Notes under the pieces: generated by a model
Seen by the model: only the letters and a program-made list of their open reading frames with translations
Told to the model about the DNA's origin: nothing
Databases searched by the model: none
Translations under genes and position numbers: made by a program
In this document: positions 1 through 64,000 of the stretch, in pieces
Numbering within the stretch: position 1 is the stretch's first letter
Layout of the letters: each line of letters opens with the position of its first letter
Origin: Candidatus Omnitrophota bacterium
Lineage (GTDB): Bacteria > Omnitrophota > Gorgyraeia > Gygaellales > Profunditerraquicolaceae
NCBI GenBank assembly: GCA_028715415.1
Contig: JAQURX010000010.1
Coordinates: 3,668 to 67,667, forward strand
Reading direction: 5' to 3'
Length of the DNA stretch: 64,000 nt

Positions 1-1238
1 TCAATAAAAAATATTTTACCCGGCTCTAACCTTCCAGAAACTTTAATGTTGGCAGGGTCAATATCTAAAACCCCGACTTCAGAAGCCATAACCACAAAAT
101 CATCATTTGTAACAATGTAACGGGCGGGACGCAATCCGTTTCTATCAAGGATTGCACCGATATTTTTCCCGTCAGTAAAAGCAATCGCAGCCGGGCCATC
201 CCAAGGCTCAATAAAACAGGCATGATATTTATAAAAATCCCTCAGCTCCTTACTCATATGCAAATCGTGTTCCCATGCTACGGGAATAAGCATCATCATG
301 ACATGTTCGAGCGGCCTTCCCGACAAAACCAGTAGTTCAAAGAAATTGTCAATTGCCGCAGAATCACTTCCGCCTTCAACTATAACCGGCTTAAGCTTCT
401 CTATATCGGTCCCAAATAATTCACTTGAAAGCAGGCGTTCCCGGGCACTGACTCCATTTACATTTCCACGCAAAGTATTAATCTCACCGTTGTGTGCTAA
501 AAATCTAAAAGGCTGTGCCAAATTCCAAGTAGGAAAAGTGTTGGTTGAATAACGCGAATGCACAAGGCACATGGCACTTTTCATAGATTCATCTTTAAGA
601 TCAAGAAAGAAATTATCAATCTGCCCGGGCATAAGCAAACCTTTGTAGGATAACGTACGGCAGGAAATATTAGTAATGTAAAAAGATTTCTTTTGCTTTA
701 ATTCAGATTCAAAAATTATCCTCTCAACCTGTTTTCTGATAACATAAAGCTTCCTTTCAAAATCTAATTCATCTTTTATGCTTTCATTCTTACCGATAAA
801 GATATGTTCAAAAACCGGCTGGGTGCTTTTTGCCCCCTCTCCGATATCAGAATCGTTTATCGGCAGAGTACGCCAACCCAGTAATATTTGATTCTGTTCT
901 TCAATAACATTCTCAAATGTTTCTTTACAGAATTTACGTTCCTCATCATCCTGAGGCAGGAATATTAACCCGCTGCCATAAGAAGCTAAATCCGGCAAAT
1001 CAATATTATTCTCCTGCGCTACTTTCTTAAAAAAGCCGTGAGGAATCTGGATTAAAATCCCTGCCCCGTCTCCGGTCTTTGGGTCAGAACCAACAGCCCC
1101 GCGATGCGATAAACGGTGTAAAACCTCAACGCCCTGTTTTATGATGGCGTTGGATTTATCTCCTTTAATATTGCAAACAAACCCCACTCCGCAAGAATCA
1201 TGTTCAAAGATAGGGTCATACAAACCTTGAGCTTTCAT
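1..1238 (-). CDS. gltB: Glutamate synthase large subunit, N-terminal glutamine amidotransferase domain (partial; gene runs off the window start)
   Basis: Minus-strand translation from ATG (complement of 1236-1238) gives MKAQGLYDPIFEHDSCGVGFVCNIKGDKSNA...GDGAGILIQIPHGFF, the conserved GltB N-terminus with the catalytic Cys. No stop before coordinate 1, so it is absent from the ORF track. Confidence 0.75.
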   Translation of the reverse strand, partial: MKAQGLYDPIFEHDSCGVGFVCNIKGDKSNAIIKQGVEVLHRLSHRGAVGSDPKTGDGAGILIQIPHGFFKKVAQENNIDLPDLASYGSGLIFLPQDDEERKFCKETFENVIEEQNQILLGWRTLPINDSDIGEGAKSTQPVFEHIFIGKNESIKDELDFERKLYVIRKQVERIIFESELKQKKSFYITNISCRTLSYKGLLMPGQIDNFFLDLKDESMKSAMCLVHSRYSTNTFPTWNLAQPFRFLAHNGEINTLRGNVNGVSARERLLSSELFGTDIEKLKPVIVEGGSDSAAIDNFFELLVLSGRPLEHVMMMLIPVAWEHDLHMSKELRDFYKYHACFIEPWDGPAAIAFTDGKNIGAILDRNGLRPARYIVTNDDFVVMASEVGVLDIDPANIKVSGRLEPGKIFFI

Positions 1239-1483
1239 AGCTTTACCTCGCTTATAGAAATACCCAGCTTCTTAATCTTTGCGCGCAGGGTATTTCTGTT
1301 TATGCCCAATAATCTAGCAGCCTTCTTCTGATTTCCAAAAGTAACAATTAACGTATTCTTAATTAACGACTTCTCTAGCGAATCTAGCATAATATGATAA
1401 ATCTTTCCTTCCTGCTCCTTAAGGAACATCCTGTCTAATTCTTTAAGTGCTCTTTCGATTTCTTGTGCATTAACGTCTGTCAT
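1235..1483 (-). CDS. Small Fis-family DNA-binding protein (C-terminal HTH as in NtrC/Fis)
   Basis: 82 aa; C-terminal KKAARLLGINRNTLRAKIKKLGI is a Fis/NtrC-type HTH. Start and stop overlap with gltB. Confidence 0.5.
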   Translation of the reverse strand: MTDVNAQEIERALKELDRMFLKEQEGKIYHIMLDSLEKSLIKNTLIVTFGNQKKAARLLGINRNTLRAKIKKLGISISEVKL

Positions 1484-1540
1484 TTTTCGCCCAAAGATTA
1501 GTCACTCTTGTTTATAAAAAATACCTGCTATCCTTAATGC

Positions 1541-1562
1541 ATGGGCGGTTTAAACCGCCCAT
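1541..1562 (-). other. Perfect 22-nt palindrome ATGGGCGGTTTAAACCGCCCAT 11 nt downstream of the glnN stop; stem-loop without adjacent T-tract (possible terminator or stability/regulator site)
   Basis: Direct reading of the inverted repeat; no canonical U-run on either strand. Confidence 0.35.
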
Positions 1563-1572
1563 ATTACCTGTG

Positions 1573-3780
1573 TTAATCTACAAACAACATCTCCCTGTAT
1601 TTAGGTAAATCCCAAGCATCGTCTGAAACAACAGCCTCCAGAGCATCCACATGTTTTCTGATATGTTCCATTAAAGGCTTAAGTTCCTCAAAGTATAGCT
1701 TAGCCCGGCTTTCATTATTAAGCTCTTTGGCTTGTTCAAGCAATTTCACCATCTCACCAGCATTGCGCCTGACATAATAGATCTTCTCAACAACATCACT
1801 ATAATGGGATTTCTTGTCATTAAGCGCGCCTAAATCAACCTTAAGGCCTTCTGACTTCTTTAGATTAACAAGTTCCTTAAGCGTGCGAGCAAGAAGTAAC
1901 TCATATTTATATCCTGCAGGGACAACTGAAGCATTAACCATCTCATTTAAAGTATTTGCCTCAATCTCCAAAGTAAGGTTATACATATGCACCCAAATAT
2001 GGTAGCGGGCAATAAGCTCTTCTTTTGAATAAACTTTATACTTTTCAAAAAGAGCTATATTCTTGCCTTGAGTTAAAACCTCTAATGCTTGGTAGGTTGC
2101 CGCGATATTAGGAAGCCCTCTCTTTTTAGCTTCTTTAACCCACTCCGGAGAATAGTTATTCCCTTCAAAACGGATATCTTTAGTTTCTTTAACAATCGCA
2201 CTAATTACTTTTAAAACCGAGGAATTAAAATCTTTTCCTGTTGAGGTGACCTTTTTAATCTCACTTGCCACATAATCAAGGCTCTCAGCAATAATAGTAT
2301 TAATTACTGCGATAGGTGTTGAAATATTCTGCGATGAACCAACTGCCCTAAATTCAAACTTTGCCCCAGTAAATGCAAAAGGTGAGGTGCGATTCCTATC
2401 AGTTGAATCTTTGTTGAACTTAGGCAGCCTTGCAATACCTAAATCAATAATATCGCGCTTTGAAACTTTGGTCTTTGCTCCCTTTTCAAGCATCTCCAAG
2501 ACTTTAGTCAACTGCTCTCCTAAGAAAACACTGATAATTGCCGGAGGCGCTTCATTGGCACCCAAGCGATGTTCGTTTCCTGCTAAAGCAACTGAAGAAC
2601 GCAATAAATCTCCGTGAATGTATACTGCCCGCAAAACCGCTGCTAACACAGCTAAGAATTGTAAATTATCTTCAGGGGTCTGCCCGGGATTAAGCAAGTT
2701 ATTCCCTTTATCATCAGCCAATGACCAGTTAAGATGCTTTCCGCTCCCATTGATTCCGGCAAATGGTTTCTCATGAAGCAAGCAAACTAGATTGTGCCGC
2801 AGAGCTACTTTCTTTAATAATTCCATAAGAAGCTGATTATGGTCCGCAGCAAGATTAGATTCCTCAAAGATTGGAGCGAATTCATACTGATGAGGGGCTA
2901 CTTCATTATGCCTTGTCATTACCGGGATACCTAATTTGTAGGCTTCTTCGGCAACTTCAAACATAAAATTAACTACGCGTTCTTTGATTGTGCCGAAATA
3001 CTGATCTTCTAATTGCTGGCCCTTGGGGGATGGGGCACCGACTAAAGTACGCCCTGCCATAACCAAATCTTGACGTAAATTATAATAATGTTTATCAATC
3101 AAAAAATATTCCTGTTCCGGACCACAGGTAGAAAATACTTTTTTAATATCCTTATGGCCGAAAAGCTTTAACAAACCAACTGCTGCCTTATTTAGTGCTT
3201 CGTCAGAACGGATGAGTGGTAATTTCTTATCAAGAGCAGCACCATGATATGAGATAAAAATCGTAGGGATACAAAGTGTTTTACCTAATGTGCTTTCAAT
3301 GATAAATGCGGGGCTTGAAGGATCCCATGCAGTGTATCCTCTTGCTTCGAATGTTGCACGGATACCACCTGAAGGAAAACTTGAAGCATCGGGCTCGCCT
3401 TGGATTAACTTCGACCCAGAAAACTTCTCAATCACCTTGCCATTATCTACAAAAGAAATGAAACTATCGTGCTTTTCTGCTGTTAACCCGGTCATCGGCT
3501 GGAACCAATGGGTGTAATATGTTGCGCCCTTAGACATCGCCCATTCTTTCATCGCATCGGCAATCTCATTTGCCTGCTGCAAACTAATAATAACACCCTC
3601 GGACATCCAGGATTTGAATGCATCAAAAGTATTCTTTGAGATATGCTTACGCATCGTCTCAACACTAAACGTATTCTCGCCAAAATAGCTGGAGACTTTT
3701 TTAGAATGATTATTCTTATCTAAGTCTATATTTTTAATTTTAAATAAAACTTCCTGCCTTATACTCATTTTTCCCTCCAA
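1573..3780 (-). CDS. glnN: Glutamine synthetase type III (GSIII)
   Basis: 735 aa, the size typical of GSIII (about 730 aa) rather than GSI (about 470 aa); GS catalytic-domain motifs present; immediately downstream of PII and Amt. Confidence 0.85.
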   Translation of the reverse strand: MEGKMSIRQEVLFKIKNIDLDKNNHSKKVSSYFGENTFSVETMRKHISKNTFDAFKSWMSEGVIISLQQANEIADAMKEWAMSKGATYYTHWFQPMTGLTAEKHDSFISFVDNGKVIEKFSGSKLIQGEPDASSFPSGGIRATFEARGYTAWDPSSPAFIIESTLGKTLCIPTIFISYHGAALDKKLPLIRSDEALNKAAVGLLKLFGHKDIKKVFSTCGPEQEYFLIDKHYYNLRQDLVMAGRTLVGAPSPKGQQLEDQYFGTIKERVVNFMFEVAEEAYKLGIPVMTRHNEVAPHQYEFAPIFEESNLAADHNQLLMELLKKVALRHNLVCLLHEKPFAGINGSGKHLNWSLADDKGNNLLNPGQTPEDNLQFLAVLAAVLRAVYIHGDLLRSSVALAGNEHRLGANEAPPAIISVFLGEQLTKVLEMLEKGAKTKVSKRDIIDLGIARLPKFNKDSTDRNRTSPFAFTGAKFEFRAVGSSQNISTPIAVINTIIAESLDYVASEIKKVTSTGKDFNSSVLKVISAIVKETKDIRFEGNNYSPEWVKEAKKRGLPNIAATYQALEVLTQGKNIALFEKYKVYSKEELIARYHIWVHMYNLTLEIEANTLNEMVNASVVPAGYKYELLLARTLKELVNLKKSEGLKVDLGALNDKKSHYSDVVEKIYYVRRNAGEMVKLLEQAKELNNESRAKLYFEELKPLMEHIRKHVDALEAVVSDDAWDLPKYREMLFVD

Positions 3781-3794
3781 AAGAAATTAAGTTG

Positions 3795-4136
3795 TTAACC
3801 AATTGCCAAACTTCCGCGCTCTTCTGTCCGTATGCGTACGCACTCTTTTAAATCCAAAACAAAAATCTTACCATCACCTGTTTCCCCGGTCTTTGCTCCT
3901 TTGATAATTGCCTTGATCGTCGGCTCTACATAGTTATCATTTACGGCAATCTCAAGACGAATTTTACGCAAAAGATTCCCGGTCTCCTTTGCTCCACGGT
4001 AAATCTCGGTTACTCCCTTTTGACGGCCGTGCCCCAACACTTCATTAACCGTAATAAGATTTACCTCTGCATTATATAATTCTTCTTTTACTTCTTCTAA
4101 TTTGTCCGGCTGAATAATCGCTATAATTAATTTCAT
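3795..4136 (-). CDS. glnB: Nitrogen regulatory protein P-II
   Basis: 113 aa, [20 protein letters not shown]...GDGKIFV, PII family signature; sits between amt and glnN. Confidence 0.9.
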
Positions 4137-4164
4137 ATTAACCTCCAGATATTTCTAAATAAAA

Positions 4165-5394
4165 CTACTCTAAAACCGTATAAGCTCTCTCACGGTGCTG
4201 AGTTAAGTCCAAACCCATTAACTCCGATTTCTCATCAACCCTGACACCGATAAATAAATCAACTATTTTGTAAATTACTACTGTAAGGACCCCTGTAAAA
4301 ACTATCGTAATCCCGACTGCTGCTAATTGCACAAAGAATTGCTTAGGGTTCCCAAAGAATAATCCATTTGCTCCTGCTGCATTTACTGCTTTTGAGGCAA
4401 ACAAACCTGTTGCTAAAGCGCCCCAAATACCCCCTACACAATGCACGCCAAAAGCATCCAATGAATCATCATACCCAAATTTAGGTTTTACTACAGTAAC
4501 GGCAATAAAACAAAACACACTTACTAACAACCCGATTATTATCGCAGGAATAACACTGACAAAACCCGCAGCCGGAGTAATCGCAACTAACCCGGCAACT
4601 GCTCCAGAACACAAACCAAATATTGTCGGCTTTCCATTATGCATCCATTCAATCAGCGCCCAGCTTAAACCCGCAGCTGCAGCCGCAGTATTCGTAACTA
4701 CAAATGCATTTACTGCTAAACCATTTGCCGCAAGCGAGCTGCCCGCATTAAATCCGAACCAACCAAACCATAATAAACCCGTCCCCAAGACTACAAAAGG
4801 CATGTTATGAGGAGTTGGGATATTCTTTTCTAAATTAGTCCTCTTGCCCAATACAATTGCGGTTATAATTGCTGCAATCCCGGCATTAATATGCACAACT
4901 GTGCCTCCGGCAAAATCAAGCGCACCTATATTACGCAAGAAACCTCCCACTCCCCAGACCCAATGGCAAAGCGGAGCATAAACAAATGTCGCCCAGAGAA
5001 GAGTAAAAACCAAAAATGCGGAAAATTTCATCCTCTCGGCAAAAGCACCGATTATTAAAGCAGGAGTTATAATTGCAAACATACACTGGAAAATCATAAA
5101 TGCCTGATGAGGAATTGTCCCAGCGTAATCTGCATACGGCTCTAAGCCTACCCCGCGTAAACCTGCCCAGGCAAATCCTCCCCAGAAAGCTTTCGCAGGA
5201 GCAAAAGAAAGGCTATACCCAATTAACACCCAGTGGATACTCAATACACACATAACGATAAAACATTGCATCAAAACGCTAAGCACATTTTTACGCCTGA
5301 CCATCCCGCCATAGAAAAACGCTAAAGCCGGGGTCATAAGTAAGACTAAAGCTGACGATATTAAAACCCATGCTGTATCTCCGGAATTTATCAT
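4165..5394 (-). CDS. amt: Ammonium transporter (Amt/MEP family)
   Basis: 409 aa polytopic membrane protein with Amt-family conserved stretches (DFAGGTVVHINAG, GAVAGLVAITPAAGFV). Confidence 0.9.
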   Translation of the reverse strand: MINSGDTAWVLISSALVLLMTPALAFFYGGMVRRKNVLSVLMQCFIVMCVLSIHWVLIGYSLSFAPAKAFWGGFAWAGLRGVGLEPYADYAGTIPHQAFMIFQCMFAIITPALIIGAFAERMKFSAFLVFTLLWATFVYAPLCHWVWGVGGFLRNIGALDFAGGTVVHINAGIAAIITAIVLGKRTNLEKNIPTPHNMPFVVLGTGLLWFGWFGFNAGSSLAANGLAVNAFVVTNTAAAAAGLSWALIEWMHNGKPTIFGLCSGAVAGLVAITPAAGFVSVIPAIIIGLLVSVFCFIAVTVVKPKFGYDDSLDAFGVHCVGGIWGALATGLFASKAVNAAGANGLFFGNPKQFFVQLAAVGITIVFTGVLTVVIYKIVDLFIGVRVDEKSELMGLDLTQHRERAYTVLE

Positions 5395-5407
5395 TTAATT
5401 TCTCCCT

Positions 5408-6217
5408 TCAAAAATTTATATCTAACTGAAAAGTTATAGTATCAGTCAGGTTTTTATTATTGTAAATATCATACGCAACGAGCGCTGAAATATCTTTTGT
5501 GAAACTCCAGGCAAACCCTGCGTTTAAGGCGCCATAAGCAGATTGCGATCCCTGATAATCAACACATAGCCACAATTTATCACTAATCTCTGACATGGTG
5601 CGCTCCCAACCAATCATTGGGCCGGTATTATCGCGTAAGCTATTCTTATCCCTAAGCAGCTTGCCATTACCTGAAAAATAGCCTCCGGAGACCCTGCCTA
5701 AGTTCACCTTACCTATATTAAGAGTTTTGGCAATCCTGCCATACCAAACATTATTGTTGGTCCGGTTCGCTCTTGTGCCCATATCATAGGAACCAATAGC
5801 AACTGCAGGCATATTCTTAAAATAGGCGTCTTCCGGAACACCAAGTTTAAAATGGAAATACCAGGGAGTTGAATCATAAAAAGAACCTAAACCCTTCTTA
5901 TAATCAAACCCTGTTTCAGCCATAATCTTGCCTAATGGCTTCCAAACCTTTCCCAAAAGGTTATCTTCCGGCTTATCTGATAATAAACTAAAGACCGGGC
6001 CCCAATCTTGCAGGCAATAATTATGCTGATCATAGTTATCCGCGTTAGTCCCCTTTGAAGTGGTAGGAACATAAATATCATAACCCAAATGAATCTTCTT
6101 ATAAGGCTGAATATCCGTAGATGGAGCCCAAATAAGAGTTGTAGGCGTAGCATACAACAAGTTAACCCCTAAAACACAAAATATAAAACATATTAAAGCA
6201 ATTCTTATTTTCTTCAT
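5408..6217 (-). CDS. Outer-membrane beta-barrel (porin-like) protein, first gene of the amt-glnB-glnN operon
   Basis: Signal peptide (MKKIRIALICFIFCVLGVNLLYA), alternating amphipathic beta-strand pattern, C-terminal Phe (…QLDINF). The likely start is the ATG at 6217; the ORF-track start at 6229 is a GTG. Confidence 0.5.
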   Translation of the reverse strand: MKKIRIALICFIFCVLGVNLLYATPTTLIWAPSTDIQPYKKIHLGYDIYVPTTSKGTNADNYDQHNYCLQDWGPVFSLLSDKPEDNLLGKVWKPLGKIMAETGFDYKKGLGSFYDSTPWYFHFKLGVPEDAYFKNMPAVAIGSYDMGTRANRTNNNVWYGRIAKTLNIGKVNLGRVSGGYFSGNGKLLRDKNSLRDNTGPMIGWERTMSEISDKLWLCVDYQGSQSAYGALNAGFAWSFTKDISALVAYDIYNNKNLTDTITFQLDINF

Positions 6218-6245
6218 GGTTCTATTCACCCTTCCTGCGCCTCAA

Positions 6246-6389
6246 TAAAAAAGAGACGCTTCCACCTTAAAAAGGTTTAAGACGTCTCTGTCTTTAACAC
6301 TAAAAAAGCCCTTCCCAAAGCACTCATTGCTCTGAAAAGGGCATCATTGTCCTTAAAAAAGAAAAAGCCCCAAATTATTTTTTGGGGCT
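6246..6389 (-). terminator. Three tandem hairpin+T-tract structures on the minus strand in the leader of the porin-amt-glnB-glnN operon
   Basis: T1 AGCCCC..GGGGCT (6366-6389) followed by TTTTTCTTTTTT; T2 GCCCTT..AAGGGC (6308-6343) followed by T6; T3 AGAGACG..CGTCTCT (6252-6289) followed by T6, ending about 30 nt upstream of the porin start codon. Confidence 0.5.
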
Positions 6390-6420
6390 TCTCTGCCTAT
6401 TTGACATCACTGTCAAAATA

Positions 6421-6448
6421 AGTATAACATTTTCTCTTTTTTTGTCAA
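6421..6448 (-). promoter_or_regulatory. Sigma70-like promoter TTGACA-16 nt-TATACT (minus strand)
   Basis: Complement of 6443-6448 is TTGACA and complement of 6421-6426 is TATACT, 16-nt spacer. Located between the small membrane-protein gene and the terminator-rich leader. Confidence 0.45.
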
Positions 6449-6481
6449 GTATTATTTTTTAAATTGTAGTTTCAAAGGACT

Positions 6482-6700
6482 TCATTCTTTGGCTATTGCA
6501 AGAGTGATTATACCTGCGAGAACCAAAAATGGCCCTGTGCAACCTTTAATAACCAGCCATGAATGCTGCCACCAAAGCCTACCAAGAAGTAAATAAGCAG
6601 CTAACCCTAAGAAAACTAAACCTAAAATAACCTTAGACATTGTACCCATTGCATTTTTACATTCACATTTCTTCTCTTCCTGTTTTACTTCATCTGCCAT
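6482..6700 (-). CDS. Small two-TM membrane protein, unknown function
   Basis: 72 aa, N-terminal CECK motif followed by two hydrophobic helices. Confidence 0.35.
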   Translation of the reverse strand: MADEVKQEEKKCECKNAMGTMSKVILGLVFLGLAAYLLLGRLWWQHSWLVIKGCTGPFLVLAGIITLAIAKE

Positions 6701-6713
6701 ATTACCACCTCCT

Positions 6714-7625
6714 TTAACTTGGTTTACTTTTCCATCTACGGTGAATCCAACCCCATTCAGCAGGGTATTTTCTTATATACAGTTCAATCACATTTGTCAA
6801 TCTTTGGATATTTATAGCAATTGTTTCTTTGGAATCTTTCCCTTCTTCTAACTCTATAGGCTCATCAAAGATAATCTTATGCTTATTATCGTCTTTTCTC
6901 ACAATAAAGCAAGGCAATAAAACCGCCTGGGTGCGCTGTGCGAAAACAACCGGGCCGGTTGCTGTTGCTGCTTTAACCCCAAAGAAATCTACAAAAACCC
7001 CGGCAGTGCCAAAATTCTGGTCTATGGGAATAAACACAATCGCGTTATTGCGCAATTCCCTGATTGTTGAATCAACACAAACATTGCGCGGCTGGCTATA
7101 AATTGTTTTAACGTTGTATTTTTTGCGCTTATCCAAAAAGATTTTTTCAACGCGTTCATCGCGCATTGGCCGCATGATCCCAGAAACATCATAGCCTTCC
7201 TGGCTTAATCGGGCTAAAAGCAAAGGAAAATTCCCAAAATGAGCACTCACCAAGATTACTCCCTTACCGCGGGAAAGAGCCTGGTCAAGATTCTTTAAAT
7301 TCTCAAACCCAACGCTATTTCTTAATAGTTCTGGCTTATCCATCATAAACATAAGCTCAATAGCTGATTTAGCCATAAGGTTAAAACTATCTTCTGCGAT
7401 CTTCTCTAATTCCTGGTTAGGCTTATCCTCGCCAAAAGCGATCTTTAAGCTTTCTAAAGCAATCTTCTTTTGCTTTTTCGCAAAACGATAGGCTAATGAT
7501 GATAATCCACTGGCAAACCCGTAGATACAGCGTTTTGGGATGAATTTAATTGCCAAAGAGCAAAAAATTATTCCAAACCAGCCAAAAAACCGAGGGACGC
7601 TTTTTTTTATTTTTTTTAGATCCAT
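6714..7625 (-). CDS. Lipid A biosynthesis lauroyl/myristoyl acyltransferase family (LpxL/HtrB-like)
   Basis: 303 aa, N-terminal TM anchor, overall similarity to the Kdo2-lipid IVA late acyltransferase family (PF03279). Confidence 0.65.
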   Translation of the reverse strand: MDLKKIKKSVPRFFGWFGIIFCSLAIKFIPKRCIYGFASGLSSLAYRFAKKQKKIALESLKIAFGEDKPNQELEKIAEDSFNLMAKSAIELMFMMDKPELLRNSVGFENLKNLDQALSRGKGVILVSAHFGNFPLLLARLSQEGYDVSGIMRPMRDERVEKIFLDKRKKYNVKTIYSQPRNVCVDSTIRELRNNAIVFIPIDQNFGTAGVFVDFFGVKAATATGPVVFAQRTQAVLLPCFIVRKDDNKHKIIFDEPIELEEGKDSKETIAINIQRLTNVIELYIRKYPAEWGWIHRRWKSKPS

Positions 7626-7679
7626 TCAAGTTATTTCCTGAGAAATTATAACAAAATCAACTTTGCATTTCAATACTAT

Positions 7680-8162
7680 TTAGAGCTTATATCCGATCCT
7701 GCGCAACAAATCATGCCGGCATTTTCTGTCGTCACTTGACTCTACGCCTTTGGGCTTAAACCCATCAATTACGCCTATAATCCCTCTGCCCTGCTGGCTT
7801 TCAGCTATAATCACCTCAACAGGATTAGCTGAAGCACAATAAATTGAGCAAACTTCAGGGACATTCTTAATCGCATTTAATACATTTATAGGGTAGGCAT
7901 TTTTAATAAAAATAATAAACGCATGCCCGGTAGCAATTTCAAGAGCATTCTCTTCGGCAAGCGTTTTTAGCTCCGGGTCGTTTCCTTCACACCTTATCTT
8001 GCAATCACCGCTTGACTCAACAAAACCAAGCCCGAACTTTATTCCCGGAACATTCATTAAAACCTCATACAAATCTTCAACGGTTTTGATAAAATGGCTC
8101 TGCCCTAAGATAAAATTTAACTCATCCGGTTTCTTTATTTTAACAAGCTTTATCTCTACCAT
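7680..8162 (-). CDS. Conserved hypothetical protein (possibly adenosine-specific kinase / DUF355-like family)
   Basis: 160 aa soluble protein; family assignment from memory only, not verifiable here. Confidence 0.3.
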   Translation of the reverse strand: MVEIKLVKIKKPDELNFILGQSHFIKTVEDLYEVLMNVPGIKFGLGFVESSGDCKIRCEGNDPELKTLAEENALEIATGHAFIIFIKNAYPINVLNAIKNVPEVCSIYCASANPVEVIIAESQQGRGIIGVIDGFKPKGVESSDDRKCRHDLLRRIGYKL

Positions 8163-8171
8163 AAATTCCTC

Positions 8172-9578
8172 CTACTCAATTTCAATTTTCCTAAAGCCAG
8201 TTGAATCAAACGGCAAGTCTCCTCCGTAAATCTTAATCGCGCTTAAAAGAAAATCGGGATCTCCTAAAATTTTAAGGGGAATCTTCAAAGTCAGCTCTTT
8301 TGGCTTTAATTTCAATGATACGCTTTTTGAATTTATCCTTCTTCTTTTATCAAGCATGATGAGTTTTTCTCCTTTGATATGCGCTTCAATCTTTGGCATT
8401 TTTGCAAAAGGAGTTTTTGAATTATAACCAAACAAATATAGCAATAAATTAAACGAGCGGTTATTTTTTCCTAATTTCTCAACCCTGATCAGGAAATTCC
8501 CTTCGCTGACTGCGTAACTTACTTTTTCTCTCTCTCCGATATTAACCTTTTTTGCGGTTTCCATTTCATTAGATTCCGCGAACATCTCAATAAAATCAGA
8601 AAAAAACGGCTCTTTTATTTTTGATACAACGTCTCTCTTAAAATGTATTACAGGATAGTCGCCGAACAACTCGTTCTTGCGGACAAATGAAAACAAATAG
8701 AAGGCGCTTGACATTGTCTGGCTTTTGTAACATTTCATTGCCTGAATTTTTTTCTTCACTTGCCCGGGGGTCAAATCATCCCTAAGCCAATGAATCTGGC
8801 CATCCATAAACTTTTTCGGAGGCTCTAAATCTAAATCTGGATGTAAATGGCGCGGAAGAGGCCACCCAGAACAATGTACAAGATAAGGATAAACTTCCGG
8901 ATCAAAACCCTCTTTACCCAAGCCTCGAAGAACTATCTGTAGATACAAATAAAGGGATTTGTGATCTACATTCACATCAGCCGGATGCGAGACAAAAATC
9001 TTAGTTGGTTTATAATCAACGATTATCCTTCTTAAATCACTTAAAATATTCTGCCCTACATAAGGAGCCTTATAAGAAACGCTATCTTTGTAAGGCACTT
9101 CTGAGATACGGCACAGGACGCACCAGAAAGGCTTCTGTGGATCCCAATATTGATTTAAAATCGCGAATGTCCCAAAATCAGGATAGCCGAGGAAATAAAG
9201 GTCTTCCTTTTCTACCCCTAATATATTCATCGCCTTTATTGCTTCCTGCCTACGCACCTCTCCCATATAGATGAATGCCTTTCTACGGAAGACTAACCTT
9301 TTTTCATAAATAATAAAGGCGGCTTCATTATGATCGCCGTTAGTCAAATAAGCGATTTTAACCTGAGCACCCTGCGCTTTAGCCTGCTGGATTACTCCGC
9401 CGCAACCGATAGTTTCATCATCAGGATGAGGCGCTAAAATAAGGACACGATCCGTCTTATCAAATGGGCCTAATTCATGGAGCACCTGATTCTGCGGCTG
9501 AGGGATCAATTCAGGATAGCATTGATCTAGGCCTAAGATAATAAACAATAGGAGCATAAAGATTGATTTCTTAATCAT
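8172..9578 (-). CDS. Secreted PIG-L/LmbE-family deacetylase domain protein with about 220-aa C-terminal extension
   Basis: Signal peptide, then LILAPHPDDETIGCGGV...TNGDHN (PIG-L zinc-site motif HPDDE). Confidence 0.6.
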   Translation of the reverse strand: MIKKSIFMLLLFIILGLDQCYPELIPQPQNQVLHELGPFDKTDRVLILAPHPDDETIGCGGVIQQAKAQGAQVKIAYLTNGDHNEAAFIIYEKRLVFRRKAFIYMGEVRRQEAIKAMNILGVEKEDLYFLGYPDFGTFAILNQYWDPQKPFWCVLCRISEVPYKDSVSYKAPYVGQNILSDLRRIIVDYKPTKIFVSHPADVNVDHKSLYLYLQIVLRGLGKEGFDPEVYPYLVHCSGWPLPRHLHPDLDLEPPKKFMDGQIHWLRDDLTPGQVKKKIQAMKCYKSQTMSSAFYLFSFVRKNELFGDYPVIHFKRDVVSKIKEPFFSDFIEMFAESNEMETAKKVNIGEREKVSYAVSEGNFLIRVEKLGKNNRSFNLLLYLFGYNSKTPFAKMPKIEAHIKGEKLIMLDKRRRINSKSVSLKLKPKELTLKIPLKILGDPDFLLSAIKIYGGDLPFDSTGFRKIEIE

Positions 9579-9632
9579 AGTTGGTTAATTGTATCATACA
9601 TGTAAAATCAACTCAATATCTAATCTTAATGA

Positions 9633-9839
9633 GGCCACAACTTATGGAACGAGCGAAGCGAAGTGAACATAAGTTGTCTGGCCGAATTAATACCGCCGAG
9701 TGTGCAAAAATTATGGAACAGAATTTTTGCACTTCTTACGAGGCGGTATAAACTATATTGTAAGCCAGTGGGTCCTGCCGCCGAGCCACCCCGCCGTGCT
9801 CCCCCACTGCGCTTAGGCGGGGTGCCCCGTCTCGGCGTC
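9633..9839. ncRNA. GC-rich three-hairpin structured element (candidate ncRNA; identity and strand unknown)
   Basis: Hairpin A 9633-9683 (14-bp stem GGCCACAACTTATG/CATAAGTTGTctGGCC), hairpin B 9691-9748 (TACCGCC..GGCGGTA with inner GTGCAAAAATT/AATTTTTGCAC), hairpin C 9782-9839 (GCCGAG-CCACCCCGCC...GGCGGGGTG-CTCGGC). GC content far above the flanking DNA. Loops A and B share TTATGGAAC. Confidence 0.4.
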
Positions 9840-9871
9840 ACCCACTAAGCATATTTAATCATTAAAATCAT

Positions 9872-9899
9872 TTGAAATATCATTTAAATACTATATAAT
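9872..9899 (+). promoter_or_regulatory. Sigma70-like promoter TTGAAA-16 nt-TATAAT for the CDF transporter gene
   Basis: TTGAAA 9872-9877, TATAAT 9894-9899, ATG at 9907; very short leader without SD. Confidence 0.45.
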
Positions 9900-9906
9900 T
9901 ACTAAC

Positions 9907-10785
9907 ATGAACCCTCAAATTAACCTTCATTACGCATCAATCAGGCGAGTCCTTGTTTTTGTTTTGATTCTTAACTGGGCTGTCGCTTTTGCTAAGATTA
10001 TCTACGGCTATCTTACTTCCTGCGTTAGCATGACTGCAGACGGCTTCCATTCATTATCAGACGGAGCTTCTAATATCATCGGGATTATCGGTATTCAATT
10101 CGCCTGCCAGCCGCAAGATAAAGACCATCCCTACGGACATAAAAAATATGAAACTTTCTTTTCTTTGGGTATTTCCATGCTTTTATTCCTGCTTTCATTC
10201 AACCTGATAAAAGAAGGTATTGGCCGAATTAGCCATCCGGGGCTTCCAAGAATAGATGCATTGAGTTTCTCCGTCATGGTTCTTACCATGATAGTTAATA
10301 TCTGGGTTATGTGTTATGAAAAAAATAAAGGCAAAGAGTTACGCAGCGATATACTTATTTCGGATGCCTTACACACCAAAGCTGATATCTTCACTTCTTG
10401 CTCGGTAATCATAGCATTAATTGCAATTAAAATAGGCTATCCCATCCTTGACCCGATTATCACAATCCTAATTGCCTTATTTATTGCTTTTTCAGGATTT
10501 GAAATTGTTAAAGAGAGCTCCCGCGTTCTTTGCGATACAGCTGCAATTCTGGATGTAAAAAAGATTGAGGATATTGTTTTAAAGATAGACGGAGTTAAAG
10601 CTTGCCATAAAATACGTTCACGTGGAAGAGCGGATGATATTCACGTAGATTTACATGCACAGGTAAACCCTTCTATGCAGATGTCTGAATCACATAGGAT
10701 AAGTTTTGAAATTGAAGGCGCTATTAAGAAGGAAATCCCGGAAATTACCGATGTAGTTGTGCATATGGAACCCCTCAAAGGCTAA
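9907..10785 (+). CDS. Cation diffusion facilitator (CDF) family metal efflux transporter
   Basis: 292 aa, six TM helices with HSLSDG motif in TM2 and H/D-rich loops, C-terminal cytoplasmic domain. Confidence 0.85.
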   Translation: MNPQINLHYASIRRVLVFVLILNWAVAFAKIIYGYLTSCVSMTADGFHSLSDGASNIIGIIGIQFACQPQDKDHPYGHKKYETFFSLGISMLLFLLSFNLIKEGIGRISHPGLPRIDALSFSVMVLTMIVNIWVMCYEKNKGKELRSDILISDALHTKADIFTSCSVIIALIAIKIGYPILDPIITILIALFIAFSGFEIVKESSRVLCDTAAILDVKKIEDIVLKIDGVKACHKIRSRGRADDIHVDLHAQVNPSMQMSESHRISFEIEGAIKKEIPEITDVVVHMEPLKG

Positions 10786-10786
10786 T

Positions 10787-11929
10787 TTAAAGCCCTTTTA
10801 GCACAAACCAAAATCCAATACTAGAGATTACTCCCATCACCCCGCCGAAATAAAATGGAGCCTGGGCCCCAAGATATTTCCAAAGGATACCTGCAAATAT
10901 TGACGCAGGCAGCAAGGCAACCCCAACTAAAGTAGCATGCAAGCCAATCACTGTAGCACGCAGATTAGCAGGCGCAATGTCAGTAAGCAATGCTTTCTCT
11001 ACTCCTTCAGTAAAACCGATATACAAACCGTATACCGCAAATAAAGACCAGAGCGTATGAATCGAATTATTCATAGCAAAACCAAAATAAACAATGCCGT
11101 ACAAAAAATATCCTGCGACCAATATTTTTTTTCTCCCAATCTTATCCGACAATCGCGAAGCAGGATACGCAACTAAACCATAAACAATATTATAAGCAAG
11201 ATAAAGAAGGATGACGTGTGTAATTGTGCTGCCCATATTCTTCGCCCGTAGTAGTAAAAACTGGTTTGAAGAGTTCCCCAAAGTAAAAACAAATGAAAGT
11301 ATCAGAAATAATTTCAGCTTTTTATCCAAAGCATTCCATTTAAATTCAAGTTTCTTCTGTCCGGTAACTACCACAGATTTTTTTTCTCTTACAAAGAACA
11401 AAAAGAAAATTCCAAAGAAAGCGGGAATCAAAGAAAACAAAAATATGCTTCTTAGGTTTCCTTTGAATCTTGTTACCAGGTAATATGTCAAAGTAACACC
11501 GATAATAGCTCCAAAAGTATCCATTGCCCGGTGAAGGCCAAAGGCTTGCCCGCGTTTTGTCGCAATTGAACTATCCGCGATAAGCGCATCCCGGGGAGCA
11601 GTACGCACCCCTTTTCCAAATCTATCTATTAACCGAGCAGCTAAAACCCCTCCCCAGCTTGTTGATAAAAATAAAAATATTTTCCCTATTGTTGAACAAG
11701 AATAACCAAATATGGTAAAGGGTTTTCTTAGTTTTATCTTATCGGAGAAATAACCTGAGAATACCTTAAGCAGGCTTGCCAAACTCTCCGCTAAACCTTC
11801 AATAAAACCAAGTATTGCCGGGCTTGCACCGAGAGTTGTAACCAAAAACACTGGCAAAATAGGATAAACCATCTCGGTTGAGATGTCCGTGAGTAAACTC
11901 GTTATCCCCAATAAAAAAATATTAAACAT
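10787..11929 (-). CDS. MFS transporter
   Basis: 380 aa, 12 predicted TM segments, MFS-type loop between TM2 and TM3 (GxLaDRxGrk-like: LIDRFGKG). Confidence 0.7.
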   Translation of the reverse strand: MFNIFLLGITSLLTDISTEMVYPILPVFLVTTLGASPAILGFIEGLAESLASLLKVFSGYFSDKIKLRKPFTIFGYSCSTIGKIFLFLSTSWGGVLAARLIDRFGKGVRTAPRDALIADSSIATKRGQAFGLHRAMDTFGAIIGVTLTYYLVTRFKGNLRSIFLFSLIPAFFGIFFLFFVREKKSVVVTGQKKLEFKWNALDKKLKLFLILSFVFTLGNSSNQFLLLRAKNMGSTITHVILLYLAYNIVYGLVAYPASRLSDKIGRKKILVAGYFLYGIVYFGFAMNNSIHTLWSLFAVYGLYIGFTEGVEKALLTDIAPANLRATVIGLHATLVGVALLPASIFAGILWKYLGAQAPFYFGGVMGVISSIGFWFVLKGL

Positions 11930-11937
11930 ACTTTTAT

Positions 11938-12426
11938 TTACTGAAGAAATTGCAGCGGGTCCTGAGGGATACCGTCTTTTCTTACCTCAAAATGCAGATG
12001 CGGGAGGATGTCTCTATAATTGGCATTCCCTGTTTTCCCAACCTTTCCTATAACTTGCCCTTGCCGAATAAACTGCCCTTTAAAAACAAGTATTTCTGAA
12101 AGGTGGCCATATATTGTAGTAATATTCCCTCGGTGACGGATTACAACATATTTACCCATTCCGCGATTTTGCTTCGCAGAAACAACTCTCCCCCAACGGC
12201 TGGAGAAAATAGGAGTACCTACTTCTGCCAAAAGATCAATCCCGTTATGCAACCTATTTCCGCTGCGGTTTGCGGCAAAATGTCCTTCTCCGTGGTTGTC
12301 ACAACGGATAACAATGCCATTCTCATATTTAATAGGACAAACAAAATTACTGCTGCCCAGAAAATAAACGGTTGCTAAAAGATAAATTGGCAAAATAATA
12401 ACTAATATAAGTAATATTTTTTTCAT
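11938..12426 (-). CDS. M23 family metallopeptidase (LytM domain)
   Basis: HxxxD...HxH-type motifs (LHNGIDL; HLHFEV), signal/TM at the N-terminus. Likely start ATG at 12426, overlapping the lnt stop as ATGA. Confidence 0.75.
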   Translation of the reverse strand: MKKILLILVIILPIYLLATVYFLGSSNFVCPIKYENGIVIRCDNHGEGHFAANRSGNRLHNGIDLLAEVGTPIFSSRWGRVVSAKQNRGMGKYVVIRHRGNITTIYGHLSEILVFKGQFIRQGQVIGKVGKTGNANYRDILPHLHFEVRKDGIPQDPLQFLQ

Positions 12427-13958
12427 GGTTTCTTTAAAATTATTATACCACATAGTGCAAGAAATAGGCAAACAGCGGGGAAAAAATCTCCAAAGCGGAC
12501 ATACAAACGCAAAGATTTAACGAGAGAATCAGTAATTCGTGTATCTACACCGCTAATAAATATGTCCTGACCATTTTTGTTATGTACAGTGGAAACTATT
12601 CTTCCATAAGGATCAATAAAAGCCGACACCCCGGTATTGGTTGAACGCACTAAAGCCACACGGTTTTCAACGGCTCTAAAAACGGAGGCTTGTAAATGCT
12701 GGTAAGGGGCAGAGGTCTCTTTATACCAGGCATCATTTGTAATATTAATTAAAAAGCTTGCGCCCTTTTTAACAAACTCTCTTGAGAGCTCGGGAAACAA
12801 ATCTTCAAAACAAATCAAAACTCCGAAATCTGTCGGCTTATTCTTAAGAAGCCTGAATAAAATAAACTCTTTTCCCTGCTTAATCTCCCCGATAGGAGCA
12901 ACGGTTTCTAAAAACGGGAATACGTCTTTTAAGGGGATATACTCACCAAAAGGAACACGGTGCAGTTTATCGTAAAACCCTATTACTTTCCCGTCAACAA
13001 TATAGGCGGCAGAATTAAAATAGTCTTCACCATCTTTTCTTACAGCCCCTACTACTAAAGGTACTTTATTATTTTGACTAATCAAGAGAGTCTCTTTAAG
13101 CACATCTTCATCCTCTCCTAAAACTCCCGGACAGGAAGCTTCTGGCCAGATAATTAAATCTGGTTTTTCTTTAGCAGCCTCTGAAGTTAATTTACTATAT
13201 GTTTCAAAAATATACCCTTGGGCAGAAACATCCCACTTTAACTCCTGGGGAATATTTGGTTGTACAACAGAAATCTTTATCGGCTCAAGAGTATTTATTC
13301 TAACATGAATAAATAAATGAAAAAATCCATACAATAAAGTTGAAACTAAAAATAACCCTAATATAACTGCTGTTATTTTTAATCTTGCCCAGAAGGCAGT
13401 TTTTATGGACCAGATTATTTCTACTAATCCCACGTTAACCATCATTACTAAAAATGAAACTCCCCAAACTCCAAAAATATCGGCAATCTGGATAACGGGG
13501 AGATTTAGATACTGCGAATATCCGAGAAGGGCCCAGGGAAAACCCGTTAAAGCATAACTGCGGATGTATTCAAGCAAAACCCAGATTGAAGAGATAAGTA
13601 TTAAGCCGTATGGTTTTGATTTTCTTGTGAAAGGCCGGATAAGCAGGCCAAAAAAAGCAAAATACAAGGATAGATATAGGACAAGGACAATTGTTCCCAA
13701 TAAAGTTACATGTACCAACCAATAGATTATTCCCGACCAGAAAATTATCCCGGTTAGAAGAAATAAAAGAAAGGCTTGTTTGTTGGTCTTATCTTTTAGA
13801 GAAAAAAATACAGGGACAAAAGCAAACCAGGCTAGAAAATACCAGTTAGTGCGGGGAAAAGAAAGAATTAACAATACAGCCGACAAAAGACATAAGAATA
13901 CGTCTTTTATCTTGAAACCTGAAACTTGAAACTTGGAACTTCTTACGCGCCGCAGCAT
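12423..13958 (-). CDS. lnt: Apolipoprotein N-acyltransferase
   Basis: 511 aa, N-terminal multi-TM domain plus C-terminal CN-hydrolase domain with the catalytic Cys context ([10 protein letters not shown]). Confidence 0.85.
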
Positions 13959-16864
13959 TTCTTATATTTTTTTCCAGATCCGCACGGGCATGGATCATTA
14001 CGCCCAACTTTAGGTTGATTTGATTGAACTGGTTTTCTTGCAGGAGGAGCCTCATTAGTGCTTTCAACTTGCCCTTGCTGCTGGGCTCTTTGCGAAGAAT
14101 CAAACTTTTGCACCTCGGGGTGGGATAATTCCTGCGACACAGAACTAAATACTCCTCTCATCCTTTCTTGTCTGGGAGGCTGAAGCTTAAATATTAATTC
14201 TACCGATTCTTCTTCAATACCGGAAATCATCAGGCTGAACATTTCGTATGCTTCGCGTTTATATTCAACCAATGGATCACGCTGGCCATAAGCACGTAAC
14301 CCAATACCCTCTCTCAAATAATCCATTGCATACAAATGATCCTTCCATCTGCTGTCAATTATTTGCAAGAATACCATGCGTTCAAGATGGCGCATCAAAT
14401 CAGTGCCGATTGATTTTTCTTTTTCTTGATAGAGGGTTTCCAGGCTTTGGTACAATTCATCTTTAATTTCTTCATTGCCCTTGGTTTCCAATTTCTTCAC
14501 ATCAAATTCAACGCCAAACCTTAAACGTAAATCATCCGTTAATCCAACAATGTTTAGCTCTCCCGAATGGCTTAAATGAGAATTAAAAAGAGCTTCAACA
14601 ACTCCATTAAGTATATCTAATATCTCATCTTTTAAAGACGCTCCAGCTAAAATATCTTTACGCCTGCGGTAGATAATCTCTCTTTGCTTATTCATTACGT
14701 TATCATATTCCAACAGCTGTTTTCTTATTTCAAAATTATGCTGTTCAACGCGCCTTTGGGCAATTTCAATTGAACCGGTAACCCATGAATGTTCGATAAC
14801 CTGGCCATTCTCAAGCCCAAGTTTATCCATAAGCCCGGCAATCCTGTCAGAGCCGAATAAACGCATAAGTTCATCACCCAGAGAAACATAAAATCTTGAT
14901 GAACCCGGGTCTCCCTGTCGGCCGCTTCTTCCACGCAGCTGATTATCAATGCGCCGCGCCTCATGGCGTTCAGTCCCTAAAACATGCAGCCCACCAACTT
15001 CCACTACTTTTTTATGCTCAGCTTCAGTTTCTTTTTTGTATTTTTCCAAGAGAAGTTTATATTCTTCCTGATAATTAGGCTCATTGGGGCTTAATTTCTG
15101 CTTTAATAAATTCTTAGCCATAAATTCCGGATTTCCGCCTAAAAGAATATCGGTTCCGCGGCCAGCCATGTTTGTAGCAATTGTAACCTGCTTATATCGC
15201 CCGGCCTGTGCTACGATATGGGCTTCCATTTCGTGATATTTCGCATTTAAAACCTGATGCGCGATACCACGGCGCTTAAGCATCTCTGAAAGCATCTCTG
15301 ATTTTTCTATTGAAATCGTCCCAACAAGAACAGGCTTACCGACATTATAAAGTTCAACAATTTCTTCAACTACAGCTTCAAATTTCTCTTTTTCGGTTTT
15401 ATAAACCCTATCCGGGTAATTAGCGCGGATTAGTTTTTTATTGGTAGGTATTACTACAACGTCCAGATGATATATATTTTCAAATTCGGTTGATTCGGTA
15501 AAAGCAGTCCCGGTCATACCCGCTAATTTTTCATACATTCTAAAATAATTCTGAAAAGTAATCGTTGCGAGGGTCTGGTTTTCGCGTTCAATCTTAATCC
15601 CTTCTTTTGATTCAACCGCTTGATGCAAACCATCTGACCAGCGCCGTCCGGGCATGAGGCGGCCGGTAAACTCATCAACAATAACCACCTGCCCTTCTTT
15701 TACAACGTAATCAACATCACGCTCAAAAAATTCTTTTGCCCTTAGCGCCTGGATAGTGTGGTGCCTGAATTCTATTGTTTCAATGTTATGCAAACTCTCA
15801 ATACCCCAAAGCTTTGAAGCCTTGATTTCTCCTTCTTCTGTCAAAGCAACAGTCTGGGCTTTTTCATCAGCCTTATAATCATAACCCTTATCTAAATCCT
15901 CGCCTTTATACTTAGCGTTAATCTCATCCTTTTCGGTAACCCTTCTGCCTTTTAGCTGGTCGGCAATCCTTTTTGCGGTGGAATATTTATCAGTAGCCTC
16001 TTCGGCAGGGCCTGAAATGATTAAAGGAGTCCTTGCCTCATCAATCAAAATAGAATCAACTTCATCAACAATTGCAAAATAAAAAGGCCTCTGCACCAAA
16101 TCATTTAAATCATACTTCATGTTATCGCGCAGATAATCAAAACCGAATTCATTATTTGTCCCGTAGGTTATATCGCAATTATAAGCAAGCTTTCTTTCCT
16201 CATCAGACATATCATGCTGAATAACGCCAACGCTTAAACCGAAGAATTCATAAATTGGGCCCATCCACTCCCGGTCGCGCCGCGCAAGATAATCATTAAC
16301 TGTAACTATATGAACACCCTTGCCAAGCAAAGCGTTTAAGTAAGCAGGAAGCGTGGCTACAAGAGTCTTACCTTCTCCGGTAGACATTTCTGCAATACGC
16401 CCCTCATGTAATATAACTCCACCTGCAACCTGTGAATCAAAATGCCTAAGCCCGATAGTGCGTTTTGAAGCTTCCCGGACAACCGCGAAAGCCTTAGGCA
16501 AAATCTCCTCAAAGACTTTATTCCTTTCATTCCTTAATTTTTCTTTTGACTTCTCTTTATCTTCGGGAATTGCGGCGGAAAGTACGGATTCTTGCAACTC
16601 TATTATACGCTGCTCAATTTCTTTTGATTTTTGTTCAATGAAATTCTTAAATTCTAAAGTCGTAGCTTTTAATTCCTCATCGGAAAGAATACTTATTTTC
16701 TGCTCCCAGGAATTAACCTGATCCACAATTTTTGCAACCTCAACCATCTTATCCATTGAAGGGCTCGGCATATCCGGATGAAGCACTATCTTTACCGAAG
16801 GATACCTTTTGGTTATTACAGCTTGTTTTTGTTTAAGAATAGTATTTCTGATTAATCTTAGCAT
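13943..16864 (-). CDS. secA: Preprotein translocase ATPase SecA
   Basis: 973 aa, DEAD-like motor motifs, C-terminal zinc finger [15 protein letters not shown]. Confidence 0.95.
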
Positions 16865-16868
16865 TTTT

Positions 16869-17973
16869 TTACCTTAAAGTTTTTTGCATTTTTAAATACG
16901 CTTCAATAAATTCATCTATGCCGCCGTCTAACACTTTGTTGCCATCCCCTGTCTCAAAATCCGTACGATGGTCTTTTACCATAGTATAAGGATGCAATAC
17001 GTAAGAACGAATCTGGCTGCCCCATTCTATTCTTTTCTTAAGAGCGCCATACTGCTTTTGCAACTCTTCTTCTTTCTTCTGCCTCTCCTGCTCATAAATG
17101 CGTGCTTTTAAAATTTTTAAGGCAGTTTGTTTATTTTGATGCTGGGAGCGCTCATTCTGGCATTGCGCAACAATACCAGTTGGAATATGTGTAATTCTAA
17201 CGGCTGAATCCGTAGTATTAACGCTCTGTCCGCCGGCACCCTTTGACCGATACACATCAATACGTAAATCAGTTTCTACCAATTTTATATCTATCCCTTC
17301 CTCTACTTCGGGGATAACATCTACTGAAGCAAAAGAAGTGTGCCTTCTCTTATTTGCGTCAAACGGAGAAATCCGCACAAGCCTATGCACGCCGCGCTCG
17401 GCCTTAAGATAACCATAGGCGTATTCTCCTTCAATTAAAAATGTAATATTTTTAATACCGGCTTCTTCGCCATGAAGGATATCTATTGTCCTGACACTAT
17501 AGCCGTGCCTTTCGGCAAAACGGCTGTACATCCGGCTAAGCATATTTACCCAGTCACATGCTTCTGTGCCGCCCGCTCCGGCATTGATACTTAAAATTGC
17601 ATTACTTATATCAAATTCTTCCCCCAAAAGAACATTAAATTCCATTTTATCAAGCTCTTTTGAAAGAATCTCTATATTATTATTTATATCGGAGATTAAT
17701 TCCTGGTCTTCAGAGTTAAGGATTCCGGTAAGCTCTTGTAACTCATGGAATTTCTTTGAGGCTATCTCCCATGGTTCAACGCTAAACTTTAAAACTTTAA
17801 GTTGTTTTACTACCTTGTTTGCTGAATCCTGATTATCCCAGAAACCGGGCTGCACCATCCGGTTTGATAATTCTTCAATCTGTTTCTTTTTATTTTCAAT
17901 GTCAAAGATAACCTCTTAAACTCTGCAAATGGGTATCTATCGATTTAATTTTTGATTTTATCTCTTCTAACAT
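16869..17973 (-). CDS. prfB: Peptide chain release factor 2, with programmed +1 ribosomal frameshift
   Basis: Frame 0: [23 protein letters not shown] then TGA (AGAGGT TAT CTT TGA C, complement of 17901-17917), the canonical RF2 SD-like/CUU UGA C recoding site. The +1 frame continues [23 protein letters not shown]... into the 329-aa ORF carrying SPF and GGQ motifs. Confidence 0.9.
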
Positions 17974-17988
17974 TATGCCTCCAAAGTT

Positions 17989-19074
17989 TTAAGTCTTTCT
18001 AATTCCTTTTAGAGCTAGGACAAACTCATCCTTATTATCCGCGGTCTTCATCGCATCTTCTTCGCTGATTTTCCCTTCCCTTACCAATTTAATTAGCGAC
18101 TGATTGAATGACTGCATCCCGTAAACAGCGCCTTCCTCAATATACTGGGGAATCTCCCAGACTTTTCCTTCCCTGATCAAGCGGCTTATCGTCGGGGTCA
18201 AAAGCATAACTTCGTAAGCTGGAATACGCCCTATCCCATCTTTAGCAGGGACAAGCCTTAACGAAATTACACCCTTTAACAATTGAGCAAGTTGATTTCT
18301 CATTTCCTGATGCTGGTGAGGCTGGAAAAAATTAATAATTCTTTCTACGCTTTGAGAAGCATTCACGGTGTGCAAAGTGCTTAAGACCAATACCCCAGTT
18401 TCTGCGGCATTCATCCCAGCAAACATAGTTTCATAATCTCTGATATTACTGATGTACATAACATCGGGGCTTTGCAAAGTAAAAGCGCGAAGGGCTACCG
18501 CATATGACTCAACATCAAGGCTAATCTCTCTCTGGTTAATTATTGATTTCTTGTCTTTAAAAGTAAATTCTATCGGCTCTTCAACAGTTAAAACATGTTT
18601 AAAAGCATTGACGTTAATGTATTCAATCATACTTGCAATCGTCGTAGATTTGCCGCTTCCCATGCTTCCCGTTAAAAGAACCAAACCACGGGACTCCATA
18701 GACAATTTTCTTAAAACTTCAAACGGAAGGTTTAATTCTTCAAATGATTTTATTGAATTATTTATGTTTCTTACAACGATTGAAGGCCAGTTTCTCTGCA
18801 TAAATATATCAACACGGAACCTGCGGTCAAATTCCGGCAAGTAGATTGCAAAATCAATATCCAGCTTTCTCTTGAATCTTTCTCTCTGTTCAGGGGTAGT
18901 CAACTCTTCTACGGCCCTCATTACATCGTCAACGCTAAGAATAGTATTCTCAATTATCTCAACCCTTGCATCAACTCTGATGCGGGGGCTTCCTCCTGCG
19001 CGAAAGAAGATATCAGAACCATTGCGCTCTACCATTATTTTTAGTAATTCTTTTATTTTCATTTTTTCCTCCAA
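17989..19074 (-). CDS. pilT: PilT-family twitching-motility ATPase
   Basis: 361 aa, Walker A GSMGSGKST, PilT/PilU family architecture; no pilB/pilC nearby. Confidence 0.75.
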   Translation of the reverse strand: MEEKMKIKELLKIMVERNGSDIFFRAGGSPRIRVDARVEIIENTILSVDDVMRAVEELTTPEQRERFKRKLDIDFAIYLPEFDRRFRVDIFMQRNWPSIVVRNINNSIKSFEELNLPFEVLRKLSMESRGLVLLTGSMGSGKSTTIASMIEYINVNAFKHVLTVEEPIEFTFKDKKSIINQREISLDVESYAVALRAFTLQSPDVMYISNIRDYETMFAGMNAAETGVLVLSTLHTVNASQSVERIINFFQPHQHQEMRNQLAQLLKGVISLRLVPAKDGIGRIPAYEVMLLTPTISRLIREGKVWEIPQYIEEGAVYGMQSFNQSLIKLVREGKISEEDAMKTADNKDEFVLALKGIRKT

Positions 19075-19081
19075 AGGGACA

Positions 19082-20572
19082 TTATACCACTTTCCTTATT
19101 TTTTCCGTAACATTAAATTGCATGTATTTTGCCATCATAAGCCTCGTCTGAGCATCTAAAGCAGGAGTTGAGCCTAAAATTATAATAATAATCGGCACCA
19201 GCGCCCATTCTATAACCATTATGATATTCTTAGTCCAGCTTATTTCTTTTGGCCTTGGCGGAAGCGTAGTCCTACTTAATACTATCCAGGCAAGGCTGGT
19301 TGCAAGAGTAAAGTTCAAAAGAAGCCCGGTTATCTTTGGAAGATTATAACCGATTGCCATCTGGCTAAAGAATTTTCCTCCCAATAAAAGAGGTAAAGGC
19401 GCTATAAGTATAAGAACAATTGCCCAGATTGCCCAGGTAACATGGCCTTCTAAAAGGTGAAACGACCTTCTTATCTTTTTCATTAAAGGCATTTCCCTAT
19501 CTTTAATAAAACCCATAACAACAAATGGGAAATTCTCAACTCCCCACGCCCATCTTCTTTTCTGCTTATATTGAATCATAATCGTCTTAAAGAAACTATT
19601 GGAATAAGCCACATCCATGGAAACAGTCAAATAAAGCGGGACGACATGGTAATTTCCCTTATAAAAAAGAAATGCCTTCCAATAGATTACAGAATCATCG
19701 CTTATCATATCGACCGGCCAGTAATCGATATCGACCAAAGTCTTAAAACTCATGCTATGGCTGGAAAAAGTTACAAATTTCTCAAGGCGCATACTTTCAA
19801 TAAGCTGAGAGAATGAAGAGCTGATTTCAACTAAACGCGCGAAAGAAGGCGCTTGCCAAATATTATTGTTGTAAACCGGCATCGGCTGATAACTTGCCTG
19901 ATGGGGGAGCGGATTAGTAAGAAAATGATATGTTAAGCAACCAAAGTATTCTTTTTCAACACAGGTATCCGCGTCAAAACAGGAAACTATGACAAATTCA
20001 TCTTTAATGCCTTTTGTGTTTAAAAACATTTTGGCATGTTTCGCCGCCCATGTAGCGTTTGCCCCTTTTGTACGGGTTTCTCCAGGGATACCATCGGGAT
20101 GGCTTGTAGAAATCAAAGCAAAAAAGTGTTTTTTGAATTCGTGTTCTAAGATATCAGCGTTAACCTTTGAATCTTTGTTGCGTTCTTCAAAAGCCAAAAC
20201 CACAATCATTTTATCCAAGGGATAATTGGAATTCTTTAATGCTTCCAGGGAGGTACGTAATATTTCCGGGGTCTCTTTGTAAATAGGAAAAATTACCAAA
20301 TGGTACATTTTCTCCCATTTTTTGTCCTTGGTCAATTGCTGGCAAGGCTTGAGCCAATTCTTGTCTTTTTCCACTCTTAGCTTACGGTAAGCCATAAGCA
20401 AGAGAGTGGTAAGATAAGATGTGCGGATGATCCAATAGAAATCAAATACAATAATAGATATAGCACAGGCAACCGGCTTAAAAACAGCCAGGAAAAGAAA
20501 AAACACAATAATACTCCACGATAAAGCTCCGGGGATAATTTCCAATATTCTTTTTGTCCTATCAACTTCCAT
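19082..20572 (-). CDS. Membrane-embedded processive family-2 glycosyltransferase (cellulose/chitin/hyaluronan-synthase-like)
   Basis: 496 aa, N- and C-terminal TM clusters, DxD-like (CFDADT) and Q(Q/R)xRW motif (QYKQKRRWAWG). Confidence 0.65.
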   Translation of the reverse strand: MEVDRTKRILEIIPGALSWSIIVFFLFLAVFKPVACAISIIVFDFYWIIRTSYLTTLLLMAYRKLRVEKDKNWLKPCQQLTKDKKWEKMYHLVIFPIYKETPEILRTSLEALKNSNYPLDKMIVVLAFEERNKDSKVNADILEHEFKKHFFALISTSHPDGIPGETRTKGANATWAAKHAKMFLNTKGIKDEFVIVSCFDADTCVEKEYFGCLTYHFLTNPLPHQASYQPMPVYNNNIWQAPSFARLVEISSSFSQLIESMRLEKFVTFSSHSMSFKTLVDIDYWPVDMISDDSVIYWKAFLFYKGNYHVVPLYLTVSMDVAYSNSFFKTIMIQYKQKRRWAWGVENFPFVVMGFIKDREMPLMKKIRRSFHLLEGHVTWAIWAIVLILIAPLPLLLGGKFFSQMAIGYNLPKITGLLLNFTLATSLAWIVLSRTTLPPRPKEISWTKNIIMVIEWALVPIIIIILGSTPALDAQTRLMMAKYMQFNVTEKIRKVV

Positions 20573-21507
20573 TACTTTTCCTTCGGTTTGATTAAGTTAA
20601 TAAACGGTGAAGATTTCGGGTTTAAATCCAATTTATAGACATTATCGTAAAGCCTGTCGTCTTCCGCTTTCTGGGAATCTATGAAGTAAAGGACATCATT
20701 GCGTTCATCATAAAAGCTGGAAACATTCCTTTTGTTAAGAGTGATTAAAGTAACAGGAGCGGCCGCTGCCTTTGCCTCAAGGACTTCGATATTCTTATCT
20801 GTTACCAGGATAAAATGGTAGCTATCCGAATGCCAGAATAAATCGATAATCCTTTGGTTTTCATTTTCGATTATAATTTCAGGATCGGTATAATAATCTT
20901 TATTACGCACCGCAAGAAGAGAAACAGCCACCTGGCGGTAATCAAAACATAATACTTTCTCCCTGTCCGGGGAGATTTTCCATTTCTTGGGATTTTTTAC
21001 AGTATCCGGCAAAATACCTATTTCGGTAAAATGCCCGCCGTCAAGGTCAGAGATGTAAATTAAATTATCCGTATCCGAAGAATAATAAATCTTCTCCTTC
21101 TCTTTATCCAACCAGAACGAAGAAATACTGTCTTTATTAAGCTGCTTTATGTTTGAACGCAAGGGAAAGAATATTATCTTTTCAAGACGGGAAACCTTTC
21201 CGGCATCTACGTTTATTTCGCCAAACCAATCATAATATTTTTCGAGGCTAAGCCTGACATTGTAATTACCCGGCAATAATTCTTGAATTGTTGCAGGTGT
21301 TTTTTCATTTAATAATCTATTATCAAAATAAATACTCGCCCCTGATGGTTGAGTCTTTATTACGATTAACCCGGTTTTGGTAAATTTTAAAGTCTTGGTA
21401 TTGAATTTATACCCTAAGGCAAAAGATAATATAAGCGGCAAGCCCGCTACAAAAATAAAAACGCTTACATAAAATAAAACTGCCCTTATTCTTTGCTCTG
21501 CAGACAC
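20572..21507 (-). CDS. PEGA-domain membrane-anchored protein
   Basis: N-terminal TM, PEGA-like segment (IKTQPSGASIYFDN...TPATIQELLPGNYNVRL), beta-rich C-terminus. Confidence 0.45.
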   Translation of the reverse strand: MSAEQRIRAVLFYVSVFIFVAGLPLILSFALGYKFNTKTLKFTKTGLIVIKTQPSGASIYFDNRLLNEKTPATIQELLPGNYNVRLSLEKYYDWFGEINVDAGKVSRLEKIIFFPLRSNIKQLNKDSISSFWLDKEKEKIYYSSDTDNLIYISDLDGGHFTEIGILPDTVKNPKKWKISPDREKVLCFDYRQVAVSLLAVRNKDYYTDPEIIIENENQRIIDLFWHSDSYHFILVTDKNIEVLEAKAAAAPVTLITLNKRNVSSFYDERNDVLYFIDSQKAEDDRLYDNVYKLDLNPKSSPFINLIKPKEK

Positions 21508-21764
21508 TCTACGATTTTCCTTTCTAAATCCAAAATCTTCTTTTTATTCTTAACTCCCCAGCGATACCCGCCAATCTTTCCGGAAGAAGCAACTACCCGA
21601 TGGCAAGGGATAATTACGGGGAATTGATTTTTATTTAAAATTTGCCCAACTGCGCGGCTTGCCTTTGGCCTGCCGGCTTTTGTTGCAACTTGCTTGTAGG
21701 TGCGCACTTCTCCGACAGGAATATTTAAAACCGCTTTGAAAACTTTTCTTTGAAATTCAGTCAT
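21486..21764 (-). CDS. ogt: Methylated-DNA-[protein]-cysteine S-methyltransferase (C-terminal active domain only)
   Basis: 92 aa with active-site PCHRV and the DNA-binding wing. Confidence 0.7.
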   Translation of the reverse strand: MTEFQRKVFKAVLNIPVGEVRTYKQVATKAGRPKASRAVGQILNKNQFPVIIPCHRVVASSGKIGGYRWGVKNKKKILDLERKIVECLQSKE

Positions 21765-23000
21765 TTATTTGCCAATTACTTTCTTTCTTCTTAACACGTG
21801 ATGATAGGCAACAGCAAACCTGTGCGCTTCATCTCTTACACGTCTTATTAAATTTAACGCAGGCGTATCTGACTTTAATTTAATAGGAAAAACCTTGTAT
21901 CTAGTATATATATTTTCCCTGTCTTTAGCAATACTCATTAGAGGTATATTTAACCTCAAATTACTTAACTGAGAATCGGCTACGGCAAGATGTGCCTTGC
22001 CTCCATCTATAAGGATTAAATCCGGAAGAGGTAATTTCTCCTGAATGAGGCGTGAATAACGCCTATATACAATCTCTTTAATCATTCCGTAATCGTCAAC
22101 CCCTTTTACCGTCTTAATGCGAAACCTTCGGTAATTGCTTTTATCGGGAGTGCCTTTATAAAAACTAACCATCGACCCACATGCCTCTTTACCTGAAATA
22201 TTTGAAATATCAAAAGCCTCTATTCTCTCAGGAGCTGTTTCTAATTTCAGCAGGTTTTTTAAATCATCCAATTCAAACTGGCGGGAATTTCCTGCCTGAA
22301 TTGATCCTAACGAACTTAATGCGTTTATCTGGTCGCGCAATTGGGCTGCCTCTTCATATTTATGCTCTTTAGAACAAATATTCATCTGCCTTGAGAGCTT
22401 CTTAACCAATTCCTCTGCCCGGCCTTCGAGGATCAAACGGATATTATTAACGGTCTTGGCATAATCACTTTTGCTAATTTTTCCGATGCAAGGCGCAGGA
22501 GACAAACCGATCCTGTAATAAATACAAGCTCTCTTCGGTAATTTTCTGCAGGTTCGATAAGGAAAACATTTTCTTAGAATTTCTAACGCTGCTTTTAATA
22601 ATGCAGCACCCGTATAAGGCCCTAGGTAAATTGCACCGTCATTCTCTTTTTTTCTTGTGATATAAATTGCGGGGAATTCTTCATTTGTAATCTTAACCAT
22701 GGGGAAACTTTTATCATCGCGCAGCAAAACATTGTATTTAGGTTTAAACTGATGCACGAGGCTTGCCTCAAGCAATAAAGCCAAGCTTTCCGTTGGTGTC
22801 AGCCTATATTCGATGTCTGCGACATTTGACATGAGGGCTACTGTCTTTGAAGAAAGGTCTCGCCCCAAATAATTGCTTACTCTTTTTCTTAATGAATTGG
22901 CTTTACCGATATAAATAATCTTTCCGGAGCTATCTTTCATAAGATATACCCCCGGCGCATCCGGCAAACCAGCTATTTTTTGTTTAAGAGTCATACTCAT
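21765..23000 (-). CDS. uvrC: Excinuclease ABC subunit C homologue lacking the C-terminal (HhH)2 domain
   Basis: GIY-YIG N-terminus (GVYLMKDSSGKIIYIGKANSLRKR), UvrC RNaseH-like endonuclease region (LILIDGGKAHL...RDEAHRFA); 411 aa versus about 600 aa for canonical UvrC. Confidence 0.7.
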   Translation of the reverse strand: MSMTLKQKIAGLPDAPGVYLMKDSSGKIIYIGKANSLRKRVSNYLGRDLSSKTVALMSNVADIEYRLTPTESLALLLEASLVHQFKPKYNVLLRDDKSFPMVKITNEEFPAIYITRKKENDGAIYLGPYTGAALLKAALEILRKCFPYRTCRKLPKRACIYYRIGLSPAPCIGKISKSDYAKTVNNIRLILEGRAEELVKKLSRQMNICSKEHKYEEAAQLRDQINALSSLGSIQAGNSRQFELDDLKNLLKLETAPERIEAFDISNISGKEACGSMVSFYKGTPDKSNYRRFRIKTVKGVDDYGMIKEIVYRRYSRLIQEKLPLPDLILIDGGKAHLAVADSQLSNLRLNIPLMSIAKDRENIYTRYKVFPIKLKSDTPALNLIRRVRDEAHRFAVAYHHVLRRKKVIGK

Positions 23001-23037
23001 CTTATTACGGTTTCGCGTCTGTCTTGTCTTTTGTTTT

Positions 23038-23156
23038 CTCGGGGACGCTTATTTTGCCCCTGCGAGGCAAAATTTCGCTCCCCTGCGGTGCCTCGCTCTG
23101 CCTACATTCTATTTAGCGGGGCAACCGTGCCCGCTCGGCATCCTCGGAGGCCCCGA
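23038..23156. other. GC-rich structured intergenic element with mutually exclusive hairpins (candidate regulatory RNA/ncRNA)
   Basis: H1 ATTTTGCC-cctgcga-GGCAAAAT (23051-23073) competes with H2 GCGAGGC...GCCTCGC (23062-23096); H3 AGCGGGGcaaccgtGCCCGCT (23115-23135); outer CTCGGGG/CCCCGAt closure. GC content far above the flanks. Confidence 0.35.
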
Positions 23157-23208
23157 TAAAACAAAAGCCAAACCATCCGCTGAAAACAATTACTTATAAC
23201 TTTATAAT

Positions 23209-24741
23209 TTAATGAAGTGCCCTTAAATCATCTTCTACAGTCTTAGCTTTAAGAATAAATCCACTCTGAAGATACAGCATCTTTGATTTTTTATATGCTT
23301 CTTTTGCCGAAACAATATCACCAGTTATTTTATCAAGAGTTCCAATAATACGATAAATACCCGGATCTTCAGGATTAATCTCTGTAGCTTTTTTTAAATA
23401 AGACGTAGATTTCTCAAAATCAGTATCTGCATATACTAAGCTTAAAGAAAGAAGAGCATTTATATAATCGGGATTCAACTGTAGTGCTTTCTCAAAATAT
23501 TCTATTCCTTGCTGCTTTTTTCCTATATTTACAAGGCCATTGCCCAGCATTACCATTAAATCAACAGCATTTGGCATTAAATCTAATGATTTTTTTAAGT
23601 AAGTTATGCCTTTTTCTGAATCATCTAAACGCAAATACAAATCTCCAAGATTAGCATAAACGGCTGGATCGGTGGGATTAATTTGCATTGCCTTTTCATA
23701 ATAATCCTTAGCCTGTAAAAGTTGATCCAAATATACAGATAATAAGCCAAGAGTGTTATAGACATCTACATTTTTAGGGTTTATTTCAATAACTTTCTTG
23801 AGAAGCTCTACCGACTGTTTAAAATCATCTCGAAACATACATCTTTCTGCCTCTGAATAATAATAATCTGCCCGGCTTACAGTCTCTACAAATTGTTGGA
23901 TACTCATTTTGGAAGTAGTGGTAATCAAAGGCTTAATTGTATTAATCGCAAGAGCAAAATTTAAGTTTTGCCCCCCCTGCATCAAAAAAGTTACAATTCC
24001 TAGAACTTCACCTTTAGAATTTATAAGCGGCCCACCACTATTCCCCGGAGAAATAGGTGCACTAAACTGTAAATATTTTAATTTGTTATATTCTCGCACT
24101 CCCGAAAGTAATCCATCTGAAAAAGTATATTCCAAACCCAAAGGATTTCCGATTACATATATTTTATCCCCTATGTACGCAGAATCTGAATTGCCCAAAA
24201 GAATAGTGGGTAAATCATCTGCTTCTATCTTAAATATACAAATATCAAATCTGGCATCATAATATATTATTCCAGTGACAGGGTAGCTTTTACCATTTTT
24301 AAATTTAACATTTATCTCTTTGGATAACTTAGTCACATGAAAATTAGTTACAACTATACCTTTGGGATCTACTACAAAACCACTTCCTAGGTATTCTTCT
24401 CCAGCTAATGTTTTATTAGTAATGTAGACAACGGCCGGGCTTATGCTTTCGAAGATATCACGAGGGGAATTTTGGGATAGGGATTCTTTGGCTTTAGAAA
24501 TAGAGTTCCCATCAATACTCTTAATATCATTTAGAAAATAGGGCACCTGCACTCCATAGAAATCCACCTTTATATATTTATCTGTTCTTTCAACTATTTT
24601 TCCTTCTACTGTCTTTCCTGATTTAAGGACGATGGTTTCAGCAAAAACGAGGCTTGAAAAACATAAGCTAAATAGTAATATTAAGCTTAACAATCTTCCA
24701 TTCTTCATCTTCCTCTCCTTAATTAACAATAAAACCTTCAA
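23209..24741 (-). CDS. Secreted trypsin-like serine protease (S1) fused to C-terminal TPR repeats
   Basis: Catalytic triad context GSGFVVDPKGIVVTNFHV / DICIFKI / GNSGGPLINSKGEVLGI; about 200-aa TPR region at the C-terminus; signal peptide at the second Met. Confidence 0.75.
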   Translation of the reverse strand: MKVLLLIKERKMKNGRLLSLILLFSLCFSSLVFAETIVLKSGKTVEGKIVERTDKYIKVDFYGVQVPYFLNDIKSIDGNSISKAKESLSQNSPRDIFESISPAVVYITNKTLAGEEYLGSGFVVDPKGIVVTNFHVTKLSKEINVKFKNGKSYPVTGIIYYDARFDICIFKIEADDLPTILLGNSDSAYIGDKIYVIGNPLGLEYTFSDGLLSGVREYNKLKYLQFSAPISPGNSGGPLINSKGEVLGIVTFLMQGGQNLNFALAINTIKPLITTTSKMSIQQFVETVSRADYYYSEAERCMFRDDFKQSVELLKKVIEINPKNVDVYNTLGLLSVYLDQLLQAKDYYEKAMQINPTDPAVYANLGDLYLRLDDSEKGITYLKKSLDLMPNAVDLMVMLGNGLVNIGKKQQGIEYFEKALQLNPDYINALLSLSLVYADTDFEKSTSYLKKATEINPEDPGIYRIIGTLDKITGDIVSAKEAYKKSKMLYLQSGFILKAKTVEDDLRALH

Positions 24742-24744
24742 GAA

Positions 24745-25023
24745 TTAAATAATCTCCGCTGTTTCTGAAGCATTGTCTTCATCCCGAAAAAATTGAATAT
24801 CTACTATCTGTCCCTGCTTTATTGAATTAACAAAATTATTAATATGAAAATGGCAATCCCCATCTTTCTTTAAAAGATTCTCAAGGTAATTGATTAATTT
24901 TAATACATCATTCTTCTTTAGGCTTATTGAGCCTGAATACGCTGGAAGTTCGTGTTCTTTTGATTTCCCCATACCGCTATTTATAGTTATTTGCATTCCA
25001 AGCTCCTTTTCTTTAACACCCAC
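24745..25023 (-). CDS. Hypothetical protein
   Basis: 92-aa ORF overlapping the murJ start; no recognisable motif. Confidence 0.25.
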   Translation of the reverse strand: MGVKEKELGMQITINSGMGKSKEHELPAYSGSISLKKNDVLKLINYLENLLKKDGDCHFHINNFVNSIKQGQIVDIQFFRDEDNASETAEII

Positions 25024-26579
25024 CTATACAAATCGCGCATTTCGGAAACACGAAAGATAAAACAAAAAACAATGTAAGAAATAAACCCGAGCAGCAAAAT
25101 AATCCCTAAGTTAACAAACCTGCCCACATAACCAACACAACAGACAAAATTATATTTAGAAATAAAAACGCAAACTACGCCCATGCAAATACTAGCTGCT
25201 AATATCTTAATCAGCGAATTAATCACCCTTGCAATCTCAAAATCTCCCAGCTTCTTTTTTAACAAAACTACCATCAGAACAAAAGTTACAGTTCCGGAAA
25301 TTGAGGTTGCTAAAGCAATGCCTGCGATCTTTAATGGATACATAAATACAAAATTAAGAATAATATTTAAAATAAGTGCCAAAAATGCTAGCTTCATCGG
25401 AGTAACCGTATCTTTTAATGCAAAGAAGCAAGATTGCAGCACTTTTGTTGCTCCATATGCAAATAATCCAATGCTAAAATAGAAAAGCGCATCGGCAGTA
25501 AGTATTGAAGAGGCTGTGTCAAACCTTCCTCCCTGAAAAATACTTGTAACAATAATTTTAGATAATGACATAAACGCAGCTGAAGCAGGTATTAGCACAA
25601 ATGCAATTGCACGCAAGCCCCACGAAAGCGTTTTTCTCAATTTACTTAAATCATCCTCTAAAGCTTGCACAGAAAATGTAGGCAATATCGCCTGAGAAAG
25701 CGCAAAACTAAAAATCCCTAATGGAAACTGAATCAATCTATATGAAAAATATAACACTGCAACTCCGCCATCGCCTACAATCCAAGCCAGAGAGCCGAAG
25801 ATTGAATCTACAAAATTATTTAGCTGATAAATACCGGAACTAAAAACCCGTGGCACCATCAACTTACCGATAGTTTTAGCTGCCGGATGTTTAAAGCGCT
25901 TAAATAAATTGAGCCGAAAACCTTTTTTGTATAAAACCGGGATCTGTATAGCTAGCTGTAAAACTCCGCCAACCAAAACACCAAGAGCCAAACCTTTTAT
26001 CCCCTCTCCAAAGAGAAGCGCAAAGACAATTATGGAAATATTTAACAAACATGGAGCAAAAGCAGGCACAGCAAAATGCTTGAGCGAGTTTAATATGCCC
26101 ATGGAGTATGCGGCAAGGCTGATTAAGAGAATATATGGAAAGATAATCCTGTTTAATCTAATTGTAACTTCCAACTTATCAGGAAACGCAATAAATCCCG
26201 GAGCAATCAAACGCACAATCACAGGAGAGAATATAATTCCCAGGATTGTAATTAAGGAGACAACCACCAAAAGCAGATTTAAAACCACGTTTGCCAGCTC
26301 CCAAAACTCCTCCTTGGTGTGCTTTGCATTATATTCGCTAAAAACAGGCACAATCGCGGCATTGCTCGCACCCTCTCCAACCAAATCCCTGAATAAATTG
26401 GGTATTTTAAAGGCAATAACGAATGCCTGAGCATAGATATAAACGCCAAAAAGCCGGGCAATGATGATATCCCGGATAAATCCAAGCACTCTTGAGCAAA
26501 AAGTAGCAAAGCCAATGACTCCTGCTGACTTTGCTATTGCCTTGTGCTCCTTATGATGGCTGGTTTTGTCTGTTGACAT
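24987..26579 (-). CDS. murJ: Lipid II flippase MurJ (MviN)
   Basis: 530 aa, 14 TM; N-terminal RDIIIARLFG...NLFRDL..EGA..AA.VPV MurJ signature. Confidence 0.85.
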   Translation of the reverse strand: MSTDKTSHHKEHKAIAKSAGVIGFATFCSRVLGFIRDIIIARLFGVYIYAQAFVIAFKIPNLFRDLVGEGASNAAIVPVFSEYNAKHTKEEFWELANVVLNLLLVVVSLITILGIIFSPVIVRLIAPGFIAFPDKLEVTIRLNRIIFPYILLISLAAYSMGILNSLKHFAVPAFAPCLLNISIIVFALLFGEGIKGLALGVLVGGVLQLAIQIPVLYKKGFRLNLFKRFKHPAAKTIGKLMVPRVFSSGIYQLNNFVDSIFGSLAWIVGDGGVAVLYFSYRLIQFPLGIFSFALSQAILPTFSVQALEDDLSKLRKTLSWGLRAIAFVLIPASAAFMSLSKIIVTSIFQGGRFDTASSILTADALFYFSIGLFAYGATKVLQSCFFALKDTVTPMKLAFLALILNIILNFVFMYPLKIAGIALATSISGTVTFVLMVVLLKKKLGDFEIARVINSLIKILAASICMGVVCVFISKYNFVCCVGYVGRFVNLGIILLLGFISYIVFCFIFRVSEMRDLYRWVLKKRSLECK

Positions 26580-26651
26580 AGTATGGTAAATATGGTATAA
26601 ATCTTAAGTTCAGATTGCCCGGTTTAACATGGGCTTATAAAGGAGAAAAAA

Positions 26652-26915
26652 ATGCCAAGACGCGCAACATCTATCAGAACAACCCGCGTTAACAAGAAAA
26701 AACACTTAAAAAACCTGAAAGTTAAGACTCAGTTGAAGAAAACTTTGAAAAAATTTCAATCACTGATTTCTGCTAAGCAAATTAGCGAAGCAAAAGCGCT
26801 TTTAGGAAAAGTGTTCTCTCAACTTGATAAAGCGGCAAAGAAACAAATCATCCATTCAAAGACAGCCGACCGCAAAAAATCCCGCTTAATGAAGCGAGTC
26901 AGCAAAACAGCATAA
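26652..26915 (+). CDS. rpsT: 30S ribosomal protein S20
   Basis: 87 aa, highly basic; S20 conserved core; AAAGGAG RBS 8 nt upstream. Confidence 0.9.
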   Translation: MPRRATSIRTTRVNKKKHLKNLKVKTQLKKTLKKFQSLISAKQISEAKALLGKVFSQLDKAAKKQIIHSKTADRKKSRLMKRVSKTA

Positions 26916-27536
26916 ACTAATTACAAGTTTTTCTAAAGCAAAGGCAGGCTTAAGCCTGCCTTTCTTTATGTCTTTATCACATTCAACTAAAAGTGAAAGC
27001 CGCCTTTGCGTTTCTTGAGGCTTTAAAGAACTTTTTTCCCACGCGTAACGAAGCCCTCCTAAAATCCACTCTGGCCTCTGCCCGTCTTTTAAAAGCTGGC
27101 TTAACACCCTGATAGCGGCATCCGGTTTCTTAAGTTCAATGGAACGACTTAGGGTAAAAGTGTCTACTTTAAGCTCTTCTTGAAACCTTTTTACTTTTGC
27201 GAACCGCGAAAGCTGATTCAAGAAAATATCTTTACTATCAAACTTCTCTACATCTAAAACAAAAATAATATTATCGTCCTGTTTTTTTGCGTAGATAAGG
27301 ATAAAATCCTTAATTTCATCTTTCAGCTTTCCCGCATCTTTAATTACAATAAGCCGTTTAGCGCCTTTTGTAGGAAGGCATAATATTTTTTCCTGTAAAC
27401 CCTTTAGTGTTAACTCTCTGGCGTATAATATATCAAGGTTAAATTGTTCGATTTCTTTGGCGAGGGATTCCTGCTTTAGCCTTTTAAGCTGTATGTCTTT
27501 GGAAAGATTGTCATGGCCGACAAAAAGATAAACCAT
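26886..27536 (-). CDS. holA: DNA polymerase III delta subunit-like protein (short)
   Basis: 216 aa; N-terminal region resembles the HolA clamp-loader delta N-domain; lptE-holA synteny as in many proteobacteria. The 3' end overlaps rpsT convergently by about 30 nt. Confidence 0.45.
   Translation of the reverse strand: MVYLFVGHDNLSKDIQLKRLKQESLAKEIEQFNLDILYARELTLKGLQEKILCLPTKGAKRLIVIKDAGKLKDEIKDFILIYAKKQDDNIIFVLDVEKFDSKDIFLNQLSRFAKVKRFQEELKVDTFTLSRSIELKKPDAAIRVLSQLLKDGQRPEWILGGLRYAWEKSSLKPQETQRRLSLLVECDKDIKKGRLKPAFALEKLVISLCCFADSLH
26943..26969 (+). terminator. Rho-independent terminator of rpsT (GGCAGGCTTAAGCCTGCC + TTTCTTTAT); palindromic, so potentially bidirectional
   Basis: Perfect 8-bp GC-rich stem with 2-nt loop followed by a T-rich run; lies inside the C-terminal tail of the convergent holA-like ORF. 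Confidence 0.7.
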
Positions 27537-27554
27537 AAAGATAACTGATAAAAT

Positions 27555-28115
27555 TTACCACTCTTCAACCGTGCGCTCAACCACTCTGCGCGCAAGATCG
27601 GCTAAAGCATTATTAATAGCGGTGGCTTCCGAGATTGATTGGGTGCCTGTTACGAAATATTCAGTCAAGCCGGTAAAGTTATTCTCCTGCCAGACTATTT
27701 TATTTTCTTTTTTATCCAACAAGGTAAGGTTAACAATTAAATTCACCCTATACTGTGTTACATCGTCATTATCATTATATGTTAAAGGATCCTTACGAAA
27801 CTCCATAAGTTCCCCTTTTAAAACTAAATCCGCCGAGTCATCAACTTTAACCGGCCTAAGATTACCGTCAAAAAGGTACTTGTCGGAAACAGCATTTGTA
27901 ATATCGGTTTCCATCCCCGGACGATAAAGCCTGTATTTAGTCGCCACATATTCTTCTTTAGTAAAATCTATCCTATTGATAAACGGAGTTATATAAATAG
28001 TTTTGTATTTATTGGAAATCATAGAGCGCGTCGTGTATCCGCAGCCGATAAAAGAGAAAGCGCATATAACAAATAATAAACAACAGATTAATTTCTTTAA
28101 GCCGATTTTAATCAT
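27555..28115 (-). CDS. lptE: LptE-like LPS-assembly lipoprotein
   Basis: 186 aa, signal peptide with lipobox-like FIGC; position immediately upstream of holA matches the conserved lptE-holA arrangement. Confidence 0.45.
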   Translation of the reverse strand: MIKIGLKKLICCLLFVICAFSFIGCGYTTRSMISNKYKTIYITPFINRIDFTKEEYVATKYRLYRPGMETDITNAVSDKYLFDGNLRPVKVDDSADLVLKGELMEFRKDPLTYNDNDDVTQYRVNLIVNLTLLDKKENKIVWQENNFTGLTEYFVTGTQSISEATAINNALADLARRVVERTVEEW

Positions 28116-29074
28116 TTTTTCTTCTCCAATGTGCGTAATTTTTCTTGCGCTTTCGCGGCAAATGTACTATCAGAATAATTAGTTATTACTTCATTATAAT
28201 AAATCTTTGCAGATTCAAATTGTTTTTGCTTTTCGTAAAAGCGGCCGATATTGAAGTTGGCTTCTGCCTCTTCTTCTCTGATTGCAGATATGCTTTTCTC
28301 AGCTTTATCCGATAGAATTGCCTCAGGATGCTCTTTCACGAATTCTTCAAACTTCTGCTTTGCTTCTTCGGTTGCTCCCTGATCATAATCAGCTCCGCGC
28401 GAAACTGCCTGACGACAGACAGCAATTTGGAATTTAGACGGCTCCGACCATTCGCTATCAGGATAATTTGAAATAACCTTATTAAAAGCATCCTCTGCTT
28501 CAAAATATCTCTTTAATTCCTTTAAAACTAAGCCAAGTTTATACTGTGCTTTGGGAGCAAGCGGCCCATAAGTAGAATTCTCAATTACTCTTGTAAATAT
28601 TTCTATTGAGGGGTTCTCAACCGGCAACGTTAACCCCATAGCCTTACGTTTCTCTCCCGACATAAACAACTCGCCGATTTTGTATTCACGCTCGTTTATT
28701 TCTTTTATTCTTTCTGAGAAAGGATACTTATCAATTACCTTCTGATAAGCTAAATATGCTTCGTAGGGCCTGCCTGTTTCTTCCGCAATCCGGCCTAGAT
28801 AAAACTGGCTTTCTGAAGCTTCAAAAGATTTAGGATAAGCTTTAAGCAGCTTTTTAAATTCTTTTTCCGCCTCATCATAGCTTTTTAACTCAAAAAAGTC
28901 CCTGGAAAAGGCAAATTGCTCTTTTGGAGTAGGTTTTACAGAAGATTTTGGGTTAATCCACTTTTTGCTTTTAGGCGTCCAGATCCAATAGGCATGCGCC
29001 TGGCTCGTGGTAAGCACAAAAACAACCAAAAATATTAATAAAAGCTTGCGTCTCATAGGGTTTAACTTTAACAT
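28112..29074 (-). CDS. Secreted TPR-repeat protein (BamD/YbgF-like architecture)
   Basis: Signal peptide, multiple TPR-like helical repeats (YxxAxxxYxxVIxxYP pattern). Confidence 0.55.
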   Translation of the reverse strand: MLKLNPMRRKLLLIFLVVFVLTTSQAHAYWIWTPKSKKWINPKSSVKPTPKEQFAFSRDFFELKSYDEAEKEFKKLLKAYPKSFEASESQFYLGRIAEETGRPYEAYLAYQKVIDKYPFSERIKEINEREYKIGELFMSGEKRKAMGLTLPVENPSIEIFTRVIENSTYGPLAPKAQYKLGLVLKELKRYFEAEDAFNKVISNYPDSEWSEPSKFQIAVCRQAVSRGADYDQGATEEAKQKFEEFVKEHPEAILSDKAEKSISAIREEEAEANFNIGRFYEKQKQFESAKIYYNEVITNYSDSTFAAKAQEKLRTLEKKK

Positions 29075-29109
29075 AAATTTGGGAATTTGTCAACGGAAGG
29101 TAATAAAAA

Positions 29110-29172
29110 AGAGGCGTCTATTTGATAGGCCAAGTTATCACCGATTGATAAACTTAGGCTGGAGACGCCCCT
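29110..29172 (-). terminator. Long imperfect hairpin + T-tract downstream of the giant gene (also T-run on the plus strand; likely bidirectional terminator)
   Basis: GAGGCGTCT...GGAGACGCC stem closing 29112-29168, followed by TTTTTT on plus and TCTTTTTTATT on minus. Confidence 0.45.
29140..29154. repeat. 15-bp element ACCGATTGATAAACT, 3'-UTR copy of an inverted repeat that flanks the giant gene
   Basis: Exact reverse complement of 33712-33726. Confidence 0.8.
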
Positions 29173-29175
29173 TTT

Positions 29176-32100
29176 TTAAATTCTTTTTCCCAATAAAGCT
29201 ACTCTTAAATCCTGCTCCGAAACTGCTGAATCAATAACTACCAGAATATCCTTAAGGCCTGAATCTGTGGCACAGCACCGCTCTTCTTCCATCCTTAAGA
29301 TATCCGCAATACAAGAGATTACTTTATCAATGTCTCTGTCAATATTACCTTTGTAACAGGAAGCCTGGAGGTATTCCTTGATCCTGTCAGATGAAGGAAC
29401 TATGCCTGAATTAACCAGATTCTCTATTTCCCTCCATTCTGAATTAAGGTTTATATCATTAAGCCTGCTTGCGGATGGATTACCAATGTTAACGCTTAGG
29501 CTGCTTATGGCTTGAGTAACTATTGGTAGATGACGAAAATCGATTCCGCCGAAACTTTTAGTAGCCTGTATAAGCTTTGCTTCAGGGACAACATTTCTTT
29601 CCAATTCTGGACTTTCAATAATTTTTGATTTTTGGCTCAATAAACTAACGACCCTTTTGCTGCCATCTTTCTCTTTATCTGAATACCAATCTGAACTATT
29701 CAATATTCTTTTTGCCTCTTTCAGGACAATCTTCTTAGAATTAGAAGATAACCGCTCCAAAATAAGTTCTGCCTGCTGGCCAACAATATCTAATGGACAA
29801 GCCTGAGCTATGATCAAAATATCTACCAAATTACTTCCCAACTTTGTTTTCTCAAGCTCTACTTCACCTTTTCTTGCCAATTCATACAATTCATCAAACG
29901 TTCTGCTATTATTTACGCTCCAAAAAATTCCTTCGATTGCTCTCCTGTCATCGCGCCCTGCTTCTTCTTCCCATAAATCTCTTGAAAGATACACTTCAAC
30001 AATAGCCCCCAATCCAAGATATGCTAAAGGAGTACCGTTCTTCCTTTCTTCCTCAAAGATACGATCCCAAAATCCTTTAGCTTGCGGCAATATTGCCTTC
30101 ACTACAATTTTCTGAGCACCAATCTTCTGAGCATACTCTCTTGCTGCAGACCAAAGGCCTCGGCCAATTCCCTTATCTCTGAATCTTGAAAAAACCAAAA
30201 TATCAAAAACACTCAAATAAACTCTATCCCCATATACTTCCTTAACACAAGTAATAAAACCGGCGACTTCCCCATTTTCCAAATAAACAAGATATTCATT
30301 ATTCGGATTGCCAAAAGCTTCTTGAAGTTTTTCATAAGACTTTTTTTCCGTTTCTTTATTTACCATTGCAAGATAAGAAGCAATCTGACGAATATATAAT
30401 TCATTACCTCTCACTGGCCAAACATTACCTGTTTTCTTCCTCGCAACATCCTCCTTTTGCTCTACCCTAAGAATATCCTCCATTTGCCTTGCCAATTCAT
30501 GAGCATCTTCTGGTGATATCTCCGAATGCATTTCAGCAACCCACTTAGCCATCGCTTCATGGCCAAGCCCAGCTAATATCAAACGTAAGTCATTGTTATG
30601 CCCTGCCAAATACTGATCACCTATGAATATTCTGTTACCAAGCCTTACGGGCCCGTTGATAGACCTACCGTCTAATCTTTTCATAAAAGGCTCGGCTACA
30701 ACTATTACTTCAGCGCCATTAATCCTTCCCGGGCCAAATTTATCTTCCAGCTCTTTAACTATATCCTTAGGCAAAGCTATACGCCTGGCTCCGCTTGAAT
30801 CTGCTAATCTTTGTATTGCCTCAACATCTTCTCTTGTAACATCACCTTCCAGAGCATGATCTTCATTTTTATTAGTAGGCGTAACTTTTAAACCAATGAC
30901 TGCTTTTGTCTGGCCTCCTCGAAGATCATTCTTCCCTTTGTTATATCTACTTTCTATCTCTGTAGCAAACCGATTAAAAGTGCTATAAGGAACTTCATCC
31001 TGCTGGAAATCACTCCTTAACTCATTTAACACCTCAACCGATATTCTAAAAATCCGGTCCCAATTTACGCCTTGAGGGTTACTACGGATTATCCTTGCAA
31101 GCGCTGCTCTGCCAGGAGTATGGGTATCTTCAATGCTCTTATCATTAGGCTTATTTTCCCAATTGGCAGAATGCTTTTCATATTTTGAATTAGCTGTTAT
31201 TCTTTTAACGGCATCATTGAATAAATTATTATCGCCTATTATGGATCTTAAAGATTTAAATCCATAAATATCGCATAAAAATTCATGCATAGCAGCCATG
31301 TTTTGATTAGTTAAGGTCTGATTAAATCCTTTGGAATAAAGCAATTTATGCATTGCTTCATGCGCAAAAGACCAAAAAGTTTGGTAGGAATAACCTATCC
31401 TATTTAATCCCATTACACCGACAGAATAAGCTCCTTCTATATACGCATTAAGCCGGAATGAAGACGCTGCCTTCAACAACATTGTCGTTTCTCCGCTCTC
31501 TTTAGGCAAAAGAGGCTCCGAATTCATAAGGATTGCGAACATTAGAAAATATGATTGTAATTTTGGCTCTCCAGCCAATACCAAGTCTTCGCGCAAAATA
31601 TTCTGTATTTTATTGCTTCCGCTTTCCCTGAAGAATTTTTCTGCTAAATATTGCCAATCTTCTCCTTTAATGATTTTATTTATTTCTGTTAAGTTTTGGT
31701 CTAAAAGCAAACAGGTTAATCCCAAAGCATAAGCTCTTAATTCAACAGGCATTGATTTATCTTGCCTTATACTATCTATGAATTTACGATCGTTTCTTAA
31801 GTGATACAAAATAAGATATCCGAAATCAGGGTGTTGTTTAATAAATTCTTTTGCTCCCCGGCTTTCATTTTTTGACAGAATATTAACGACTTGTTTTTGC
31901 AGGCTAATATCTGGAGTCAATAAGCCTACTAGTTTTTCTCTTTGATGGGGATAATTGTACAAAAGATTATGCAGCGCTAATGCAGACCTACGCCACAATA
32001 CACTATCTTTAGATGTCGATTTATAAGTATCTACTAGGGCATTTATCGCGAAAACATAGCCATTCTCCGCAAACCATTCAAGATGAGAATACGGAAGCCG

Positions 32101-33699
32101 TCCGAGATCTTCAACTGTAACGCCTTCTTCTTCTAACTTCACCAATGCACTAAATAACCTCTCAAAAGCATGGACCACCGGAGAGCTTTCATATTTGAAG
32201 GCAAATGTATCTGGATACTTAACCAAACGAAATAGTAAATCTAAAGCTATGTATCTTATTCTTTCCTGCTCCTTATTGGTCGTTTTGGAACGGATAATTT
32301 GTTCAAGCTTGGGGATTAATTGAAAAACTTGCCTTAACGCAGCAGGATCATTTTGAGCCTTGATTCCAAGATTAATCAGATCCTTTGCGAAAAGCTCCTT
32401 CTTATTTATCGATGGCGCAGGTTTGCTTGCAGGTATTGCTGCTAGCGCCGTAATCTTAGGTGGCTCTTCCAAAACCTTTACTTTAAACTCTGGCTGGGCA
32501 GCGCCGGATGCTTCTGTTAAAGATAACAATACCAACAAAGGAAATAAAAACTTTTTTCCTTTCCTGAAGATTTCGGATATTGTTCCGTTGGATGGGGACA
32601 AAGTTATGCGAGCCCCTGTTTTAGGATCAGTAAAAGTCTCTGCGCCAAAAGGGGGCATATTTGGCGCGATCCCGCTAATACCCCCCGAGAAATAACTCCT
32701 TATTACCTGCCCGTAGAGTGTATTTACCGAATCTTTAATATTGTATTCACCGTCTTTGAATGATTTCTGGTAAGCTTCGAAATAAGTAGATTTTGACCAG
32801 GATTCTTTGGAAGCAAGGTTTGAAGTAATAACATTCCTATCTATCAGCTTGGAATACGGATTATTTTGGCTGGAAAATCTCGACTTAAACCACTGCGCCA
32901 TGATAAGAGAATAATAAACCTGTCTTAACTGGGCATAGCGCTTTGAAGTATTAATCTCTTTGGTTAACTTTGGGATAATCAAATCCCTGATCAATTGGGA
33001 TGCGTATTCATTTAATTCTTTTAGCCTGTCATCCTTAAAGTTATAAGTTGCTGAATTCTTAAGATAATCCTGTTCCAAGCAAACCTTAAGAGTTGCCTTG
33101 TAGATATAAGCTGAGTCTTTAGTCTCACGGATAATAATCTCATCGGGAATTATCCAAGGGCGGGTTAATGTTGGGATAGTAACTTCCTCTGAACCAAAAA
33201 GCTCCCCTGCTTTTTTGTAAAGTTTGTCCCAATACTCTTTTCCTTCAGGTGTCTGTGGAGAAGTAAATCGTGCAGTATCCTTTTTAAGCTCAACGTCTGA
33301 AGCAAGCATGATCTTGCCGATTTCGGTCTGAGCAAGGTTGTCATCAATAATATCGTCTTCGGCGTCAGGACGCAGATTCACCCAGAAGCTCTCATTAGGA
33401 AGGGTTAATCCGATAAGAAAATAATCTAAAAGTATTTTACCTGAATCCTCTAACTCCTGATTGGAATGATCTTTAAGGCTTCCTTTATCAACGAGTATAT
33501 TAAAATTGTTGTTTAGGCTGTCGAAGGAAAGATATCTTAAGTGCAGGGGACGATAAACATCAGGAATTAACGTATTGCGCAATAAAGACAGACTCCCGGC
33601 AATGTCCAGCTGTCCGGCTACCTGGGCAAAACCGGATTGCTCAAATATAAGCAAAAAACAAAGCAAAAAAGCGAGTATTCTAGTAAGTTTTGTCTGCAT
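29176..33699 (-). CDS. Giant secreted multidomain protein (1507 aa) with embedded GNAT acetyltransferase domain and HExxH motif; function unknown
   Basis: Signal peptide MQTKLTRILAFLLCFLLIFEQSGFA; internal hydrophobic helix FLFPLLVLLSLTEASGAA; helical-repeat region; SFAHEAMHKLL...AAMHEF (HExxH + downstream E); GNAT motif A FRDKGIGRGLWSAAREYA with preceding beta-strand block; long C-terminal region with no recognisable motif. Confidence 0.8.
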   Translation of the reverse strand: MQTKLTRILAFLLCFLLIFEQSGFAQVAGQLDIAGSLSLLRNTLIPDVYRPLHLRYLSFDSLNNNFNILVDKGSLKDHSNQELEDSGKILLDYFLIGLTLPNESFWVNLRPDAEDDIIDDNLAQTEIGKIMLASDVELKKDTARFTSPQTPEGKEYWDKLYKKAGELFGSEEVTIPTLTRPWIIPDEIIIRETKDSAYIYKATLKVCLEQDYLKNSATYNFKDDRLKELNEYASQLIRDLIIPKLTKEINTSKRYAQLRQVYYSLIMAQWFKSRFSSQNNPYSKLIDRNVITSNLASKESWSKSTYFEAYQKSFKDGEYNIKDSVNTLYGQVIRSYFSGGISGIAPNMPPFGAETFTDPKTGARITLSPSNGTISEIFRKGKKFLFPLLVLLSLTEASGAAQPEFKVKVLEEPPKITALAAIPASKPAPSINKKELFAKDLINLGIKAQNDPAALRQVFQLIPKLEQIIRSKTTNKEQERIRYIALDLLFRLVKYPDTFAFKYESSPVVHAFERLFSALVKLEEEGVTVEDLGRLPYSHLEWFAENGYVFAINALVDTYKSTSKDSVLWRRSALALHNLLYNYPHQREKLVGLLTPDISLQKQVVNILSKNESRGAKEFIKQHPDFGYLILYHLRNDRKFIDSIRQDKSMPVELRAYALGLTCLLLDQNLTEINKIIKGEDWQYLAEKFFRESGSNKIQNILREDLVLAGEPKLQSYFLMFAILMNSEPLLPKESGETTMLLKAASSFRLNAYIEGAYSVGVMGLNRIGYSYQTFWSFAHEAMHKLLYSKGFNQTLTNQNMAAMHEFLCDIYGFKSLRSIIGDNNLFNDAVKRITANSKYEKHSANWENKPNDKSIEDTHTPGRAALARIIRSNPQGVNWDRIFRISVEVLNELRSDFQQDEVPYSTFNRFATEIESRYNKGKNDLRGGQTKAVIGLKVTPTNKNEDHALEGDVTREDVEAIQRLADSSGARRIALPKDIVKELEDKFGPGRINGAEVIVVAEPFMKRLDGRSINGPVRLGNRIFIGDQYLAGHNNDLRLILAGLGHEAMAKWVAEMHSEISPEDAHELARQMEDILRVEQKEDVARKKTGNVWPVRGNELYIRQIASYLAMVNKETEKKSYEKLQEAFGNPNNEYLVYLENGEVAGFITCVKEVYGDRVYLSVFDILVFSRFRDKGIGRGLWSAAREYAQKIGAQKIVVKAILPQAKGFWDRIFEEERKNGTPLAYLGLGAIVEVYLSRDLWEEEAGRDDRRAIEGIFWSVNNSRTFDELYELARKGEVELEKTKLGSNLVDILIIAQACPLDIVGQQAELILERLSSNSKKIVLKEAKRILNSSDWYSDKEKDGSKRVVSLLSQKSKIIESPELERNVVPEAKLIQATKSFGGIDFRHLPIVTQAISSLSVNIGNPSASRLNDINLNSEWREIENLVNSGIVPSSDRIKEYLQASCYKGNIDRDIDKVISCIADILRMEEERCCATDSGLKDILVVIDSAVSEQDLRVALLGKRI

Positions 33700-33711
33700 T
33701 TTGAAACGAAC

Positions 33712-33726
33712 AGTTTATCAATCGGT
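33712..33726. repeat. 15-bp element AGTTTATCAATCGGT, 5'-UTR copy (12 nt upstream of the giant-gene ATG) of the flanking inverted repeat
   Basis: Reverse complement equals 29140-29154. Confidence 0.8.
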
Positions 33727-33794
33727 AATATAAATATATATTATTAATAATATATTACAATGCGATATCAGGGGGTTTTTGAAAGGGTTTTCTT

Positions 33795-35204
33795 TTAAAA
33801 ACTAATCCATGCTGCAGGCAGGTTTGAAAGGAAAATGTTGACTTTCAATAACATATTTACCAACAATTCGAGGACTGGAGCAAACGGTATAACATTAAGA
33901 AAACCAATGGCTTGTGTAAAAATAAGGCCGAATCCGCACAGAGTAATTAATGTGGCTAAAGGCACTACAAAAATATTTGCCAGGACAGTTATAGGAGAAA
34001 ATATCCTAAAGTTAGCAAGGATAATCCCAGCAGTGCCAATCCAGGCAGAAAACGAAACAAGCAGGTTATCAACAATATACCGGCCTGCGGGAAATTTGAG
34101 CTTCTCTATCCTGATCAACTTTTTTAATCTAGGGTATAAGAAAATAATCGCGAATACGCTGGCAAATGACAATTGAAAGCCGATATCAAATAATTGCAAG
34201 GGATTTAGCGATAAGATAAACAAAGCTGCCAGGCTTAATGAGTAATAAACATCGGGCTCTCTTTTAATAAGATAACCCGACAGAAAAAATATCGCCATAA
34301 TTGTCGCCCTTAAGACCGGATTGCTTGCCCCAGTCATAAAACAATAGGTAATAACAAAAAGGATTGTAAAGACTATCCTTGGCTTTCGCTTCAACCTTAA
34401 TAATTTTAAAAGCAAATTCGTAATAAAAGCCACTATTCCTACATTAAAACCGCTTACCACTAACACATGCACGGTGCCGGTTTTCATCATAACATTGTTG
34501 ATCAATGGGGGAACATTTCTTTTTTCTCCTAAAACCATGGCGCTTGTAATGCCGGCTGACAAATTAGAAAGATGGTTTCTAATCGTGCTTTGTGCCTTAT
34601 CCTTAAGCCAATAACTAAATCTTTTAAAACTTGCATTACTAGATTTTATTCTTTGAGGAGGAAATCTCACAGACAGGATTTCATAAACTCCCTGGTTAGA
34701 CAAATATCTCTTATAACTTTGCCTTCCGGATTGGGTATAATCCGTCGGGTAATGGATATTCCCGGTTAACAGCAATTCCTCTCCATAAATATAGGCATCA
34801 GTGCTTTCAAAACGAACAAAAATTTTTCCACAACAGTCAAATCCATGTTTTCCAAATTGTAACTGTTTAGTTTCAAAAATAAACGACTGACTATTATTTC
34901 CGACATTTGGCTCGCTTGCGATATTTCCTTTAATCCTAAAATATTGCTCTGAGTCAGATCAGGTGAATCTTGAAATGTGGCATTTAGGCAGGATTTGATA
35001 ATTCTTAAAATGAAGAAACCCAAGAATAATTACGATAAAGCATAATAAAATATCAAAATAACCTTTGTGTTTGGTCAATCGCCACGCAAAGAAAAGAATA
35101 AACAAGAGGACTATTGCAAAATAAATAAACCCAAACTCCAGCCTGCTTGCAATTAACACGCCTAAACAAAAACAAAGAATTAGTATGCACAAAGGACGTT
35201 TCAT
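33795..35204 (-). pseudogene. comEC: ComEC/Rec2 DNA-uptake channel (short form without metallo-beta-lactamase domain) interrupted by one in-frame TGA
   Basis: A single reading frame from ATG 35204 gives N-terminal TMs (MKRPLCILILCFCLGVL...), then TGA at 34959-34961 (...KCHISRFT*SDSEQYFRIKGNIASEPNVGN...), then the OB-fold and competence domain (GTVHVLVVSGFNVGIV) to 33795. The ORF track splits it into 81-aa and 326-aa pieces. Confidence 0.65.
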
Positions 35205-35530
35205 TGCACGAAGAATATTTCTTTGAGTTTCTCATAACGCTTATCGCCTATGCCTTTTACTAATTTCAGGCTTTCTAAAGATTCAAATGGCCCATTCTTT
35301 TCCCGAAATAGGATTATTTCTTTGCATAATTTTGGCCGGATTAGTTTTGTACAAAGTAAGTCGTTTAAGCTTGCCTTATTTAAATCTAATTTGCAGATCT
35401 TCTCATTAACATTCAGAATCTTCGCACTAGCCGGATGTATCTTATAAAGAAAATTAATTCCTATCCCTAAGAATGAGACAGCAATAAGAAAAACAACCAC
35501 CTTGCGTTCTTCATTAGTAAAATTAAACAA
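35201..35530 (-). CDS. comEA: ComEA-family DNA-binding competence protein (HhH)
   Basis: N-terminal TM, DLNKASLNDLL...VKGIGDKRYEKLKE helix-hairpin-helix; 4-nt overlap with comEC. Confidence 0.75.
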   Translation of the reverse strand: MFNFTNEERKVVVFLIAVSFLGIGINFLYKIHPASAKILNVNEKICKLDLNKASLNDLLCTKLIRPKLCKEIILFREKNGPFESLESLKLVKGIGDKRYEKLKEIFFVQ

Positions 35531-35597
35531 ATTTCCCTCCTCTCTCCAAAGTTCCTACATCAATAGACGAAAAAAGAGGCAAAATCTAACATAAAAA

Positions 35598-35657
35598 CTT
35601 GGGGACGGTTCTATTTTTTTTAAAACTTTAGTCCTAAAAAAATATAACCGTCCCCGG
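35598..35657 (-). terminator. Stem-loop (GGGGACGGTT/AACCGTCCCC, 10-bp stem, about 35-nt AT-rich loop) + T-run immediately after the leuS stop
   Basis: Inverted repeat read directly; TTTTT two nt after the 3' arm on the minus strand. Confidence 0.4.
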
Positions 35658-35660
35658 TTT

Positions 35661-38057
35661 CTAAACTACTATATTGACGAGCTTTTTGGGGATAATAATG
35701 AAATTTCTGATGGGCTTGTCTTTAATCCAAGGAGCTAATTTTGCATCATTAAGCACTAATTCTTTAAGTTTGTCGTCGCTTATCTCCAGAGGAACCTCGA
35801 TTTTTGACCTAAGCTTTCCACAAACTTGAATTACTATAGTTACATTTTCTTCAACTAACATCTTAGGGTCATATTTTGGCCAATTAGCCTTAAAAATGCT
35901 TTCTTTGTTACCCAGCTCTTGCCAAAGCTCTTCGCAGAAATGCGGAGCAATAGGAGCAAGCATAAGAATCAACGCCTTATAAACTTCTTTATCTGCGCCT
36001 TGAAGATAAATCGCATTAGTTAATTCCATTAGACCCGCGATTGCAGTATTGAATTTAAAATCTTGAACATCTTCTGTTACTTTTTTAATTGTTTTATGCA
36101 GAATCCGCATAAGTTCAGGGGAAGCTTTTTCTTTAAGGTTCTCTTGAATGCGCCAGACACGGTTTAGGAATTTATTTGCTCCCTCAGTCCCGCGTTCCTC
36201 CCATTCAAGCTCTGTTTCCGGAGGAGCGGCAAACAAAATAAACAAACGCAAAGTATCAGCACCGTATTTACTGATAATTGAATCCGGGTCAACAATGTTC
36301 CCCCGCGACTTAGACATAACCTCGCCGTCTTTTAAAACCATTCCTTGTGTCAAAAGTTTCTTAAACGGCTCGGAGAAATCTATCATTCCTAAATCTTTAA
36401 AAAATTTGGTAAAAAACCGGGAATATAACAAATGTAAAATGGCATGTTCAATGCCGCCTATATATTGATCAACCGGCATCCAGTATTTCGCTTCATTTTT
36501 ATCAAAAGGAGATTCGTTAGATTTAGGCGAACAGAACCTTAAAAAATACCATGAGGAATCAAAGAAGGTTGCCATAGTATCGGTTTCTCGACGAGCTCCC
36601 CCATTACATTTAGGGCATTTAACCTCAACAAATTCTTTTACTTTGCCAAGCGGGCTTCCCCCTTCTCCGGTAAAAGGCGCATCCGCAGGAAGAGAAACCG
36701 GCAAATCTTCATAGGGCACCGGGACAACTCCGCACTTTGGGCAATAGATCATAGGAATCGGTGTCCCCCAATAACGCTGGCGCGAAATCAGCCAGTCACG
36801 CAGCCTCCAATGCGTTACAATCTTTCCAATCTCCTCTTTCTCCATCCACTCGGCAATCTTTGTTTTTGCTTCTTCATTCTTTAACCCATCAAATTTTCCA
36901 GAGTTAACCTGAACTCCATCGCCTTCATAAGCCTCATTCATGGTTTCAGGTTTCAGGTTGCAGGTTTCAGGATTGATAACTACTCTCATCGACAGCTTAT
37001 GCTCTTTTGCAAACAAAAAGTCGCGCTGATCATGAGTCGGGACAGCCATTATTGCTCCAGTCCCATATTCCATTAAAACGTAATCCGCAATCCAGATCGG
37101 GATAGTTTCATTATTCACCGGGTTTATCGCATAACTTCCGGTAAACACACCTTCTTTCTTAACATCAGAAGATGAACGGACTACTTTGCTTTCCTTAAGA
37201 ACTTTTTCAATAAAACCTAATGCTTCTTTTTCTTGAGGCTTACCTTTAATAATATCTTTGACTAACGGATGCTCAGGAGCCAAGACAATGTAAGTTGCAC
37301 CAAAAATCGTATCTACTCTTGTAGTAAATACCGGAATTGTTTTTCCGTTTTCTTTTAAACGGAAATATATTTCAACGCCTGAGCTCTTCCCGATCCAATT
37401 ATTCTGCATACTAATAACTCTCTCAGGCCATTCTTTTAACTGGGCTAAGTCTTCCAAAAGCCTTTCTTTGTAATCCGTAATCTTTAAATACCACTGTTCC
37501 AGGTCTTTCTGCTCTACTTTTGAATGGCACCTCCAACATCCGCCTTCAATAACTTCTTCGTTGGCAAGTGTCGTTTCGCAAGAAGGGCACCAATTAACCG
37601 AGGATTTCTTTTTGTAAGCCAACCCCTTTTCAAACATTTTTAAGAATATCCACTGGTTCCACTTATAATAATCCGCGTCGCAGGTTGAGACTTCTCTATC
37701 CCAATCGTAAGAAAAACCCATCTTTTTTAATTCTTCACGCATATCATCAATGCATTTATGCGTCCAGATATCAGGCTTAGTCTTATTCTTTATAGCAGCA
37801 TTCTCTGCCGGCTGGCCAAAAGCGTCAAAACCCATAGGATGCATGACACTAAAACCTTGCATCCTTTTAAAACGGGCTGCTACATCGCCAATCGTATAAT
37901 TACGCACATGCCCCATGTGGATTTTTCCCGATGGGTATGGAAACATCTCTAATAAATAATACTTTGGCTTTTGTGTTTCGGTTTTAGCGCTAAAGATTTG
38001 TTCTTTAAGCCATAAATCCTGCCATTTTTTTTCTATTTCCTTGAAAGAATAAATCAT
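35661..38057 (-). CDS. leuS: Leucyl-tRNA synthetase
   Basis: 798 aa; HMGHVRNY (HIGH) and KMSKSRGN (KMSKS) class I motifs; CP1 editing domain. Confidence 0.95.
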   Translation of the reverse strand: MIYSFKEIEKKWQDLWLKEQIFSAKTETQKPKYYLLEMFPYPSGKIHMGHVRNYTIGDVAARFKRMQGFSVMHPMGFDAFGQPAENAAIKNKTKPDIWTHKCIDDMREELKKMGFSYDWDREVSTCDADYYKWNQWIFLKMFEKGLAYKKKSSVNWCPSCETTLANEEVIEGGCWRCHSKVEQKDLEQWYLKITDYKERLLEDLAQLKEWPERVISMQNNWIGKSSGVEIYFRLKENGKTIPVFTTRVDTIFGATYIVLAPEHPLVKDIIKGKPQEKEALGFIEKVLKESKVVRSSSDVKKEGVFTGSYAINPVNNETIPIWIADYVLMEYGTGAIMAVPTHDQRDFLFAKEHKLSMRVVINPETCNLKPETMNEAYEGDGVQVNSGKFDGLKNEEAKTKIAEWMEKEEIGKIVTHWRLRDWLISRQRYWGTPIPMIYCPKCGVVPVPYEDLPVSLPADAPFTGEGGSPLGKVKEFVEVKCPKCNGGARRETDTMATFFDSSWYFLRFCSPKSNESPFDKNEAKYWMPVDQYIGGIEHAILHLLYSRFFTKFFKDLGMIDFSEPFKKLLTQGMVLKDGEVMSKSRGNIVDPDSIISKYGADTLRLFILFAAPPETELEWEERGTEGANKFLNRVWRIQENLKEKASPELMRILHKTIKKVTEDVQDFKFNTAIAGLMELTNAIYLQGADKEVYKALILMLAPIAPHFCEELWQELGNKESIFKANWPKYDPKMLVEENVTIVIQVCGKLRSKIEVPLEISDDKLKELVLNDAKLAPWIKDKPIRNFIIIPKKLVNIVV

Positions 38058-38452
38058 TCTTTAATCTTCCTCTGTGGAATTAATGAAATCAATGTTGAAA
38101 TCCCGCGTAAAAGAGTTTCCGGAGCACAAGGCTTGGTAATATAAAGCTCTGCTTCCAAATCGTATGATTTTTTTATTGATTCCAAGTCACTTTTTGCACT
38201 CACAATAACTGCGGGGATCCATTTTGTTACATCTTTGCTTCTTAAAGCTTTCAACACCTCAAAGCCGTTTAACTTTGGCATAATTAAATCAAGAATAATT
38301 ACATCGGGATTATTTTCTTTTACCTTTACCAATGCCTCTTCCCCGTCGTAAGCTGAAATTACGTCATATCCTGCTTCTTTGATAATCTTACTTAATACCT
38401 CAACTACATCCTTTTCATCGTCAACAATTAAAACTTTGGATATGTAGCCCAT
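38054..38452 (-). CDS. Stand-alone response-regulator receiver domain (CheY-like)
   Basis: 132 aa, KVLIVDDE...DVIILDLIMPKLNGFEVL, conserved phospho-acceptor Asp context; 4-nt overlap with leuS. Confidence 0.8.
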   Translation of the reverse strand: MGYISKVLIVDDEKDVVEVLSKIIKEAGYDVISAYDGEEALVKVKENNPDVIILDLIMPKLNGFEVLKALRSKDVTKWIPAVIVSAKSDLESIKKSYDLEAELYITKPCAPETLLRGISTLISLIPQRKIKE

Positions 38453-38465
38453 TAGTTCTCCTTGT

Positions 38466-39308
38466 TTAAGCCCTTAGATGTCTTACAATTTTAAGATTCA
38501 TTTCGTCGGCGTGCTCACTGTCTTTCGGAGTTTCAAGAATAAAGGGAATCTTTTTTAATTTTGGGTGATTAATGATTCTTTCCATCCCTTTCATCCCAAT
38601 TGAACCTTTTCCTATGTGCGCGTGCAGATCGCGATGCGAACCTAATTCAGCAGGAGTATCATTTAGATGAATTAATTTAACCAGATCTAACCCAACTAAA
38701 TTATCAATTTCATCCAACATCTCTTCTAAGCCGTTTTTTGTAGAAATATCATAACCCGCAACATAAGCATGAGCTGTATCAAGACAGAGCCCAACGCGTT
38801 CTTTTTGCTTTAAGTTATCTATAACTTCTTTTTGATGGCTGAATTTATAGCCAAGCCAGGAACCTGACCCGGAAGTATTTTCCAGCAATATCCCGACAGA
38901 GCTTTCTTTTGTTTTCTCTAAAATCCTGTTTAATGCGGTAATTAATCTCTTTAAGCCGGACTTCTCCGATGTCTGCTTATGGCTACCCATATGAGTGACT
39001 ATATAATCCGCTTTTAAAAGCGAGGCTTCATGCATATCTTCCACATAGGCCTTCATGGATGCACGATAAAGCACGTAGTCCGGGGAAGCAAGGTTAAGCA
39101 AATAAGGGATATGGATAAAAATCGGCTTTATCCCTGAATTCTGGGCGCGCTTGACAAATTCCGCGACATCTTCCTGCCCAATTTGATTCTCACGCCACCT
39201 TTGAGGATTACGGGAGAATACCTGCATAGTATTGCAGCCAAGCTCTTCTGCGCGAGCAATAGCTTCGTAAATCTTACCCGCTCCGGAAACGTGTACTCCT
39301 AAAAGCAT
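38466..39308 (-). CDS. nfo: Endonuclease IV (AP endonuclease family 2)
   Basis: 280 aa TIM-barrel, metal-ligand His/Glu/Asp pattern of Nfo (HIPYLLNL, HLND, HAHIG). Confidence 0.85.
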   Translation of the reverse strand: MLLGVHVSGAGKIYEAIARAEELGCNTMQVFSRNPQRWRENQIGQEDVAEFVKRAQNSGIKPIFIHIPYLLNLASPDYVLYRASMKAYVEDMHEASLLKADYIVTHMGSHKQTSEKSGLKRLITALNRILEKTKESSVGILLENTSGSGSWLGYKFSHQKEVIDNLKQKERVGLCLDTAHAYVAGYDISTKNGLEEMLDEIDNLVGLDLVKLIHLNDTPAELGSHRDLHAHIGKGSIGMKGMERIINHPKLKKIPFILETPKDSEHADEMNLKIVRHLRA

Positions 39309-39406
39309 TTATATTCCTAACGCTAAATTGGCTGCAAATAATAGCTTTGCCGCCTATGTTTGAATACAATATTATACACCTAGCCGCCGTTCGGTCAAGG
39401 TTATAG

Positions 39407-39436
39407 TTGACAAGGTTAAACGGCGTATGTTATATT
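39407..39436 (+). promoter_or_regulatory. Sigma70-like promoter TTGACA-18 nt-TATATT for the tRNA operon
   Basis: TTGACA 39407-39412, TATATT 39431-39436, tRNA-Ala begins at 39459. Confidence 0.5.
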
Positions 39437-39458
39437 TATAGGGCTATTAAGGTTTTTT

Positions 39459-39531
39459 GGGGCTGTAGCTCAGCTGGGAGAGCACTTGCATGGCATGCAA
39501 GGGGTCAGGAGTTCAATCCTCCTCAGCTCCA
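39459..39531 (+). tRNA. tRNA-Ala (anticodon GGC)
   Basis: Cloverleaf folded by hand: acceptor GGGGCTG/CAGCTCC with the G3:U70 Ala identity pair, anticodon loop atGGCat, TTCAATC T-loop, 73 nt, CCA not encoded. Confidence 0.85.
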
Positions 39532-39620
39532 CAAAATTTTTCGGACAACGAAAAATTTTGTGGCACTGAAGCGAGCGTTAAACGGCGCGACAAGCGCCGT
39601 AGCGAGCGGGAGTGCCACAA
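39529..39620 (+). other. Highly structured inter-tRNA spacer: 14-bp hairpin CACAAAATTTTTCG-gacaa-CGAAAAATTTTGTG plus GC-rich nested hairpin (GTGGCACT...AGTGCCAC enclosing ACGGCGC-gacaa-GCGCCGT); both apical loops GACAA
   Basis: Inverted repeats read directly from the sequence. Confidence 0.4.
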
Positions 39621-39631
39621 ATTATTCTTTC

Positions 39632-39714
39632 GCCGGAGTGGCGGAATGGCAGACGCAGCAGCCTCAAAAGCTGCCGAGGGCAACCTCATGGGGGTTCAAG
39701 TCCCTTCTCCGGCA
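39632..39714 (+). tRNA. tRNA-Leu (anticodon CAA), class II with long variable arm
   Basis: Acceptor GCCGGAG/CTCCGGC, anticodon loop ctCAAaa, 16-nt variable arm CGAGGGCAACCTCATG, discriminator A; 83 nt. Confidence 0.8.
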
Positions 39715-39720
39715 TTTTTT

Positions 39721-40404
39721 ATGAATAAAACTAAGCGCATTCAATGGACGCATGAACTCGCTTACGCTGTTGGCCTCATCACCACTGACGGGAATTTATC
39801 CCCAGACAAAAGACATATTCAATTTACAACTACAGACCACCAACTCGCCGAACAGTTCAATAGATGCTTAAACATTAACAGCAAAATCCAATTAACCCCT
39901 CCCTCTGGCTTTGGTAAAAAATCTGCATATAGAATTAATTTTAGCAATGTAAAACTATACAGGTGGCTTGAACAAATCGGCTTAAAACCAAGAAAAACAC
40001 ATTCTCTGGGAATAATAAAAACTCCTAAGAAATACTTTCCTGATTTTTTAAGAGGACATTTGGATGGCGATGGTTCAATATTTACCTATAAAGATAAATA
40101 TATGAACTACAAAAGACGCCGTTATACATACTCGCGCACATATACGGCATTTAATTCTAGTTCTTTTAAACACATCAATTGGATCAGAAATAATTTAAGG
40201 AAAGAATTAAATATTAAAGGGGCTTTAAATTCTTGGCTAAAACCGGAAAGAACTGTACCATTGTGGACACTAAGATTTGCTAAAAAAGACTCGTTTAAAT
40301 TATTACGCTGGCTCTACTATAAACCCAATCTATCATGTTTATCCCGCAAAAGAGAAATTGCTGAACAATTTCTAAAAAGCATTCATAAGAATATTAGAAT
40401 TTAA
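39721..40404 (+). CDS. Free-standing double-motif LAGLIDADG homing-endonuclease-family protein
   Basis: MNKTKRIQWTHELAYAVGLITTDGNL (motif 1) and FLRGHLDGDGSI (motif 2) about 100 aa apart, the single-chain LAGLIDADG architecture. ATG at 39721 is 7 nt after the tRNA-Leu 3' end. The ORF-track entry 39490..40404 is an artefactual upstream extension across the tRNAs. Confidence 0.8.
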   Translation: MNKTKRIQWTHELAYAVGLITTDGNLSPDKRHIQFTTTDHQLAEQFNRCLNINSKIQLTPPSGFGKKSAYRINFSNVKLYRWLEQIGLKPRKTHSLGIIKTPKKYFPDFLRGHLDGDGSIFTYKDKYMNYKRRRYTYSRTYTAFNSSSFKHINWIRNNLRKELNIKGALNSWLKPERTVPLWTLRFAKKDSFKLLRWLYYKPNLSCLSRKREIAEQFLKSIHKNIRI

Positions 40405-40435
40405 AAGCAGGTAGAATAATTACAATCCCGTTTTT

Positions 40436-41089
40436 TTACGACTTAATATCGGTGGAAGGCTGACGATGGTTCAAATAAGGAGATATTTTCTTCAAAATCC
40501 GCTGGGCAATAAGTTTATAACCATTGCCGTTTGGATGCAGAAAATCGCTTTTCATAGAAGGATTGGTAATAATTCCACTCATGATAGAAGGAACAAAAAT
40601 TGCCCCGTTATCTTTGGCAATTTTAAAATAAGCAGGACGGTATTCTTTCATTAACATCCCGGCGCTTACATCAACAATCGCAACCATAGCGCCTTTCTCT
40701 TGAATTCTCTCTACCATCTGCTTTATATTATTTACAGTTAGCTCCGGAGAAACCTTCCTCAAGAAATCATTCCCACCAAACTCAATAATAACTAACAAAG
40801 GATTCCTTGATAACACATCCGAATCAAGCCGTTTTAAAGCCTCAGTAGTCGTATCGCCGTCAATCCCAGCGTTAATCACTGAGAAATTGATCATCTTGGA
40901 AAGATGCACCGGGTAAGCTTCATCTGAAGTAACGCCATATCCATAGGTGATACTATCTCCAAAACAAATTATGTTTTTCCCGTTCGAACTTACATTCTTG
41001 ATTTCTTTCTTTTCACAGGCGGATAAACCAAAAACACAATAACCTAATAAAGCTATTACCAAAACTAGAATTTTATTTTTTCTGGACAT
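40436..41089 (-). CDS. SGNH/GDSL hydrolase lipoprotein (TesA/arylesterase-like)
   Basis: Lipobox LSAC; block I IICFGDSITYG, block III GGNDF, block V DFLHPNGNGY. Confidence 0.75.
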   Translation of the reverse strand: MSRKNKILVLVIALLGYCVFGLSACEKKEIKNVSSNGKNIICFGDSITYGYGVTSDEAYPVHLSKMINFSVINAGIDGDTTTEALKRLDSDVLSRNPLLVIIEFGGNDFLRKVSPELTVNNIKQMVERIQEKGAMVAIVDVSAGMLMKEYRPAYFKIAKDNGAIFVPSIMSGIITNPSMKSDFLHPNGNGYKLIAQRILKKISPYLNHRQPSTDIKS

Positions 41090-42113
41090 GTCTTAACCTT
41101 AGTTGCCCGCAGGCTGCATCAATATCCTCCCCACGGGATTTCCTTAAAGTAACATTGACTTGCGCATTTTTTAAAAAATCCTGAAAGATCAGAATCTCAG
41201 ATTTACTTGGCGGCTCTATGCCTAATTCCTTAACAGGATTGGCCGGGATAAGATTAACCTTACAATCTATTCCCTCTAATAGTGTAACCAATTTTTGGGC
41301 ATTTTGCAAATCAGAATTTAATCCCTTGATTAAAACATACTCAAAAGTTATTTGCCGGTTAGTCTTTGCATTATACTCTCTTACCGCTTTCATCAGGTCT
41401 TTAAGCGGGTATTTCTTATTTATCGGCATTAAGCTTGAGCGTATTTTATCATCCGCAGCATGCAAAGAAACAGATAATTCAAACTGGAGATTTTCATCTT
41501 GGAGTTTTTTAATCCCCGGGATAAACCCGCTGGTTGAGATTGTAATTCTGCGCGCCCCTATGTTAAGGCTGTAAGAAGCATTGATTATTCTTATTGCTTT
41601 TAAGACATTTTCGTAGTTATCTAAAGGCTCCCCTGTGCCCATAAAAACAATATGAGTTAGTTTATTTTCAGAAGAGCTGTCTTTTATGCAAAGGATCTCA
41701 TCAATAATCTCAGAGACACTTAAATTCCTTTTAAACCCCAATAGGCCGCTTGCGCAAAAACGGCAGCCAAACTTACACCCGACTTGCGATGAAACACAGC
41801 CTGTTACCCTGTCGGAAACAGGAATTATGACGCCCTCAACAACACTTTTATCGCTTAGCTCAAAAAGAAGTTTTTTTGTCCCGTCGCTTGATTCCAAACA
41901 TTGAACCAGGTCCAAAGAGGAAACAGAAAACTCTTTATTTAATTTTTCCCTTAGATCCTGAGAAAGATCGCTCATTTTAAGAAAGTCTCTCAGGCCTCTC
42001 TGGTATATCCAACGAAAAACCTGCTTTGCGTGAAAAGCAGGTTTCCCCCATTTCTTAAAAACATCCTCTAATTCTTCTAAATTTAAATCTTTAACATCAG
42101 GCATATTGATCAA
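41073..42113 (-). CDS. rlmN: Radical SAM 23S rRNA/tRNA adenine C2-methyltransferase RlmN
   Basis: 346 aa, CxxxCxxC cluster GCKFGCRFC, RlmN N-terminal HAKQVFRWIYQ motif, conserved C-terminal Cys. Confidence 0.8.
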   Translation of the reverse strand: MINMPDVKDLNLEELEDVFKKWGKPAFHAKQVFRWIYQRGLRDFLKMSDLSQDLREKLNKEFSVSSLDLVQCLESSDGTKKLLFELSDKSVVEGVIIPVSDRVTGCVSSQVGCKFGCRFCASGLLGFKRNLSVSEIIDEILCIKDSSSENKLTHIVFMGTGEPLDNYENVLKAIRIINASYSLNIGARRITISTSGFIPGIKKLQDENLQFELSVSLHAADDKIRSSLMPINKKYPLKDLMKAVREYNAKTNRQITFEYVLIKGLNSDLQNAQKLVTLLEGIDCKVNLIPANPVKELGIEPPSKSEILIFQDFLKNAQVNVTLRKSRGEDIDAACGQLRLRHVQKK

Positions 42114-43669
42114 CTAATCTTTTGGCTCTCTTGGCAGCTGCGCTTAAGGCTTTCTTTATCAATCTTTCCAACTCTATTTTTGGGAAGCGTAGACGAAAAT
42201 TCAAAATAATGCGGAATCTTAAAATGCGCCAAATGCTGTTTTAAAAATGATCGCATCTCATCATCGGCTAGCTCCTCTCCTTCTTTTGGAGTAATAAAAG
42301 CCTTTGGGACTTCCCCTCTTAATTTATCCGGAATACCGATTACCGCGGCTTCCTTTACTTTCGGATGGCGCTGGATAACTTCTTCCAACTCTGGAGCAAA
42401 TACAATTTCCCCTGCAACTTTAATCATCTCTTTGATTCTACCGACGATAGAATACCTTCCGCCCTTATCCCGCTTAACCACATCTCCGGTCTTAAACCAA
42501 CCGTCAGCAGTCAAAACGCTTTTAGTTAATTCGGGCTCTTTGTAATAACCGGATGTGACAGCTTTTCCTTTTATCCAAAGCTCGCCTTCTAATTCACCCT
42601 TTAGCTCATTACCATCAAGATCTACAATTTTAACTTCGGTCCCAGGAGGAAACTTACCGGTATGCTCAATTTCTCTTGTATTTGTACCGGTAGGTAAAAA
42701 AGTATTGGGGGCTGCGGTTTCAGTCATCCCCCAGCCATTTAAAAGGTAAGCATTAGGACAGACCTTATGGAACCTCTCAAGTAAAACAGGAGAAGACGGG
42801 GCGCCAAAAACAACCGCGTATCTTAAAGAAGAAAGGTCAAATTTATCGTAATCTTTAAGCGATAATACCGCCACATACATTGAAGGAACAATACAAAAAA
42901 TCGTCAATTTATATTTTTCAATGTTCTTAAGAAAATCTAATGGTTGGAAACGCTCCATTAAAACCAGCGTCGTGCCAAAATAAAGCATAAAAAGCATATA
43001 ATCAAGCCCGCCGACGTGAGAAAAAGGAACCCCCGCGCAAAGAAAGCTATCTTTTTCGCTTACCTTTAAGAAATATTCTAGAGTTTTAATTGGATTACCG
43101 AGATGTCCGTAATTAAGCATTACTCCTTTAGGATGCCCGGTTGAGCCTGAAGTATAAAAAATTGCTGATTCGTCTAGTTCATCTATTTTTTCGTTAACTA
43201 TGTTTCCTTGCTTATTAAGCAATTCATTCCAAGATAAAAAGGCTTCTTGCGTAGGATTGAAAACTACAATTTTCTGAAGCTTCGGGCATTTAGACTTTAG
43301 ATTATTAAAATCCAGCCCTCTTCTCTCCTGTGCGATAAGAACCTTGGTATCGCTATGATTAATGAAATTAATAATTTCTTCCTCAGTAAGCATAAAATCT
43401 AAAGGAACACATACACCGCGTAAAACAAATACCCCGAGAAAGCTATAGATATACTCCGGGATATTTGGAAGAAAAATTGCTATCTTTTCGCCCTTTAAAA
43501 CACCAAGCGAAGATAAGCCCTTTGCAACCTGCAAAGAAAAATCATTTAGCTGCTTATAAGTGATAACCACACCTTCGGATGAAACTTCCTGAGTATGGGA
43601 TTTAAAGATAATTGCCGGTTTGTTCGGAAATAACTTTACATCTTTTTCAAGAGCTTGTGCAAAATTCAT
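42110..43669 (-). CDS. AMP-dependent acyl-CoA synthetase/ligase
   Basis: 519 aa, AMP-binding signature IFYTSGSTGHPKGVM, adenylation core motifs. Confidence 0.8.
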   Translation of the reverse strand: MNFAQALEKDVKLFPNKPAIIFKSHTQEVSSEGVVITYKQLNDFSLQVAKGLSSLGVLKGEKIAIFLPNIPEYIYSFLGVFVLRGVCVPLDFMLTEEEIINFINHSDTKVLIAQERRGLDFNNLKSKCPKLQKIVVFNPTQEAFLSWNELLNKQGNIVNEKIDELDESAIFYTSGSTGHPKGVMLNYGHLGNPIKTLEYFLKVSEKDSFLCAGVPFSHVGGLDYMLFMLYFGTTLVLMERFQPLDFLKNIEKYKLTIFCIVPSMYVAVLSLKDYDKFDLSSLRYAVVFGAPSSPVLLERFHKVCPNAYLLNGWGMTETAAPNTFLPTGTNTREIEHTGKFPPGTEVKIVDLDGNELKGELEGELWIKGKAVTSGYYKEPELTKSVLTADGWFKTGDVVKRDKGGRYSIVGRIKEMIKVAGEIVFAPELEEVIQRHPKVKEAAVIGIPDKLRGEVPKAFITPKEGEELADDEMRSFLKQHLAHFKIPHYFEFSSTLPKNRVGKIDKESLKRSCQESQKIS

Positions 43670-43684
43670 AATCCCTCCCGATAC

Positions 43685-45181
43685 CTAAAAACCGTACCAA
43701 TAATTAATTAAAGGTTTCTCACCTTGAGCTTTATCTTGAATTACATTTTTAATCCGGGTGTATTCTAAAAAGCCTTCTTTTCCTAATTCTTTCCCAAAGC
43801 CACTCTGCTTAAACCCGCCATAAGGAACTTCATTAAAAAACATCCCGTAAGTATTAACCCAGATTGTTCCTGCATTTATTTTACCGGCTAATTCGCTTGC
43901 TTTTATTTCATCTTTTGCCCAGATACAACCTGCAAGTGCAAAATTAGAAGCGTTAGCAAGCTCTACCGCCTCGGAAATGCTTGAGAATTTGCTTATGCAG
44001 GCAACCGGCCCAAAAACTTCTTCCTTAAAGATTTGCATCTGAGGCGAAACTTCAGTAATTACAGTAGGTTCAAAGAAAAATCCTGCTTTCAAAGCTTCAT
44101 CCTGCGGGATTTTGCCGCCACAAAGCACCTTTGCGCCTTCTTGCTTTGCTTTCTCCACAAAACCAATTACTTTATTTCTCTGTGACTCAGAAATTAAAGG
44201 CCCCATTTGAGTTTCAAAATCACTGCCAACCTCAAGCTTTATTCGTTTCGCTTTTTCAACAAAATCATTTATGAATTTATCGTATATGCTATCCTGAACA
44301 AAAATTCGCGACATCGCAGTACACATCTGGCCTTGATTTAAAAATATAGAACACAACGACCCATTAACCGCTAATTCAATATCGGCGTCGGACAAAACTA
44401 TGCTTGCTGACTTTCCGCCTAATTCCATTATTGCTTTTTTTACATTTACCGAAGAATATTCTGCAATCTGCCTGCCAACCTCATTACTTCCGGTAAAAGA
44501 AATCATATCAACACGCTTATCAGAACAAAGTAGTTTTCCTAATTTCTCTCCGCTCCCATTTATAATGTTTACAACTCCTTTGGGAAAGCTAGCTGCATGA
44601 ATAATTTTAGCTAAATATAGCGCTGTTAATGGAGTCAGGCTTGAAGGCTTTAGGATAACGGTGTTTCCCGCGGCAAGTGCCTGGGCTAATTTCCATGAAG
44701 CAATTAATAAAGGATAATTCCACGGTACAATAAGGACTACTACACCAACAGGTTCCCGGGTAAGCCGGCTGTCGGATTTTGAAATCTGAGTATTAATTGA
44801 AATTTTTTCCTCACTGAGGAATTTTCCAAAATTATTAGCAAAATAATTAAAAGTTTCTGCTGCTGACGGGATATCCATAAAAGTAGATTCTTTTATTGGC
44901 TTTCCATTATTTAGAGTTTCAAGTTGAGCAAATTCTGCAGCATTATCAAGAATGCCTTGTGAAATCTTTAAAATATAGTTTTTGCGTTCTTCCAAAGAAA
45001 TCTTCGGCCAAGTCCCTTTATCAAAAGCCTCTCTTGCGCCTGCTAAAGCCAATTCAACATCCTGTTCAGAAGCAACCGGAACTTCAGCAATGATTTCTTG
45101 TGAAGCAGGATTAATTATTTTTTGCTTTGCCTGCGAATCTTTAAACTCACCGTTAATATAAAGAAGGTATTTTTCTTGCAT
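43685..45181 (-). CDS. NAD(P)-dependent aldehyde dehydrogenase
   Basis: 498 aa; ELGGKSA catalytic-Glu motif, FTGSNEVGRQIA, catalytic Cys region QGQMCTAMSR. Confidence 0.85.
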   Translation of the reverse strand: MQEKYLLYINGEFKDSQAKQKIINPASQEIIAEVPVASEQDVELALAGAREAFDKGTWPKISLEERKNYILKISQGILDNAAEFAQLETLNNGKPIKESTFMDIPSAAETFNYFANNFGKFLSEEKISINTQISKSDSRLTREPVGVVVLIVPWNYPLLIASWKLAQALAAGNTVILKPSSLTPLTALYLAKIIHAASFPKGVVNIINGSGEKLGKLLCSDKRVDMISFTGSNEVGRQIAEYSSVNVKKAIMELGGKSASIVLSDADIELAVNGSLCSIFLNQGQMCTAMSRIFVQDSIYDKFINDFVEKAKRIKLEVGSDFETQMGPLISESQRNKVIGFVEKAKQEGAKVLCGGKIPQDEALKAGFFFEPTVITEVSPQMQIFKEEVFGPVACISKFSSISEAVELANASNFALAGCIWAKDEIKASELAGKINAGTIWVNTYGMFFNEVPYGGFKQSGFGKELGKEGFLEYTRIKNVIQDKAQGEKPLINYWYGF

Positions 45182-45183
45182 AA

Positions 45184-46185
45184 TTATTTAAACCTAACCA
45201 TAGTAAATAATTTAAACAACCTGCTAAAAGGAACATACCATTTGGAAAGTTGCCCCAATTGCCCGGATAATTTCATTTTGCCCTGAGTTACTGCGACGAA
45301 TGAATCGAGTTTGCCTAAAAAAACCTGCTCCCAAATATCTTTTGGAGCGCTGATAATAAAAGGGGCATCGGCATCGCTATCTAATCTGATAATCCTGCCT
45401 TTTTCAAAATTAAATTTATAAACAGCATCTGTTCCATCAAGCTTTATAGCAAGCTTTACAGTTAAATCAAGCTCCTTGCCTTTTGTTGCAATGAATTCAT
45501 CCTTATTAACCAAATCTACAATTGCCTGGATATGTTCTCTGGAAAACATTGGATACGCAGTTTCATGTTTAGTTAAATTATCCTTTAAAGCATTATCCAA
45601 ATCATCAAGCACATCTTTTTTAAATAACCTTGCTACAGCGGCAACCCTGATTGCTTCTTCTAAAGCCTCAGTCAAGCTAAGCGCATCTTCAAATTTTTCC
45701 CCAATAGCAATTGAGCCGTGATTCTTAAGCACGACGAGATTATTTGTCTTTAAGGCTTCAATTACCGGCTGAGGATTTGTTACAGTGGGAGTCTCCTGTG
45801 GAATTACCGGGACATCTCCTAAATAAAATTTGGTTTCAAAAGTTAAGGCTTTAAGCGATGAACAGACCGCAAAATAACCATTAATTATAGGTGGATGCGC
45901 ATGGATTACAACTTTTGCAGAAGAATTTTTATAAACTAAGCTGTGTAAAGGAAGTTCTGAACTAGGCTTAATACCCCCCTCAACTGTTCCGGAATTTAGA
46001 TCAACCTTAACTATATCAGCATCTTTCAACTGGCCTAAAGAAGTCCCAGTTGCAGTAATTAAAATTGATTCGTTATCAATGCGGCAGCTTAAGTTTCCCG
46101 ATTTTGCTACAGTCAAACCGACTTCATAAAGCCTCTTTCCAACCTTGATTATCTGCTCCTTTAAAACCTTTTCATTATCAGACAT
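45184..46185 (-). CDS. Class II aldolase/adducin-family protein fused to C-terminal SCP2-like domain
   Basis: N-terminal about 200 aa with metal-binding HAHPP...H pattern of fuculose-1-P aldolase/MtnB family; C-terminal about 120 aa ends TQGKMKLSGQLGQLSKW (SCP2 sterol-carrier-like). Confidence 0.6.
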   Translation of the reverse strand: MSDNEKVLKEQIIKVGKRLYEVGLTVAKSGNLSCRIDNESILITATGTSLGQLKDADIVKVDLNSGTVEGGIKPSSELPLHSLVYKNSSAKVVIHAHPPIINGYFAVCSSLKALTFETKFYLGDVPVIPQETPTVTNPQPVIEALKTNNLVVLKNHGSIAIGEKFEDALSLTEALEEAIRVAAVARLFKKDVLDDLDNALKDNLTKHETAYPMFSREHIQAIVDLVNKDEFIATKGKELDLTVKLAIKLDGTDAVYKFNFEKGRIIRLDSDADAPFIISAPKDIWEQVFLGKLDSFVAVTQGKMKLSGQLGQLSKWYVPFSRLFKLFTMVRFK

Positions 46186-46186
46186 T

Positions 46187-47122
46187 TTATACCTCTAAAT
46201 AAATGTGCTCTGCGATTAATTCATTTGGCGTTATATCAAAAGCCGGATAATATGCCTTTGCGTTTTTTGGAGCAAGGCAAAGCCCCTGAAATTCCAATAA
46301 TTCTTTATCAGGCCTTATTTCAATCTTAATGTCATTTCCTGTTTTTGCGTGGGATGGCGGCGGGCACAACACATAAAAAGGAATATTAAAGTGTTTGGCA
46401 AGTAAAGCAATTTGAAAGGTCCCGATTTTATTAGCGATGTCACCGTTTTGGGCTAAATTATCCGCGCCGACTAATACTTTACTGATTTTTCCCTCAAACA
46501 TTACCTGCGCAACCATATTATCTGTAATGATTGTTACAGGAAATTTTGCTTTCTGCAGCTCCCATGCTGTTAAACGCGAACCCTGAAGATACGGCCTGGT
46601 TTCAGTAACAAAAAAACTTACTTTTTTATTTTCCGCCCTGCAATATTCTCCGATTAGAGGAAGCAGCCCGCTGACATTGCAATGCGTAAGGATTACATCA
46701 CCGTCATTTAGCAGTTTGCTTGCTTTCTCCGCCTGAAGTATGCGTTTATTTTTCAGGCCTTCTAAAAAACCTAAGATGCATTTCTCTAACGGCATGTTTT
46801 TTTCAGCCCAACCTAACACCATGTCAGTTAAGAATTTAAATGACAGTGTCGGACGGGTAGCATTAATCGCCTCTGCAATTTTCTTTAAATCTGGCATTAA
46901 ATCTTTCTTACCCTTACTCTTGTTGATCTCAAGCAAAAAGATGTAAAAAACCAGGATTACCTGCCCAACAGCACGCGTTTTCATCTCTTTTATTGCCCTA
47001 CATGCCTGCTTGTAAGTTGTTGCCTTGATATATTTAACTTTATGAGGCAGCAAAGTTTCATCAAGAATATAAATTGCATTGTCTTTGAAACGGATCGGCC
47101 AGAAAAGTTCTGAGAATTCCAT
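46187..47122 (-). CDS. mtnA: MtnA/eIF-2B-family sugar-phosphate isomerase (methylthioribose-1-P or 5-deoxyribose-1-P isomerase)
   Basis: 311 aa, ILTHCNVSG and VGADNLAQNGDIANKIGTFQIALLAKHFNIPFYVLCP, the conserved core of the MtnA/e2B2 family. Confidence 0.65.
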   Translation of the reverse strand: MEFSELFWPIRFKDNAIYILDETLLPHKVKYIKATTYKQACRAIKEMKTRAVGQVILVFYIFLLEINKSKGKKDLMPDLKKIAEAINATRPTLSFKFLTDMVLGWAEKNMPLEKCILGFLEGLKNKRILQAEKASKLLNDGDVILTHCNVSGLLPLIGEYCRAENKKVSFFVTETRPYLQGSRLTAWELQKAKFPVTIITDNMVAQVMFEGKISKVLVGADNLAQNGDIANKIGTFQIALLAKHFNIPFYVLCPPPSHAKTGNDIKIEIRPDKELLEFQGLCLAPKNAKAYYPAFDITPNELIAEHIYLEV

Positions 47123-47128
47123 AATTAA

Positions 47129-47596
47129 TTATTCACCTTTCGGTTGGGTTGCTTGTAGCTTCTCTTTTTCATTCTTACGGATATCCTGATAATATTTTAT
47201 CTGCTCGGGGAACCTTAAATCGTCCTTGTTTAAATATCTGAAAAAGCAGATTAGAATGATATTAGACATATCCTCATTTTCATAAATCCCTAAGCCGTTA
47301 AAATATTTCTTTAATGGAGAATTATCAGGTTCAATCCATTTTCTGATCATCCATTGGCCAATTCCAAGGTGGAATTTAGCGAGAATTTGGTCATCTGCGG
47401 TCTTCCTGATATCAGACATTTCTTCATCAGAAAGATTTTTCTTTAAAGCATCAAAACATTCATCGATACTTCTTGGGATTTTTGACTGCTTTTTTACAGA
47501 TGCAACTGACTCTTCTTGGCCGTTTTTCCCTTCCGCTGCAAAGCTTAAACTATAAATTGCTAAAGCAACGACGAAGATAGAAAATTTTCTCAGCAT
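47129..47596 (-). CDS. Secreted hypothetical protein
   Basis: 155 aa, signal peptide, no recognisable motif. Confidence 0.3.
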   Translation of the reverse strand: MLRKFSIFVVALAIYSLSFAAEGKNGQEESVASVKKQSKIPRSIDECFDALKKNLSDEEMSDIRKTADDQILAKFHLGIGQWMIRKWIEPDNSPLKKYFNGLGIYENEDMSNIILICFFRYLNKDDLRFPEQIKYYQDIRKNEKEKLQATQPKGE

Positions 47597-47609
47597 ACCT
47601 CTCCTCCGA

Positions 47610-48359
47610 TTATTTTCCTTCTAATTTCTTAACTGTTTCAAGAGCAATTGTAATCAAGTTCGACTCTGCCATGTAATACATCGGATTCATAAATCCCATT
47701 TCACCGGTAATAACATTATCGCTTACTGCCAAAATTGACCCGGCCTTTACTTTGTAAGTCTGGGCGATAGTTAAAAGCGTTGAAGAAACCATATCTACTG
47801 CCATAGCTCCTTCTTTACGTTTTGCTTCAACTATTTCTCTTGTTTCGCGTAAAAGCGCATCAGTTGTCCATGCTGTGCCGCGGTGTACATTTAATCCCAT
47901 GCCTTTTGCGATTTCAAACATGGTATCGGAAATCTTCTTATCCGCAACTGTCTTAAAATCTTTATCAACATAATAAGGCGTTACCCCGTCGCCGCGGATA
48001 ACTTTATCAACAATAAATAAATCTCCAACCTTAATATTCTCATCAAGCGCACCGCAAGTTCCAATACGGATAATATTCTGAATTCCGGCATTACACATAA
48101 CTTCTGAAGTAATTGATGTATCAGTTGAGAACCTTCCTCCGTTAATTCCGGTGATTTTAATCCCTTGATACATGCCGGTATACATTGTGTATTCCATAAA
48201 AGAGAAATTCTTTACCGGATTCTCAATTTTCTTCATTAAGACTTCTAACCTATCCTTTGGCCCGGGAACAATTGCATATTTCCCCACATCCTGTGGACGA
48301 AGCTGCACCATTTGTGTTAAATCCTTGCCTGTCATGTGAATCTCTTTTTGCATTTGCAT
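47610..48359 (-). CDS. PNP/UDP-family nucleoside phosphorylase (candidate MTA/5'-deoxyadenosine phosphorylase)
   Basis: About 240 aa, RIGTCGAL and MVSSTLLTIAQ blocks align with the DeoD/Udp/MtnN phosphorylase fold (RVGSCGA, EMEAAG equivalents). Confidence 0.6.
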   Translation of the reverse strand: MQMQKEIHMTGKDLTQMVQLRPQDVGKYAIVPGPKDRLEVLMKKIENPVKNFSFMEYTMYTGMYQGIKITGINGGRFSTDTSITSEVMCNAGIQNIIRIGTCGALDENIKVGDLFIVDKVIRGDGVTPYYVDKDFKTVADKKISDTMFEIAKGMGLNVHRGTAWTTDALLRETREIVEAKRKEGAMAVDMVSSTLLTIAQTYKVKAGSILAVSDNVITGEMGFMNPMYYMAESNLITIALETVKKLEGK

Positions 48360-48410
48360 TTCTTTCTCCCTTTTTGATTGTTAATAAATCTATATTTTGT
48401 TTAAATATAA

Positions 48411-48851
48411 TTACTTTTTAGCTTCGTATGGTTCAAAATGTAAATATTCTGATTCTAAAGGTGCTAACTTCGGTTCACCTACTCCAAATATTTCATATAA
48501 ACCTTGGGAGTTCTCTGGAGGCACTGTCGGATTCTTACACCAACCAACAGTAAATTTTAATATTTTAACTTGATTATTTCCACCTTTAATCCATTCTCTA
48601 ACCACAAAGGTAAAAGTTGCAAAATCTTTGTTTAATGGATCTGTTTTAAAATTATGTTCTATATTCTCAATTGTCCCCACTGCTATCCAATCAGAAACTT
48701 GCAGGCATTTTTCTTCAGAATATTTACCAGAAACATTCCCTCCGTAAATAGGAAGGTTTTTCTCACAAACCACCCCTTTATATTCGCAATCTTTGGTGGC
48801 AAAAGCATAAACTGGCAATAAGAATAGAACTACGAGTAGGTATTTTTTCAT
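48411..48851 (-). CDS. Secreted Cys-containing hypothetical protein
   Basis: 146 aa, signal peptide MKKYLLVVLFLLPVYAFA. Confidence 0.3.
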   Translation of the reverse strand: MKKYLLVVLFLLPVYAFATKDCEYKGVVCEKNLPIYGGNVSGKYSEEKCLQVSDWIAVGTIENIEHNFKTDPLNKDFATFTFVVREWIKGGNNQVKILKFTVGWCKNPTVPPENSQGLYEIFGVGEPKLAPLESEYLHFEPYEAKK

Positions 48852-48857
48852 TTATTA

Positions 48858-49766
48858 TTATCTAAACATTCCTTCTAAATTTCCACCCAAGATATCAGCT
48901 TTGTCTTCCTCGCTAATATCTAAATTCTTTACCGCAGCAATACCTGCGGAGAAATCTTTTTTTGCCGGCCAGTCGCTGCCCCACAATAAATGCTTAGGCC
49001 CTAGTAAATCAAGCGCCAATAAAAAATTAGTTTTAACTTTATCACCGCTTGTATCTACATAAATATTCTTTAAAAAGTCAGTAGGATTTCCTTTTAGATC
49101 CTTTACAAAATTTATCCCGCGCAGCATTTGATAAGTTGTGTCAAACCTGTGCTGTAAAAATGGGATTGCTCCTCCAAAATGCGCAAAAATGAATTTTACC
49201 TTGGGAAAATCGCGCAATATATCAGACATTAAAAGCTTGCCAATACACATCGTAGTATCAAAAACATATTCGATTACCGGAGTAAGCAAAGGATCGTTAA
49301 CCCTTTCAAATCCAATAGGATTAACTATCTGGGAATGCACAAAAATCGGCAGATTCTGCTCCTGGGCCTGCCTATATATAGGTAAGAACATAGGGTCATC
49401 CAGATACATCCCATTGTAGCTTGAAGCAAGAGAAATTGCCCTAAACCCAAGCTCTCCGGTAACCCTGGTTAATTCATCCTGAAGATTCTTGGCACTATCA
49501 ACCGGTAATACAGCAGCACCAATAAACTTATCAGGGTAACGCTTTAAAATCTTAGCTACATTATCATTAAAGAGCCGAGCTACAAGAGAAATACTTCCTA
49601 GCTTTAAATGTGCATCAGAAGTCGGATAACTTAACACCGCTTTATCAATCCCAGCTTCCCCCATCAACTTAACTTGAGACTCGATATCCCCCCAAGCTTT
49701 AGAGAAAAAATGGGCGTTCGTTATTATCTCATCCGGCAACCAATGTGAGTGCGCGTCAATTATCAT
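48858..49766 (-). CDS. Amidohydrolase-2 (ACMSD-like) family metal-dependent hydrolase/decarboxylase
   Basis: 302 aa, MIIDAHSHW N-terminal metal-binding motif typical of PF04909. Confidence 0.65.
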   Translation of the reverse strand: MIIDAHSHWLPDEIITNAHFFSKAWGDIESQVKLMGEAGIDKAVLSYPTSDAHLKLGSISLVARLFNDNVAKILKRYPDKFIGAAVLPVDSAKNLQDELTRVTGELGFRAISLASSYNGMYLDDPMFLPIYRQAQEQNLPIFVHSQIVNPIGFERVNDPLLTPVIEYVFDTTMCIGKLLMSDILRDFPKVKFIFAHFGGAIPFLQHRFDTTYQMLRGINFVKDLKGNPTDFLKNIYVDTSGDKVKTNFLLALDLLGPKHLLWGSDWPAKKDFSAGIAAVKNLDISEEDKADILGGNLEGMFR

Positions 49767-50224
49767 TAATGCTCCGTACTCTTTAAAATTCTTTCTGTCA
49801 TTTCAATTTCATAGAGAAACTTTATTTCCGCTAAAACTTTTTTCCCGAATTCTTTTACAATTACGCTTTCAATTGCCTTTAACTTTAAAACCAGAAAATA
49901 ATACTCTGGCCTAAGCCTGGCCCCATCAAATTTTAAATTATTTCCCTCAACCAGTTTATTCTGGATATAAACTTTAAACTCATCAATATATTTCTGAGCA
50001 AGCTTTGGCTTATCCAGCTTATTTAAATCTTTTAAGATAATCTTATCAATTTCAACCTGCGTAAACTTGCGTTCAATTTTATCAAGCGCTTCTTTTGTTG
50101 TTTTGTAGAACCACACTAAGTAGCGTTTCTTTAAGTTTTTCGTATCGAGCTTGTCCACAGTTGCCTCCTGCTTTATTGTGCCATTCCTGCGCAAATTGTC
50201 ATCCCTGCGAAAGCAGGGATCCAC
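49766..50224 (-). CDS. Hypothetical protein (annotated N-terminus reads through an intergenic palindromic repeat; the real start is probably internal)
   Basis: 152-aa ORF; its first about 10 codons are encoded by the hairpin repeat at 50198-50221. Confidence 0.3.
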   Translation of the reverse strand: MDPCFRRDDNLRRNGTIKQEATVDKLDTKNLKKRYLVWFYKTTKEALDKIERKFTQVEIDKIILKDLNKLDKPKLAQKYIDEFKVYIQNKLVEGNNLKFDGARLRPEYYFLVLKLKAIESVIVKEFGKKVLAEIKFLYEIEMTERILKSTEH

Positions 50225-50259
50225 TACATCGTGTAGATTCCCGCTTTCGCGGGAATGAC
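50198..50259. repeat. Pair of inverted 24-nt hairpin motifs (GTCATCCCTGCGAAAGCAGGGATC / GATTCCCGCTTTCGCGGGAATGAC), REP/BIME-like
   Basis: Each unit is a 7-bp GC stem with GAAA-type loop. Unit 2 is the near reverse complement of unit 1 (2 mismatches), separated by the 14-nt segment cactacatcgtgta (50222-50235, internally taca..tgta). Confidence 0.6.
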
Positions 50260-50267
50260 AGCCTTTT

Positions 50268-51044
50268 TCATTTATTCGGATGTTCCTGCTTAAACGGAAT
50301 TACCGGAGCTGTCCAGGGAGTCTGCTGATTGATAATCGCAATCTCCAAAGGGCAAACATTCGCGGGAACAGTTAAAGCAAATTTTACTGCATTTTCAATT
50401 GCTTCGGTAGACATAAGCCTTGAGGCATCCCCGGTAATTTCTTTTAATTTACCGGTTAAATCAGTGTCTGTTACCCCCGGCAATAAAGATGTAACCTTAA
50501 TCCCATGATCACGCACCTCCCAGAATAAACCTTTTAGGAAAGCACGCAGCCCAACTTTTAATGAACTATAGACGATAAAATTTCTTGGCAAAGGATCGCA
50601 AAGTGTTGAACCTGAAACCATATTAATAATTGCGCCTGACTTAGCCTTAATCATATCATTAATGACTAAGCGAATTAACCGCACATATCCTAAATAATTA
50701 GTGTGCGCTAATCTTTCAAAATCTTCTATCGGTTGATCCTGAAAAGGATATTGGCTGGATACACCTGCGTTATTGATCAAAATATCGATTTTGCCAAATT
50801 TCTCTTTAGTTTTATTTACTAAATTATCCAAATCCTCTAACTTTGTGACATCACAGGCGATTGGCAATACCTCAACATTATATTTCTTTGCAATCTCATC
50901 TGCAGTTTCTTTTAACGGTTCAATTTGGCGCGCGGCAATAGCAACATTTACGCCTAAACTCGCTACTGTTGAAGCTAATGCCTTGCCAATCCCGCGGCTA
51001 GCTCCTGTTACAATCGCTACCTTACCTTTTAAATTATCACTCAT
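50268..51044 (-). CDS. Short-chain dehydrogenase/reductase (SDR), candidate ketoreductase
   Basis: KVAIVTGASRGIGK Rossmann motif, NNAG, catalytic YxxxK (YSSLK); likely start at MSDNL (51044). Confidence 0.8.
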   Translation of the reverse strand: MSDNLKGKVAIVTGASRGIGKALASTVASLGVNVAIAARQIEPLKETADEIAKKYNVEVLPIACDVTKLEDLDNLVNKTKEKFGKIDILINNAGVSSQYPFQDQPIEDFERLAHTNYLGYVRLIRLVINDMIKAKSGAIINMVSGSTLCDPLPRNFIVYSSLKVGLRAFLKGLFWEVRDHGIKVTSLLPGVTDTDLTGKLKEITGDASRLMSTEAIENAVKFALTVPANVCPLEIAIINQQTPWTAPVIPFKQEHPNK

Positions 51045-52164
51045 TACTCCTCCCTGGTTTAATCGGTGAAACAAAAAGCAATATTATTAATCCCAAACAA
51101 AAAATAATAAAACCAAAAGTAAAACTTTTTTGTAAAATTATGCCGCTTAATGCAGCTCCTAAGCCACCGGATACAAAACGCACGCTGCTATTTAAACTTG
51201 CCGCCTCATTTATAGAATCCCGCGGCAGGTCAGTAAGCATAGTTGATAGGCCTGCGTGGTTAAAAGTCCAGCCCAAACCCCAGATAACCATAATTATAGC
51301 AAAGACAAAAAGCGGAAGATGGAAAATCAAAAGAAAAATACTTAAAATCATTAAAATAATTCCTAAATCCACTGTCTTTACTCTGCCAAGCTTATCTGCA
51401 AGGTCTCCTCCGATAACCTCACCAAAAACTCCGCTTAAGCTTGTCAAAGTAATGAGCATACTGATTAAGAATTGCCCAAAACAAAACTTGGTTGAGAAAT
51501 AAACCCCTAACCACTGCTGAACCCCATGGTAAATTAAGCTGATAAAGAAGATATAAGTAAAAATTGCGAATATCTTTTTATCTCTTAAAACATCAAGGTA
51601 ATTTACCTTAAATTTAGTTAGATCACTTTTAAAACTAGGCAAATAAAAAAACATTACAATGCTCAAAATAAATCCAATTATCGCAGGAAGTATAAAGATA
51701 AGTCGCCAATAAATTATTCCGCTTAAAAATAACCCGGCAAGCGAAGCGACAAAGGTTGCGCCAAAAAATATTCCTACAAATTTTCCGCGTTTATCCGGCT
51801 CCATGTGCTTTGCTATTAAAACAAGCCCGAGGGGGATAACGGAAGCGCCGAAAAAACCCATTAAGAATCTTGCTAAGAAAAGAGTTTTAATATTTGCAGC
51901 AAAACCTGCTAAAAGATTAGCAACAGAGAAGAAAAAGATGGAAATCAACTCTACTTTTCTTGCATCTACCGCCCTGATTAATGGCCCGTATAAAAGTGCA
52001 GCTAAGCCATAAGGCAGCATATACATCCAGATAATCTTACCAGCTATAAACTGAGAAAGAACAAATTCATGGGCAATTGAAGGCACTATAGCTGCGCTTG
52101 CAGCGACATTAAACGAAAGAACAGCACCTTCTAAACAAAGGATGATAAAAGTAAATTTCTTCAC
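51037..52164 (-). CDS. MFS transporter (candidate exporter of the cluster product)
   Basis: 375 aa, 12 TM, MFS loop signature. Confidence 0.7.
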   Translation of the reverse strand: MKKFTFIILCLEGAVLSFNVAASAAIVPSIAHEFVLSQFIAGKIIWMYMLPYGLAALLYGPLIRAVDARKVELISIFFFSVANLLAGFAANIKTLFLARFLMGFFGASVIPLGLVLIAKHMEPDKRGKFVGIFFGATFVASLAGLFLSGIIYWRLIFILPAIIGFILSIVMFFYLPSFKSDLTKFKVNYLDVLRDKKIFAIFTYIFFISLIYHGVQQWLGVYFSTKFCFGQFLISMLITLTSLSGVFGEVIGGDLADKLGRVKTVDLGIILMILSIFLLIFHLPLFVFAIIMVIWGLGWTFNHAGLSTMLTDLPRDSINEAASLNSSVRFVSGGLGAALSGIILQKSFTFGFIIFCLGLIILLFVSPIKPGRSNE

Positions 52165-52604
52165 TTACTACTAGCTTCTCGCTCAATTACCTTTTTAAAT
52201 ATCTCTAAGTTTTCTTTGGAATGCTTATTAATAAACCCTTCCACCTGCTCGTCGTTAAACTTAGCTTTATCATCCATCTCAAAGTGTTGAATCCAAGTCA
52301 ACTCTATCCCCTGAGGTTTCGGCGTATAAAGCCAGATAATCTTCATGTATTTAAAAGGGAATTTCGGCTCATGCCTTTCGGCATAGGCAAAATACTTATC
52401 TTTAAAAAGCAGCCTCCAGGATACCCAGGATTTATCTTCATCATCAGTTAAACGGAAGGTAATTTTGTTATCTTTCTTCTCAACTACCTCTGCCTTTTTA
52501 TATTCTCCGCCGAATAGCTCAGTCCAGCGCGGGATATCATTAGAAATATCAAAAATTAATTCATAAGGTGCGTTAATAATTATGGAATTACAAGTATGCC
52601 CCAT
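52161..52604 (-). CDS. SRPBCC-superfamily protein (polyketide cyclase/aromatase TcmN-like fold)
   Basis: 147 aa, size and hydrophobic-pocket pattern of Polyketide_cyc2/START-like proteins. Confidence 0.5.
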   Translation of the reverse strand: MGHTCNSIIINAPYELIFDISNDIPRWTELFGGEYKKAEVVEKKDNKITFRLTDDEDKSWVSWRLLFKDKYFAYAERHEPKFPFKYMKIIWLYTPKPQGIELTWIQHFEMDDKAKFNDEQVEGFINKHSKENLEIFKKVIEREASSK

Positions 52605-52619
52605 TTTATTTCTCCTTTT

Positions 52620-52937
52620 TTACTCTTTCCCGAATAAGCTTAATAAAATTGCCAAGTCTTTCTTTGCGCTTAATGAATGAGGCGCATTTTTTGGCATAAA
52701 AATAAAAACCCCCGGCTTCATTTTAATCTTCTTTCCATTTAAAACAAAAATCCCTTCTCCTTTTAACACGGTAACTGCTGCTTCGCGGGTAGATGTATGC
52801 TCGGAGATATCGCTTCCTTTTGCTAAACACATCAAAGTATAATTAGAAGTGGGAGTCTTGACCAAAACTTTGCTGAAAATCCCTTCTTTGGGGAATTCCA
52901 TCATTTTTTCTAACTCTTTGAATATAGAATTTATCAT
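52620..52937 (-). CDS. Cupin-2 domain protein (TcmJ-like)
   Basis: 105 aa, two cupin motifs (G(X)5H..E...G and PxxxxH: ISEHTSTREAAVTVLKGEG...PKNAPHS). Confidence 0.6.
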   Translation of the reverse strand: MINSIFKELEKMMEFPKEGIFSKVLVKTPTSNYTLMCLAKGSDISEHTSTREAAVTVLKGEGIFVLNGKKIKMKPGVFIFMPKNAPHSLSAKKDLAILLSLFGKE

Positions 52938-52938
52938 T

Positions 52939-53736
52939 TTATATAATTGCTACAACTCTTGACCAGGCAGCTCCTGTATTTTTAATCTTTACCGGGAAAC
53001 AAATGATTTTAAATCCGGAGGAAGGCAGCTTTTCTAAATTTGCTAACCTTTCAATATGGATAAATTCTCTCTTGCGGCCGTAAAAATGCGCTGGATACAA
53101 ATACTTGATGTCTTTCTTCTCTAAGAATTCCTTAAGCATAAATCTATAAGGCCTATCTATCCCCATTGTATCTACCCCGAAGATTTTAATACCTCTATCT
53201 AAGAGATAATCAATCGCAGAAATATCAACCCCGGGATAGTCTGAGAAATATTTCGGCCCACCATATAACTTATCCGCCCCCGTATGCAGAATTACAATAT
53301 CCAATGGCTTTAATTTATAATTTACCTTTGCAAGGCCTGCTTCAATATCAGAAGCAGCAATAGTTTCGTTTGGTTTTTTATGAGTTAAATCAAGTTTTAC
53401 CCCATCTTGATAACAATATTCAAGGGGGATTTCTTCTGCAGTTTTTGCTGGGCGATTCTCTGAACGAGAACCGTAATGAAATGAATAATCAAGGTGAGTG
53501 CCGATATGAACCGGAGAATGCACAACTTCTAAAGAAAGAAACTCTTCATCCGGAAGGTCTTCTTTTTTTAAGATGCGTTTCCCTAAAGCATATTTAATCT
53601 TGCCTAAAAGAGTCTTGCCCATGATAACGCGGTTAAACTTCTCTACACCTGCCGAGTGAGTTACGCGTTCAATAGCTACTTTGTGTACTTCAAAAGCTTT
53701 ATCGTCTATAGGAAGGCTTAAGTCAATTATTTGCAT
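52939..53736 (-). CDS. Putative cyclase family protein (PF04199, kynurenine-formamidase-like fold)
   Basis: 265 aa with HSPVHIGTHLDYSFHYG (HxGTHxDxPxH) metal-binding motif. Confidence 0.65.
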   Translation of the reverse strand: MQIIDLSLPIDDKAFEVHKVAIERVTHSAGVEKFNRVIMGKTLLGKIKYALGKRILKKEDLPDEEFLSLEVVHSPVHIGTHLDYSFHYGSRSENRPAKTAEEIPLEYCYQDGVKLDLTHKKPNETIAASDIEAGLAKVNYKLKPLDIVILHTGADKLYGGPKYFSDYPGVDISAIDYLLDRGIKIFGVDTMGIDRPYRFMLKEFLEKKDIKYLYPAHFYGRKREFIHIERLANLEKLPSSGFKIICFPVKIKNTGAAWSRVVAII

Positions 53737-53758
53737 AGAGAATACCCCTACAAAAAGA

Positions 53759-54004
53759 TTACGCCTTGATCAGTTTAGACTCAACCACTTTCACAATATC
53801 ATTTATAGTTGAAGATTTTGTGATTTCCTTAGGGCTTAATTTTGTACTGAATTCTTTTTCAAGCGCAATAACCGTTTCTACCATTTCCGTTGAGTCAACG
53901 CCAATACTCTCTAATAAACTTAAATCATCTCTTAATTCTTCTGGCCTTACTTTTAAGAGTTTTACAAGGCAGTCTTTAATTTTTTGTTTTGTATCCATTA
54001 TCAT
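53759..54004 (-). CDS. Acyl carrier protein
   Basis: About 80 aa from MIMDTKQK; phosphopantetheine-attachment context LESIGVDSTEMVETV (DS motif) in a four-helix-sized protein. Confidence 0.7.
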   Translation of the reverse strand: MIMDTKQKIKDCLVKLLKVRPEELRDDLSLLESIGVDSTEMVETVIALEKEFSTKLSPKEITKSSTINDIVKVVESKLIKA

Positions 54005-54008
54005 CTCC

Positions 54009-55469
54009 TTATATCTGCACTTCACCCTTTGTCGCTGCTGCTTCCCATTTATTAATTCCATTCATAACATCCTGAAAGCAAAGCTTAGCAAGCGGGTCAA
54101 AATTACTTTCCATAATCCGGTTGATTCTTCCGGGTTTTGAGAAAAATTCACGCATGCACCATGAACCAAGGCGCCCTAAATCTTCTGTAGTTAAATGGTC
54201 GGTTGGAATAACCGGATGCAGAAAATCCCAAGTACTGAAATCAACCTTCTTTGGATCCATCCAATTCTTCTTTAAAGCAATCCTCCACATTGGTGAATTC
54301 GGAGCAGGCGTAACGTAACCCACCCACATAATATCCGGATCCACTGCGTCGGTAAATTCAAACCGCTTCTTAATAATCTCCTCAGTATCATAATCAAAAC
54401 CCATCATAATATCGGCAACTATCGCAATATCCTGCTTACGCAAAATTTCAATCGTCTTTTGAATCTGGTCTATTGTGATACCTTTTGCTATTCTTTTAAG
54501 CTCTGACTGCGTTGTAACCTCTATACCAAATACGCCCATAAACAACCCTGTCTCTTTCATTAAAGGAAGGACTGATTCGCAATTAACCCAGTCAATTGCA
54601 CGCCCTAAAGATACCCATTTAATTGGGTTATTCGCTGCTTTTTTAAGCTCGCAGAATTTCTGCACTCTCTTGGGATCCACGTTAAAATTGTCATCCTGGA
54701 TAACTACAACCTTAACCCCGTATTTTTTATGCAAAAGATTAAGCTCTTCCATGACTCTTTCCGGGCTCTTTGCGCGCCACTTTAAGAAATCAGACGGTGA
54801 ACGCGGGTCAAACTGGTCCCATTCATAACAAAATGTGCACGCTGAAGGACAGCCTCGGGAAGTCACCATATCCACAAACGGCTTCCAATAAGTATGCCCC
54901 ACATATTTATCCATTGGAAATAAATCATAGGCGGGAAGTGGTAATTTATCCAAATCTTCCATGAGCGGCTTATGCGGGCCCATTACAATCTCACCATCAA
55001 TACGAGAAGTTACACCGCCCACATCTTTTAAACTTTTCTTTTTATCTATTGCCTCAATTAAATCTCCGAAAGATTCCTCTTCTCCCATTACTACAAAATC
55101 AACTGCCGGATTCTCTTCTAAAGTTGGTACTGGCATGGCCGAATACCACAAGCCGCCAAAGATTATCTTTGTTTTAGGTAATGCCTTTTTAATTTTTTGT
55201 GCTGCCTCTTTAAAATGCCTTAATACGCCGTATCCGCCATAACCATGCAACTGTTCACCCATTACAACAACATCAGGATTCTTCTCTTTAACCTGTTCAA
55301 CTAATTCATCCATGGGTGTTTGAAATGCTTTCCCGTCGATAACTGCAACATCGGTATAGCCTCTCTCGCGGACATATGCTGCCCAATGCGCATAGAGCTG
55401 ATTTGGGGACCTGTGGATTCCGTGCGTTGCCCATGCGCCTACCTTAGGCATTACAAATAGAATTTTCAT
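54009..55469 (-). CDS. Cobalamin-binding (class B) radical SAM enzyme
   Basis: N-terminal B12-binding Rossmann-like domain (MKILFVMPK...), radical SAM CPSACTFC (CxxxCxxC); 486 aa. Confidence 0.8.
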   Translation of the reverse strand: MKILFVMPKVGAWATHGIHRSPNQLYAHWAAYVRERGYTDVAVIDGKAFQTPMDELVEQVKEKNPDVVVMGEQLHGYGGYGVLRHFKEAAQKIKKALPKTKIIFGGLWYSAMPVPTLEENPAVDFVVMGEEESFGDLIEAIDKKKSLKDVGGVTSRIDGEIVMGPHKPLMEDLDKLPLPAYDLFPMDKYVGHTYWKPFVDMVTSRGCPSACTFCYEWDQFDPRSPSDFLKWRAKSPERVMEELNLLHKKYGVKVVVIQDDNFNVDPKRVQKFCELKKAANNPIKWVSLGRAIDWVNCESVLPLMKETGLFMGVFGIEVTTQSELKRIAKGITIDQIQKTIEILRKQDIAIVADIMMGFDYDTEEIIKKRFEFTDAVDPDIMWVGYVTPAPNSPMWRIALKKNWMDPKKVDFSTWDFLHPVIPTDHLTTEDLGRLGSWCMREFFSKPGRINRIMESNFDPLAKLCFQDVMNGINKWEAAATKGEVQI

Positions 55470-56704
55470 TACTTATCTCCTTTCTCAACTATCAATACTG
55501 AGTTTATTCCGCCTCTACCGCGGGAAATTATCATCGCCTTATTTATATTATGCGTTCTTGCTTCCTTTTGAACAAAATTTAAACCATCAACAGCAGGATT
55601 CTCTAAATTTGTTGTTGGAGGAACTAACTTATTTTCCATTGCAAGAAGTGTAATAATCATGTCTATTGCCCCGCTTGCTCCAAGTAAATTTCCGAAGCTT
55701 GACTTTGGGCAGCTTACGGGAATCTTTGCCGCATGCGCTCCAAATACACTTTTTATTGCAGCAATCTCAGAATTATCCCAGATATCCACAGCCAAACCAT
55801 CTAAACTGATGTAATCAATCCCCTCTGGATTAACCTTTGCATCAGCTAACGCTATATTAATCGCCCGGGCTAACTGTTTACCGTCGCGATCGGGATTAAT
55901 CCTGTCACGCCCGTCGCATGAAGTCCCATAACCGCTGATAAACCCTAAAACATTCACTCCTCTTTGCTTGGCCCGCTCAACACTTTCCATCACAACTATA
56001 CCAGCACCCTCTCCAATAACAAATCCGTCGCGTTTTTTATCAAACGGCCTATATGCTGATTCCGGATGTTCATTATTTCTTGAAAGCGCGCCGTATGTAT
56101 TACAGCAAAGCAGCGAATAAGGAGTAACGGGGGCTTCCATGCCTCCGGCTAAAATCATATTAAGTTTATTTTTGCTTAAAACTTTGCGCGCATAGCCTAA
56201 TGCCATTAAAGATCCGGCCCTATCAGCAACAACAGTTTTAGAAAATCCCTTTATCCCATAATAAATTGAAACCTGTCCTTGGGGTGCTGCGGGAAACCAT
56301 GCCGAAGCCATATAAGGAGAAACTCCCTCGCGGCCTTCAATATACAAATCGCGTAATTCTGTTTCAGCATAAAGCCAGCCGCCGATAGCGTTACCTAAGA
56401 ATATCCCAACCAATTTTGGATCTTCGTTTTTTATATCGATCTTCGCATCAAGAAGAGCTAACTCAGAAGCAATCAAGGCCATGTGAGAAAATGCGTCTAT
56501 CTTTTTAAGAAGCCGTTCTGAAACATGGCTGTATTTTTCCAAATCATCAATCTGTCCTGCAATATGCGAAGGGTACCTCGAAGCATCAAAACGCGTAATA
56601 TTCTTTATAAAGTTTCTTCCTGCCTTAACATTTGCCCAAAACTGCCGCTTTCCTATCCCGGAAGGAGCCACAACACCTATACCGGTTATTGCAATCTTAT
56701 CCAT
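55469..56704 (-). CDS. Ketosynthase-like protein lacking the Cys/His/His triad (chain-length-factor/KS-beta-like)
   Basis: Thiolase-fold KS N- and C-domains, but active-site positions read TVVADRAGSLMAL (no Cys), TSCDGRD and ISLDGLAVD (no His). Overlaps the upstream KS gene by 8 nt. Confidence 0.8.
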   Translation of the reverse strand: MDKIAITGIGVVAPSGIGKRQFWANVKAGRNFIKNITRFDASRYPSHIAGQIDDLEKYSHVSERLLKKIDAFSHMALIASELALLDAKIDIKNEDPKLVGIFLGNAIGGWLYAETELRDLYIEGREGVSPYMASAWFPAAPQGQVSIYYGIKGFSKTVVADRAGSLMALGYARKVLSKNKLNMILAGGMEAPVTPYSLLCCNTYGALSRNNEHPESAYRPFDKKRDGFVIGEGAGIVVMESVERAKQRGVNVLGFISGYGTSCDGRDRINPDRDGKQLARAINIALADAKVNPEGIDYISLDGLAVDIWDNSEIAAIKSVFGAHAAKIPVSCPKSSFGNLLGASGAIDMIITLLAMENKLVPPTTNLENPAVDGLNFVQKEARTHNINKAMIISRGRGGINSVLIVEKGDK

Positions 56705-57959
56705 TGTATCTCCTTAAAATTAAAGACGAATGAATCCCAGAAAAACCGCTACTTGTTTTAAGTATTGTGTTTACTTTTTTAGCCCTTGCAACATTAGGTA
56801 TATAATCCAAGTCGCATAAGGGGTCTTTTTCTTCCTGATTTATCGTAGGAGGAAGAATATTCTTCTCAAAAATCATACAACATATGGTAAATTCCACTGC
56901 ATTTGCCGCAGCCAAAGGATGTCCGATCATTGATTTAAGAGAACTAATCGGAAGTTTATAAGCATAATCACCGAAAATTGTTTTATATGCATTGGTTTCA
57001 AAGATATCATTCATACGAGTTGAGGAACCATGTGCATTGATATAATCTATTTCACTGGGCTTCATCCCAGCATCTTTAAATGCAAGATCAATGCAGCTGC
57101 TCATAGCCCCTCCATCCGAAGGAAGGTCTGTCATATGAAAAGCATTGCAGCTTGTGCCAAAACCCATTACTTCTGCATAAATACGCGCATTTCTTTTTAG
57201 GGCATGATTTAATTCTTCCAAAACCAATATCCCAGCGCCTTCAGAAAGGACAAACCCGTTACGCTTATTATCAAACGGCCGAGAAGCTTTTTCCGGATTC
57301 TCGTTATTAACTGCCAAAACATTAACTACATCAAAAGCGCCAAATGTAATTGGCGTAAGGGGCGCTTCTGCAGCGCCACAAATCATGATATCCTGCTCTC
57401 CATCCTGAATAGTCTCAAGGCCAAAACCCATTGAGTCTGTCCCGGCAGTACACCCTGTAGATAGAGTATTACAAATTCCTTTTAATCCATACCGGGCGCT
57501 AATCTCGATTGAGGGAGTATTAAACATCGCGGCATCATACAAATCAGGGCGGACCCTTGAAGGATCAATGGGATTCTTACCGTCGTCGGTAACAAGGGCA
57601 AATTCCTCTTCCATGTATTTTGTCCCACAGATAGCATTAGCAAGGCAAACCCCGACTCTTTCCGGATCTTCCTTAGAAAAATCAAGGTTACTATCTTTTA
57701 TCGCCATGTCCCCTGCTGTTACTCCAAACTGCACATATCTATCCATGCGCACTGCTTCATCATGGGTAAGCCCCAGTTTAAAAGGATCAAAATCCCTTGC
57801 CTCGGCGGCAATCTTTGTATTAAAAACAGAGACATCAAAACTATCCACTAACCTAACTCCAGACTTTCCTCCCGACATCCCTTTCCAGGCATTTTCCTTA
57901 CCAATACCATTGGGAGAAATCACACCGATACCCGTAATAACAACTCTACGCTTAGACAT
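56697..57959 (-). CDS. Beta-ketoacyl synthase (KS-alpha/FabF-like, catalytically intact)
   Basis: Active-site Cys in LSTGCTAGTDSMG; His in AFHMTD and NAHGSSTRMND; KSMIGHPLAAA C-terminal motif. Confidence 0.85.
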   Translation of the reverse strand: MSKRRVVITGIGVISPNGIGKENAWKGMSGGKSGVRLVDSFDVSVFNTKIAAEARDFDPFKLGLTHDEAVRMDRYVQFGVTAGDMAIKDSNLDFSKEDPERVGVCLANAICGTKYMEEEFALVTDDGKNPIDPSRVRPDLYDAAMFNTPSIEISARYGLKGICNTLSTGCTAGTDSMGFGLETIQDGEQDIMICGAAEAPLTPITFGAFDVVNVLAVNNENPEKASRPFDNKRNGFVLSEGAGILVLEELNHALKRNARIYAEVMGFGTSCNAFHMTDLPSDGGAMSSCIDLAFKDAGMKPSEIDYINAHGSSTRMNDIFETNAYKTIFGDYAYKLPISSLKSMIGHPLAAANAVEFTICCMIFEKNILPPTINQEEKDPLCDLDYIPNVARAKKVNTILKTSSGFSGIHSSLILRRYNG

Positions 57960-58565
57960 CTATTTGTTCTCCTTATTATCTTCTATCCTTTTAACCTTAA
58001 ACACTATATTCCCACCATCAGGGCAAGTTACTGTATCTATTGAGTCAGGGTCTTGCATAAAGAAAAACTTCGCTCCAAAGTTAAGCGCAAATAGCGCAGG
58101 AAAAGCACAATGAAAAGCAGCCCCACAAAACCCGGGGATACATTTAAGGCCTGTTGTTTCCCATTTATCACCTATCTTATAACCGAATGTGCATTTTCCT
58201 TTTGCCTGCACAACTTCGATAACCATCTTCTTCGGATTCGGACCTTTAAAACTCGGGTCTTTCGCTACTGTTTCGACCTTCCCATCCTTATCTAGAATCT
58301 CAGCTTTAAATTCTAGCTTCCCCCCGTCGGGACAAGTAACCAAAAGAGACCTCTGATTATCACGAAAAGGGAATTTCGCCCCGAAACTCAATGCATAAAT
58401 TACCGGGAACAAAGCATGCGCCAGCCCTAAACAAAAAAATTTCGGCGGATGCGTAAAATCTTCCAAAATAAGCTCATCACCTTTTTTATACCCATGATAA
58501 CACTCCCCGTAAACATTCATAACCGTGAGTTTTAATCTTGGAAATGGAGTATTGACTTCAGGCAT
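57960..58565 (-). CDS. Tandem-duplicated Cys/His-rich domain protein, unknown function
   Basis: Two homologous about 95-aa halves: C..GYK.GD....C.G.AH/FH..FP...AL.FGAKF.F......VTCPDGG...FK. Possible metal- or redox-site protein. Confidence 0.4.
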   Translation of the reverse strand: MPEVNTPFPRLKLTVMNVYGECYHGYKKGDELILEDFTHPPKFFCLGLAHALFPVIYALSFGAKFPFRDNQRSLLVTCPDGGKLEFKAEILDKDGKVETVAKDPSFKGPNPKKMVIEVVQAKGKCTFGYKIGDKWETTGLKCIPGFCGAAFHCAFPALFALNFGAKFFFMQDPDSIDTVTCPDGGNIVFKVKRIEDNKENK

Positions 58566-58566
58566 A

Positions 58567-59571
58567 TTAACTAAATAATCCTTTCGTATTGTTTATTAAC
58601 TCTTCCTTGGTGAAAAATCTCTTTGTTTTCTCAACTTGATGCACCATTTCTACTAATTTTGAATTTAGTGGGGCGCGTAAACTATTAGTTTTTGCTAAAG
58701 CGACAAATTCACCATTGATATAATCAACCTCTGAAAGCTTGCCTCTTTTAATACTTTGTAATATTGAGCCGTATAAAGGCTCCTTGCTTAAATTAGCCAT
58801 TATTCCTGAGAAAATCTTCGCTGCCTCCGTTGTCGGCAATGAAATTAATTTAGTAAGCCGCTCCAGTGGAAAGTCCGGTAAGGAAGCCAAATTAATCCTT
58901 GAGCCAGATACTATTTTATGGCCTTCCTTCCATATGCCGATACTTATACTGCTTATCTCCGGGCTGGCAAAACACTCTTGCATGCTTAAGCCTAAAATCC
59001 CCGGGATACAATTATTGGCGTTAACGAAAATCTTTAAATATTTCATTGCTTTAATATCGTCTGTGGCTACTACCGGGAAAATATCGCCAAGCAAAACCTT
59101 TACTTTAGAAACAAGCTCGCTGTTTTTAATAAACGCGCTCCCGATAATCCAACTTCCTTCAAAATTATGCACGACCGTGCCTGCTTCTAAATTAGTCGAG
59201 CCAAACATTACTATGCTAGAAATGATTTTTTCTCCCGAAAGAATCCTTGCGGCGATATCTTCTGCTTGAACGCCGTTTTGAGTAATAACGATTACTGAAT
59301 TAGCGATAAATTCAAGGTTTTCTTTTATCGCACAGCTTAAATCCTGAGTTTTTGTAGCAAAGATTGCTATGTCCGGGCAAAAATTAAGCCTCGTATCGGT
59401 GTCAATTTTTAAATCAAACTCACCCCTTACCCCGCAAATCTTTAAGCCTTTATTTCTGATTGCCTCTACCGCCTCTTTATGGCCGACGAGAAATACATTT
59501 TTGTTTTTTGACTTTAAATACCCTGCCACTAAAGCGCCTATTGCCCCGGCGCCAATAACTGCTATTTTCAC
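58567..59571 (-). CDS. ApbA/PanE-family 2-dehydropantoate-reductase-like NAD(P)H oxidoreductase
   Basis: MKIAVIGAGAIGALVAGYL Rossmann N-terminus, ApbA N- and C-domain layout, 334 aa. Confidence 0.7.
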   Translation of the reverse strand: MKIAVIGAGAIGALVAGYLKSKNKNVFLVGHKEAVEAIRNKGLKICGVRGEFDLKIDTDTRLNFCPDIAIFATKTQDLSCAIKENLEFIANSVIVITQNGVQAEDIAARILSGEKIISSIVMFGSTNLEAGTVVHNFEGSWIIGSAFIKNSELVSKVKVLLGDIFPVVATDDIKAMKYLKIFVNANNCIPGILGLSMQECFASPEISSISIGIWKEGHKIVSGSRINLASLPDFPLERLTKLISLPTTEAAKIFSGIMANLSKEPLYGSILQSIKRGKLSEVDYINGEFVALAKTNSLRAPLNSKLVEMVHQVEKTKRFFTKEELINNTKGLFS

Positions 59572-59870
59572 TTCAAGTTCTCCCCATTCTTTCTTGCAAG
59601 CGGCTGGTTATTATTCTTTGGGAATCCGAATTTTTTGTAATCAAATCCTGTTTGTTCCAAAAGCCTAATCATCATACTGTAGAATGGCGAAGGCACATCA
59701 GAAAAAAAAGCACCAACTACATCCTGCTCTTCAACTAATGCAGATTTTCTCTTAACAGCATTGTTTTCCGCTTCCTTGACTACGGCCTCTTCGGTAATAT
59801 GACGATGAAAGACTGGTATCTTAGAAATCATAAGATTAAGCTTTTCTTGAGTTGTTTTATCCCAATTCAT
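59568..59870 (-). CDS. Hypothetical protein, first gene of the biosynthetic operon
   Basis: 100 aa; 4-nt overlap with the reductase gene. Confidence 0.3.
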   Translation of the reverse strand: MNWDKTTQEKLNLMISKIPVFHRHITEEAVVKEAENNAVKRKSALVEEQDVVGAFFSDVPSPFYSMMIRLLEQTGFDYKKFGFPKNNNQPLARKNGENLK

Positions 59871-60012
59871 AATCTAACTCCCTATATTGGTTAAAGTTAA
59901 CCCCTTGTTTTAAAATATAGTAAAATTTTACTAATCAAATTTTAGTATAGTATACCTTTAAATCAATTAAAGTCAAGAAGAAATTGAAGAAAATTTACTC
60001 TGGAAGTAAAAC

Positions 60013-60032
60013 GGACAGAATTAATTCTGTCC
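60013..60032. promoter_or_regulatory. Perfect 20-bp palindrome GGACAGAATTAATTCTGTCC in the divergent intergenic region (operator-like)
   Basis: Exact dyad symmetry read directly from the sequence. Confidence 0.4.
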
Positions 60033-60133
60033 CAAAAGATTAAATAATATCTCTTGATTTTTCTAATGATTTATGATAAAAATAACAAATGAAGAGGAGT
60101 TGATTTGTTCTTATTTTTAAATCTTAAAATTAA

Positions 60134-60159
60134 AGCCACGGAAAGCGTGGCTTTTTTAA
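60134..60159 (+). terminator. Canonical intrinsic terminator (GCCACG-gaaag-CGTGGC + TTTTTT) 10 nt upstream of the PilZ gene start codon: candidate attenuator
   Basis: Stem 60135-60151, T6 60152-60157, followed by GGAGG RBS and ATG at 60170. Confidence 0.55.
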
Positions 60160-60169
60160 TGGAGGCGAA

Positions 60170-60520
60170 ATGGAGAACTTAGGTAAATCAGAAAAAGATA
60201 ATAGGATTTTTGAAAGATTTGCTGCAAATTTCCCTCTTAAGTACCTTGACCTTGATTATAATAAAGAAGGCAGTGCAAAAACATTGGATATCAGCGCTAA
60301 TGGATTGGGGATAACTACGGATGAATGCCTACCTAAACACTCCAACCTTGAATTATGGCTACAGATACCCGATATGGGACAGCCGCTTTATGCCAGAGCA
60401 AAGGTAATCTGGTCGGATAAGTCAGGAACAAATGCGTGTAGGGCGGGAATTAAACTGGAAAAAGCTGACTTTCTAGGGCTTGCGCGAGTTCTTAGAATTA
60501 TCGGGACAAGAAGAAACTAA
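60170..60520 (+). CDS. PilZ-domain (c-di-GMP-binding) protein
   Basis: 116 aa; RIFER (RxxxR) and DISANGLGI (DxSxxG) PilZ signatures. Confidence 0.75.
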   Translation: MENLGKSEKDNRIFERFAANFPLKYLDLDYNKEGSAKTLDISANGLGITTDECLPKHSNLELWLQIPDMGQPLYARAKVIWSDKSGTNACRAGIKLEKADFLGLARVLRIIGTRRN

Positions 60521-60526
60521 CCTTAA

Positions 60527-61576
60527 CTATTCTTTTATATTCCATCCGCTTCTTCGTTTCTTGCCCACAATAATCAAATTAGCAACAACTGTGAATATTA
60601 CAGCTGCCTGAGTAAGGCTCATCAACGCGTCGAGAGAAGAATCATTGCTAACCATAATTGCACTTAGCCCCAAAGAAAATGTAATTACGTATATAAATAA
60701 TGTCGTCTCGCGTTGGGTAAAACCCAAGTCTACCAAGATATGATGAAAATGATCTTTGCCGCTATAATGCAGCCATTCATAAACACTTTTAACTTTACCC
60801 TCTTTGATTCGCATAACAGTTGTAAAAACCATATCAAATATCGGAACACCTAAAATTAATACCGGAATAGTAATCCTTGCAATATTATGTTCCGCCCAGA
60901 AACCACTAAGAGCAAAACCAGCGAGAATAAAGCCGAGCATGGTACTCCCTGCTTCTCCCAGAAAAATCTTATATTTTCCTTTATGAAAGTTATAAGGCAG
61001 GAAAGCAAAGCAAGTAGCAATTAAAATTACTGCTAACAGGCCTAAAGGATACTGGCTTGACTTATAAAGGATAACTCCAAAACAAATTAAATTTATTGCG
61101 GCACTTCCTGCCGCAAGCCCATCTAAGCCATCCAAATAGTTATACGCATTCGTGACTCCCACCAGCCAAATAATAGTAATAACAACTTCTAAAATATACT
61201 TCCATACCCCTAATGAATAAGGTAAAAAATTTATTTGGAGGCCCATCTTAATCACAAATAAAGAAATTATAACCTGACAAAGGAAGCGGAAACGGGCAGA
61301 AAGCGGCTTGATATCATTGATTAAGCCCAATATCAAGATTAATGTTGCCCCGATTAATAGAGGCATAAAAAAATGCAGTTTGGTTAAATTAAAAAACACG
61401 CCGATTATAAGCCCAAAATAAACTGCCACCCCTCCTAAGAGAGGCGTAGCAATTTTATGAATCTTCCTACCTCCGGGGATATCAAGTATATCAAATCGCA
61501 CTGCAATCGCCCTAAATATTGGCATGGAAAAATAAGTTGCCACAAAAGAAATTAAAAACGCTAATAATGTTTTCAT
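60527..61576 (-). CDS. Polyprenyl-phosphate sugar-1-phosphate transferase (WecA/MraY family, GT4)
   Basis: 349 aa, 10-11 TM helices, conserved WecA-family motifs (DGLDGLAAG). Confidence 0.8.
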   Translation of the reverse strand: MKTLLAFLISFVATYFSMPIFRAIAVRFDILDIPGGRKIHKIATPLLGGVAVYFGLIIGVFFNLTKLHFFMPLLIGATLILILGLINDIKPLSARFRFLCQVIISLFVIKMGLQINFLPYSLGVWKYILEVVITIIWLVGVTNAYNYLDGLDGLAAGSAAINLICFGVILYKSSQYPLGLLAVILIATCFAFLPYNFHKGKYKIFLGEAGSTMLGFILAGFALSGFWAEHNIARITIPVLILGVPIFDMVFTTVMRIKEGKVKSVYEWLHYSGKDHFHHILVDLGFTQRETTLFIYVITFSLGLSAIMVSNDSSLDALMSLTQAAVIFTVVANLIIVGKKRRSGWNIKE

Positions 61577-61578
61577 AT

Positions 61579-62196
61579 TTAACCTATCTGCCTTAATACG
61601 CGCAGGGCTTTAAAACCTTCCGCGTATTTTACTCTTCCCTGAAAACCACGAAAATTGGCGCAAGACTGGGCGCTTTCAAGGATGCTAAGATTTTCTATTT
61701 TAGTCCTATCAACCTGAGACACATGTATGCCCAATAGTTTTAGTTTGTCATTTAAAATATCTTTGATATCTACAAAAATATCCGGTTCAAAATGCACAGT
61801 CGTAGGAACTTCATAGAACAAGACTTCCTTAATATAGCGGGTGGCAGAGATACCTGCTAAGGACGCAGCGCGATGATCCTGATGGATATCTTCACCATAA
61901 TTTAAAAAAACAATATCCGGATTGGTCTTGCTTACAGCTTCTTCAATTCTTAATATCAAATCGTGGTTATCAACTAATTTCGTATCTTCAAAACCTCCCC
62001 AAAAAATCCCTTTTGCTCCAATGAATCTGGCGGCTTCCTCTTGCTCCTGCCTTCTTACTCTTGCTTCTCCGCCGAGATGACCGTCGGTGAGTGTTAACAA
62101 ATAAATATTATGCCCACTTCTGCTATATTTTAAAAGTGTACCGCCACAGCCAAATTCAACATCATCGGGATGCGCTCCTACTGCTAATATATTCAT
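61579..62196 (-). CDS. PIG-L/LmbE-family N-acetylglucosaminyl deacetylase
   Basis: 205 aa, AHPDDVEFGCGGT metal-binding motif. Confidence 0.8.
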   Translation of the reverse strand: MNILAVGAHPDDVEFGCGGTLLKYSRSGHNIYLLTLTDGHLGGEARVRRQEQEEAARFIGAKGIFWGGFEDTKLVDNHDLILRIEEAVSKTNPDIVFLNYGEDIHQDHRAASLAGISATRYIKEVLFYEVPTTVHFEPDIFVDIKDILNDKLKLLGIHVSQVDRTKIENLSILESAQSCANFRGFQGRVKYAEGFKALRVLRQIG

Positions 62197-62205
62197 GTTA
62201 ACTCC

Positions 62206-62901
62206 TTATTTAAAAAGTATGCTTTTTGCAGCCTTGCCCTCGTTAAAAAGTAAATCAATTGCAGCCATATGCGAGATAAAGCCTTTATTATCTTTCATAA
62301 AACACTGCTGATAAATCGGATGCTCAAATTCCTGATACCTAAGCTCAAGCCCTTCTTCAGCAAACTTCTTTTCATCCAAATAGTCTCTTCCGCCGGAACC
62401 CGAGAGATAAACCCTAGAATTAAGTTTCTTACAAATTTCAATAATTCTTTCGGTAGAAGCCTTAGTTGTGCCTATCTCTGATTCAAAACAAAGCGGAGTT
62501 TTTATACCGAATTCTTTTAGCAGGTATTTAATGATAAAAACATTCAAATCCAACAGCTTATCCCAATCTTTATTTAAGTAAACATCCTCAAAGAACGCTG
62601 AATAATCATTAAAAAATGGTGCATGTGCGTAAGAAAGCTTAATTGCCTTCCAATGATCGAGCTTCCAATTAACCGAGTTATCTATTTTTACGTCGCTGAT
62701 AAGCTGATTGCGTAAATTTTTCGTAACTACAGGCACTGTCAACCAGAGCCAATCTTTCTTAGTGCGGATTTTATTCCTATTCTCAAATTCCCTGTGTTTG
62801 TATTGTACTCTATCCAGGAATACAAAACAATCACTTTTTTTTATCTTATCCAAGTACCCTAACCAGGGAAGATATTGAGGCTGATGCACTGAAACAATCA
62901 T
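62206..62901 (-). CDS. WbqC-like family protein (O-antigen/glycan cluster associated)
   Basis: 231 aa, N-terminal HQPQYLPWLGYLDKI motif typical of PF08889. Confidence 0.65.
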   Translation of the reverse strand: MIVSVHQPQYLPWLGYLDKIKKSDCFVFLDRVQYKHREFENRNKIRTKKDWLWLTVPVVTKNLRNQLISDVKIDNSVNWKLDHWKAIKLSYAHAPFFNDYSAFFEDVYLNKDWDKLLDLNVFIIKYLLKEFGIKTPLCFESEIGTTKASTERIIEICKKLNSRVYLSGSGGRDYLDEKKFAEEGLELRYQEFEHPIYQQCFMKDNKGFISHMAAIDLLFNEGKAAKSILFK

Positions 62902-62903
62902 CT

Positions 62904-64000
62904 TTAAACCATCTCCTGATAAACAGATTCAATTTTTTCCATCATCTTCTTTGAAGAAAACTTATCATCTACCCATTTCTTTCCGTTTTCCGATAAACTT
63001 AATCTAAAATTGTCATCCTTTAGCAACCTTAATATTGCCGAGGATAGCTCTTGTATGTTTTTGGATGCAACAAGTACCCCGGTTTCATTATCCCTTACAA
63101 TCTCGGGGATACCTCCTACCTTTGTAGCAATTACAGGAACTCCCAAACCTTGGGCTTCCAACAAAACTCTCCCAATAGCCTCATTTAAAGAAGGCTGGAC
63201 CATAATATCTAAAAATGAAATTATCTCTTCAACATCATCGCGCCACCCTGTAAAAACTACCCTATTGTCTAAATTATTTTCTTTTACTATTCTCTCAAGT
63301 TTACTGCGCATAGAACCTTCCCCAACGATAATGAAACCTGCGCCATTGTCAATCTTTGAAACTTCAATCGCAGCCCTTACAAAATATTCAACGCCCTTAA
63401 CCACTTCAAGCCGGCAAACCATGCCCACTATTCTTTGATTATCCTTAAACCCAAACTTTATTTTCTTTTCCAGCGCCTTCTTAATATCAACATTCTTAAA
63501 TCCCATCTCAAGTCCAGACGGCACAACTTCAATCTTGCCTTCGCGGCTGACGCCAAACTCCAATAATTCTTTTTTTTCTAATTCGCTTAAAGCAAGGAAT
63601 TTATAAGTAAACATAGCTAGAAGACGCTCAATTAAAACAATCGATTTGCTGGCAAAGAAATTAAAATAACCGTAAAAGTTGCTTCCGTGAGGCATATGGA
63701 CAACATGCCGGATTCCAGAGAAATATGCGGCAAGCCTTCCCAAAGCCCCTGCTTTTGCAGTATGCGTGTGCACAATATCAAAATTTTCCTTTTTAAAAAT
63801 AGAGCAAAGACTGCAAAAGGCAGCTAAATCAAGAAAAAGATTAACGTTTCTCCTTAAAGACGAAACGGTAATTACTTTCCCCTTAAATTCTTTTAAAAAA
63901 TTTATAGTGGCAAAGGAAAAATGTTTAGTTGGCCCGGTAATCAATGTAACATCATACTTATCCGGGTTTAAAGACTGGCAAATAATCCTTACTATATCGG
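62904..64000 (-). CDS. Glycosyltransferase family 1 (GT4-type), N-terminus beyond window end
   Basis: C-terminal Glycos_transf_1 motifs (EAQGLGVPVIATKVGGIPEIV); the frame stays open upstream of the annotated TTG at 63944 to position 64000. Confidence 0.8.
   Translation of the reverse strand, partial: DIVRIICQSLNPDKYDVTLITGPTKHFSFATINFLKEFKGKVITVSSLRRNVNLFLDLAAFCSLCSIFKKENFDIVHTHTAKAGALGRLAAYFSGIRHVVHMPHGSNFYGYFNFFASKSIVLIERLLAMFTYKFLALSELEKKELLEFGVSREGKIEVVPSGLEMGFKNVDIKKALEKKIKFGFKDNQRIVGMVCRLEVVKGVEYFVRAAIEVSKIDNGAGFIIVGEGSMRSKLERIVKENNLDNRVVFTGWRDDVEEIISFLDIMVQPSLNEAIGRVLLEAQGLGVPVIATKVGGIPEIVRDNETGVLVASKNIQELSSAILRLLKDDNFRLSLSENGKKWVDDKFSSKKMMEKIESVYQEMV

Follow-up and report, generated by a model that had tools for sequence, protein, structure and literature searches.

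The published target of ANTAR-domain proteins is a pair of hexaloop hairpins that have A in the first and G in the fourth position of the loop (A1/G4), the 3′ hairpin of the pair overlapping a terminator (PMC3369931); a later study reduced the minimal site to one hexaloop (PMC8934654). Covariance-based prediction has placed ANTAR motifs upstream of the genes for PII, ammonium transporter and glutamine synthetase in many bacteria (PMC3369931, Ramesh 2012). ANTAR-dependent antitermination has been shown for the nitrogen regulon of Geobacter, in which termination signals precede glnK and amtB and nifH served for the experimental proof (PMC2995071). In Enterococcus faecalis, a 3-nt linker between the two hairpins impaired EutV-dependent induction, and as of 2012 all GAF- and PAS-ANTAR proteins were still uncharacterised (PMC3369931). 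A sequence-only reading of the DNA described here had stated that neither a small RNA nor antitermination was established for GSIII/PII/Amt operons; this was wrong, since ANTAR control has been reported or predicted for amtB, glnK, PII and GS leaders (PMC2995071, PMC3369931). That ANTAR proteins control nitrogen genes is thus no novelty; new here would be the phylum, Omnitrophota, and the unusually stacked form. The literature searched yielded no description of ANTAR control of GSIII operons or in Omnitrophota, nor of a GAF-ANTAR protein from Omnitrophota.

The window, that is, the whole stretch of DNA analysed, comprises 64,000 nucleotides from a Candidatus Omnitrophota bacterium. Its minus strand carries a leader of about 230 bases with a promoter, the palindromic hairpin P1 and three terminators, T1, T2 and T3, in front of nitrogen-assimilation genes. 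We assign a probability of roughly 0.8 to the reading that this leader of the porin-amt-PII-GSIII(-HTH-gltB) operon works by three-step, protein-dependent antitermination through a GAF-ANTAR regulator.

Architecture of the leader and its operon

The features of the locus are as follows.

6421..6448, minus strand: sigma-70-type promoter; -35 TTGACA at 6448-6443, 16-nt spacer, extended -10 TGtTATACT at 6429-6421
6401..6416, minus strand: hairpin P1, UUGAC-AGUGAU-GUCAA, hexaloop with A1 and G4, equal to the palindrome TTGACAGTGATGTCAA; -3.2 to -4.9 kcal/mol
6386..6397, minus strand: mini-hairpin P2, GGC-AGAGAA-GCC, hexaloop with A1 and G4; -2.8 kcal/mol; descriptor scan match
6355..6393, minus strand: intrinsic terminator T1, GAGAAGCCCCAAA-AAAUAA-UUUGGGGCUUUUU and U-tract CUUUUUU (hairpin 6393-6361); -17.9 kcal/mol; kept in nine leaders
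6340..6352, minus strand: mini-hairpin P3, GG(a)C-AAUGAU-GCC, hexaloop with A1 and G4, bulged A; +1.0 kcal/mol alone
6300..6342, minus strand: intrinsic terminator T2, 15-bp stem GCCCUUUUCAGAGCA-AUGAG-UGCUUUGGGAAGGGC and UUUUUU (hairpin 6342-6308); -22.5 kcal/mol
6279..6294, minus strand: hairpin P4, AAGAC-AGAGAC-GUCUU, hexaloop with A1 and G4; -3.2 kcal/mol; descriptor scan match
6244..6289, minus strand: intrinsic terminator T3, AGAGACG.CUU..ACCUU-UUU-AAGGU..AAGCGUCUCU and UUUUUU (hairpin 6289-6252); -17.5 kcal/mol; conserved in orthologues
6217..6235, minus strand: ribosome-binding region GGAAGGGUG and ATG of the first gene, which aligns with the start codons of orthologues
1..6217, minus strand: operon of six genes, predicted to be controlled by the leader; same gene order in related contigs
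5408-6217, minus strand: first gene, signal-peptide protein of unassigned family ('porin')
4165-5394, minus strand: ammonium transporter (PF00909, E = 4.6e-129)
3795-4136, minus strand: PII (PF00543)
1573-3780, minus strand: GSIII (PF12437, PF00120, PF18318)
1235-1483, minus strand: small Fis-type HTH protein, operon member
1-1236, minus strand: last operon gene, start of a glutamate-synthase large-subunit gene that runs off the window

The product of the 'porin' gene has a signal-peptide-like N-terminus and no Pfam or NCBIfam match, and the intergenic gaps of the operon as far as GSIII measure 13-28 nt. Two other places in the window had been suspected of being nitrogen features: a 1507-aa ORF (29176-33699), which has a GNAT domain only, and a hairpin at 29170-29111, which is a terminator of the usual intergenic kind.

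The -10 hexamer TATACT occupies 6426-6421, the promoter hexamers fit the consensus at 11 of 12 positions, and a TGn extended -10 is present. Promoter-like matches are no more frequent in the window (31) than expected from shuffles (31.5), so that a consensus match by itself proves little; the -35 hexamer and the TGn-plus--10 element are, in addition, kept in all nine orthologous leaders, the upstream genes of which differ. Judged from this promoter, transcription probably starts near 6414, and P1 is placed at the predicted 5′ end of the transcript because its palindrome begins 5 nt past the -10 hexamer. T3 ends with its stem at 6252 and with its U-tract at about 6244, which leaves about 30 nt to the ATG at 6217, and the promoter scan found no promoter-like match between T3 and this ATG. 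The elements that the sequence-only reading had described on this strand are thus all in place: the TTGACA-16-TATACT promoter (6448-6421, conserved in nine leaders), the palindrome shortly after it (6416-6401), three consecutive stem-loop and U-tract structures and a distance of about 30 nt between the last of them and the operon.

The folding energy of the 204-nt leader is -75.3 kcal/mol, compared with -48.0 +/- 4.1 kcal/mol for 200 shuffles (z = -6.7), none of which was as stable. Each terminator overlaps a hairpin with an A1/G4 hexaloop in mutually exclusive folds (P2 6397-6386 and T1 6393-6361; P3 6352-6340 and T2 6342-6308; P4 6294-6279 and T3 6289-6252). The 3′ arm of P2 is the 5′ base of T1, hence the two cannot coexist; the GCC of the 3′ arm of P3 is the 5′ base of T2, and the 5′ arm of T3 is made of the loop and the 3′ arm of P4. 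A canonical dual hairpin exists at T1 only, where P1 and P2 are joined by the 3-nt linker AUA (5 nt if only 3-bp stems are counted), and a single clear hexaloop hairpin accompanies each of T2 and T3. T2 has an apex loop of 5-7 nt rather than 6, reading AAUGAGU (7 nt, A1/G4) once the closing A-U pair opens, and the apex of T3 has no A/G loop. The mini-hairpins P2-P4 range from +1.0 to -3.2 kcal/mol against -17.5 to -22.5 kcal/mol for the terminators; this disparity suggests that termination is the default and that read-through needs a stabilising factor.

T1 and T2 were found with a generic terminator scanner, which missed T3 because its loop exceeds 8 nt; a liberal scan, which gave many false positives, was used solely to place T3. 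A descriptor for dual A..G.. hexaloops with an overlapping terminator matched the window three times, always in the leader, while 100 dinucleotide shuffles gave a mean of 0.14 matches and in no case three. A covariance model (R1) was trained on 24 dual-hairpin sites, all from other Omnitrophota loci with ANTAR genes, and its pair 24-35 covaries (GC n=11, AU n=8, GU n=3, other n=2). In 128 kb of window sequence, its best match is P1 with P2 (6415-6382, 16 bits, E = 0.048) and its second-best P4 (6330-6277, 15.7 bits, E = 0.057), these E-values being rough. Because R1 also gives 16-18 bits on AT-rich Bacteroidales sequence, it is kept as supporting evidence only. Against Rfam, the leader region gave chance matches only at E <= 10, the best being MicC with 25.8 bits (gathering score 90, E = 0.69), and the whole window gave two tRNAs besides chance matches at gathering thresholds.

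Conservation of the leader and ANTAR genes of related loci

Nine leaders of the window type, all from Omnitrophota, were compared, namely those of the window, L002, L003, L004, L049, L097 (twice), L153 and L162. Five of them (L049, the two of L097, L153 and L162) are among the at least 120 metagenome stretches that match the T1 pattern GAAGCCCCA-N(2-10)-TTTGGGG, which is too generic a pattern. The promoter, P1-P4 and T1-T3 are common to all nine, and the leader always lies directly upstream of, and co-oriented with, a first gene that encodes the porin, amt, PII or a sigma-like protein; on the L097 contig, two copies precede two different nitrogen operons. Loop G4 is invariant in P2, P3 and P4, whereas positions 2, 3, 5 and 6 vary overall. 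Positions 5-6 (AA) of the P2 loop are likewise invariant, as are A1 and A2 of the P3 loop, and position 1 in P2 and P4 is A or G. The P1 loop has G4 in six of the nine leaders and another base in three. The L004 leader has a compensatory change in P1 (GUGAC/GUCAC) and lacks the bulged A of P3, which there becomes a perfect GGC/GCC stem. T2 also forms in each of the four orthologues that were folded, with pair changes in its stem. In the window clade, the P2-P4 stems hardly vary and support comes from conservation with little covariation, and the MAFFT alignment of the nine leaders misplaces the 3′ arm of T2; for these reasons loop conservation and per-sequence folds were relied on. On a wider scale, 23 of 26 Omnitrophota loci have hexaloop-over-terminator sites in the 1 kb that precedes the porin gene, as against 1 of 18 Bacteroidales-type loci.

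ANTAR domains were searched for in six-frame ORFs with AmiR, PdtaR and consensus ANTAR sequences as queries. None was found among all ORFs of the 64-kb window, and we therefore infer the ANTAR regulator of this organism from its relatives. The same search gave 15 ANTAR ORFs in related loci. The flanks of the eight other window-type leaders and of the 18 Bacteroidales-type loci have no ANTAR gene. In 14 of the 26 Omnitrophota loci, the orthologous operon is preceded at 1-4 kb by GAF-ANTAR genes, the products of which score 62-76 bits with the Pfam ANTAR model (cut-off 27.3). Among these 14 is L001 (GAF-ANTAR gene at 4424-5146), the porin of which is 84% identical to that of the window. The family, titled 'GAF and ANTAR domain-containing protein [Candidatus Omnitrophota]' in the source records, has 6282 homologues at E <= 1e-30, the best 120 of which are 86-100% identical, and its gene is located in a conserved nitrogen super-locus. 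All contexts of the GAF-ANTAR clusters P0114 and P0016 have the sister leader type and none the window type, and hence regulator and window-type leader have not been seen together in one locus. The best NCBIfam likeness of the GAF domain is to the GAF regions of PtsP (EI-Ntr) and NifA, at E of about 1e-14 and far below the family cut-offs. PtsP and NifA are nitrogen-status sensors.

The sequence-only reading had suggested multi-step attenuation or antitermination as one of two possibilities, and this is borne out by the ANTAR-type A1/G4 hexaloop over each terminator and by the GAF-ANTAR genes near orthologous operons. The two checks that it proposed, comparison of orthologous leaders and a search for ANTAR regulators, were run; both were informative and gave the ANTAR answer.

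Proposed mechanism and its alternatives

In the off state, which would be the default, RNA polymerase would start at the conserved sigma-70 promoter and the RNA alone would fold into the three terminators, so that short leader RNAs of about 55, 110 and 165 nt would be released and almost no transcript would reach the first gene. In the on state, an active ANTAR-domain protein, for which the one-component GAF-ANTAR protein is the candidate in Omnitrophota, would bind the A1/G4 hexaloop hairpins P1/P2, P3 and P4. The mini-hairpins are predicted to be far too weak to form without protein; once bound, each would hold the 5′ base of one terminator, which would block that terminator and allow the polymerase to read through. 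Since three sites would have to be passed, the off state should be very tight and the response to active regulator steep. The signal is probably a metabolite of nitrogen status (2-oxoglutarate or glutamine) sensed by the GAF domain.

The same architecture could in principle be read by an RNA-binding protein other than ANTAR, or a processive mechanism could be loaded once at P1/P2 and render the polymerase resistant to T2 and T3. Such schemes would accord with the lack of an ANTAR gene in the window and beside any of the nine window-type leaders, with the missing canonical second hexaloop at T2 and T3 and with the small Fis-type HTH gene toward the operon end, the role of which is unassigned. 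We nevertheless consider them unlikely, because hexaloops that combine A1/G4 and a closing C-G pair are specific to ANTAR targets (PMC3369931, PMC8934654), ANTAR genes flank the orthologous operons of close relatives and no other RNA-binding regulator conserved near the leader loci was found; moreover, the G4 that is invariant in P3 and P4 too would be needless if P1/P2 alone mattered. It is very unlikely that the promoter and T1 constitute an independent gene for a trans-acting RNA of about 55 nt, with T2 and T3 as back-up terminators. The sequence-only reading had offered such an sRNA, of about 60 nt and ending at T1, as its other possibility, and a strong conserved promoter does precede a strong terminator by about 55 nt; terminated ANTAR-site leader RNAs can also act themselves, as in the case of EutX/Rli55, which sequesters EutV (mentioned in PMC8934654). 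As a primary function it finds no support, however, since each of the nine copies, including the two of L097, immediately precedes a nitrogen gene in the same orientation, with four kinds of first gene. In addition, the operon would then lack a promoter, as no promoter-like site stands between T3 and the ATG, Rfam holds no match, and the conserved features are those that oppose the terminators, with no single-stranded seed region.

The stop codon (6482) of an upstream 72-aa ORF precedes T1 by about 90-120 nt, as would suit tandem terminators that are unregulated and shield the operon from the LpxL gene cluster upstream of it, and P1, a perfect DNA palindrome over the predicted start with no G-U pairs in the window clade, might at the same time or instead be an operator at which a repressor bound at +1 controls initiation. 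The promoter stands upstream of T1-T3, however, so that the terminators act on the operon's own transcript, and the leader is conserved as a unit despite differing upstream genes; the equivalent P1 stems of the sister classes contain G-U pairs (GCAC...GUGU), which fits RNA over DNA, and this reading gives no reason for the G4 loops that are invariant at every terminator. Insulation, an operator or a combination of both is therefore very improbable. Least probable of all is a metabolite riboswitch, for example a glutamine-sensing one, or a leader-peptide attenuator: the location upstream of nitrogen-assimilation genes would suit either, and a 10-codon ORF (AUG at 6406) does run across P1 to T1 in the window. 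But the leader consists of simple hairpins in a row, with neither a junction nor a conserved pocket, and matches no Rfam family even at E <= 10. The ORF, for its part, lacks a Shine-Dalgarno sequence, is down to 4 codons in L002 and L003 and is missing in L004.

Antitermination by a GAF-ANTAR regulator, the reading preferred here, would explain in concrete, testable terms how nitrogen assimilation is regulated in a phylum that is uncultured and little understood, and would link a large and very conserved GAF-ANTAR family (6282 homologues, for which no characterisation was found) to defined RNA targets. With its three terminators, the leader lends itself naturally to two questions about ANTAR, namely whether one hexaloop can suffice for co-transcriptional antitermination and how the stacking of attenuators shapes the response. 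For annotation, such leaders should be read as cis-regulatory attenuators, not as sRNA genes or stray terminators.

A tentative extension, rather doubtful as it stands, is a two-layer circuit for the whole nitrogen regulon of Omnitrophota that combines GAF-ANTAR-gated leaders with an ECF-like sigma factor. In the first layer, the conserved one-component GAF-ANTAR sensor may read 2-oxoglutarate or glutamine directly and may open the one to three stacked terminators of every leader. In the second, a dedicated ECF-like sigma factor, the gene of which may itself stand behind one such leader, may drive GGTTACC-N(10-20)-TACTTGTA promoters of further ANTAR-gated nitrogen genes; this GGTTACC...TACTTGTA box of related loci was not found in the window. 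If this circuit were true, the triple attenuator of the window clade would be a cooperative, near-digital gate, and the single hexaloops of P3 and P4 would be enough for co-transcriptional antitermination, which would lend in vivo support to the single-hexaloop model of ANTAR recognition.

Comparison with known ANTAR and tandem systems

The known ANTAR leaders (EutV/eut in E. faecalis, NasR/nasF and AmiR/ami) resemble the window leader in their A1/G4 hexaloop hairpins, in the overlap of a hairpin 3′ arm with the 5′ arm of a terminator and in their position in the 5′ leader of nitrogen genes. Several attenuators per transcription unit also occur in the known set, as in Desulfotomaculum acetoxidans with 13 sites in six units (PMC3369931). 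Unlike these leaders, that of the window has three complete terminators within 170 nt, a canonical dual hairpin at the first terminator only and a short P1-P2 linker; it also belongs to the phylum Omnitrophota and is likely served by a one-component GAF-ANTAR regulator. The linker of 3-5 nt counts against the ANTAR reading, given the E. faecalis result with 3 nt (PMC3369931).

The GnfK/GnfR system of Geobacter sulfurreducens is alike in that an ANTAR regulator relieves termination in nitrogen leaders, including those of glnK and amtB (PMC2995071). The GnfR box CAGGCAANGGCGCC can be read as a GGC-AANGGC-GCC hexaloop hairpin over the nif, glnK and amtB terminators (PMC2995071), close to GGC-AGAGAA-GCC of the window and AAC-ANNGGC-GUU of the sister class. 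GnfR is, however, a phosphorylated response regulator under an RpoN/GnfM cascade, whereas the window has a sigma-70-like promoter and a candidate GAF sensor. Unlike the Gnf leaders, moreover, that of the window precedes a GSIII operon and has three terminators in series.

Serial terminator switches are also found in tandem riboswitches and in multiple T-box leaders such as Bacillus subtilis thrZ, where they make the off state tighter and the response steeper. These tandem riboswitches and T-boxes sense metabolites or tRNA directly, whereas the window leader most likely needs a protein.

Leader anatomy and the downstream operon

On the minus strand, the leader and the genes behind it comprise the following features.

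6448-6421, minus: promoter, TTGACA, 16-nt spacer and TATACT, with TGt before the -10 hexamer (extended -10)
6416-6401, minus: P1, palindrome TTGACAGTGATGTCAA, five bases 3′ of the -10 hexamer and 3 nt upstream of P2; pairs as UUGAC-AGUGAU-GUCAA
6397-6386, minus: P2, GGC-AGAGAA-GCC, overlapping T1
6393-6361, minus: T1, terminator hairpin and U-tract, -17.9 kcal/mol
6352-6340, minus: P3, GG(a)C-AAUGAU-GCC, overlapping T2
6342-6308, minus: T2, terminator hairpin and U-tract, -22.5 kcal/mol
6294-6279, minus: P4, AAGAC-AGAGAC-GUCUU, overlapping T3
6289-6252, minus: T3, terminator hairpin and U-tract, -17.5 kcal/mol
5408-6217, minus: first operon gene, 269 aa, N-terminus signal-peptide-like
1235-1483, minus: Fis/NtrC-C-terminal-type HTH protein, 82 aa, part of the operon beyond GSIII
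1-1483, minus: the HTH gene together with the 5′ part only of the glutamate synthase large subunit gene, which starts at an ATGA overlap with the HTH-gene stop and leaves the window

The promoter agrees with the consensus at 11 of 12 positions, and transcription presumably starts near 6414. All elements that the sequence-only reading had described, namely the promoter, the palindrome, three hairpins with U-tracts and a gap of about 30 nt to the first gene, are present; the ATG at 6217, about 30 nt 3′ of T3, is the start codon aligned with those of the orthologues. The 204-nt leader folds with -75.3 kcal/mol, compared with -48.0 +/- 4.1 in shuffled sequences (z = -6.7). A 10-codon ORF (MSNRQRSPKK, 6406-6374, minus) begins within P1 and stops in the T1 loop, but is probably meaningless because it is not conserved in three Omnitrophota loci with the same leader (L002-L004) and has no ribosome-binding site.

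For each terminator there is an alternative pairing of the 5′ base, into a small hairpin with a six-base loop (P2-P4). The palindrome P1 forms a further hairpin of this kind, and each of the four loops begins with A and carries G as its fourth base. The mini-hairpins amount to only +1.0 to -3.2 kcal/mol, whereas the terminators reach -17.5 to -22.5 kcal/mol; the RNA alone is expected to terminate, and the mini-hairpins would therefore need to be held for polymerase to pass. T2 and T3 each have a single clear hexaloop hairpin, and the linker between P1 and P2 is short. A descriptor scan of the window for dual A..G.. hexaloops with an overlapping terminator gave three matches, all in the leader, where 0.14 were expected.

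The genes 3′ of the leader are co-directional and tightly packed. The first, labelled a porin in the sequence-only reading, has a product without Pfam or NCBIfam match even at permissive thresholds, and its homologues at 40-50% identity occur in Bacteroidales bins. It is followed by genes for an ammonium transporter, PII, type III glutamine synthetase (GSIII), the small Fis-type HTH protein and glutamate synthase. A GC-rich hairpin, GGGCGGUUUAAACCGCCC, lies after the GSIII stop (1535-1560, minus) without an adjacent U-tract. Between an LpxL-like acyltransferase gene and the leader there is a 72-aa hydrophobic ORF (6482-6700, minus) with no family match. Elsewhere, a strong bidirectional terminator (29111-29171) follows a 1507-aa ORF (29176-33699, minus) in which a GNAT acetyltransferase near residues 1118-1212 is the sole domain that can be recognised.

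Orthologous and sister leaders

A search with the first operon gene returned 45 loci (best matches 84-85% identical), comprising 26 loci and one partial match (L045) from Candidatus Omnitrophota genome bins and 18 that are almost all Bacteroidales. L002-L004 carry the same leader from the -35 element through the start codon, and a metagenome scan added at least five further copies (L049, two in L097, L153 and L162). All nine leaders retain the -35 TTGACA and the TGn-plus--10 element; the upstream genes are unrelated, and the first downstream gene is porin, amt, PII or a sigma-like gene. L097, a 16-kb metagenome contig, has two full triple-terminator leaders (6697-6900 and 10689-10895) before different nitrogen operons, one ahead of the sigma-like gene and the other ahead of a porin-less amt-PII-GSIII operon. 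A further ANTAR-type site in L004 (6515-6600), 3′ of GSIII and before a 79-aa ORF, consists of GAC-AGAGAC-GUC, an internal UCC..GGA hairpin and a terminator; the equivalent position of the window has no ANTAR-type site.

Aligned with one another, the nine leaders have G at the fourth loop base of P2, P3 and P4 without exception, while positions 2, 3, 5 and 6 vary. The first loop base is always A in P3 but either A or G in P2 and P4, and the G4 of P1 is not universal. Since the mini-hairpin stems hardly vary, support within this clade comes from conservation rather than covariation.

The leaders of the other Omnitrophota loci follow the same logic with different sequences, such as CAC-AUUGAA-GUG ... 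AAC-ANNGGC-GUU or UAC-AGCGUU-GUA ... GAC-ACAGAA-GUC over a terminator, or GAC-GCAGGC-GUC accompanied by a second hairpin within the terminator. The outer P2 pair covaries in 24 dual-hairpin sites from these sister loci (GC 11, AU 8, GU 3, mismatched 2). A covariance model built from the 24 sites, to which the window clade contributed none, has P1-P2 (E = 0.048) and P4 (E = 0.057) as its top two matches in the whole window; these are supporting evidence only, because the model is short and of limited specificity. Hexaloop-over-terminator sites precede the porin gene in 23 of the 26 Omnitrophota loci versus one of the 18 Bacteroidales-type loci.

GAF-ANTAR and sigma-like genes in relatives

In 14 of the 26 Omnitrophota loci, and in none of the 18 Bacteroidales-type loci, a six-frame search located ANTAR domains; these lie 1-4 kb upstream of the operon. 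Pfam assigns a GAF + ANTAR architecture (ANTAR 62-76 bits, cut-off 27.3). In L001, whose porin is 84% identical to that of the window, the order is aminotransferase, GAF-ANTAR, a 179-aa ECF-like sigma/LuxR-HTH protein, porin, amt, PII, GSIII and HTH. At E <= 1e-30 the family counts 6282 homologues; the best 120 of these are 86-100% identical, and the named ones among them are GAF-domain or 'GAF and ANTAR domain-containing' proteins of Candidatus Omnitrophota/Omnitrophica. Among curated families, the GAF domain most resembles the corresponding regions of PtsP (EI-Ntr) and NifA, which are sensors of 2-oxoglutarate or glutamine; this likeness gives no more than a hint about the signal.

Contigs found through two GAF-ANTAR protein clusters, P0114 and P0016 (e.g. 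L166, L174), contain the GAF-ANTAR gene in a conserved Omnitrophota nitrogen super-locus: AsnC-type regulator, aminotransferase, GAF-ANTAR, (NAD synthase), sigma-like gene and porin-like gene, followed by amt, PII, amt, PII, GSIII, Fis-type HTH and glutamate synthase. In the window clade these regulatory genes are not adjacent to the operon, and no ANTAR gene occurs in the 64-kb window or beside any of the nine exact-type leaders; this particular genome presumably has a GAF-ANTAR regulator. One locus, L012, has tandem GAF-ANTAR paralogues (696-1478 and 1776-2483), the second type being found also in L009, L023 and L026. Such paralogues may recognise different hairpin classes, for example ANNGGC and ANNGAN loops.

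The sigma-like gene (174-179 aa; L001:5325-5864, L097:6914-7438) lies between GAF-ANTAR and the porin operon in many Omnitrophota loci. Its product has a GerE/LuxR HTH and scores 40.2 bits for the ECF sigma-70 superfamily TIGR02937, just under the 42.9 threshold; its own leader has two or three ANTAR-type terminators. Nineteen of the 45 loci together contain 34 copies of a box, GGTTACC-N(10-20)-TACTTGTA (e.g. L001:8560-8590, L011:5876-5906, L014:4548-4578), all of them on the gene strand; in the examples inspected, the box is directly 5′ of ANTAR-type nitrogen-gene leaders. The box, which the window lacks, resembles a promoter for a dedicated sigma factor.

Proposed antitermination and comparison with known ANTAR systems

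The ANTAR recognition element has been described as paired short hairpins with hexanucleotide loops bearing A1 and G4, the second hairpin lying over a terminator (PMC3369931), and on the basis of crystal structures of EutV with RNA the minimal site has since been reduced to one hexaloop (PMC8934654). The structures, their overlaps, their conservation and the linkage of motif and ANTAR gene across lineages are observed, and the leader is probably one of ANTAR-type antitermination (probability about 0.8). Of the options offered from the sequence, antitermination gains from the ANTAR-type hexaloops over each terminator and the GAF-ANTAR genes near the operons of relatives. By default, transcripts from the conserved promoter would stop at T1, T2 or T3. 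Upon a signal, an active GAF-ANTAR protein would bind and stabilise P1/P2, P3 and P4 as these emerge, each stabilised set blocking one terminator, so that polymerase could reach the operon. Three gates in series would multiply their termination efficiencies, and therefore give a very low leak and a steep dependence of read-through on regulator activity.

The other option of that reading, an independent small RNA gene, is unlikely, because the element is always 5′ of nitrogen genes, is duplicated ahead of different operons and supplies their only promoter; the pattern of the nine leaders fits a cis-acting leader and not a free-standing gene. A riboswitch or a leader peptide is unlikely as well: the RNA is a string of simple hairpins with no Rfam match, and related leaders do not preserve the short ORF. 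If the terminators served as plain insulation, or P1 as a DNA operator, the invariant loop G above each terminator would be left unexplained, and P1 of sister leaders contains G-U pairs, against an operator; both are unlikely. Somewhat greater, though still small, is the chance of a non-ANTAR RNA-binding factor or a processive mechanism.

Such control was considered not established for Amt/PII operons, which is incorrect, since the principle is already known (PMC3369931, PMC2995071). ANTAR sites have been predicted in many bacteria ahead of genes for PII, ammonium transporters and glutamine synthetase, and one transcription unit can contain several (PMC3369931). In Geobacter, where termination signals have been identified 5′ of glnK and amtB, termination in the leaders of nitrogen genes is relieved by the ANTAR response regulator GnfR; the conserved box, CAGGCAANGGCGCC, reads as a GGC-AANGGC-GCC hexaloop hairpin (PMC2995071). 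No link between ANTAR and Omnitrophota was found in the searchable literature. New relative to these systems are the phylum, GSIII as an ANTAR target, a one-component GAF-ANTAR regulator as the likely partner of the leader, and the stacking of three complete attenuators, two of them with single hexaloops, in a single leader.

Follow-up and report, generated by a model that had tools for sequence, protein, structure and literature searches.

The window, by which we mean the whole 64-kb stretch of DNA analysed, carries two divergently oriented genes around a structured intergenic island. The left gene (8172–9578, − strand) encodes a PIG-L-family deacetylase and the right gene (9907–10785, + strand) a cation-diffusion-facilitator (CDF) protein; both annotations were confirmed against Pfam, and an exact-protein look-up found neither protein on record. 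At 9625–9850 the + strand folds into three consecutive hairpins, which we refer to as A, B and C (Table 1). The minimum free energy of this region is −97 kcal/mol, as compared with a mean of −65.2 ± 4.4 for dinucleotide shuffles (z −7.3), and none of 200 shuffles equalled the native value. The corresponding z is −5.4 for the − strand and −7.9 with DNA folding parameters. Each hairpin is also significant when folded separately (z −4.8 for A at 9633–9683, −6.1 for B and −4.3 for C), which bears out the three-hairpin structure reported in the preliminary description of this DNA. That description had also noted a sequence that hairpins A and B share at their loops; we indeed found TTATGGAAC at 9642 and 9711, on the 5' side of both loops; it occurs once more in the window, where 0.71 occurrences are expected.

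Two other features of the island needed correction. It had been described as GC-rich throughout, and this holds for hairpin C (66% GC over 100 nt, with a maximum of 78% over 80 nt), but A and B are at about 40–44% in a window of 38.5% GC. Hairpin C had been given a stem of about 16 bp and actually has an interrupted stem of about 27 pairs; it is slightly stabler on the − strand (−52.3 vs −46.7 kcal/mol). The apex of module A in the window is GGAAC-GAGCGAAGCGAA-GTGAAC and contains tandem G·A pairs, AC/GU pairs and a GCGAAGC mini-hairpin. The stem of module B has tandem G·A pairs as well (CCGAG/CGAGG), together with a 5-nt bulge on its 3' side.

Table 1. Features of the island in the window, and copies of the repeat at related CDF loci (L numbers; positions are those of each locus).
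Feature	Position	Strand	Basis
Promoter-like site of the PIG-L operon, TTGAGT-17-TACAAT with TG (context only)	9588..9616	−	promoter scan
TTA immediately before the element; T-T-N-A precedes ATGAG in the family consensus	9626..9628	+	flank conservation across copies
Module A: ATGAG pentamer, then hairpin with outer stem GGCC/GGCC and inner stem ACAACTTATG/CATAAGTTGT	9629..9683	+	fold, profile
Linker CGAATTAAT joining modules A and B	9683..9691	+	family conservation
Module B: outer stem (AU)ACCGCC/GGCGGU(AU), inner stem GTGCAAAAATT/AATTTTTGCAC, loop ATGGAACAG	9690..9749	+	fold, relatives
Hairpin C: orphan, GC-rich, interrupted, ~27 pairs	9764..9850	.	fold z −4.3 either strand
Possible degenerate right terminus TCAT-TAA (uncertain)	9859..9865	+	inverted counterpart of TTA-ATGA at 9626–9632
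CDF promoter TTGAAA-16-TATAAT, then 7 nt and ATG at 9907 (context only)	9872..9899	+	11/12 consensus positions
L026, copy	655..870	+	BLAST/nhmmer
L026, copy	3952..3780	−	BLAST/nhmmer
L012, copy	2078..2220	+	BLAST/nhmmer
L012, copy	3943..3850	−	BLAST/nhmmer
L017, B-type hairpin	2340..2490		BLAST/nhmmer
L005, decayed copy			BLAST/nhmmer
L042, copy			BLAST/nhmmer

The preliminary description saw no match to the conserved cores of tmRNA, RNase P, SRP or 6S RNA, and this stands: Rfam 15 gives no relevant match at the locus at the gathering thresholds or at E ≤ 10. Over the whole 64-kb window Rfam finds only two tRNAs, and in seven loci with full elements it finds nothing relevant. ARAGORN reports just two tRNAs, elsewhere in the window, and a terminator scan of the locus finds none after the element.

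We recovered 43 loci with CDF homologues (56–72% protein identity), and almost all of them come from Omnitrophota MAGs. In syntenic relatives the PIG-L/CDF spacer measures 42–160 nt (for example 103, 80, 82, 73, 76 and 42 nt in L001, L003, L008, L016, L017 and L034), as against 328 nt in the window, and the short, empty sites contain two conserved promoter-like blocks alone. As read from the empty-site relatives, the block on the PIG-L side is TTGATT-17-TAAAAT, about 9 nt before the ATG. On the CDF side it is TTGAAA-16/17-TATAAT, 6–9 nt before the ATG, and this block is kept in L002, L003, L008, L013 and L016. The window has an extra block of about 220 nt between both promoters, which starts with TTA-ATGAG at 9626. 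The earlier statement that the element is not the leader of the CDF gene is thereby borne out, as the TTGAAA-16-TATAAT promoter of the window is the one conserved in the relatives. A CDF leader or metal riboswitch was rejected, since this conserved promoter lies downstream of the element and Rfam gives neither a NiCo nor a yybP-ykoY match. The two promoters point away from the element, so that the window copy falls outside both predicted mRNAs.

In other loci this spacer is occupied too: L012 and L026 have an A-type copy that points the other way, L005 has a decayed one, and L015, L019, L022 and L027 have hairpin repeats of unrelated kinds. The PIG-L/CDF spacer is thus evidently a recurrent landing site, and, judged from these sequences, orthologous sites are polymorphic for the presence or absence of the element. 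As to conservation, modules A and B are kept at other loci, but syntenic relatives lack the element here.

BLAST and nhmmer searches with the element found diverged A/B copies in a few of the CDF loci, at varied positions and on both strands (Table 1); the two inverted copies in L026 are 93% identical to each other. From four copies we derived a strict pattern for hairpin A, ATGAG-N6-ACTTA-NN-GAAC-N4-16-GTGA-N2-3-TAAG, which matched at least 120 metagenome stretches. The metagenome matches listed, the Omnitrophota genome loci and the window together make at least 126 distinct copies. A profile of module A found 192 modules in the 1.09 Mb of loci that we fetched, with a maximum of four modules per contig, and the density on contigs is roughly one further element per 30 kb. 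Several near-identical copies occur within one genome. In the window the family profile has a single nhmmer match, to module A (52.6 bits, E 1.8e-14), and the 64 kb hold just one copy of the element.

Searches of plasmid and phage collections gave no match to the family. A phage origin was considered and rejected, as the five matches of the strict pattern on viral contigs all belong to one phage lineage, fall in C-terminal codons of an ORF and are chance matches. The family was not found in the searchable literature. Hairpins A and B represent one copy of a family of DNA repeats that form hairpins and are dispersed across Omnitrophota genomes; as far as this literature and Rfam show, the family has not been described before. 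The proposal of a novel ncRNA in the preliminary description therefore holds in part: the structure is real and lies outside both neighbouring transcription units, but it is not a single-locus ncRNA gene, because A/B modules recur at at least 126 unrelated intergenic sites, in both orientations and often as inverted pairs bounded by TTA.

Full-length elements of the family measure 150–230 nt and consist of TTA, ATGAG, hairpin A, CGAATTAAT, a variable hairpin, ATAAGTTCG, an inverted A-like hairpin and CTCAC, followed by TTA. Module A is the terminal repeat, led by the pentamer ATGAG, with GTGAG at the opposite end. We counted about 29 pairs of module A in +/− arrangement at distances of 150–420 nt, and many of these, at 150–250 nt, are complete elements. 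The outer stem of module A occurs in covarying forms (GSSC/GSSC) around an invariant core (ACTTA/TAAGT). Its apex follows the consensus G-GA-AC-(GNNA)-GU-GA-(A)-C; a longer apex, to which the window copy belongs, reads AC-GA-NN-(GNA or GNRA)-NN-GA-GU, with covarying NN pairs. The left boundary is sharp: in the 126 copies among the matches listed, T stands at −3 in 115, A at −1 in 123 and T at −4 in 87, and conservation is absent upstream of −4. The right boundary of the family is CTCA[C/T] followed by T[T/A]A. In the linker, CGAATT is nearly invariant in the module A alignment and GAATTA is invariant in the alignment of the closest relatives. The internal hairpin comes in several mutually unrelated sequence types, of which the B type of the window is one; module B has 14 relatives at other loci. 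A tandem pair of elements with one common TTA is found in L063.

Homology between the window copy and its closest relatives runs from 9626 to about 9748, that is, over A and B, and ends there. The conserved unit, as delimited by this comparison, is A + B (9629–9749), and hairpin C is outside it; the window copy would then be a one-ended form (A + B) followed by an unrelated GC-rich hairpin. We found no relative of hairpin C in the 1.09 Mb of loci, and the other GC island of the window does not resemble it. The stretches 9623–9632 and 9859–9868 form an inverted repeat that is 90% complementary; the possible right terminus within it is a 7-nt match in AT-rich DNA and could be a chance match. Hairpin C may thus be a free-sequence internal hairpin of the family followed by a degenerate right terminus, or it may be an unrelated insertion.

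In an alignment of 95 module A sequences, 99% of the cells are paired and 8 of 15 pairs show compensatory changes, as compared with 14–42% pairing in slid registers. For module B (13 sequences) the corresponding values are 96%, 16 of 22 pairs and 38–54%. The observed covariation was matched by none of 500 shuffles for A and by none of 500 for B. Pair changes in module A are double-sided in 230 cases and one-sided in 10, G·U makes up 1.6% of the predicted pairs, and transition mismatches of the G·U type number 21 on the + strand vs 16 on the − strand. The covariation analysis that the preliminary description had suggested thus yields abundant compensatory changes, but they are almost purely Watson–Crick and show no strand asymmetry. 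The hairpin structure is under selection, apparently at the level of DNA, because the stems are symmetric Watson–Crick helices in which G·U pairs are rare and one-sided changes few. Such symmetry is expected of a palindrome that is recognised as DNA, be it double-stranded or a single-stranded hairpin. The apex of module A is strongly tied to one strand, and of the 126 copies among the matches listed 115 fold better on the + strand. An apex of this kind (GGAAC-GNNA-GTGAAC, with tandem G·A pairs) would also suit RNA or a ligand specific for a single strand. GCGAAGC and C-GNA-G loops are notably stable mini-hairpins in DNA too.

These results bear on the original idea that the island is a gene for a trans-acting small RNA, now as a member of a multi-copy family transcribed from the + strand. 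The strong fold, the lack of a match to any Rfam family and the greater stability of the + strand of module A are in line with such a gene, and so is the placement of its 5' end away from a divergent gene at 85 of 113 left neighbours (among the matches listed). Against this, conservation starts 4 nt before ATGAG and includes no promoter, there is no terminator, and copies approach coding sequences to within 0–5 nt. Module A also occurs inverted and in tandem arrays with a common TTA, most relatives lack the element at the syntenic position while others have it inverted, and the stems lack strand asymmetry. We therefore regard a small RNA gene as the least likely of the explanations considered, and as very unlikely in itself.

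Several narrower identities were rejected as well. A sponge for a CsrA-type protein would need GGA loops, but GGA is not conserved and the loops of relatives read GCGAAC or TCGAAG. A leader peptide starting at ATGAG was dismissed, as the apparent 'M-R/S-P-x-L-x-E-R' follows from the nucleotides, its stop varies between 8 and 40 codons, it has no Shine–Dalgarno sequence, and its 'codons' covary with the 3' arm. An outward promoter was considered for some B hairpins, which contain TTGACA, at no fixed spacing to a −10 box. Integron attC sites and K-turns do not fit in their defining motifs or geometry.

The copies all lie between ORFs, on either strand. Among the matches listed, the 219 ORFs that flank them include no family with more than three members; they are unrelated housekeeping genes such as those for NusG, L11, L1, DnaK/DnaJ, GroES, MurC/MurG, GlmS and ArgC. 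No transposase is found among these 219 ORFs, and no recurrent neighbour family of 120–200 aa. Of the 113 left neighbours, the 85 mentioned above lie on the opposite strand and the other 28 on the same strand. When the neighbour is on the opposite strand, its start codon is usually 3–5 nt away, or 13–18 nt away with a Shine–Dalgarno sequence in between; when it is on the same strand, its stop codon falls within TTAATGAG. Often a copy occupies precisely the gap from a TAA stop to the start codon that follows, and some abut coding sequence within 0–5 nt. Where a complete element separates two co-oriented genes, its 3' TTA corresponds, on the opposite strand, to the TAA stop of the upstream gene, and the start codon of the downstream gene follows directly after its 5' TTA. 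The TAA/ATG gap is wholly filled by the element, with 3 nt on each side, in L076, L092, L113 and L153. At the nusG–rplK junction, L074 has an empty site (...ATA TAA AT ATG) and L145 a filled one (...ATC TAA [GTGAG...325 nt...CTCAT] TGA ATG). These two diverged genomes have an insertion upstream of nusG in common, and such common insertions hint at retention.

Elements flanked by co-oriented genes are antisense to them in 48 cases and sense in 9, a bias that is not predicted for a purely neutral repeat. It could be explained by a strand-specific TTA target that falls on the TAA stops of the sense strand. The GC skew is wholly accounted for by gene orientation (intercept −0.014 ± 0.009), and replication strand is not separable from it. 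The strand-specific TTA flank and the orientation bias are at most indirect hints of mobilisation as single-stranded DNA.

REP and BIME elements in enterobacteria have host functions at the RNA level when they are co-transcribed with genes. A similar role here would be to stabilise mRNA, or to keep stop and start codons close enough for translational coupling; under this reading the window copy itself would be either a by-product without function or an independent small RNA. The orientation bias fits this role, as do the elements that fill the entire TAA–ATG gap in operons and the sites before essential genes without a Shine–Dalgarno sequence (for example nusG and rplK). The compensatory changes that maintain the hairpins, the GNRA-like tetraloops and the tandem G·A pairs in the loops are likewise what such a function would call for. 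However, G·U pairs and one-sided changes are very rare for a selected RNA, in the majority orientation the mRNA contains the complementary strand of the element, which lacks the conserved apex motifs, and the window copy lies outside both predicted transcripts. On balance we consider an RNA-level host function improbable. In a further reading, which builds on the invariance of the ACUUA/UAAGU core and of the tandem-G·A/GNRA-like apex among very divergent Omnitrophota, module A would be the recognition site of a dedicated host or element protein, as part of a phylum-wide domesticated system whose fold is tolerated or even required between the stop and start codons of coupled essential genes; we hold this to be quite improbable. 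If true, it would mean that a structured insert preserves termination–reinitiation by joining stop and start codons, as at nusG–rplK.

The explanation that we prefer, and consider likely overall, is that 9626 to about 9850–9865 arose by insertion of a mobile DNA repeat that is interspersed, modular and able to form hairpins, and that is widespread in Omnitrophota. The reading as an interspersed palindromic DNA repeat follows from the empty site in relatives, the absence of a conserved promoter or terminator, and the Watson–Crick stems. From their distribution we infer that the elements are non-autonomous mobile DNA. The element would spread, or would once have spread, through recognition of its hairpin ends by a transposase encoded elsewhere in the genome. 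We favour a single-strand mechanism like that of REP/REPIN–RAYT or IS200/IS605 systems, in which a hairpin and a 5' pentamer beside TTA would be recognised; this preference rests on the pentamer-led hairpin ends, the REPIN-like plan and the asymmetric flanks. The window copy itself would most likely have no dedicated function beyond spacing the two promoters about 220 bp apart.

A variant of this explanation, which differs only in the enzyme and in recognition of double-stranded DNA, is that the elements are cut-and-paste MITEs, deletion derivatives of an insertion sequence (IS) with a DDE transposase, with terminal inverted repeats of about 60 bp and a 3-bp TTA (TNA) duplication. Over about 60 nt the left end indeed aligns with the reverse complement of the right end (TWA-RTGAG-GNCAYAASTTATG...CGAAYTWAT), and TTA stands in direct orientation on both sides in most complete copies (18 of 28; exactly so in 12 of 29 in a second count). 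None of nine elements with ATGAG at both ends has palindromic flanks, where about three would be expected, and three have exact direct repeats; the purely Watson–Crick stems without strand asymmetry also suit a MITE. The flanks taken singly, however, are asymmetric. The GTGAG end is flanked by TAA in 13 of 15 cases and the ATGAG end by TTA in 91, TAA in 30 and TCA in 18, and a TAA or TCA on the 5' side is usually not mirrored, the 3' side still being TTA. The middle bases of the flanks match no more than by chance, and TAA...TAA never occurs in asymmetric copies in the ATGAG orientation, where insertion in random orientation predicts 50%. REP and IS200/IS605 elements, but not DDE elements, typically have conserved hairpin ends after a fixed pentamer, and the ends found here are of that kind. 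A parent IS with these ends was not seen in the 1.09 Mb. We regard the MITE as a serious contender that is nevertheless unlikely; it fits nearly as well, and we lean only slightly toward the single-strand mechanism.

A search for an autonomous relative covered the same loci. With approximate IS200, IS608 and YafM sequences as queries, tblastn found no match to a Y1/RAYT transposase in the loci or the window, and the 1.09 Mb hold no ORF-containing element bounded by A modules. L012 and L026 have A modules at distances of 1.8–3.3 kb, with housekeeping genes in between.

For biology, the interest is that a REPIN/MITE-like family undescribed in the searchable literature and in Rfam occurs in a phylum that has been little studied and is mostly uncultured, and whose genomes are small and compact. 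For annotation, islands of this kind should be masked as repeats and not listed as ncRNA or riboswitch candidates. The covariation of the family is excellent, and unmasked copies would therefore be miscalled in their hundreds as 'novel structured RNA' in Omnitrophota MAGs. The precise insertion at TAA/ATG and the long hairpin ends would make the elements usable as a strain-typing marker and as a probe for the transposase. They also offer a test case of how compact operons tolerate structured inserts of 200 nt, essential-gene junctions included.

None of the known systems compared below, whether REP/REPIN elements, the palindromes of IS200/IS605 or Correia, BOX and ERIC elements, is similar in sequence to the Omnitrophota family. 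By its architecture the family would work like a REPIN or a MITE; membership in REPIN–RAYT proper is unproven. In E. coli a REP has a GTAG motif before its palindrome, and the Omnitrophota family likewise places a short fixed 5' motif (ATGAG/GTGAG) before an imperfect palindrome. As with REP, BIME and REPIN elements, its copies are extragenic, numerous and found in both orientations, they form modular arrays of higher order, they are conserved lineage-wide, and their palindromes accumulate compensatory changes. A REPIN consists of two inverted REPs and a spacer that is conserved solely in its ability to form a hairpin (PMC3337134). The Omnitrophota elements similarly consist of two inverted units around a spacer of free sequence that folds into a hairpin. 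They differ from REPINs in the size of the units (about 55–60 vs 20–40 nt) and of the full element (150–230 vs about 90–110 nt), in the conserved hairpin apex GGAAC-GNNA-GTGAAC, in the TTA bounds and in their host phylum, as REP, BIME and REPIN elements with their RAYT transposases (Y1, IS200-like) are those of Proteobacteria; no RAYT gene flanked by copies was found in the 1.09 Mb searched.

Compared with the palindrome-associated elements (PATEs) of the IS200/IS605 group, the Omnitrophota family differs in that its end hairpins are mutually inverted and not the same hairpin on one strand, and in that no tnpA or tnpB lies near its copies. The resemblance is to the ends of IS608-type elements as generally known: subterminal hairpins at both ends, a fixed target 5' of the left end and a conserved 3' terminus. 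In the Omnitrophota elements, moreover, the two flanks do not covary and the orientation is biased, as would fit this group.

Bacterial MITEs such as the Correia elements of Neisseria, together with modular repeats such as pneumococcal BOX or enterobacterial ERIC, provide the third comparison, for which their general properties serve as background. The Omnitrophota family departs from them in having conserved hairpins as terminal repeats and TTA instead of TA as the flanking repeat, and its parent IS is not known. It agrees with them in a length of 100–250 nt, in terminal inverted repeats with a short A/T-rich repeat on the flanks, in insertion near the starts and ends of genes, in strong folds if transcribed and, as in BOX, in its modular construction.

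The gap between the divergent genes for a PIG-L deacetylase and a CDF metal-efflux protein, which holds the window copy of the Omnitrophota hairpin repeat (the element), carries conserved promoters for both genes (see the table). In both promoters the -10 box lies 6–9 nt before the ATG, and neither gene has a Shine-Dalgarno sequence. This combination, read from sequence, suggests that the PIG-L operon and the CDF gene are transcribed as leaderless mRNAs across these Omnitrophota. Three mechanical open reading frames cross the window hairpins; they arise as by-products of the palindromic sequence and are without support as genes. Elsewhere among the genomes, the PIG-L/CDF spacer is enlarged by various unrelated repeats that form hairpins, such as AGGGACGGTTCTCAA...TTGAGAACCGTCCCT, and it has the look of a hot spot for repeats of several families.

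Coordinates of features in the window and in fetched related loci (L numbers)
Feature	Location	Positions	Context
Promoters of the divergent genes	window	9588-9616 (-); 9872-9899 (+)	same spacer in L001, L002, L003, L008, L013, L016
Mechanical ORFs crossing the hairpins	window	9581-9751 (+); 9626-9841 (-); 9663-9848 (+)	56-71 aa
Second GC-rich structured intergenic island	window	23001-23208	between genes 21765-23000 (-) and 23209-24741 (-)
Expanded PIG-L/CDF spacer	L015	2450-2645	
Expanded PIG-L/CDF spacer	L022	3730-4010	
Expanded PIG-L/CDF spacer	L019	3760-4010	
Expanded PIG-L/CDF spacer	L027	3660-4010	
Expanded PIG-L/CDF spacer	L011	3830-4010	
Module A with extra small hairpin	L105	4680-4710	
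Module A with extra small hairpin	L136	3310-3330	

The architecture of the element itself varies. Two copies (L061 1667-1813 and L091 1394-1500) lie between shared flanks (on the far side is a tRNA gene) and have the same module A, the terminal hairpin unit of the family, whereas their internal hairpins differ, which suggests that the middle module was replaced or deleted at one locus. In some copies, module A has an additional small hairpin (e.g. AGGCCGCAAGGCC) inserted between its inner and outer stems, which makes the unit a three-way junction.

Two genomes have an entire lipid-A acyltransferase/adenosine-kinase(/PIG-L) gene cluster enclosed by inverted element copies, one at its 3′ end and one at its 5′ end (L012 2082-3936 and L026 661-3955). 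At the junction of the essential genes nusG and rplK, a 325-nt composite element fills the space exactly from stop codon to start codon in L145 (1476-1870); the gap in L074 (1395-1460) is only 2 nt (TAA AT ATG). In both of these genomes an element also precedes the start of nusG by 3 nt.

The window contains a second GC-rich island, reaching 69% GC, that is closed by the stem CUUUUGUUUU/AAAACAAAAG and folds with z between about -3.7 and -4.0. Rfam gives no match, and the island is not similar to hairpin C, the orphan GC-rich hairpin (9764-9850) outside the conserved A+B unit. Relatives occur in L168 (3627-3710; 77% over 88 nt) and in L167 (1424-1460), so the island probably belongs to a further family, repeated or structured.

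One copy of the element may adjoin a regulatory RNA. In L140, a sub-threshold match to the FMN riboswitch (898-1137; E 2.5e-5, scoring 37.5 bits where the gathering cutoff is 66.2) overlaps into the start of the element at 1106, and the element may have landed beside or within a riboswitch.

Follow-up and report, generated by a model that had tools for sequence, protein, structure and literature searches.

We propose, with reasonable confidence and on comparative sequence grounds, that the 5′ leader of the mRNAs of one Omnitrophota gene family pairs as RNA with the terminator loop of the same mRNA, as a conserved device of that family, and that a completed transcript is thereby probably able to form a closed loop. 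A leader segment complementary to the gene's own terminator loop recurs in approximately 19 family members from other genomes, and in the literature we found no description of such a leader and terminator-loop arrangement in Omnitrophota.

Results

The window, by which we mean the whole 64-kb stretch of DNA analyzed here, contains the 15-mer ACCGATTGATAAACT in two exact copies, at 29140-29154 on the plus strand and at 33712-33726 on the minus strand, and these are its only matches with up to two mismatches allowed. Both belong to a longer repeat of 19 nt, identical at 18 positions (29136-29154 vs. 33712-33730), which has no third copy in the window at up to three mismatches and for which none of 100 shuffled windows contained two matches. 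The two copies flank a gene encoding 1507 amino acids, with 12 nt separating the 5′ copy from the ATG and with the 3′ copy beginning at +22 past the stop codon, exactly where an earlier examination of the letters alone (the sequence-only reading) had placed a perfect 15-bp inverted repeat. Its statement that the copies are complementary on the mRNA is likewise borne out: the segments, which flank a single transcription unit, pair at 15 of 15 positions or, over the longer repeat, at 18 of 19 with the lone mismatch forming a U·G wobble. The search for further copies that it had suggested retrieved none elsewhere in the window and, across 167 loci (2 Mb), only a Logan contig of the same organism with the 15-mer in the same two places; the 15-mer is not a high-copy repeat. 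Its estimate of about 1e-5 for a chance match was too optimistic, as it ignored multiple testing: empirically, a comparable helix is expected at about 1e-3 per gene and 0.05 per 60-gene window, so that placement alone is only suggestive and it is the recurrence in homologs that marks the repeat as nonrandom.

The protein encoded between the two arms features a signal peptide, the family N-terminal domain (approximately residues 26-340), a hydrophobic segment near residue 385, a GNAT domain (residues 1118-1212) within a variable middle, and, at the C-terminus, a conserved domain of some 130 residues. Its host is a Candidatus Omnitrophota bacterium, and it belongs to a large Omnitrophota family with conserved N- and C-terminal domains, varying enzymatic middles, and mRNAs of 3-11 kb. 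The family is unannotated and consists of secreted or membrane-anchored multienzyme proteins, with barstar genes as occasional neighbors. The gene has comEC on one side and a BamD-like TPR gene on the other. About 60 related genomes have this junction without it, and about 12 genomes have other insertions there; judged from this synteny, the gene is a lineage-specific insertion, with the conserved promoter of the downstream TPR/BamD-like gene marking the ancestral side (Table 1). The comparison of orthologous loci that the sequence-only reading had envisaged could thus be followed as far as the gene's absence from those junctions, and a true orthologue with its flanks was not found among matches to the variable middle (residues 420-1380), for which reason our comparison rests on family members, i.e., paralogs or distant homologs. 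Two candidate orthologues were discarded, P0121 as only a fragment contig and P0122 (locus L167) as a protein devoid of the family N-domain, from a locus devoid of the 3′ element.

Table 1. Features of the 1507-residue gene, its paired arms and its immediate surroundings (window coordinates)
Feature	Position	Strand	Basis or remark
Putative −35 hexamer TTGTAA	33755..33760	-	Predicted by consensus scan (TTGTAA-16-TATATT)
Putative −10 hexamer TATATT	33733..33738	-	Predicted by consensus scan
5′ arm (leader) UAUUACCGAUUGAUAAACU	33712..33730	-	Perfect 15-mer at 33712-33726
12-nt spacer GTTCGTTTCAAA / GUUCGUUUCAAA, without Shine-Dalgarno	33700..33711	-	Precedes AUG
CDS, 1507 aa	29176..33699	-	AUG at 33697-33699
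Family-specific 3′ RNA element: terminator with anti-leader in loop	29101..29175	-	Covariance model R1 and fold
P1 5′ arm GGGGCGUCU	29163..29171	-	Sequence and fold
P2 5′ arm GCC	29157..29159	-	Fold; pairs with 29129-29131
3′ arm (anti-leader) AGUUUAUCAAUCGGUGAUA, in P2-enclosed region	29136..29154	-	Repeat search and fold
P2 3′ arm GGC	29129..29131	-	Fold
P1 3′ arm AGACGCCUC	29111..29119	-	Sequence and fold
U-tract UUUUUUAUU, predicted transcript 3′ end	29102..29110	-	Sequence and fold
Conserved promoter of downstream TPR/BamD-like gene, TTGACAAA...TATGTTAAAGT	29065..29093	-	Synteny comparison and consensus scan

At the 5′ end, the −10 hexamer at 33733..33738 predicts a transcription start at about 33725-33727, i.e., at the first bases of the 15-mer, and the 5′ arm begins 2-6 nt past this promoter-like −10. 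In homologs (n = 18), a −10 reading CATACT, TATACT, TAAACT, or TATATT is located 7-17 nt before the helix start, with CCTTGAA or TTGTAA as the −35 equivalents in family members. The 5′ copy thus lies just past a σ70-like promoter and is probably where the mRNA begins; as the start is read from the promoter, inclusion of all 15 nucleotides in the mRNA is uncertain, and the cis model presupposes the predicted start, such that a start downstream of the 15-mer would break it. An SD-like tetramer lies within 20 nt of the start in 29 of 50 window ORFs and is absent from the 12-nt spacer, in agreement with the earlier remark that the 5′ copy adjoins a region devoid of a Shine-Dalgarno sequence. Within the 15-mer, TGATAAACT resembles an extended −10 element.

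At the other end, the apex of a strong intrinsic terminator harbors the 3′ copy. This terminator (fold −30 kcal/mol, z = −4.46) is a GC-rich stem-loop directly downstream of the gene that is followed by the U-tract U6AUU and that was missed by a simple scan because of its long loop. A covariance model of this 3′ element (R1) has a single match in the window (62.4 bits, E = 1.8e-13), and its only strong match in 1.09 Mb of unrelated syntenic DNA again follows a family gene. The A-tract preceding the P1 5′ arm, which includes the stop codon, lengthens the outer stem. Both stems carry the signature of conserved structure: P1 shows compensatory changes across the family and P2 covaries, e.g., as GCCU/AGGC, CCUUC/GAAGG, or GUCUUUU/AAAAGAC, to enclose in family members an anti-leader loop of usually 17-25 nt. 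In the window gene, the anti-leader also forms a weak local apical hairpin of −7.2 kcal/mol. Across 28900-34000, Rfam 15 returned four chance-level matches only (E ≥ 3), none in the UTRs and none to hok/Sok or other relevant families.

Helices of 11-15 bp between the leader and the gene's own 3′ end were found at L162, L096, L152, L103, L084, L109, and L106, and further ones at L100, L122, L128, L165, L135, L092, and L082; at L094, L113, L134, and L120 the partner resides in the operon-end terminator, 324-1268 nt past the stop codon and beyond an extra gene. At least 11 leader sequence types, unrelated to one another, are each matched by a complement of their own, and the pairing is conserved through compensatory change in homologs, over some 19 genes. 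Own 3′ flanks pair with the leaders better than permuted 3′ flanks (z = −5.7, 0 of 20,000), and helix scores of at least 11 are reached by 13 of 48 family genes vs. 19 of 1063 nonfamily genes in the same DNA (p = 6e-11); at a score of at least 13 the respective counts are 6 of 48 and 1 of 1063. Whole-window RNAduplex scoring is noisy, with a background of about −16 kcal/mol, yet significant overall.

Nearly all duplex energies fall between −18 and −21.6 kcal/mol whatever the helix length (11-15 bp), including the window's 15-mer duplex at −20.2 kcal/mol, the outlier being one 8-bp helix at −16.0 kcal/mol. Interior mismatches, counted only where at least three Watson-Crick pairs flank them, read as sense-strand G·U in five of five cases and never A·C, a bias that comes from only five positions (p ~0.03). 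This strict interior count was kept because equal scoring of all mismatches overextends helices into random flanks; loose scoring also admits noise helices from SD-type family members. All leader-pairing genes lack a Shine-Dalgarno sequence and share a common conserved promoter, SD-bearing family members are without the helix, and about a quarter of the class-A-promoter genes lack it as well, several of these being truncated. The distance from helix to AUG ranges from −2 to 26 nt; half of the helices come within 13 nt of the AUG and one covers it, and with such variation no single translational mechanism is evident.

Discussion

In light of these comparisons, we favor the 5′/3′-UTR duplex that the sequence-only reading had put first, as a possible gate on translation or stabilizer of the long transcript: some 19 homologs keep the complementarity while the sequence changes and sense-strand G·U pairs are tolerated, with the amendment that the partner is specifically the loop of a terminator hairpin, which that reading had missed. 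Transcription would proceed from the gene's own σ70-type promoter, with the mRNA starting at or a few bases from ACCGAUUGAUAAACU and carrying a short leader without Shine-Dalgarno, and would stop 4.6 kb on at the intrinsic terminator, where the outer P1 and inner P2 stems would enclose a large loop with the exact leader complement. Once the 3′ end is made, the leader could pair with this loop over 15 bp at approximately −20 kcal/mol and displace the local hairpin of −7 kcal/mol; P1 may stay formed meanwhile, and the completed transcript would thereby be closed on itself. The cofolding of the UTRs that had been proposed as a check agrees with this in that the duplex (−20.2 kcal/mol) outweighs the local hairpin (−7.2 kcal/mol), but the nested cofolding gain from leader pairing is small, only −0.7 to −5.1 kcal/mol; leader-loop pairing with P1 intact is a pseudoknot and as such cannot be scored by the folding tools. 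As the preferred consequence, pairing would control 5′-end accessibility of finished transcripts: a helix close to the AUG would reduce the loading of further ribosomes where the start needs a free leader, and the paired 5′ end would also be hidden from 5′-end-dependent RNases. The transcription start, the pairing in the cell, and its consequence are steps that we infer, and the predicted net effect may be either repression or stabilization.

The same complementarity could also act in trans, if the terminator hairpin were to outlast mRNA decay as a stable 3′-UTR-derived sRNA whose loop pairs with the leaders of new mRNAs in gene-specific negative feedback. We regard this as unlikely, though it has the geometry of an antisense RNA, with the anti-leader shown in an apical loop on stable stems, and a precedent in OppZ and CarZ (PMC7398697). 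The differing leader codes of family members would moreover prevent cross-talk between paralogs, but compensatory drift alone also diversifies codes, and neither a processing site nor an sRNA promoter is visible in the sequence.

Far less probable is a role of the arms as DNA, be it as terminal inverted repeats that bound a mobile cassette of one gene, as integron-like recombination sites, or as the borders of an invertible, phase-variable segment. That the arms flank a whole gene, one missing at the comEC-TPR junction of about 60 related genomes, a junction at which about 12 genomes harbor different insertions, speaks for such a role. The arms are nevertheless internal to a conserved promoter-to-terminator unit, with the family promoter upstream of the 5′ arm and with P1, P2, and the U-tract beyond the 3′ arm, and are therefore not cassette TIRs, contrary to what the sequence-only reading had entertained for a gene that is indeed, by synteny, a lineage-specific insertion. 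Features of a TIR transposon or MITE are likewise wanting: there are two copies in the window and, in 2 Mb of related DNA, only those on the same organism's contig, no transposase or recombinase is found among the neighbors, and target-site duplication is not evident at the junctions, as judged by eye. The gene's own conserved promoter, the lack of a nearby integrase, and the lack, by eye, of RYYYAAC/GTTRRRY core sites do not fit an integron cassette, which would be promoterless and end in an attC within an array next to intI. As for an inverton, the few independent assemblies available show a single orientation: the window vs. L001, and four further pairs whose flanks are identical on either side. 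Finally, arm sequences differ among family members and their mismatches are sense-strand G·U.

Comparably faint is the prospect that the 5′ copy is itself the promoter, with TGATAAACT as an extended −10 located 12 nt before the ATG of a nearly leaderless mRNA and the 3′ copy as its duplicate, an antisense promoter or fossil. The motif does fit the extended −10 consensus TGnTAnnnT and resembles TGTTAAAGT of the neighboring TPR promoter, and in several promoter-proximal window genes the −10 is just 7-9 nt before the ATG. In homologs, however, the pairing segments are unlike a −10 (UAGACUGGUAAGU, CGGUUGAGAG, and CCCCAUAGGCU) and always lie 7-17 nt downstream of the conserved −35/−10 pair, and no −35 or −10 context exists upstream of the 3′ copy on the plus strand. 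A placement of the 15-mer outside the mRNA as an extended −10 was accordingly rejected, given the non-promoter-like homolog sequences and the conserved promoter further upstream.

Still less credible are paired operator sites, also raised by the sequence-only reading, through which a DNA-binding regulator would loop the DNA between promoter and terminator. A perfect 6+6 palindrome in the 3′ copy (TTATCA-N5-TGATAA, 29135-29151) would suit such a protein but is broken in the 5′ copy and stems from the local RNA hairpin; the window contains 14 instances of the pattern vs. 7 expected at up to two mismatches, hardly an enrichment, and no other convincing intergenic site, and the paired sequence is wholly different between family members, varying by paralog, tolerating G·U, and without the palindrome in homologs. 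Least probable of all is that an AT-rich leader and a terminator hairpin match by chance: 64 kb should contain a few 15-mer repeats somewhere, and among 1063 unrelated ORFs of related DNA one scores similarly (5′/3′ helix of at least 13), but about 19 homologs repeat the arrangement with different sequences in a strongly enriched family, a comparison by which chance is refuted unless locus selection made an artifact.

Pairing between RNA termini has precedents outside bacteria. In flaviviruses, an RNA of about 11 kb is closed by 5′-3′ complementary segments, some 10-11 nt long, that covary between lineages; there the RNA is a eukaryotic virus genome and pairing serves replication, whereas the Omnitrophota case concerns a bacterial mRNA.

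Among bacterial systems, there is a close likeness with the tac/fbi pairing of hok mRNA from plasmid R1, where the extreme 5′ end pairs with a 3′-terminal element, with covariation support, and the folded-back full-length mRNA is closed, stable, and poorly translated (PMC9841398). In both cases the 5′ terminus is complementary to a 3′ element of the same transcript and the complementarity covaries. However, hok/Sok is a type I toxin-antitoxin system with a tiny toxin gene, the antisense RNA Sok, and the overlapping frame mok, whereas the Omnitrophota family has mRNAs of 3-11 kb with no antisense partner seen; where such a system has a short ORF for a membrane toxin overlapped by an antisense RNA gene, the window has a 1507-aa CDS and, in 28900-34000, no relevant Rfam match. 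Activation of hok further relies on 3′ exonucleolytic trimming, which could not remove the Omnitrophota 3′ arm, buried as it is between GC-rich terminator arms.

In Staphylococcus aureus icaR, a 3′-UTR segment pairs with the mRNA's own 5′ UTR to control translation and decay (PMC3868564). There, the long 3′ UTR supplies a UCCCC anti-SD motif that occludes the Shine-Dalgarno sequence, whereas the Omnitrophota target is a 5′-terminal leader without one, the 3′ arm resides in a terminator loop, the window helix ends 12 nt before the AUG, and the arrangement is common to, and diversified over, a whole gene family. The 14-bp 5′/3′-UTR interaction that modulates RNase access to the leader of Bacillus subtilis hbs (PMC5737220) is similar in length to the 15 bp observed here, but concerns one short housekeeping mRNA with a strong SD and has not been reported as a family-wide covarying code or as a terminator-loop display. 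In Vibrio cholerae, the terminator-containing operon 3′ ends OppZ and CarZ pair with the 5′ part of their own mRNA in gene-specific feedback (PMC7398697); they act in trans once RNase E has processed them, require Hfq, and use a single-stranded seed that precedes the terminator. In the Omnitrophota case the complementarity is present.

Significance

The principle of 5′/3′ pairing is already known; what the Omnitrophota family adds is its occurrence as a built-in, evolving trait of a whole family in an uncultivated phylum, made distinctive by the anti-leader in the terminator loop, at least 11 natural codes, an apparently constant energy, and the tie to SD-less starts. Tentatively, we suggest that the very long mRNAs of this bacterial family share a closed-loop system addressed by sequence, with private codes of approximately −20 kcal/mol, in which pairing marks complete transcripts, since the code can form only after the terminator has been transcribed. 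If this is true, the mark would license or shut off ribosome loading at the SD-less start and shield both RNA ends, as a bacterial counterpart of eukaryotic mRNA circularization and flavivirus cyclization in which private codes keep paralogs independent. The model is testable in that complete very long mRNAs might be handled unlike incomplete ones. The finding also provides an RNA motif that is new for annotation, natural orthogonal RNA pairs potentially reusable in synthetic biology, and a reason to study an unannotated family in which conserved termini frame swapped enzymatic cargo.

The repeat and its position around the giant gene

The 15-mer ACCGATTGATAAACT was found by exact match search on either side of the giant gene, the window's largest ORF, with no further copy in the window when two mismatches are allowed. 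It lengthens to 19 nt with one difference, again with no third copy in the window at up to three mismatches, and no shuffle reached two copies. The leader copy ends 12 nt before the ATG and the anti-leader copy starts at +22 past the stop codon, while the 12-nt spacer lacks the Shine-Dalgarno (SD)-like tetramer present within 20 nt of the start in 29 of 50 window ORFs. Match search and inspection of ORFs and leaders thus bear out the repeat location, distances and missing SD described in the sequence-only reading, and over the DNA searched the 15-mer is not a high-copy repeat. The chance level of about 1e-5 proposed there is too low when multiple testing is considered, and 1 of 1063 unrelated ORFs in related DNA carries a 5'/3' helix of comparable strength; the placement by itself is only suggestive.

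The 3' copy sits within a strong intrinsic terminator on the minus strand (-30 kcal/mol, z = -4.46 on folding), which a simple terminator scan missed because its loop is long. On that strand the order is A-tract, GGGGCGUCU, interior, AGACGCCUC and UUUUUUAUU; in the interior the anti-leader is enclosed by a short GCC/GGC stem and additionally folds as a weak local hairpin (-7.2 kcal/mol).

Coordinates of features in the window and in comparison loci (L-numbers) from other genomes
Feature	Locus	Position	Strand	Remark
Giant gene	window	29176..33699	-	1507 aa
N-domain	window	32680-33620	-	dozens of invariant residues
C-terminal domain, ~130 aa (GGIDFR.LPIVTQA...)	window	29179-29590	-	conserved, unannotated
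Repeat, 5' copy	window	33712-33726	-	19-nt form 33712-33730
Repeat, 3' copy	window	29140-29154	+	19-nt form 29136-29154
Sigma-70-like promoter	window	33760..33733		TTGTAA-16-TATATT
3' element, covariance match	window	29101-29175	-	62.4 bits
TPR promoter through start ATG	window; also L002-L081	29056-29093	-
TPR start, probable ATG	window	29056-29058
Further terminator	window	~6230-6290	-	GAGACGUCUUAAACCUUUUUAAGGUGGAAGCGUCUCUUUUUUAUU
tRNA-Ala(GGC)	window	39459-39532	+
tRNA-Leu(CAA)	window	39632-39714	+
Mechanical ORF	window	39490..40404	+	start or existence doubtful
IS630-type (DDE_3) transposase	L094	4496-5607
Barstar-family gene	L134	6304-6594
Barstar-family gene	L113	4353-4967
Second 3' element	L122	10845-10920		weaker
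Relative of variable middle	L167	6001-9675		42% identity
In-ORF element	L110	10371-10435
In-ORF element	L111	4794-4858
In-ORF element	L112	2977-3042
In-ORF element	L123	1448-1508
In-ORF element	L125	1468-1528
In-ORF element	L139	11182-11245
comEC/TPR insertions	L005, L008, L010, L015, L024, L036, L041, L047, L078, L079, L080

A family gene inserted in a variable genomic spot

The gene encodes a protein with a signal peptide and a GNAT domain (aa 1118-1212); the annotation of a Candidatus Omnitrophica MAG includes an identical one. More than 800 proteins match only its first ~350 residues, at 55-73% identity, and continue into very different Pfam domains: alignment delineates a highly conserved N-domain (~aa 26-340), a variable middle and a conserved C-terminal domain (GGIDFR..PIVTQA...). 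The N-domain has no Pfam or NCBIfam match, and its model matches no PDB fold significantly, ClyA/NheA-type pore-forming toxins being the top matches below significance. In two loci a barstar-family (RNase inhibitor) gene lies between the family gene and the terminator, within the same predicted transcript, which hints that some members carry toxic C-terminal cargo together with an immunity gene, as polymorphic toxins do. A relative of the window protein's variable middle occurs in L167 without the family N-domain, special leader or 3' element; this would fit a history in which cargo modules enter and leave the family's 5'/3' frame. One subgroup features a terminator-like element inside the ORF, in frame, ~1.2 kb from the start and directly after the N-domain, with outer (P1) and inner (P2) stems and an anti-leader GGUUUGCCAGCCG complementary to the leader CGGCUGGCAA, and without a U-tract; it looks like a relic left when read-through fused an N-domain gene to the cargo downstream.

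The minus-strand neighbours are leuS, comEA-like, comEC, the giant gene, TPR/BamD-like, lptE and holA-like genes. Related Omnitrophota genomes, 80 in all, share the order leuS-comEA-comEC-TPR-lptE-holA; comEC adjoins TPR with a gap of 15-150 nt in ~60, ~12 hold different, unrelated insertions of 0.9-7.6 kb at this hot spot, and none has the giant gene there, which is therefore a lineage-specific insertion in a variable spot. The TPR gene retains its conserved promoter (TTGACAAA-N13-TATGTTAAAGTT) directly downstream of the terminator. In almost all 80 genomes that promoter lies 8-10 nt before the ATG, implying a leaderless or nearly leaderless TPR mRNA, and the true start is probably the tabulated ATG, since the mechanical ORF's first ATG (29074) falls inside the -10 box. 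Elsewhere in the window, another mechanical ORF is doubtful because it overlaps both tRNA genes.

A conserved terminator displays the anti-leader

In an alignment of 12 3' elements the outer stem shows compensatory changes, and the 4-7-bp P2 covaries (GCCU/AGGC, CCUUC/GAAGG, CCUUUU/AAAAGG, GUCUUUU/AAAAGAC) and closes a loop, usually of 17-25 nt, whose 5' side carries the anti-leader. The covariance model built from this alignment has exactly one match in the window and, in the family loci, matches that follow family genes. In syntenic DNA unselected for the family (1.09 Mb), its sole strong match (L054) and a weak pair (L072 and L076) lie directly 3' of family genes as well. Rfam returned no match for the element, which, to judge from its covariation and distribution, is a conserved, family-specific RNA structure. 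L122 holds a second element in tandem after the first terminator, with another anti-leader (GGCUUCUUAACCC), which may be what is left of the 3' end of a different family member. A further window terminator, within the 80 nt that precede the ORF starting at 6229, resembles the element in its outer stem and has an inner CCUU/AAGG stem, but its loop is tiny; two-stem terminators may be common in this genome, with only the large anti-leader loop special to the family.

Leader and terminator loop co-vary across the family

For each family member we set the 45 nt preceding the start codon against the 140 nt that follow the stop codon, in a census of ~50 complete genes from other genomes retrieved via N-domain similarity; the comparison rests on family members, no true orthologue of the giant gene with flanks being among those found. 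An ungapped helix of 11-19 bp joins the leader to its own 3' flank in 15 of 47 distinct complete genes, and in all 15 a terminator of this kind encloses the 3' arm. In L094, L113, L134 and L120 the partner lies 324-1268 nt past the stop, in a canonical terminator loop after an extra gene (transposase in L094, barstar-family in L113 and L134), and therefore tracks the transcript end and not the stop codon. The L094 transposase occupies the 3' UTR between stop codon and terminator, with a helix-turn-helix-like ORF upstream of it, and the leader/anti-leader match is intact despite the insertion. The paired sequences vary widely, each with its own complement: ACCGAUUGAUAAACU in the window and, in other members, UUCAGGUUAAUAGAU, variants of GGCUGAUARACC, UAGACUGGUAAGU, CCGGUAGGCUUUAA, CGGUUGAGAGAU, GCUGGGGAAUCC, CCCCAUAGGCU, GCUGAUGGGUUCU, GCUCAAGAAGCU and GGCCGCGA.

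Own flanks pair better with leaders than permuted flanks (z = -5.7, 0/20000 permutations). When the helix search was rerun on all ORFs of 150 aa or more in the fetched DNA, 13/48 family genes versus 19/1063 others scored at least 11 (Fisher p = 6e-11), and 6/48 versus 1/1063 at least 13, the few unrelated high scorers being AT-rich or repeat-associated. Five interior mismatches have at least three flanking Watson-Crick pairs; read on the sense strand, all of them (5/5) are G·U or U·G and none is A·C, a pattern that, in this small sample, reads as a signature of mRNA pairing and not of duplex-DNA recognition. Helices of 11-15 bp have strikingly uniform duplex energies (-18 to -21.6 kcal/mol), the AU-rich ones being longer and the GC-rich ones shorter, which suggests tuned stability. 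The window 15-mer yields -20.2 and the 19-mer -24.9 kcal/mol, suggesting that the functional helix is the 15-mer beginning at the predicted transcription start.

That start is placed at ~33726, the first base of the 15-mer, downstream of a sigma-70-like pair identified by consensus scan. Helix genes have a common promoter (-35 CCTTGAA or TTGTAA, then ...CTTACCTATATAGCATACT); their helices begin 7-17 nt after the -10 (2-6 nt in the window), hence at ~+1 to +10 of the predicted mRNA, and stop at a distance of -2 to 26 nt from the AUG. An extended -10 reading of TGATAAACT was ruled out by the homologues' sequences and promoters. None of the helix-gene leaders has an SD, whereas members with a clear one (AGGAGG) have other promoters and no helix; pairing therefore accompanies SD-independent starts.

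Discussion

Sequence comparison establishes a leader/anti-leader complementarity that is specific to the family, kept by compensatory evolution, strand-specific in RNA fashion (the G·U sample being small), and connects the predicted transcript 5' end with its terminator loop. Of the 5'-3' UTR duplex proposed from the window sequence, the complementarity thus recurs with covariation; we infer both helix formation in vivo, be it in cis or via a stable 3' fragment, and the effect of the helix in the cell. The 15-bp duplex would easily exceed the local hairpin to be opened and the outer stem could stay closed, in a pseudoknot topology beyond what folding tools score. Because the helix is 5'-terminal and usually within the ribosome footprint at an SD-less start, we propose that it controls 5'-end accessibility on completed transcripts: it would limit further ribosome loading and shield the mRNA from RNases that depend on a 5' end. 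Pairing of this kind is capable of one or both effects, as the precedents hok (PMC9841398), icaR (PMC3868564) and hbs (PMC5737220) show. Hok-like activation via 3' trimming is unlikely, since the anti-leader is shielded between GC-rich arms, as is stop-to-start ribosome recycling, since the partner is far from the stop codon in four loci.

Action in trans by a 3'-derived sRNA of the OppZ/CarZ type (PMC7398697) would use the same pairing as action in cis, and we consider it the less probable of the two. Reading the arms at the DNA level, as terminal inverted repeats of a single-gene cassette (an earlier suggestion) or attC-like sites, fails, and as an inverton it is unlikely: they are internal to the conserved unit, number only two, have no recombinase among the neighbours and keep a single orientation in the few independent assemblies, and the G·U pattern points to RNA. 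The paired operator sites also suggested give way to the local RNA hairpin, which accounts for the palindrome, and a chance match is excluded by the family comparison.

The window case, read as a helix between mRNA ends, belongs to a known kind, long-range 5'/3' UTR pairing, for which literature searches yielded single-gene precedents and nothing on the terminator-loop arrangement or on the family in Omnitrophota. New here are the display of the anti-leader in the terminator loop, the way the code has diversified across the family, a helix energy that stays nearly constant and the tie to SD-less starts of very long mRNAs.
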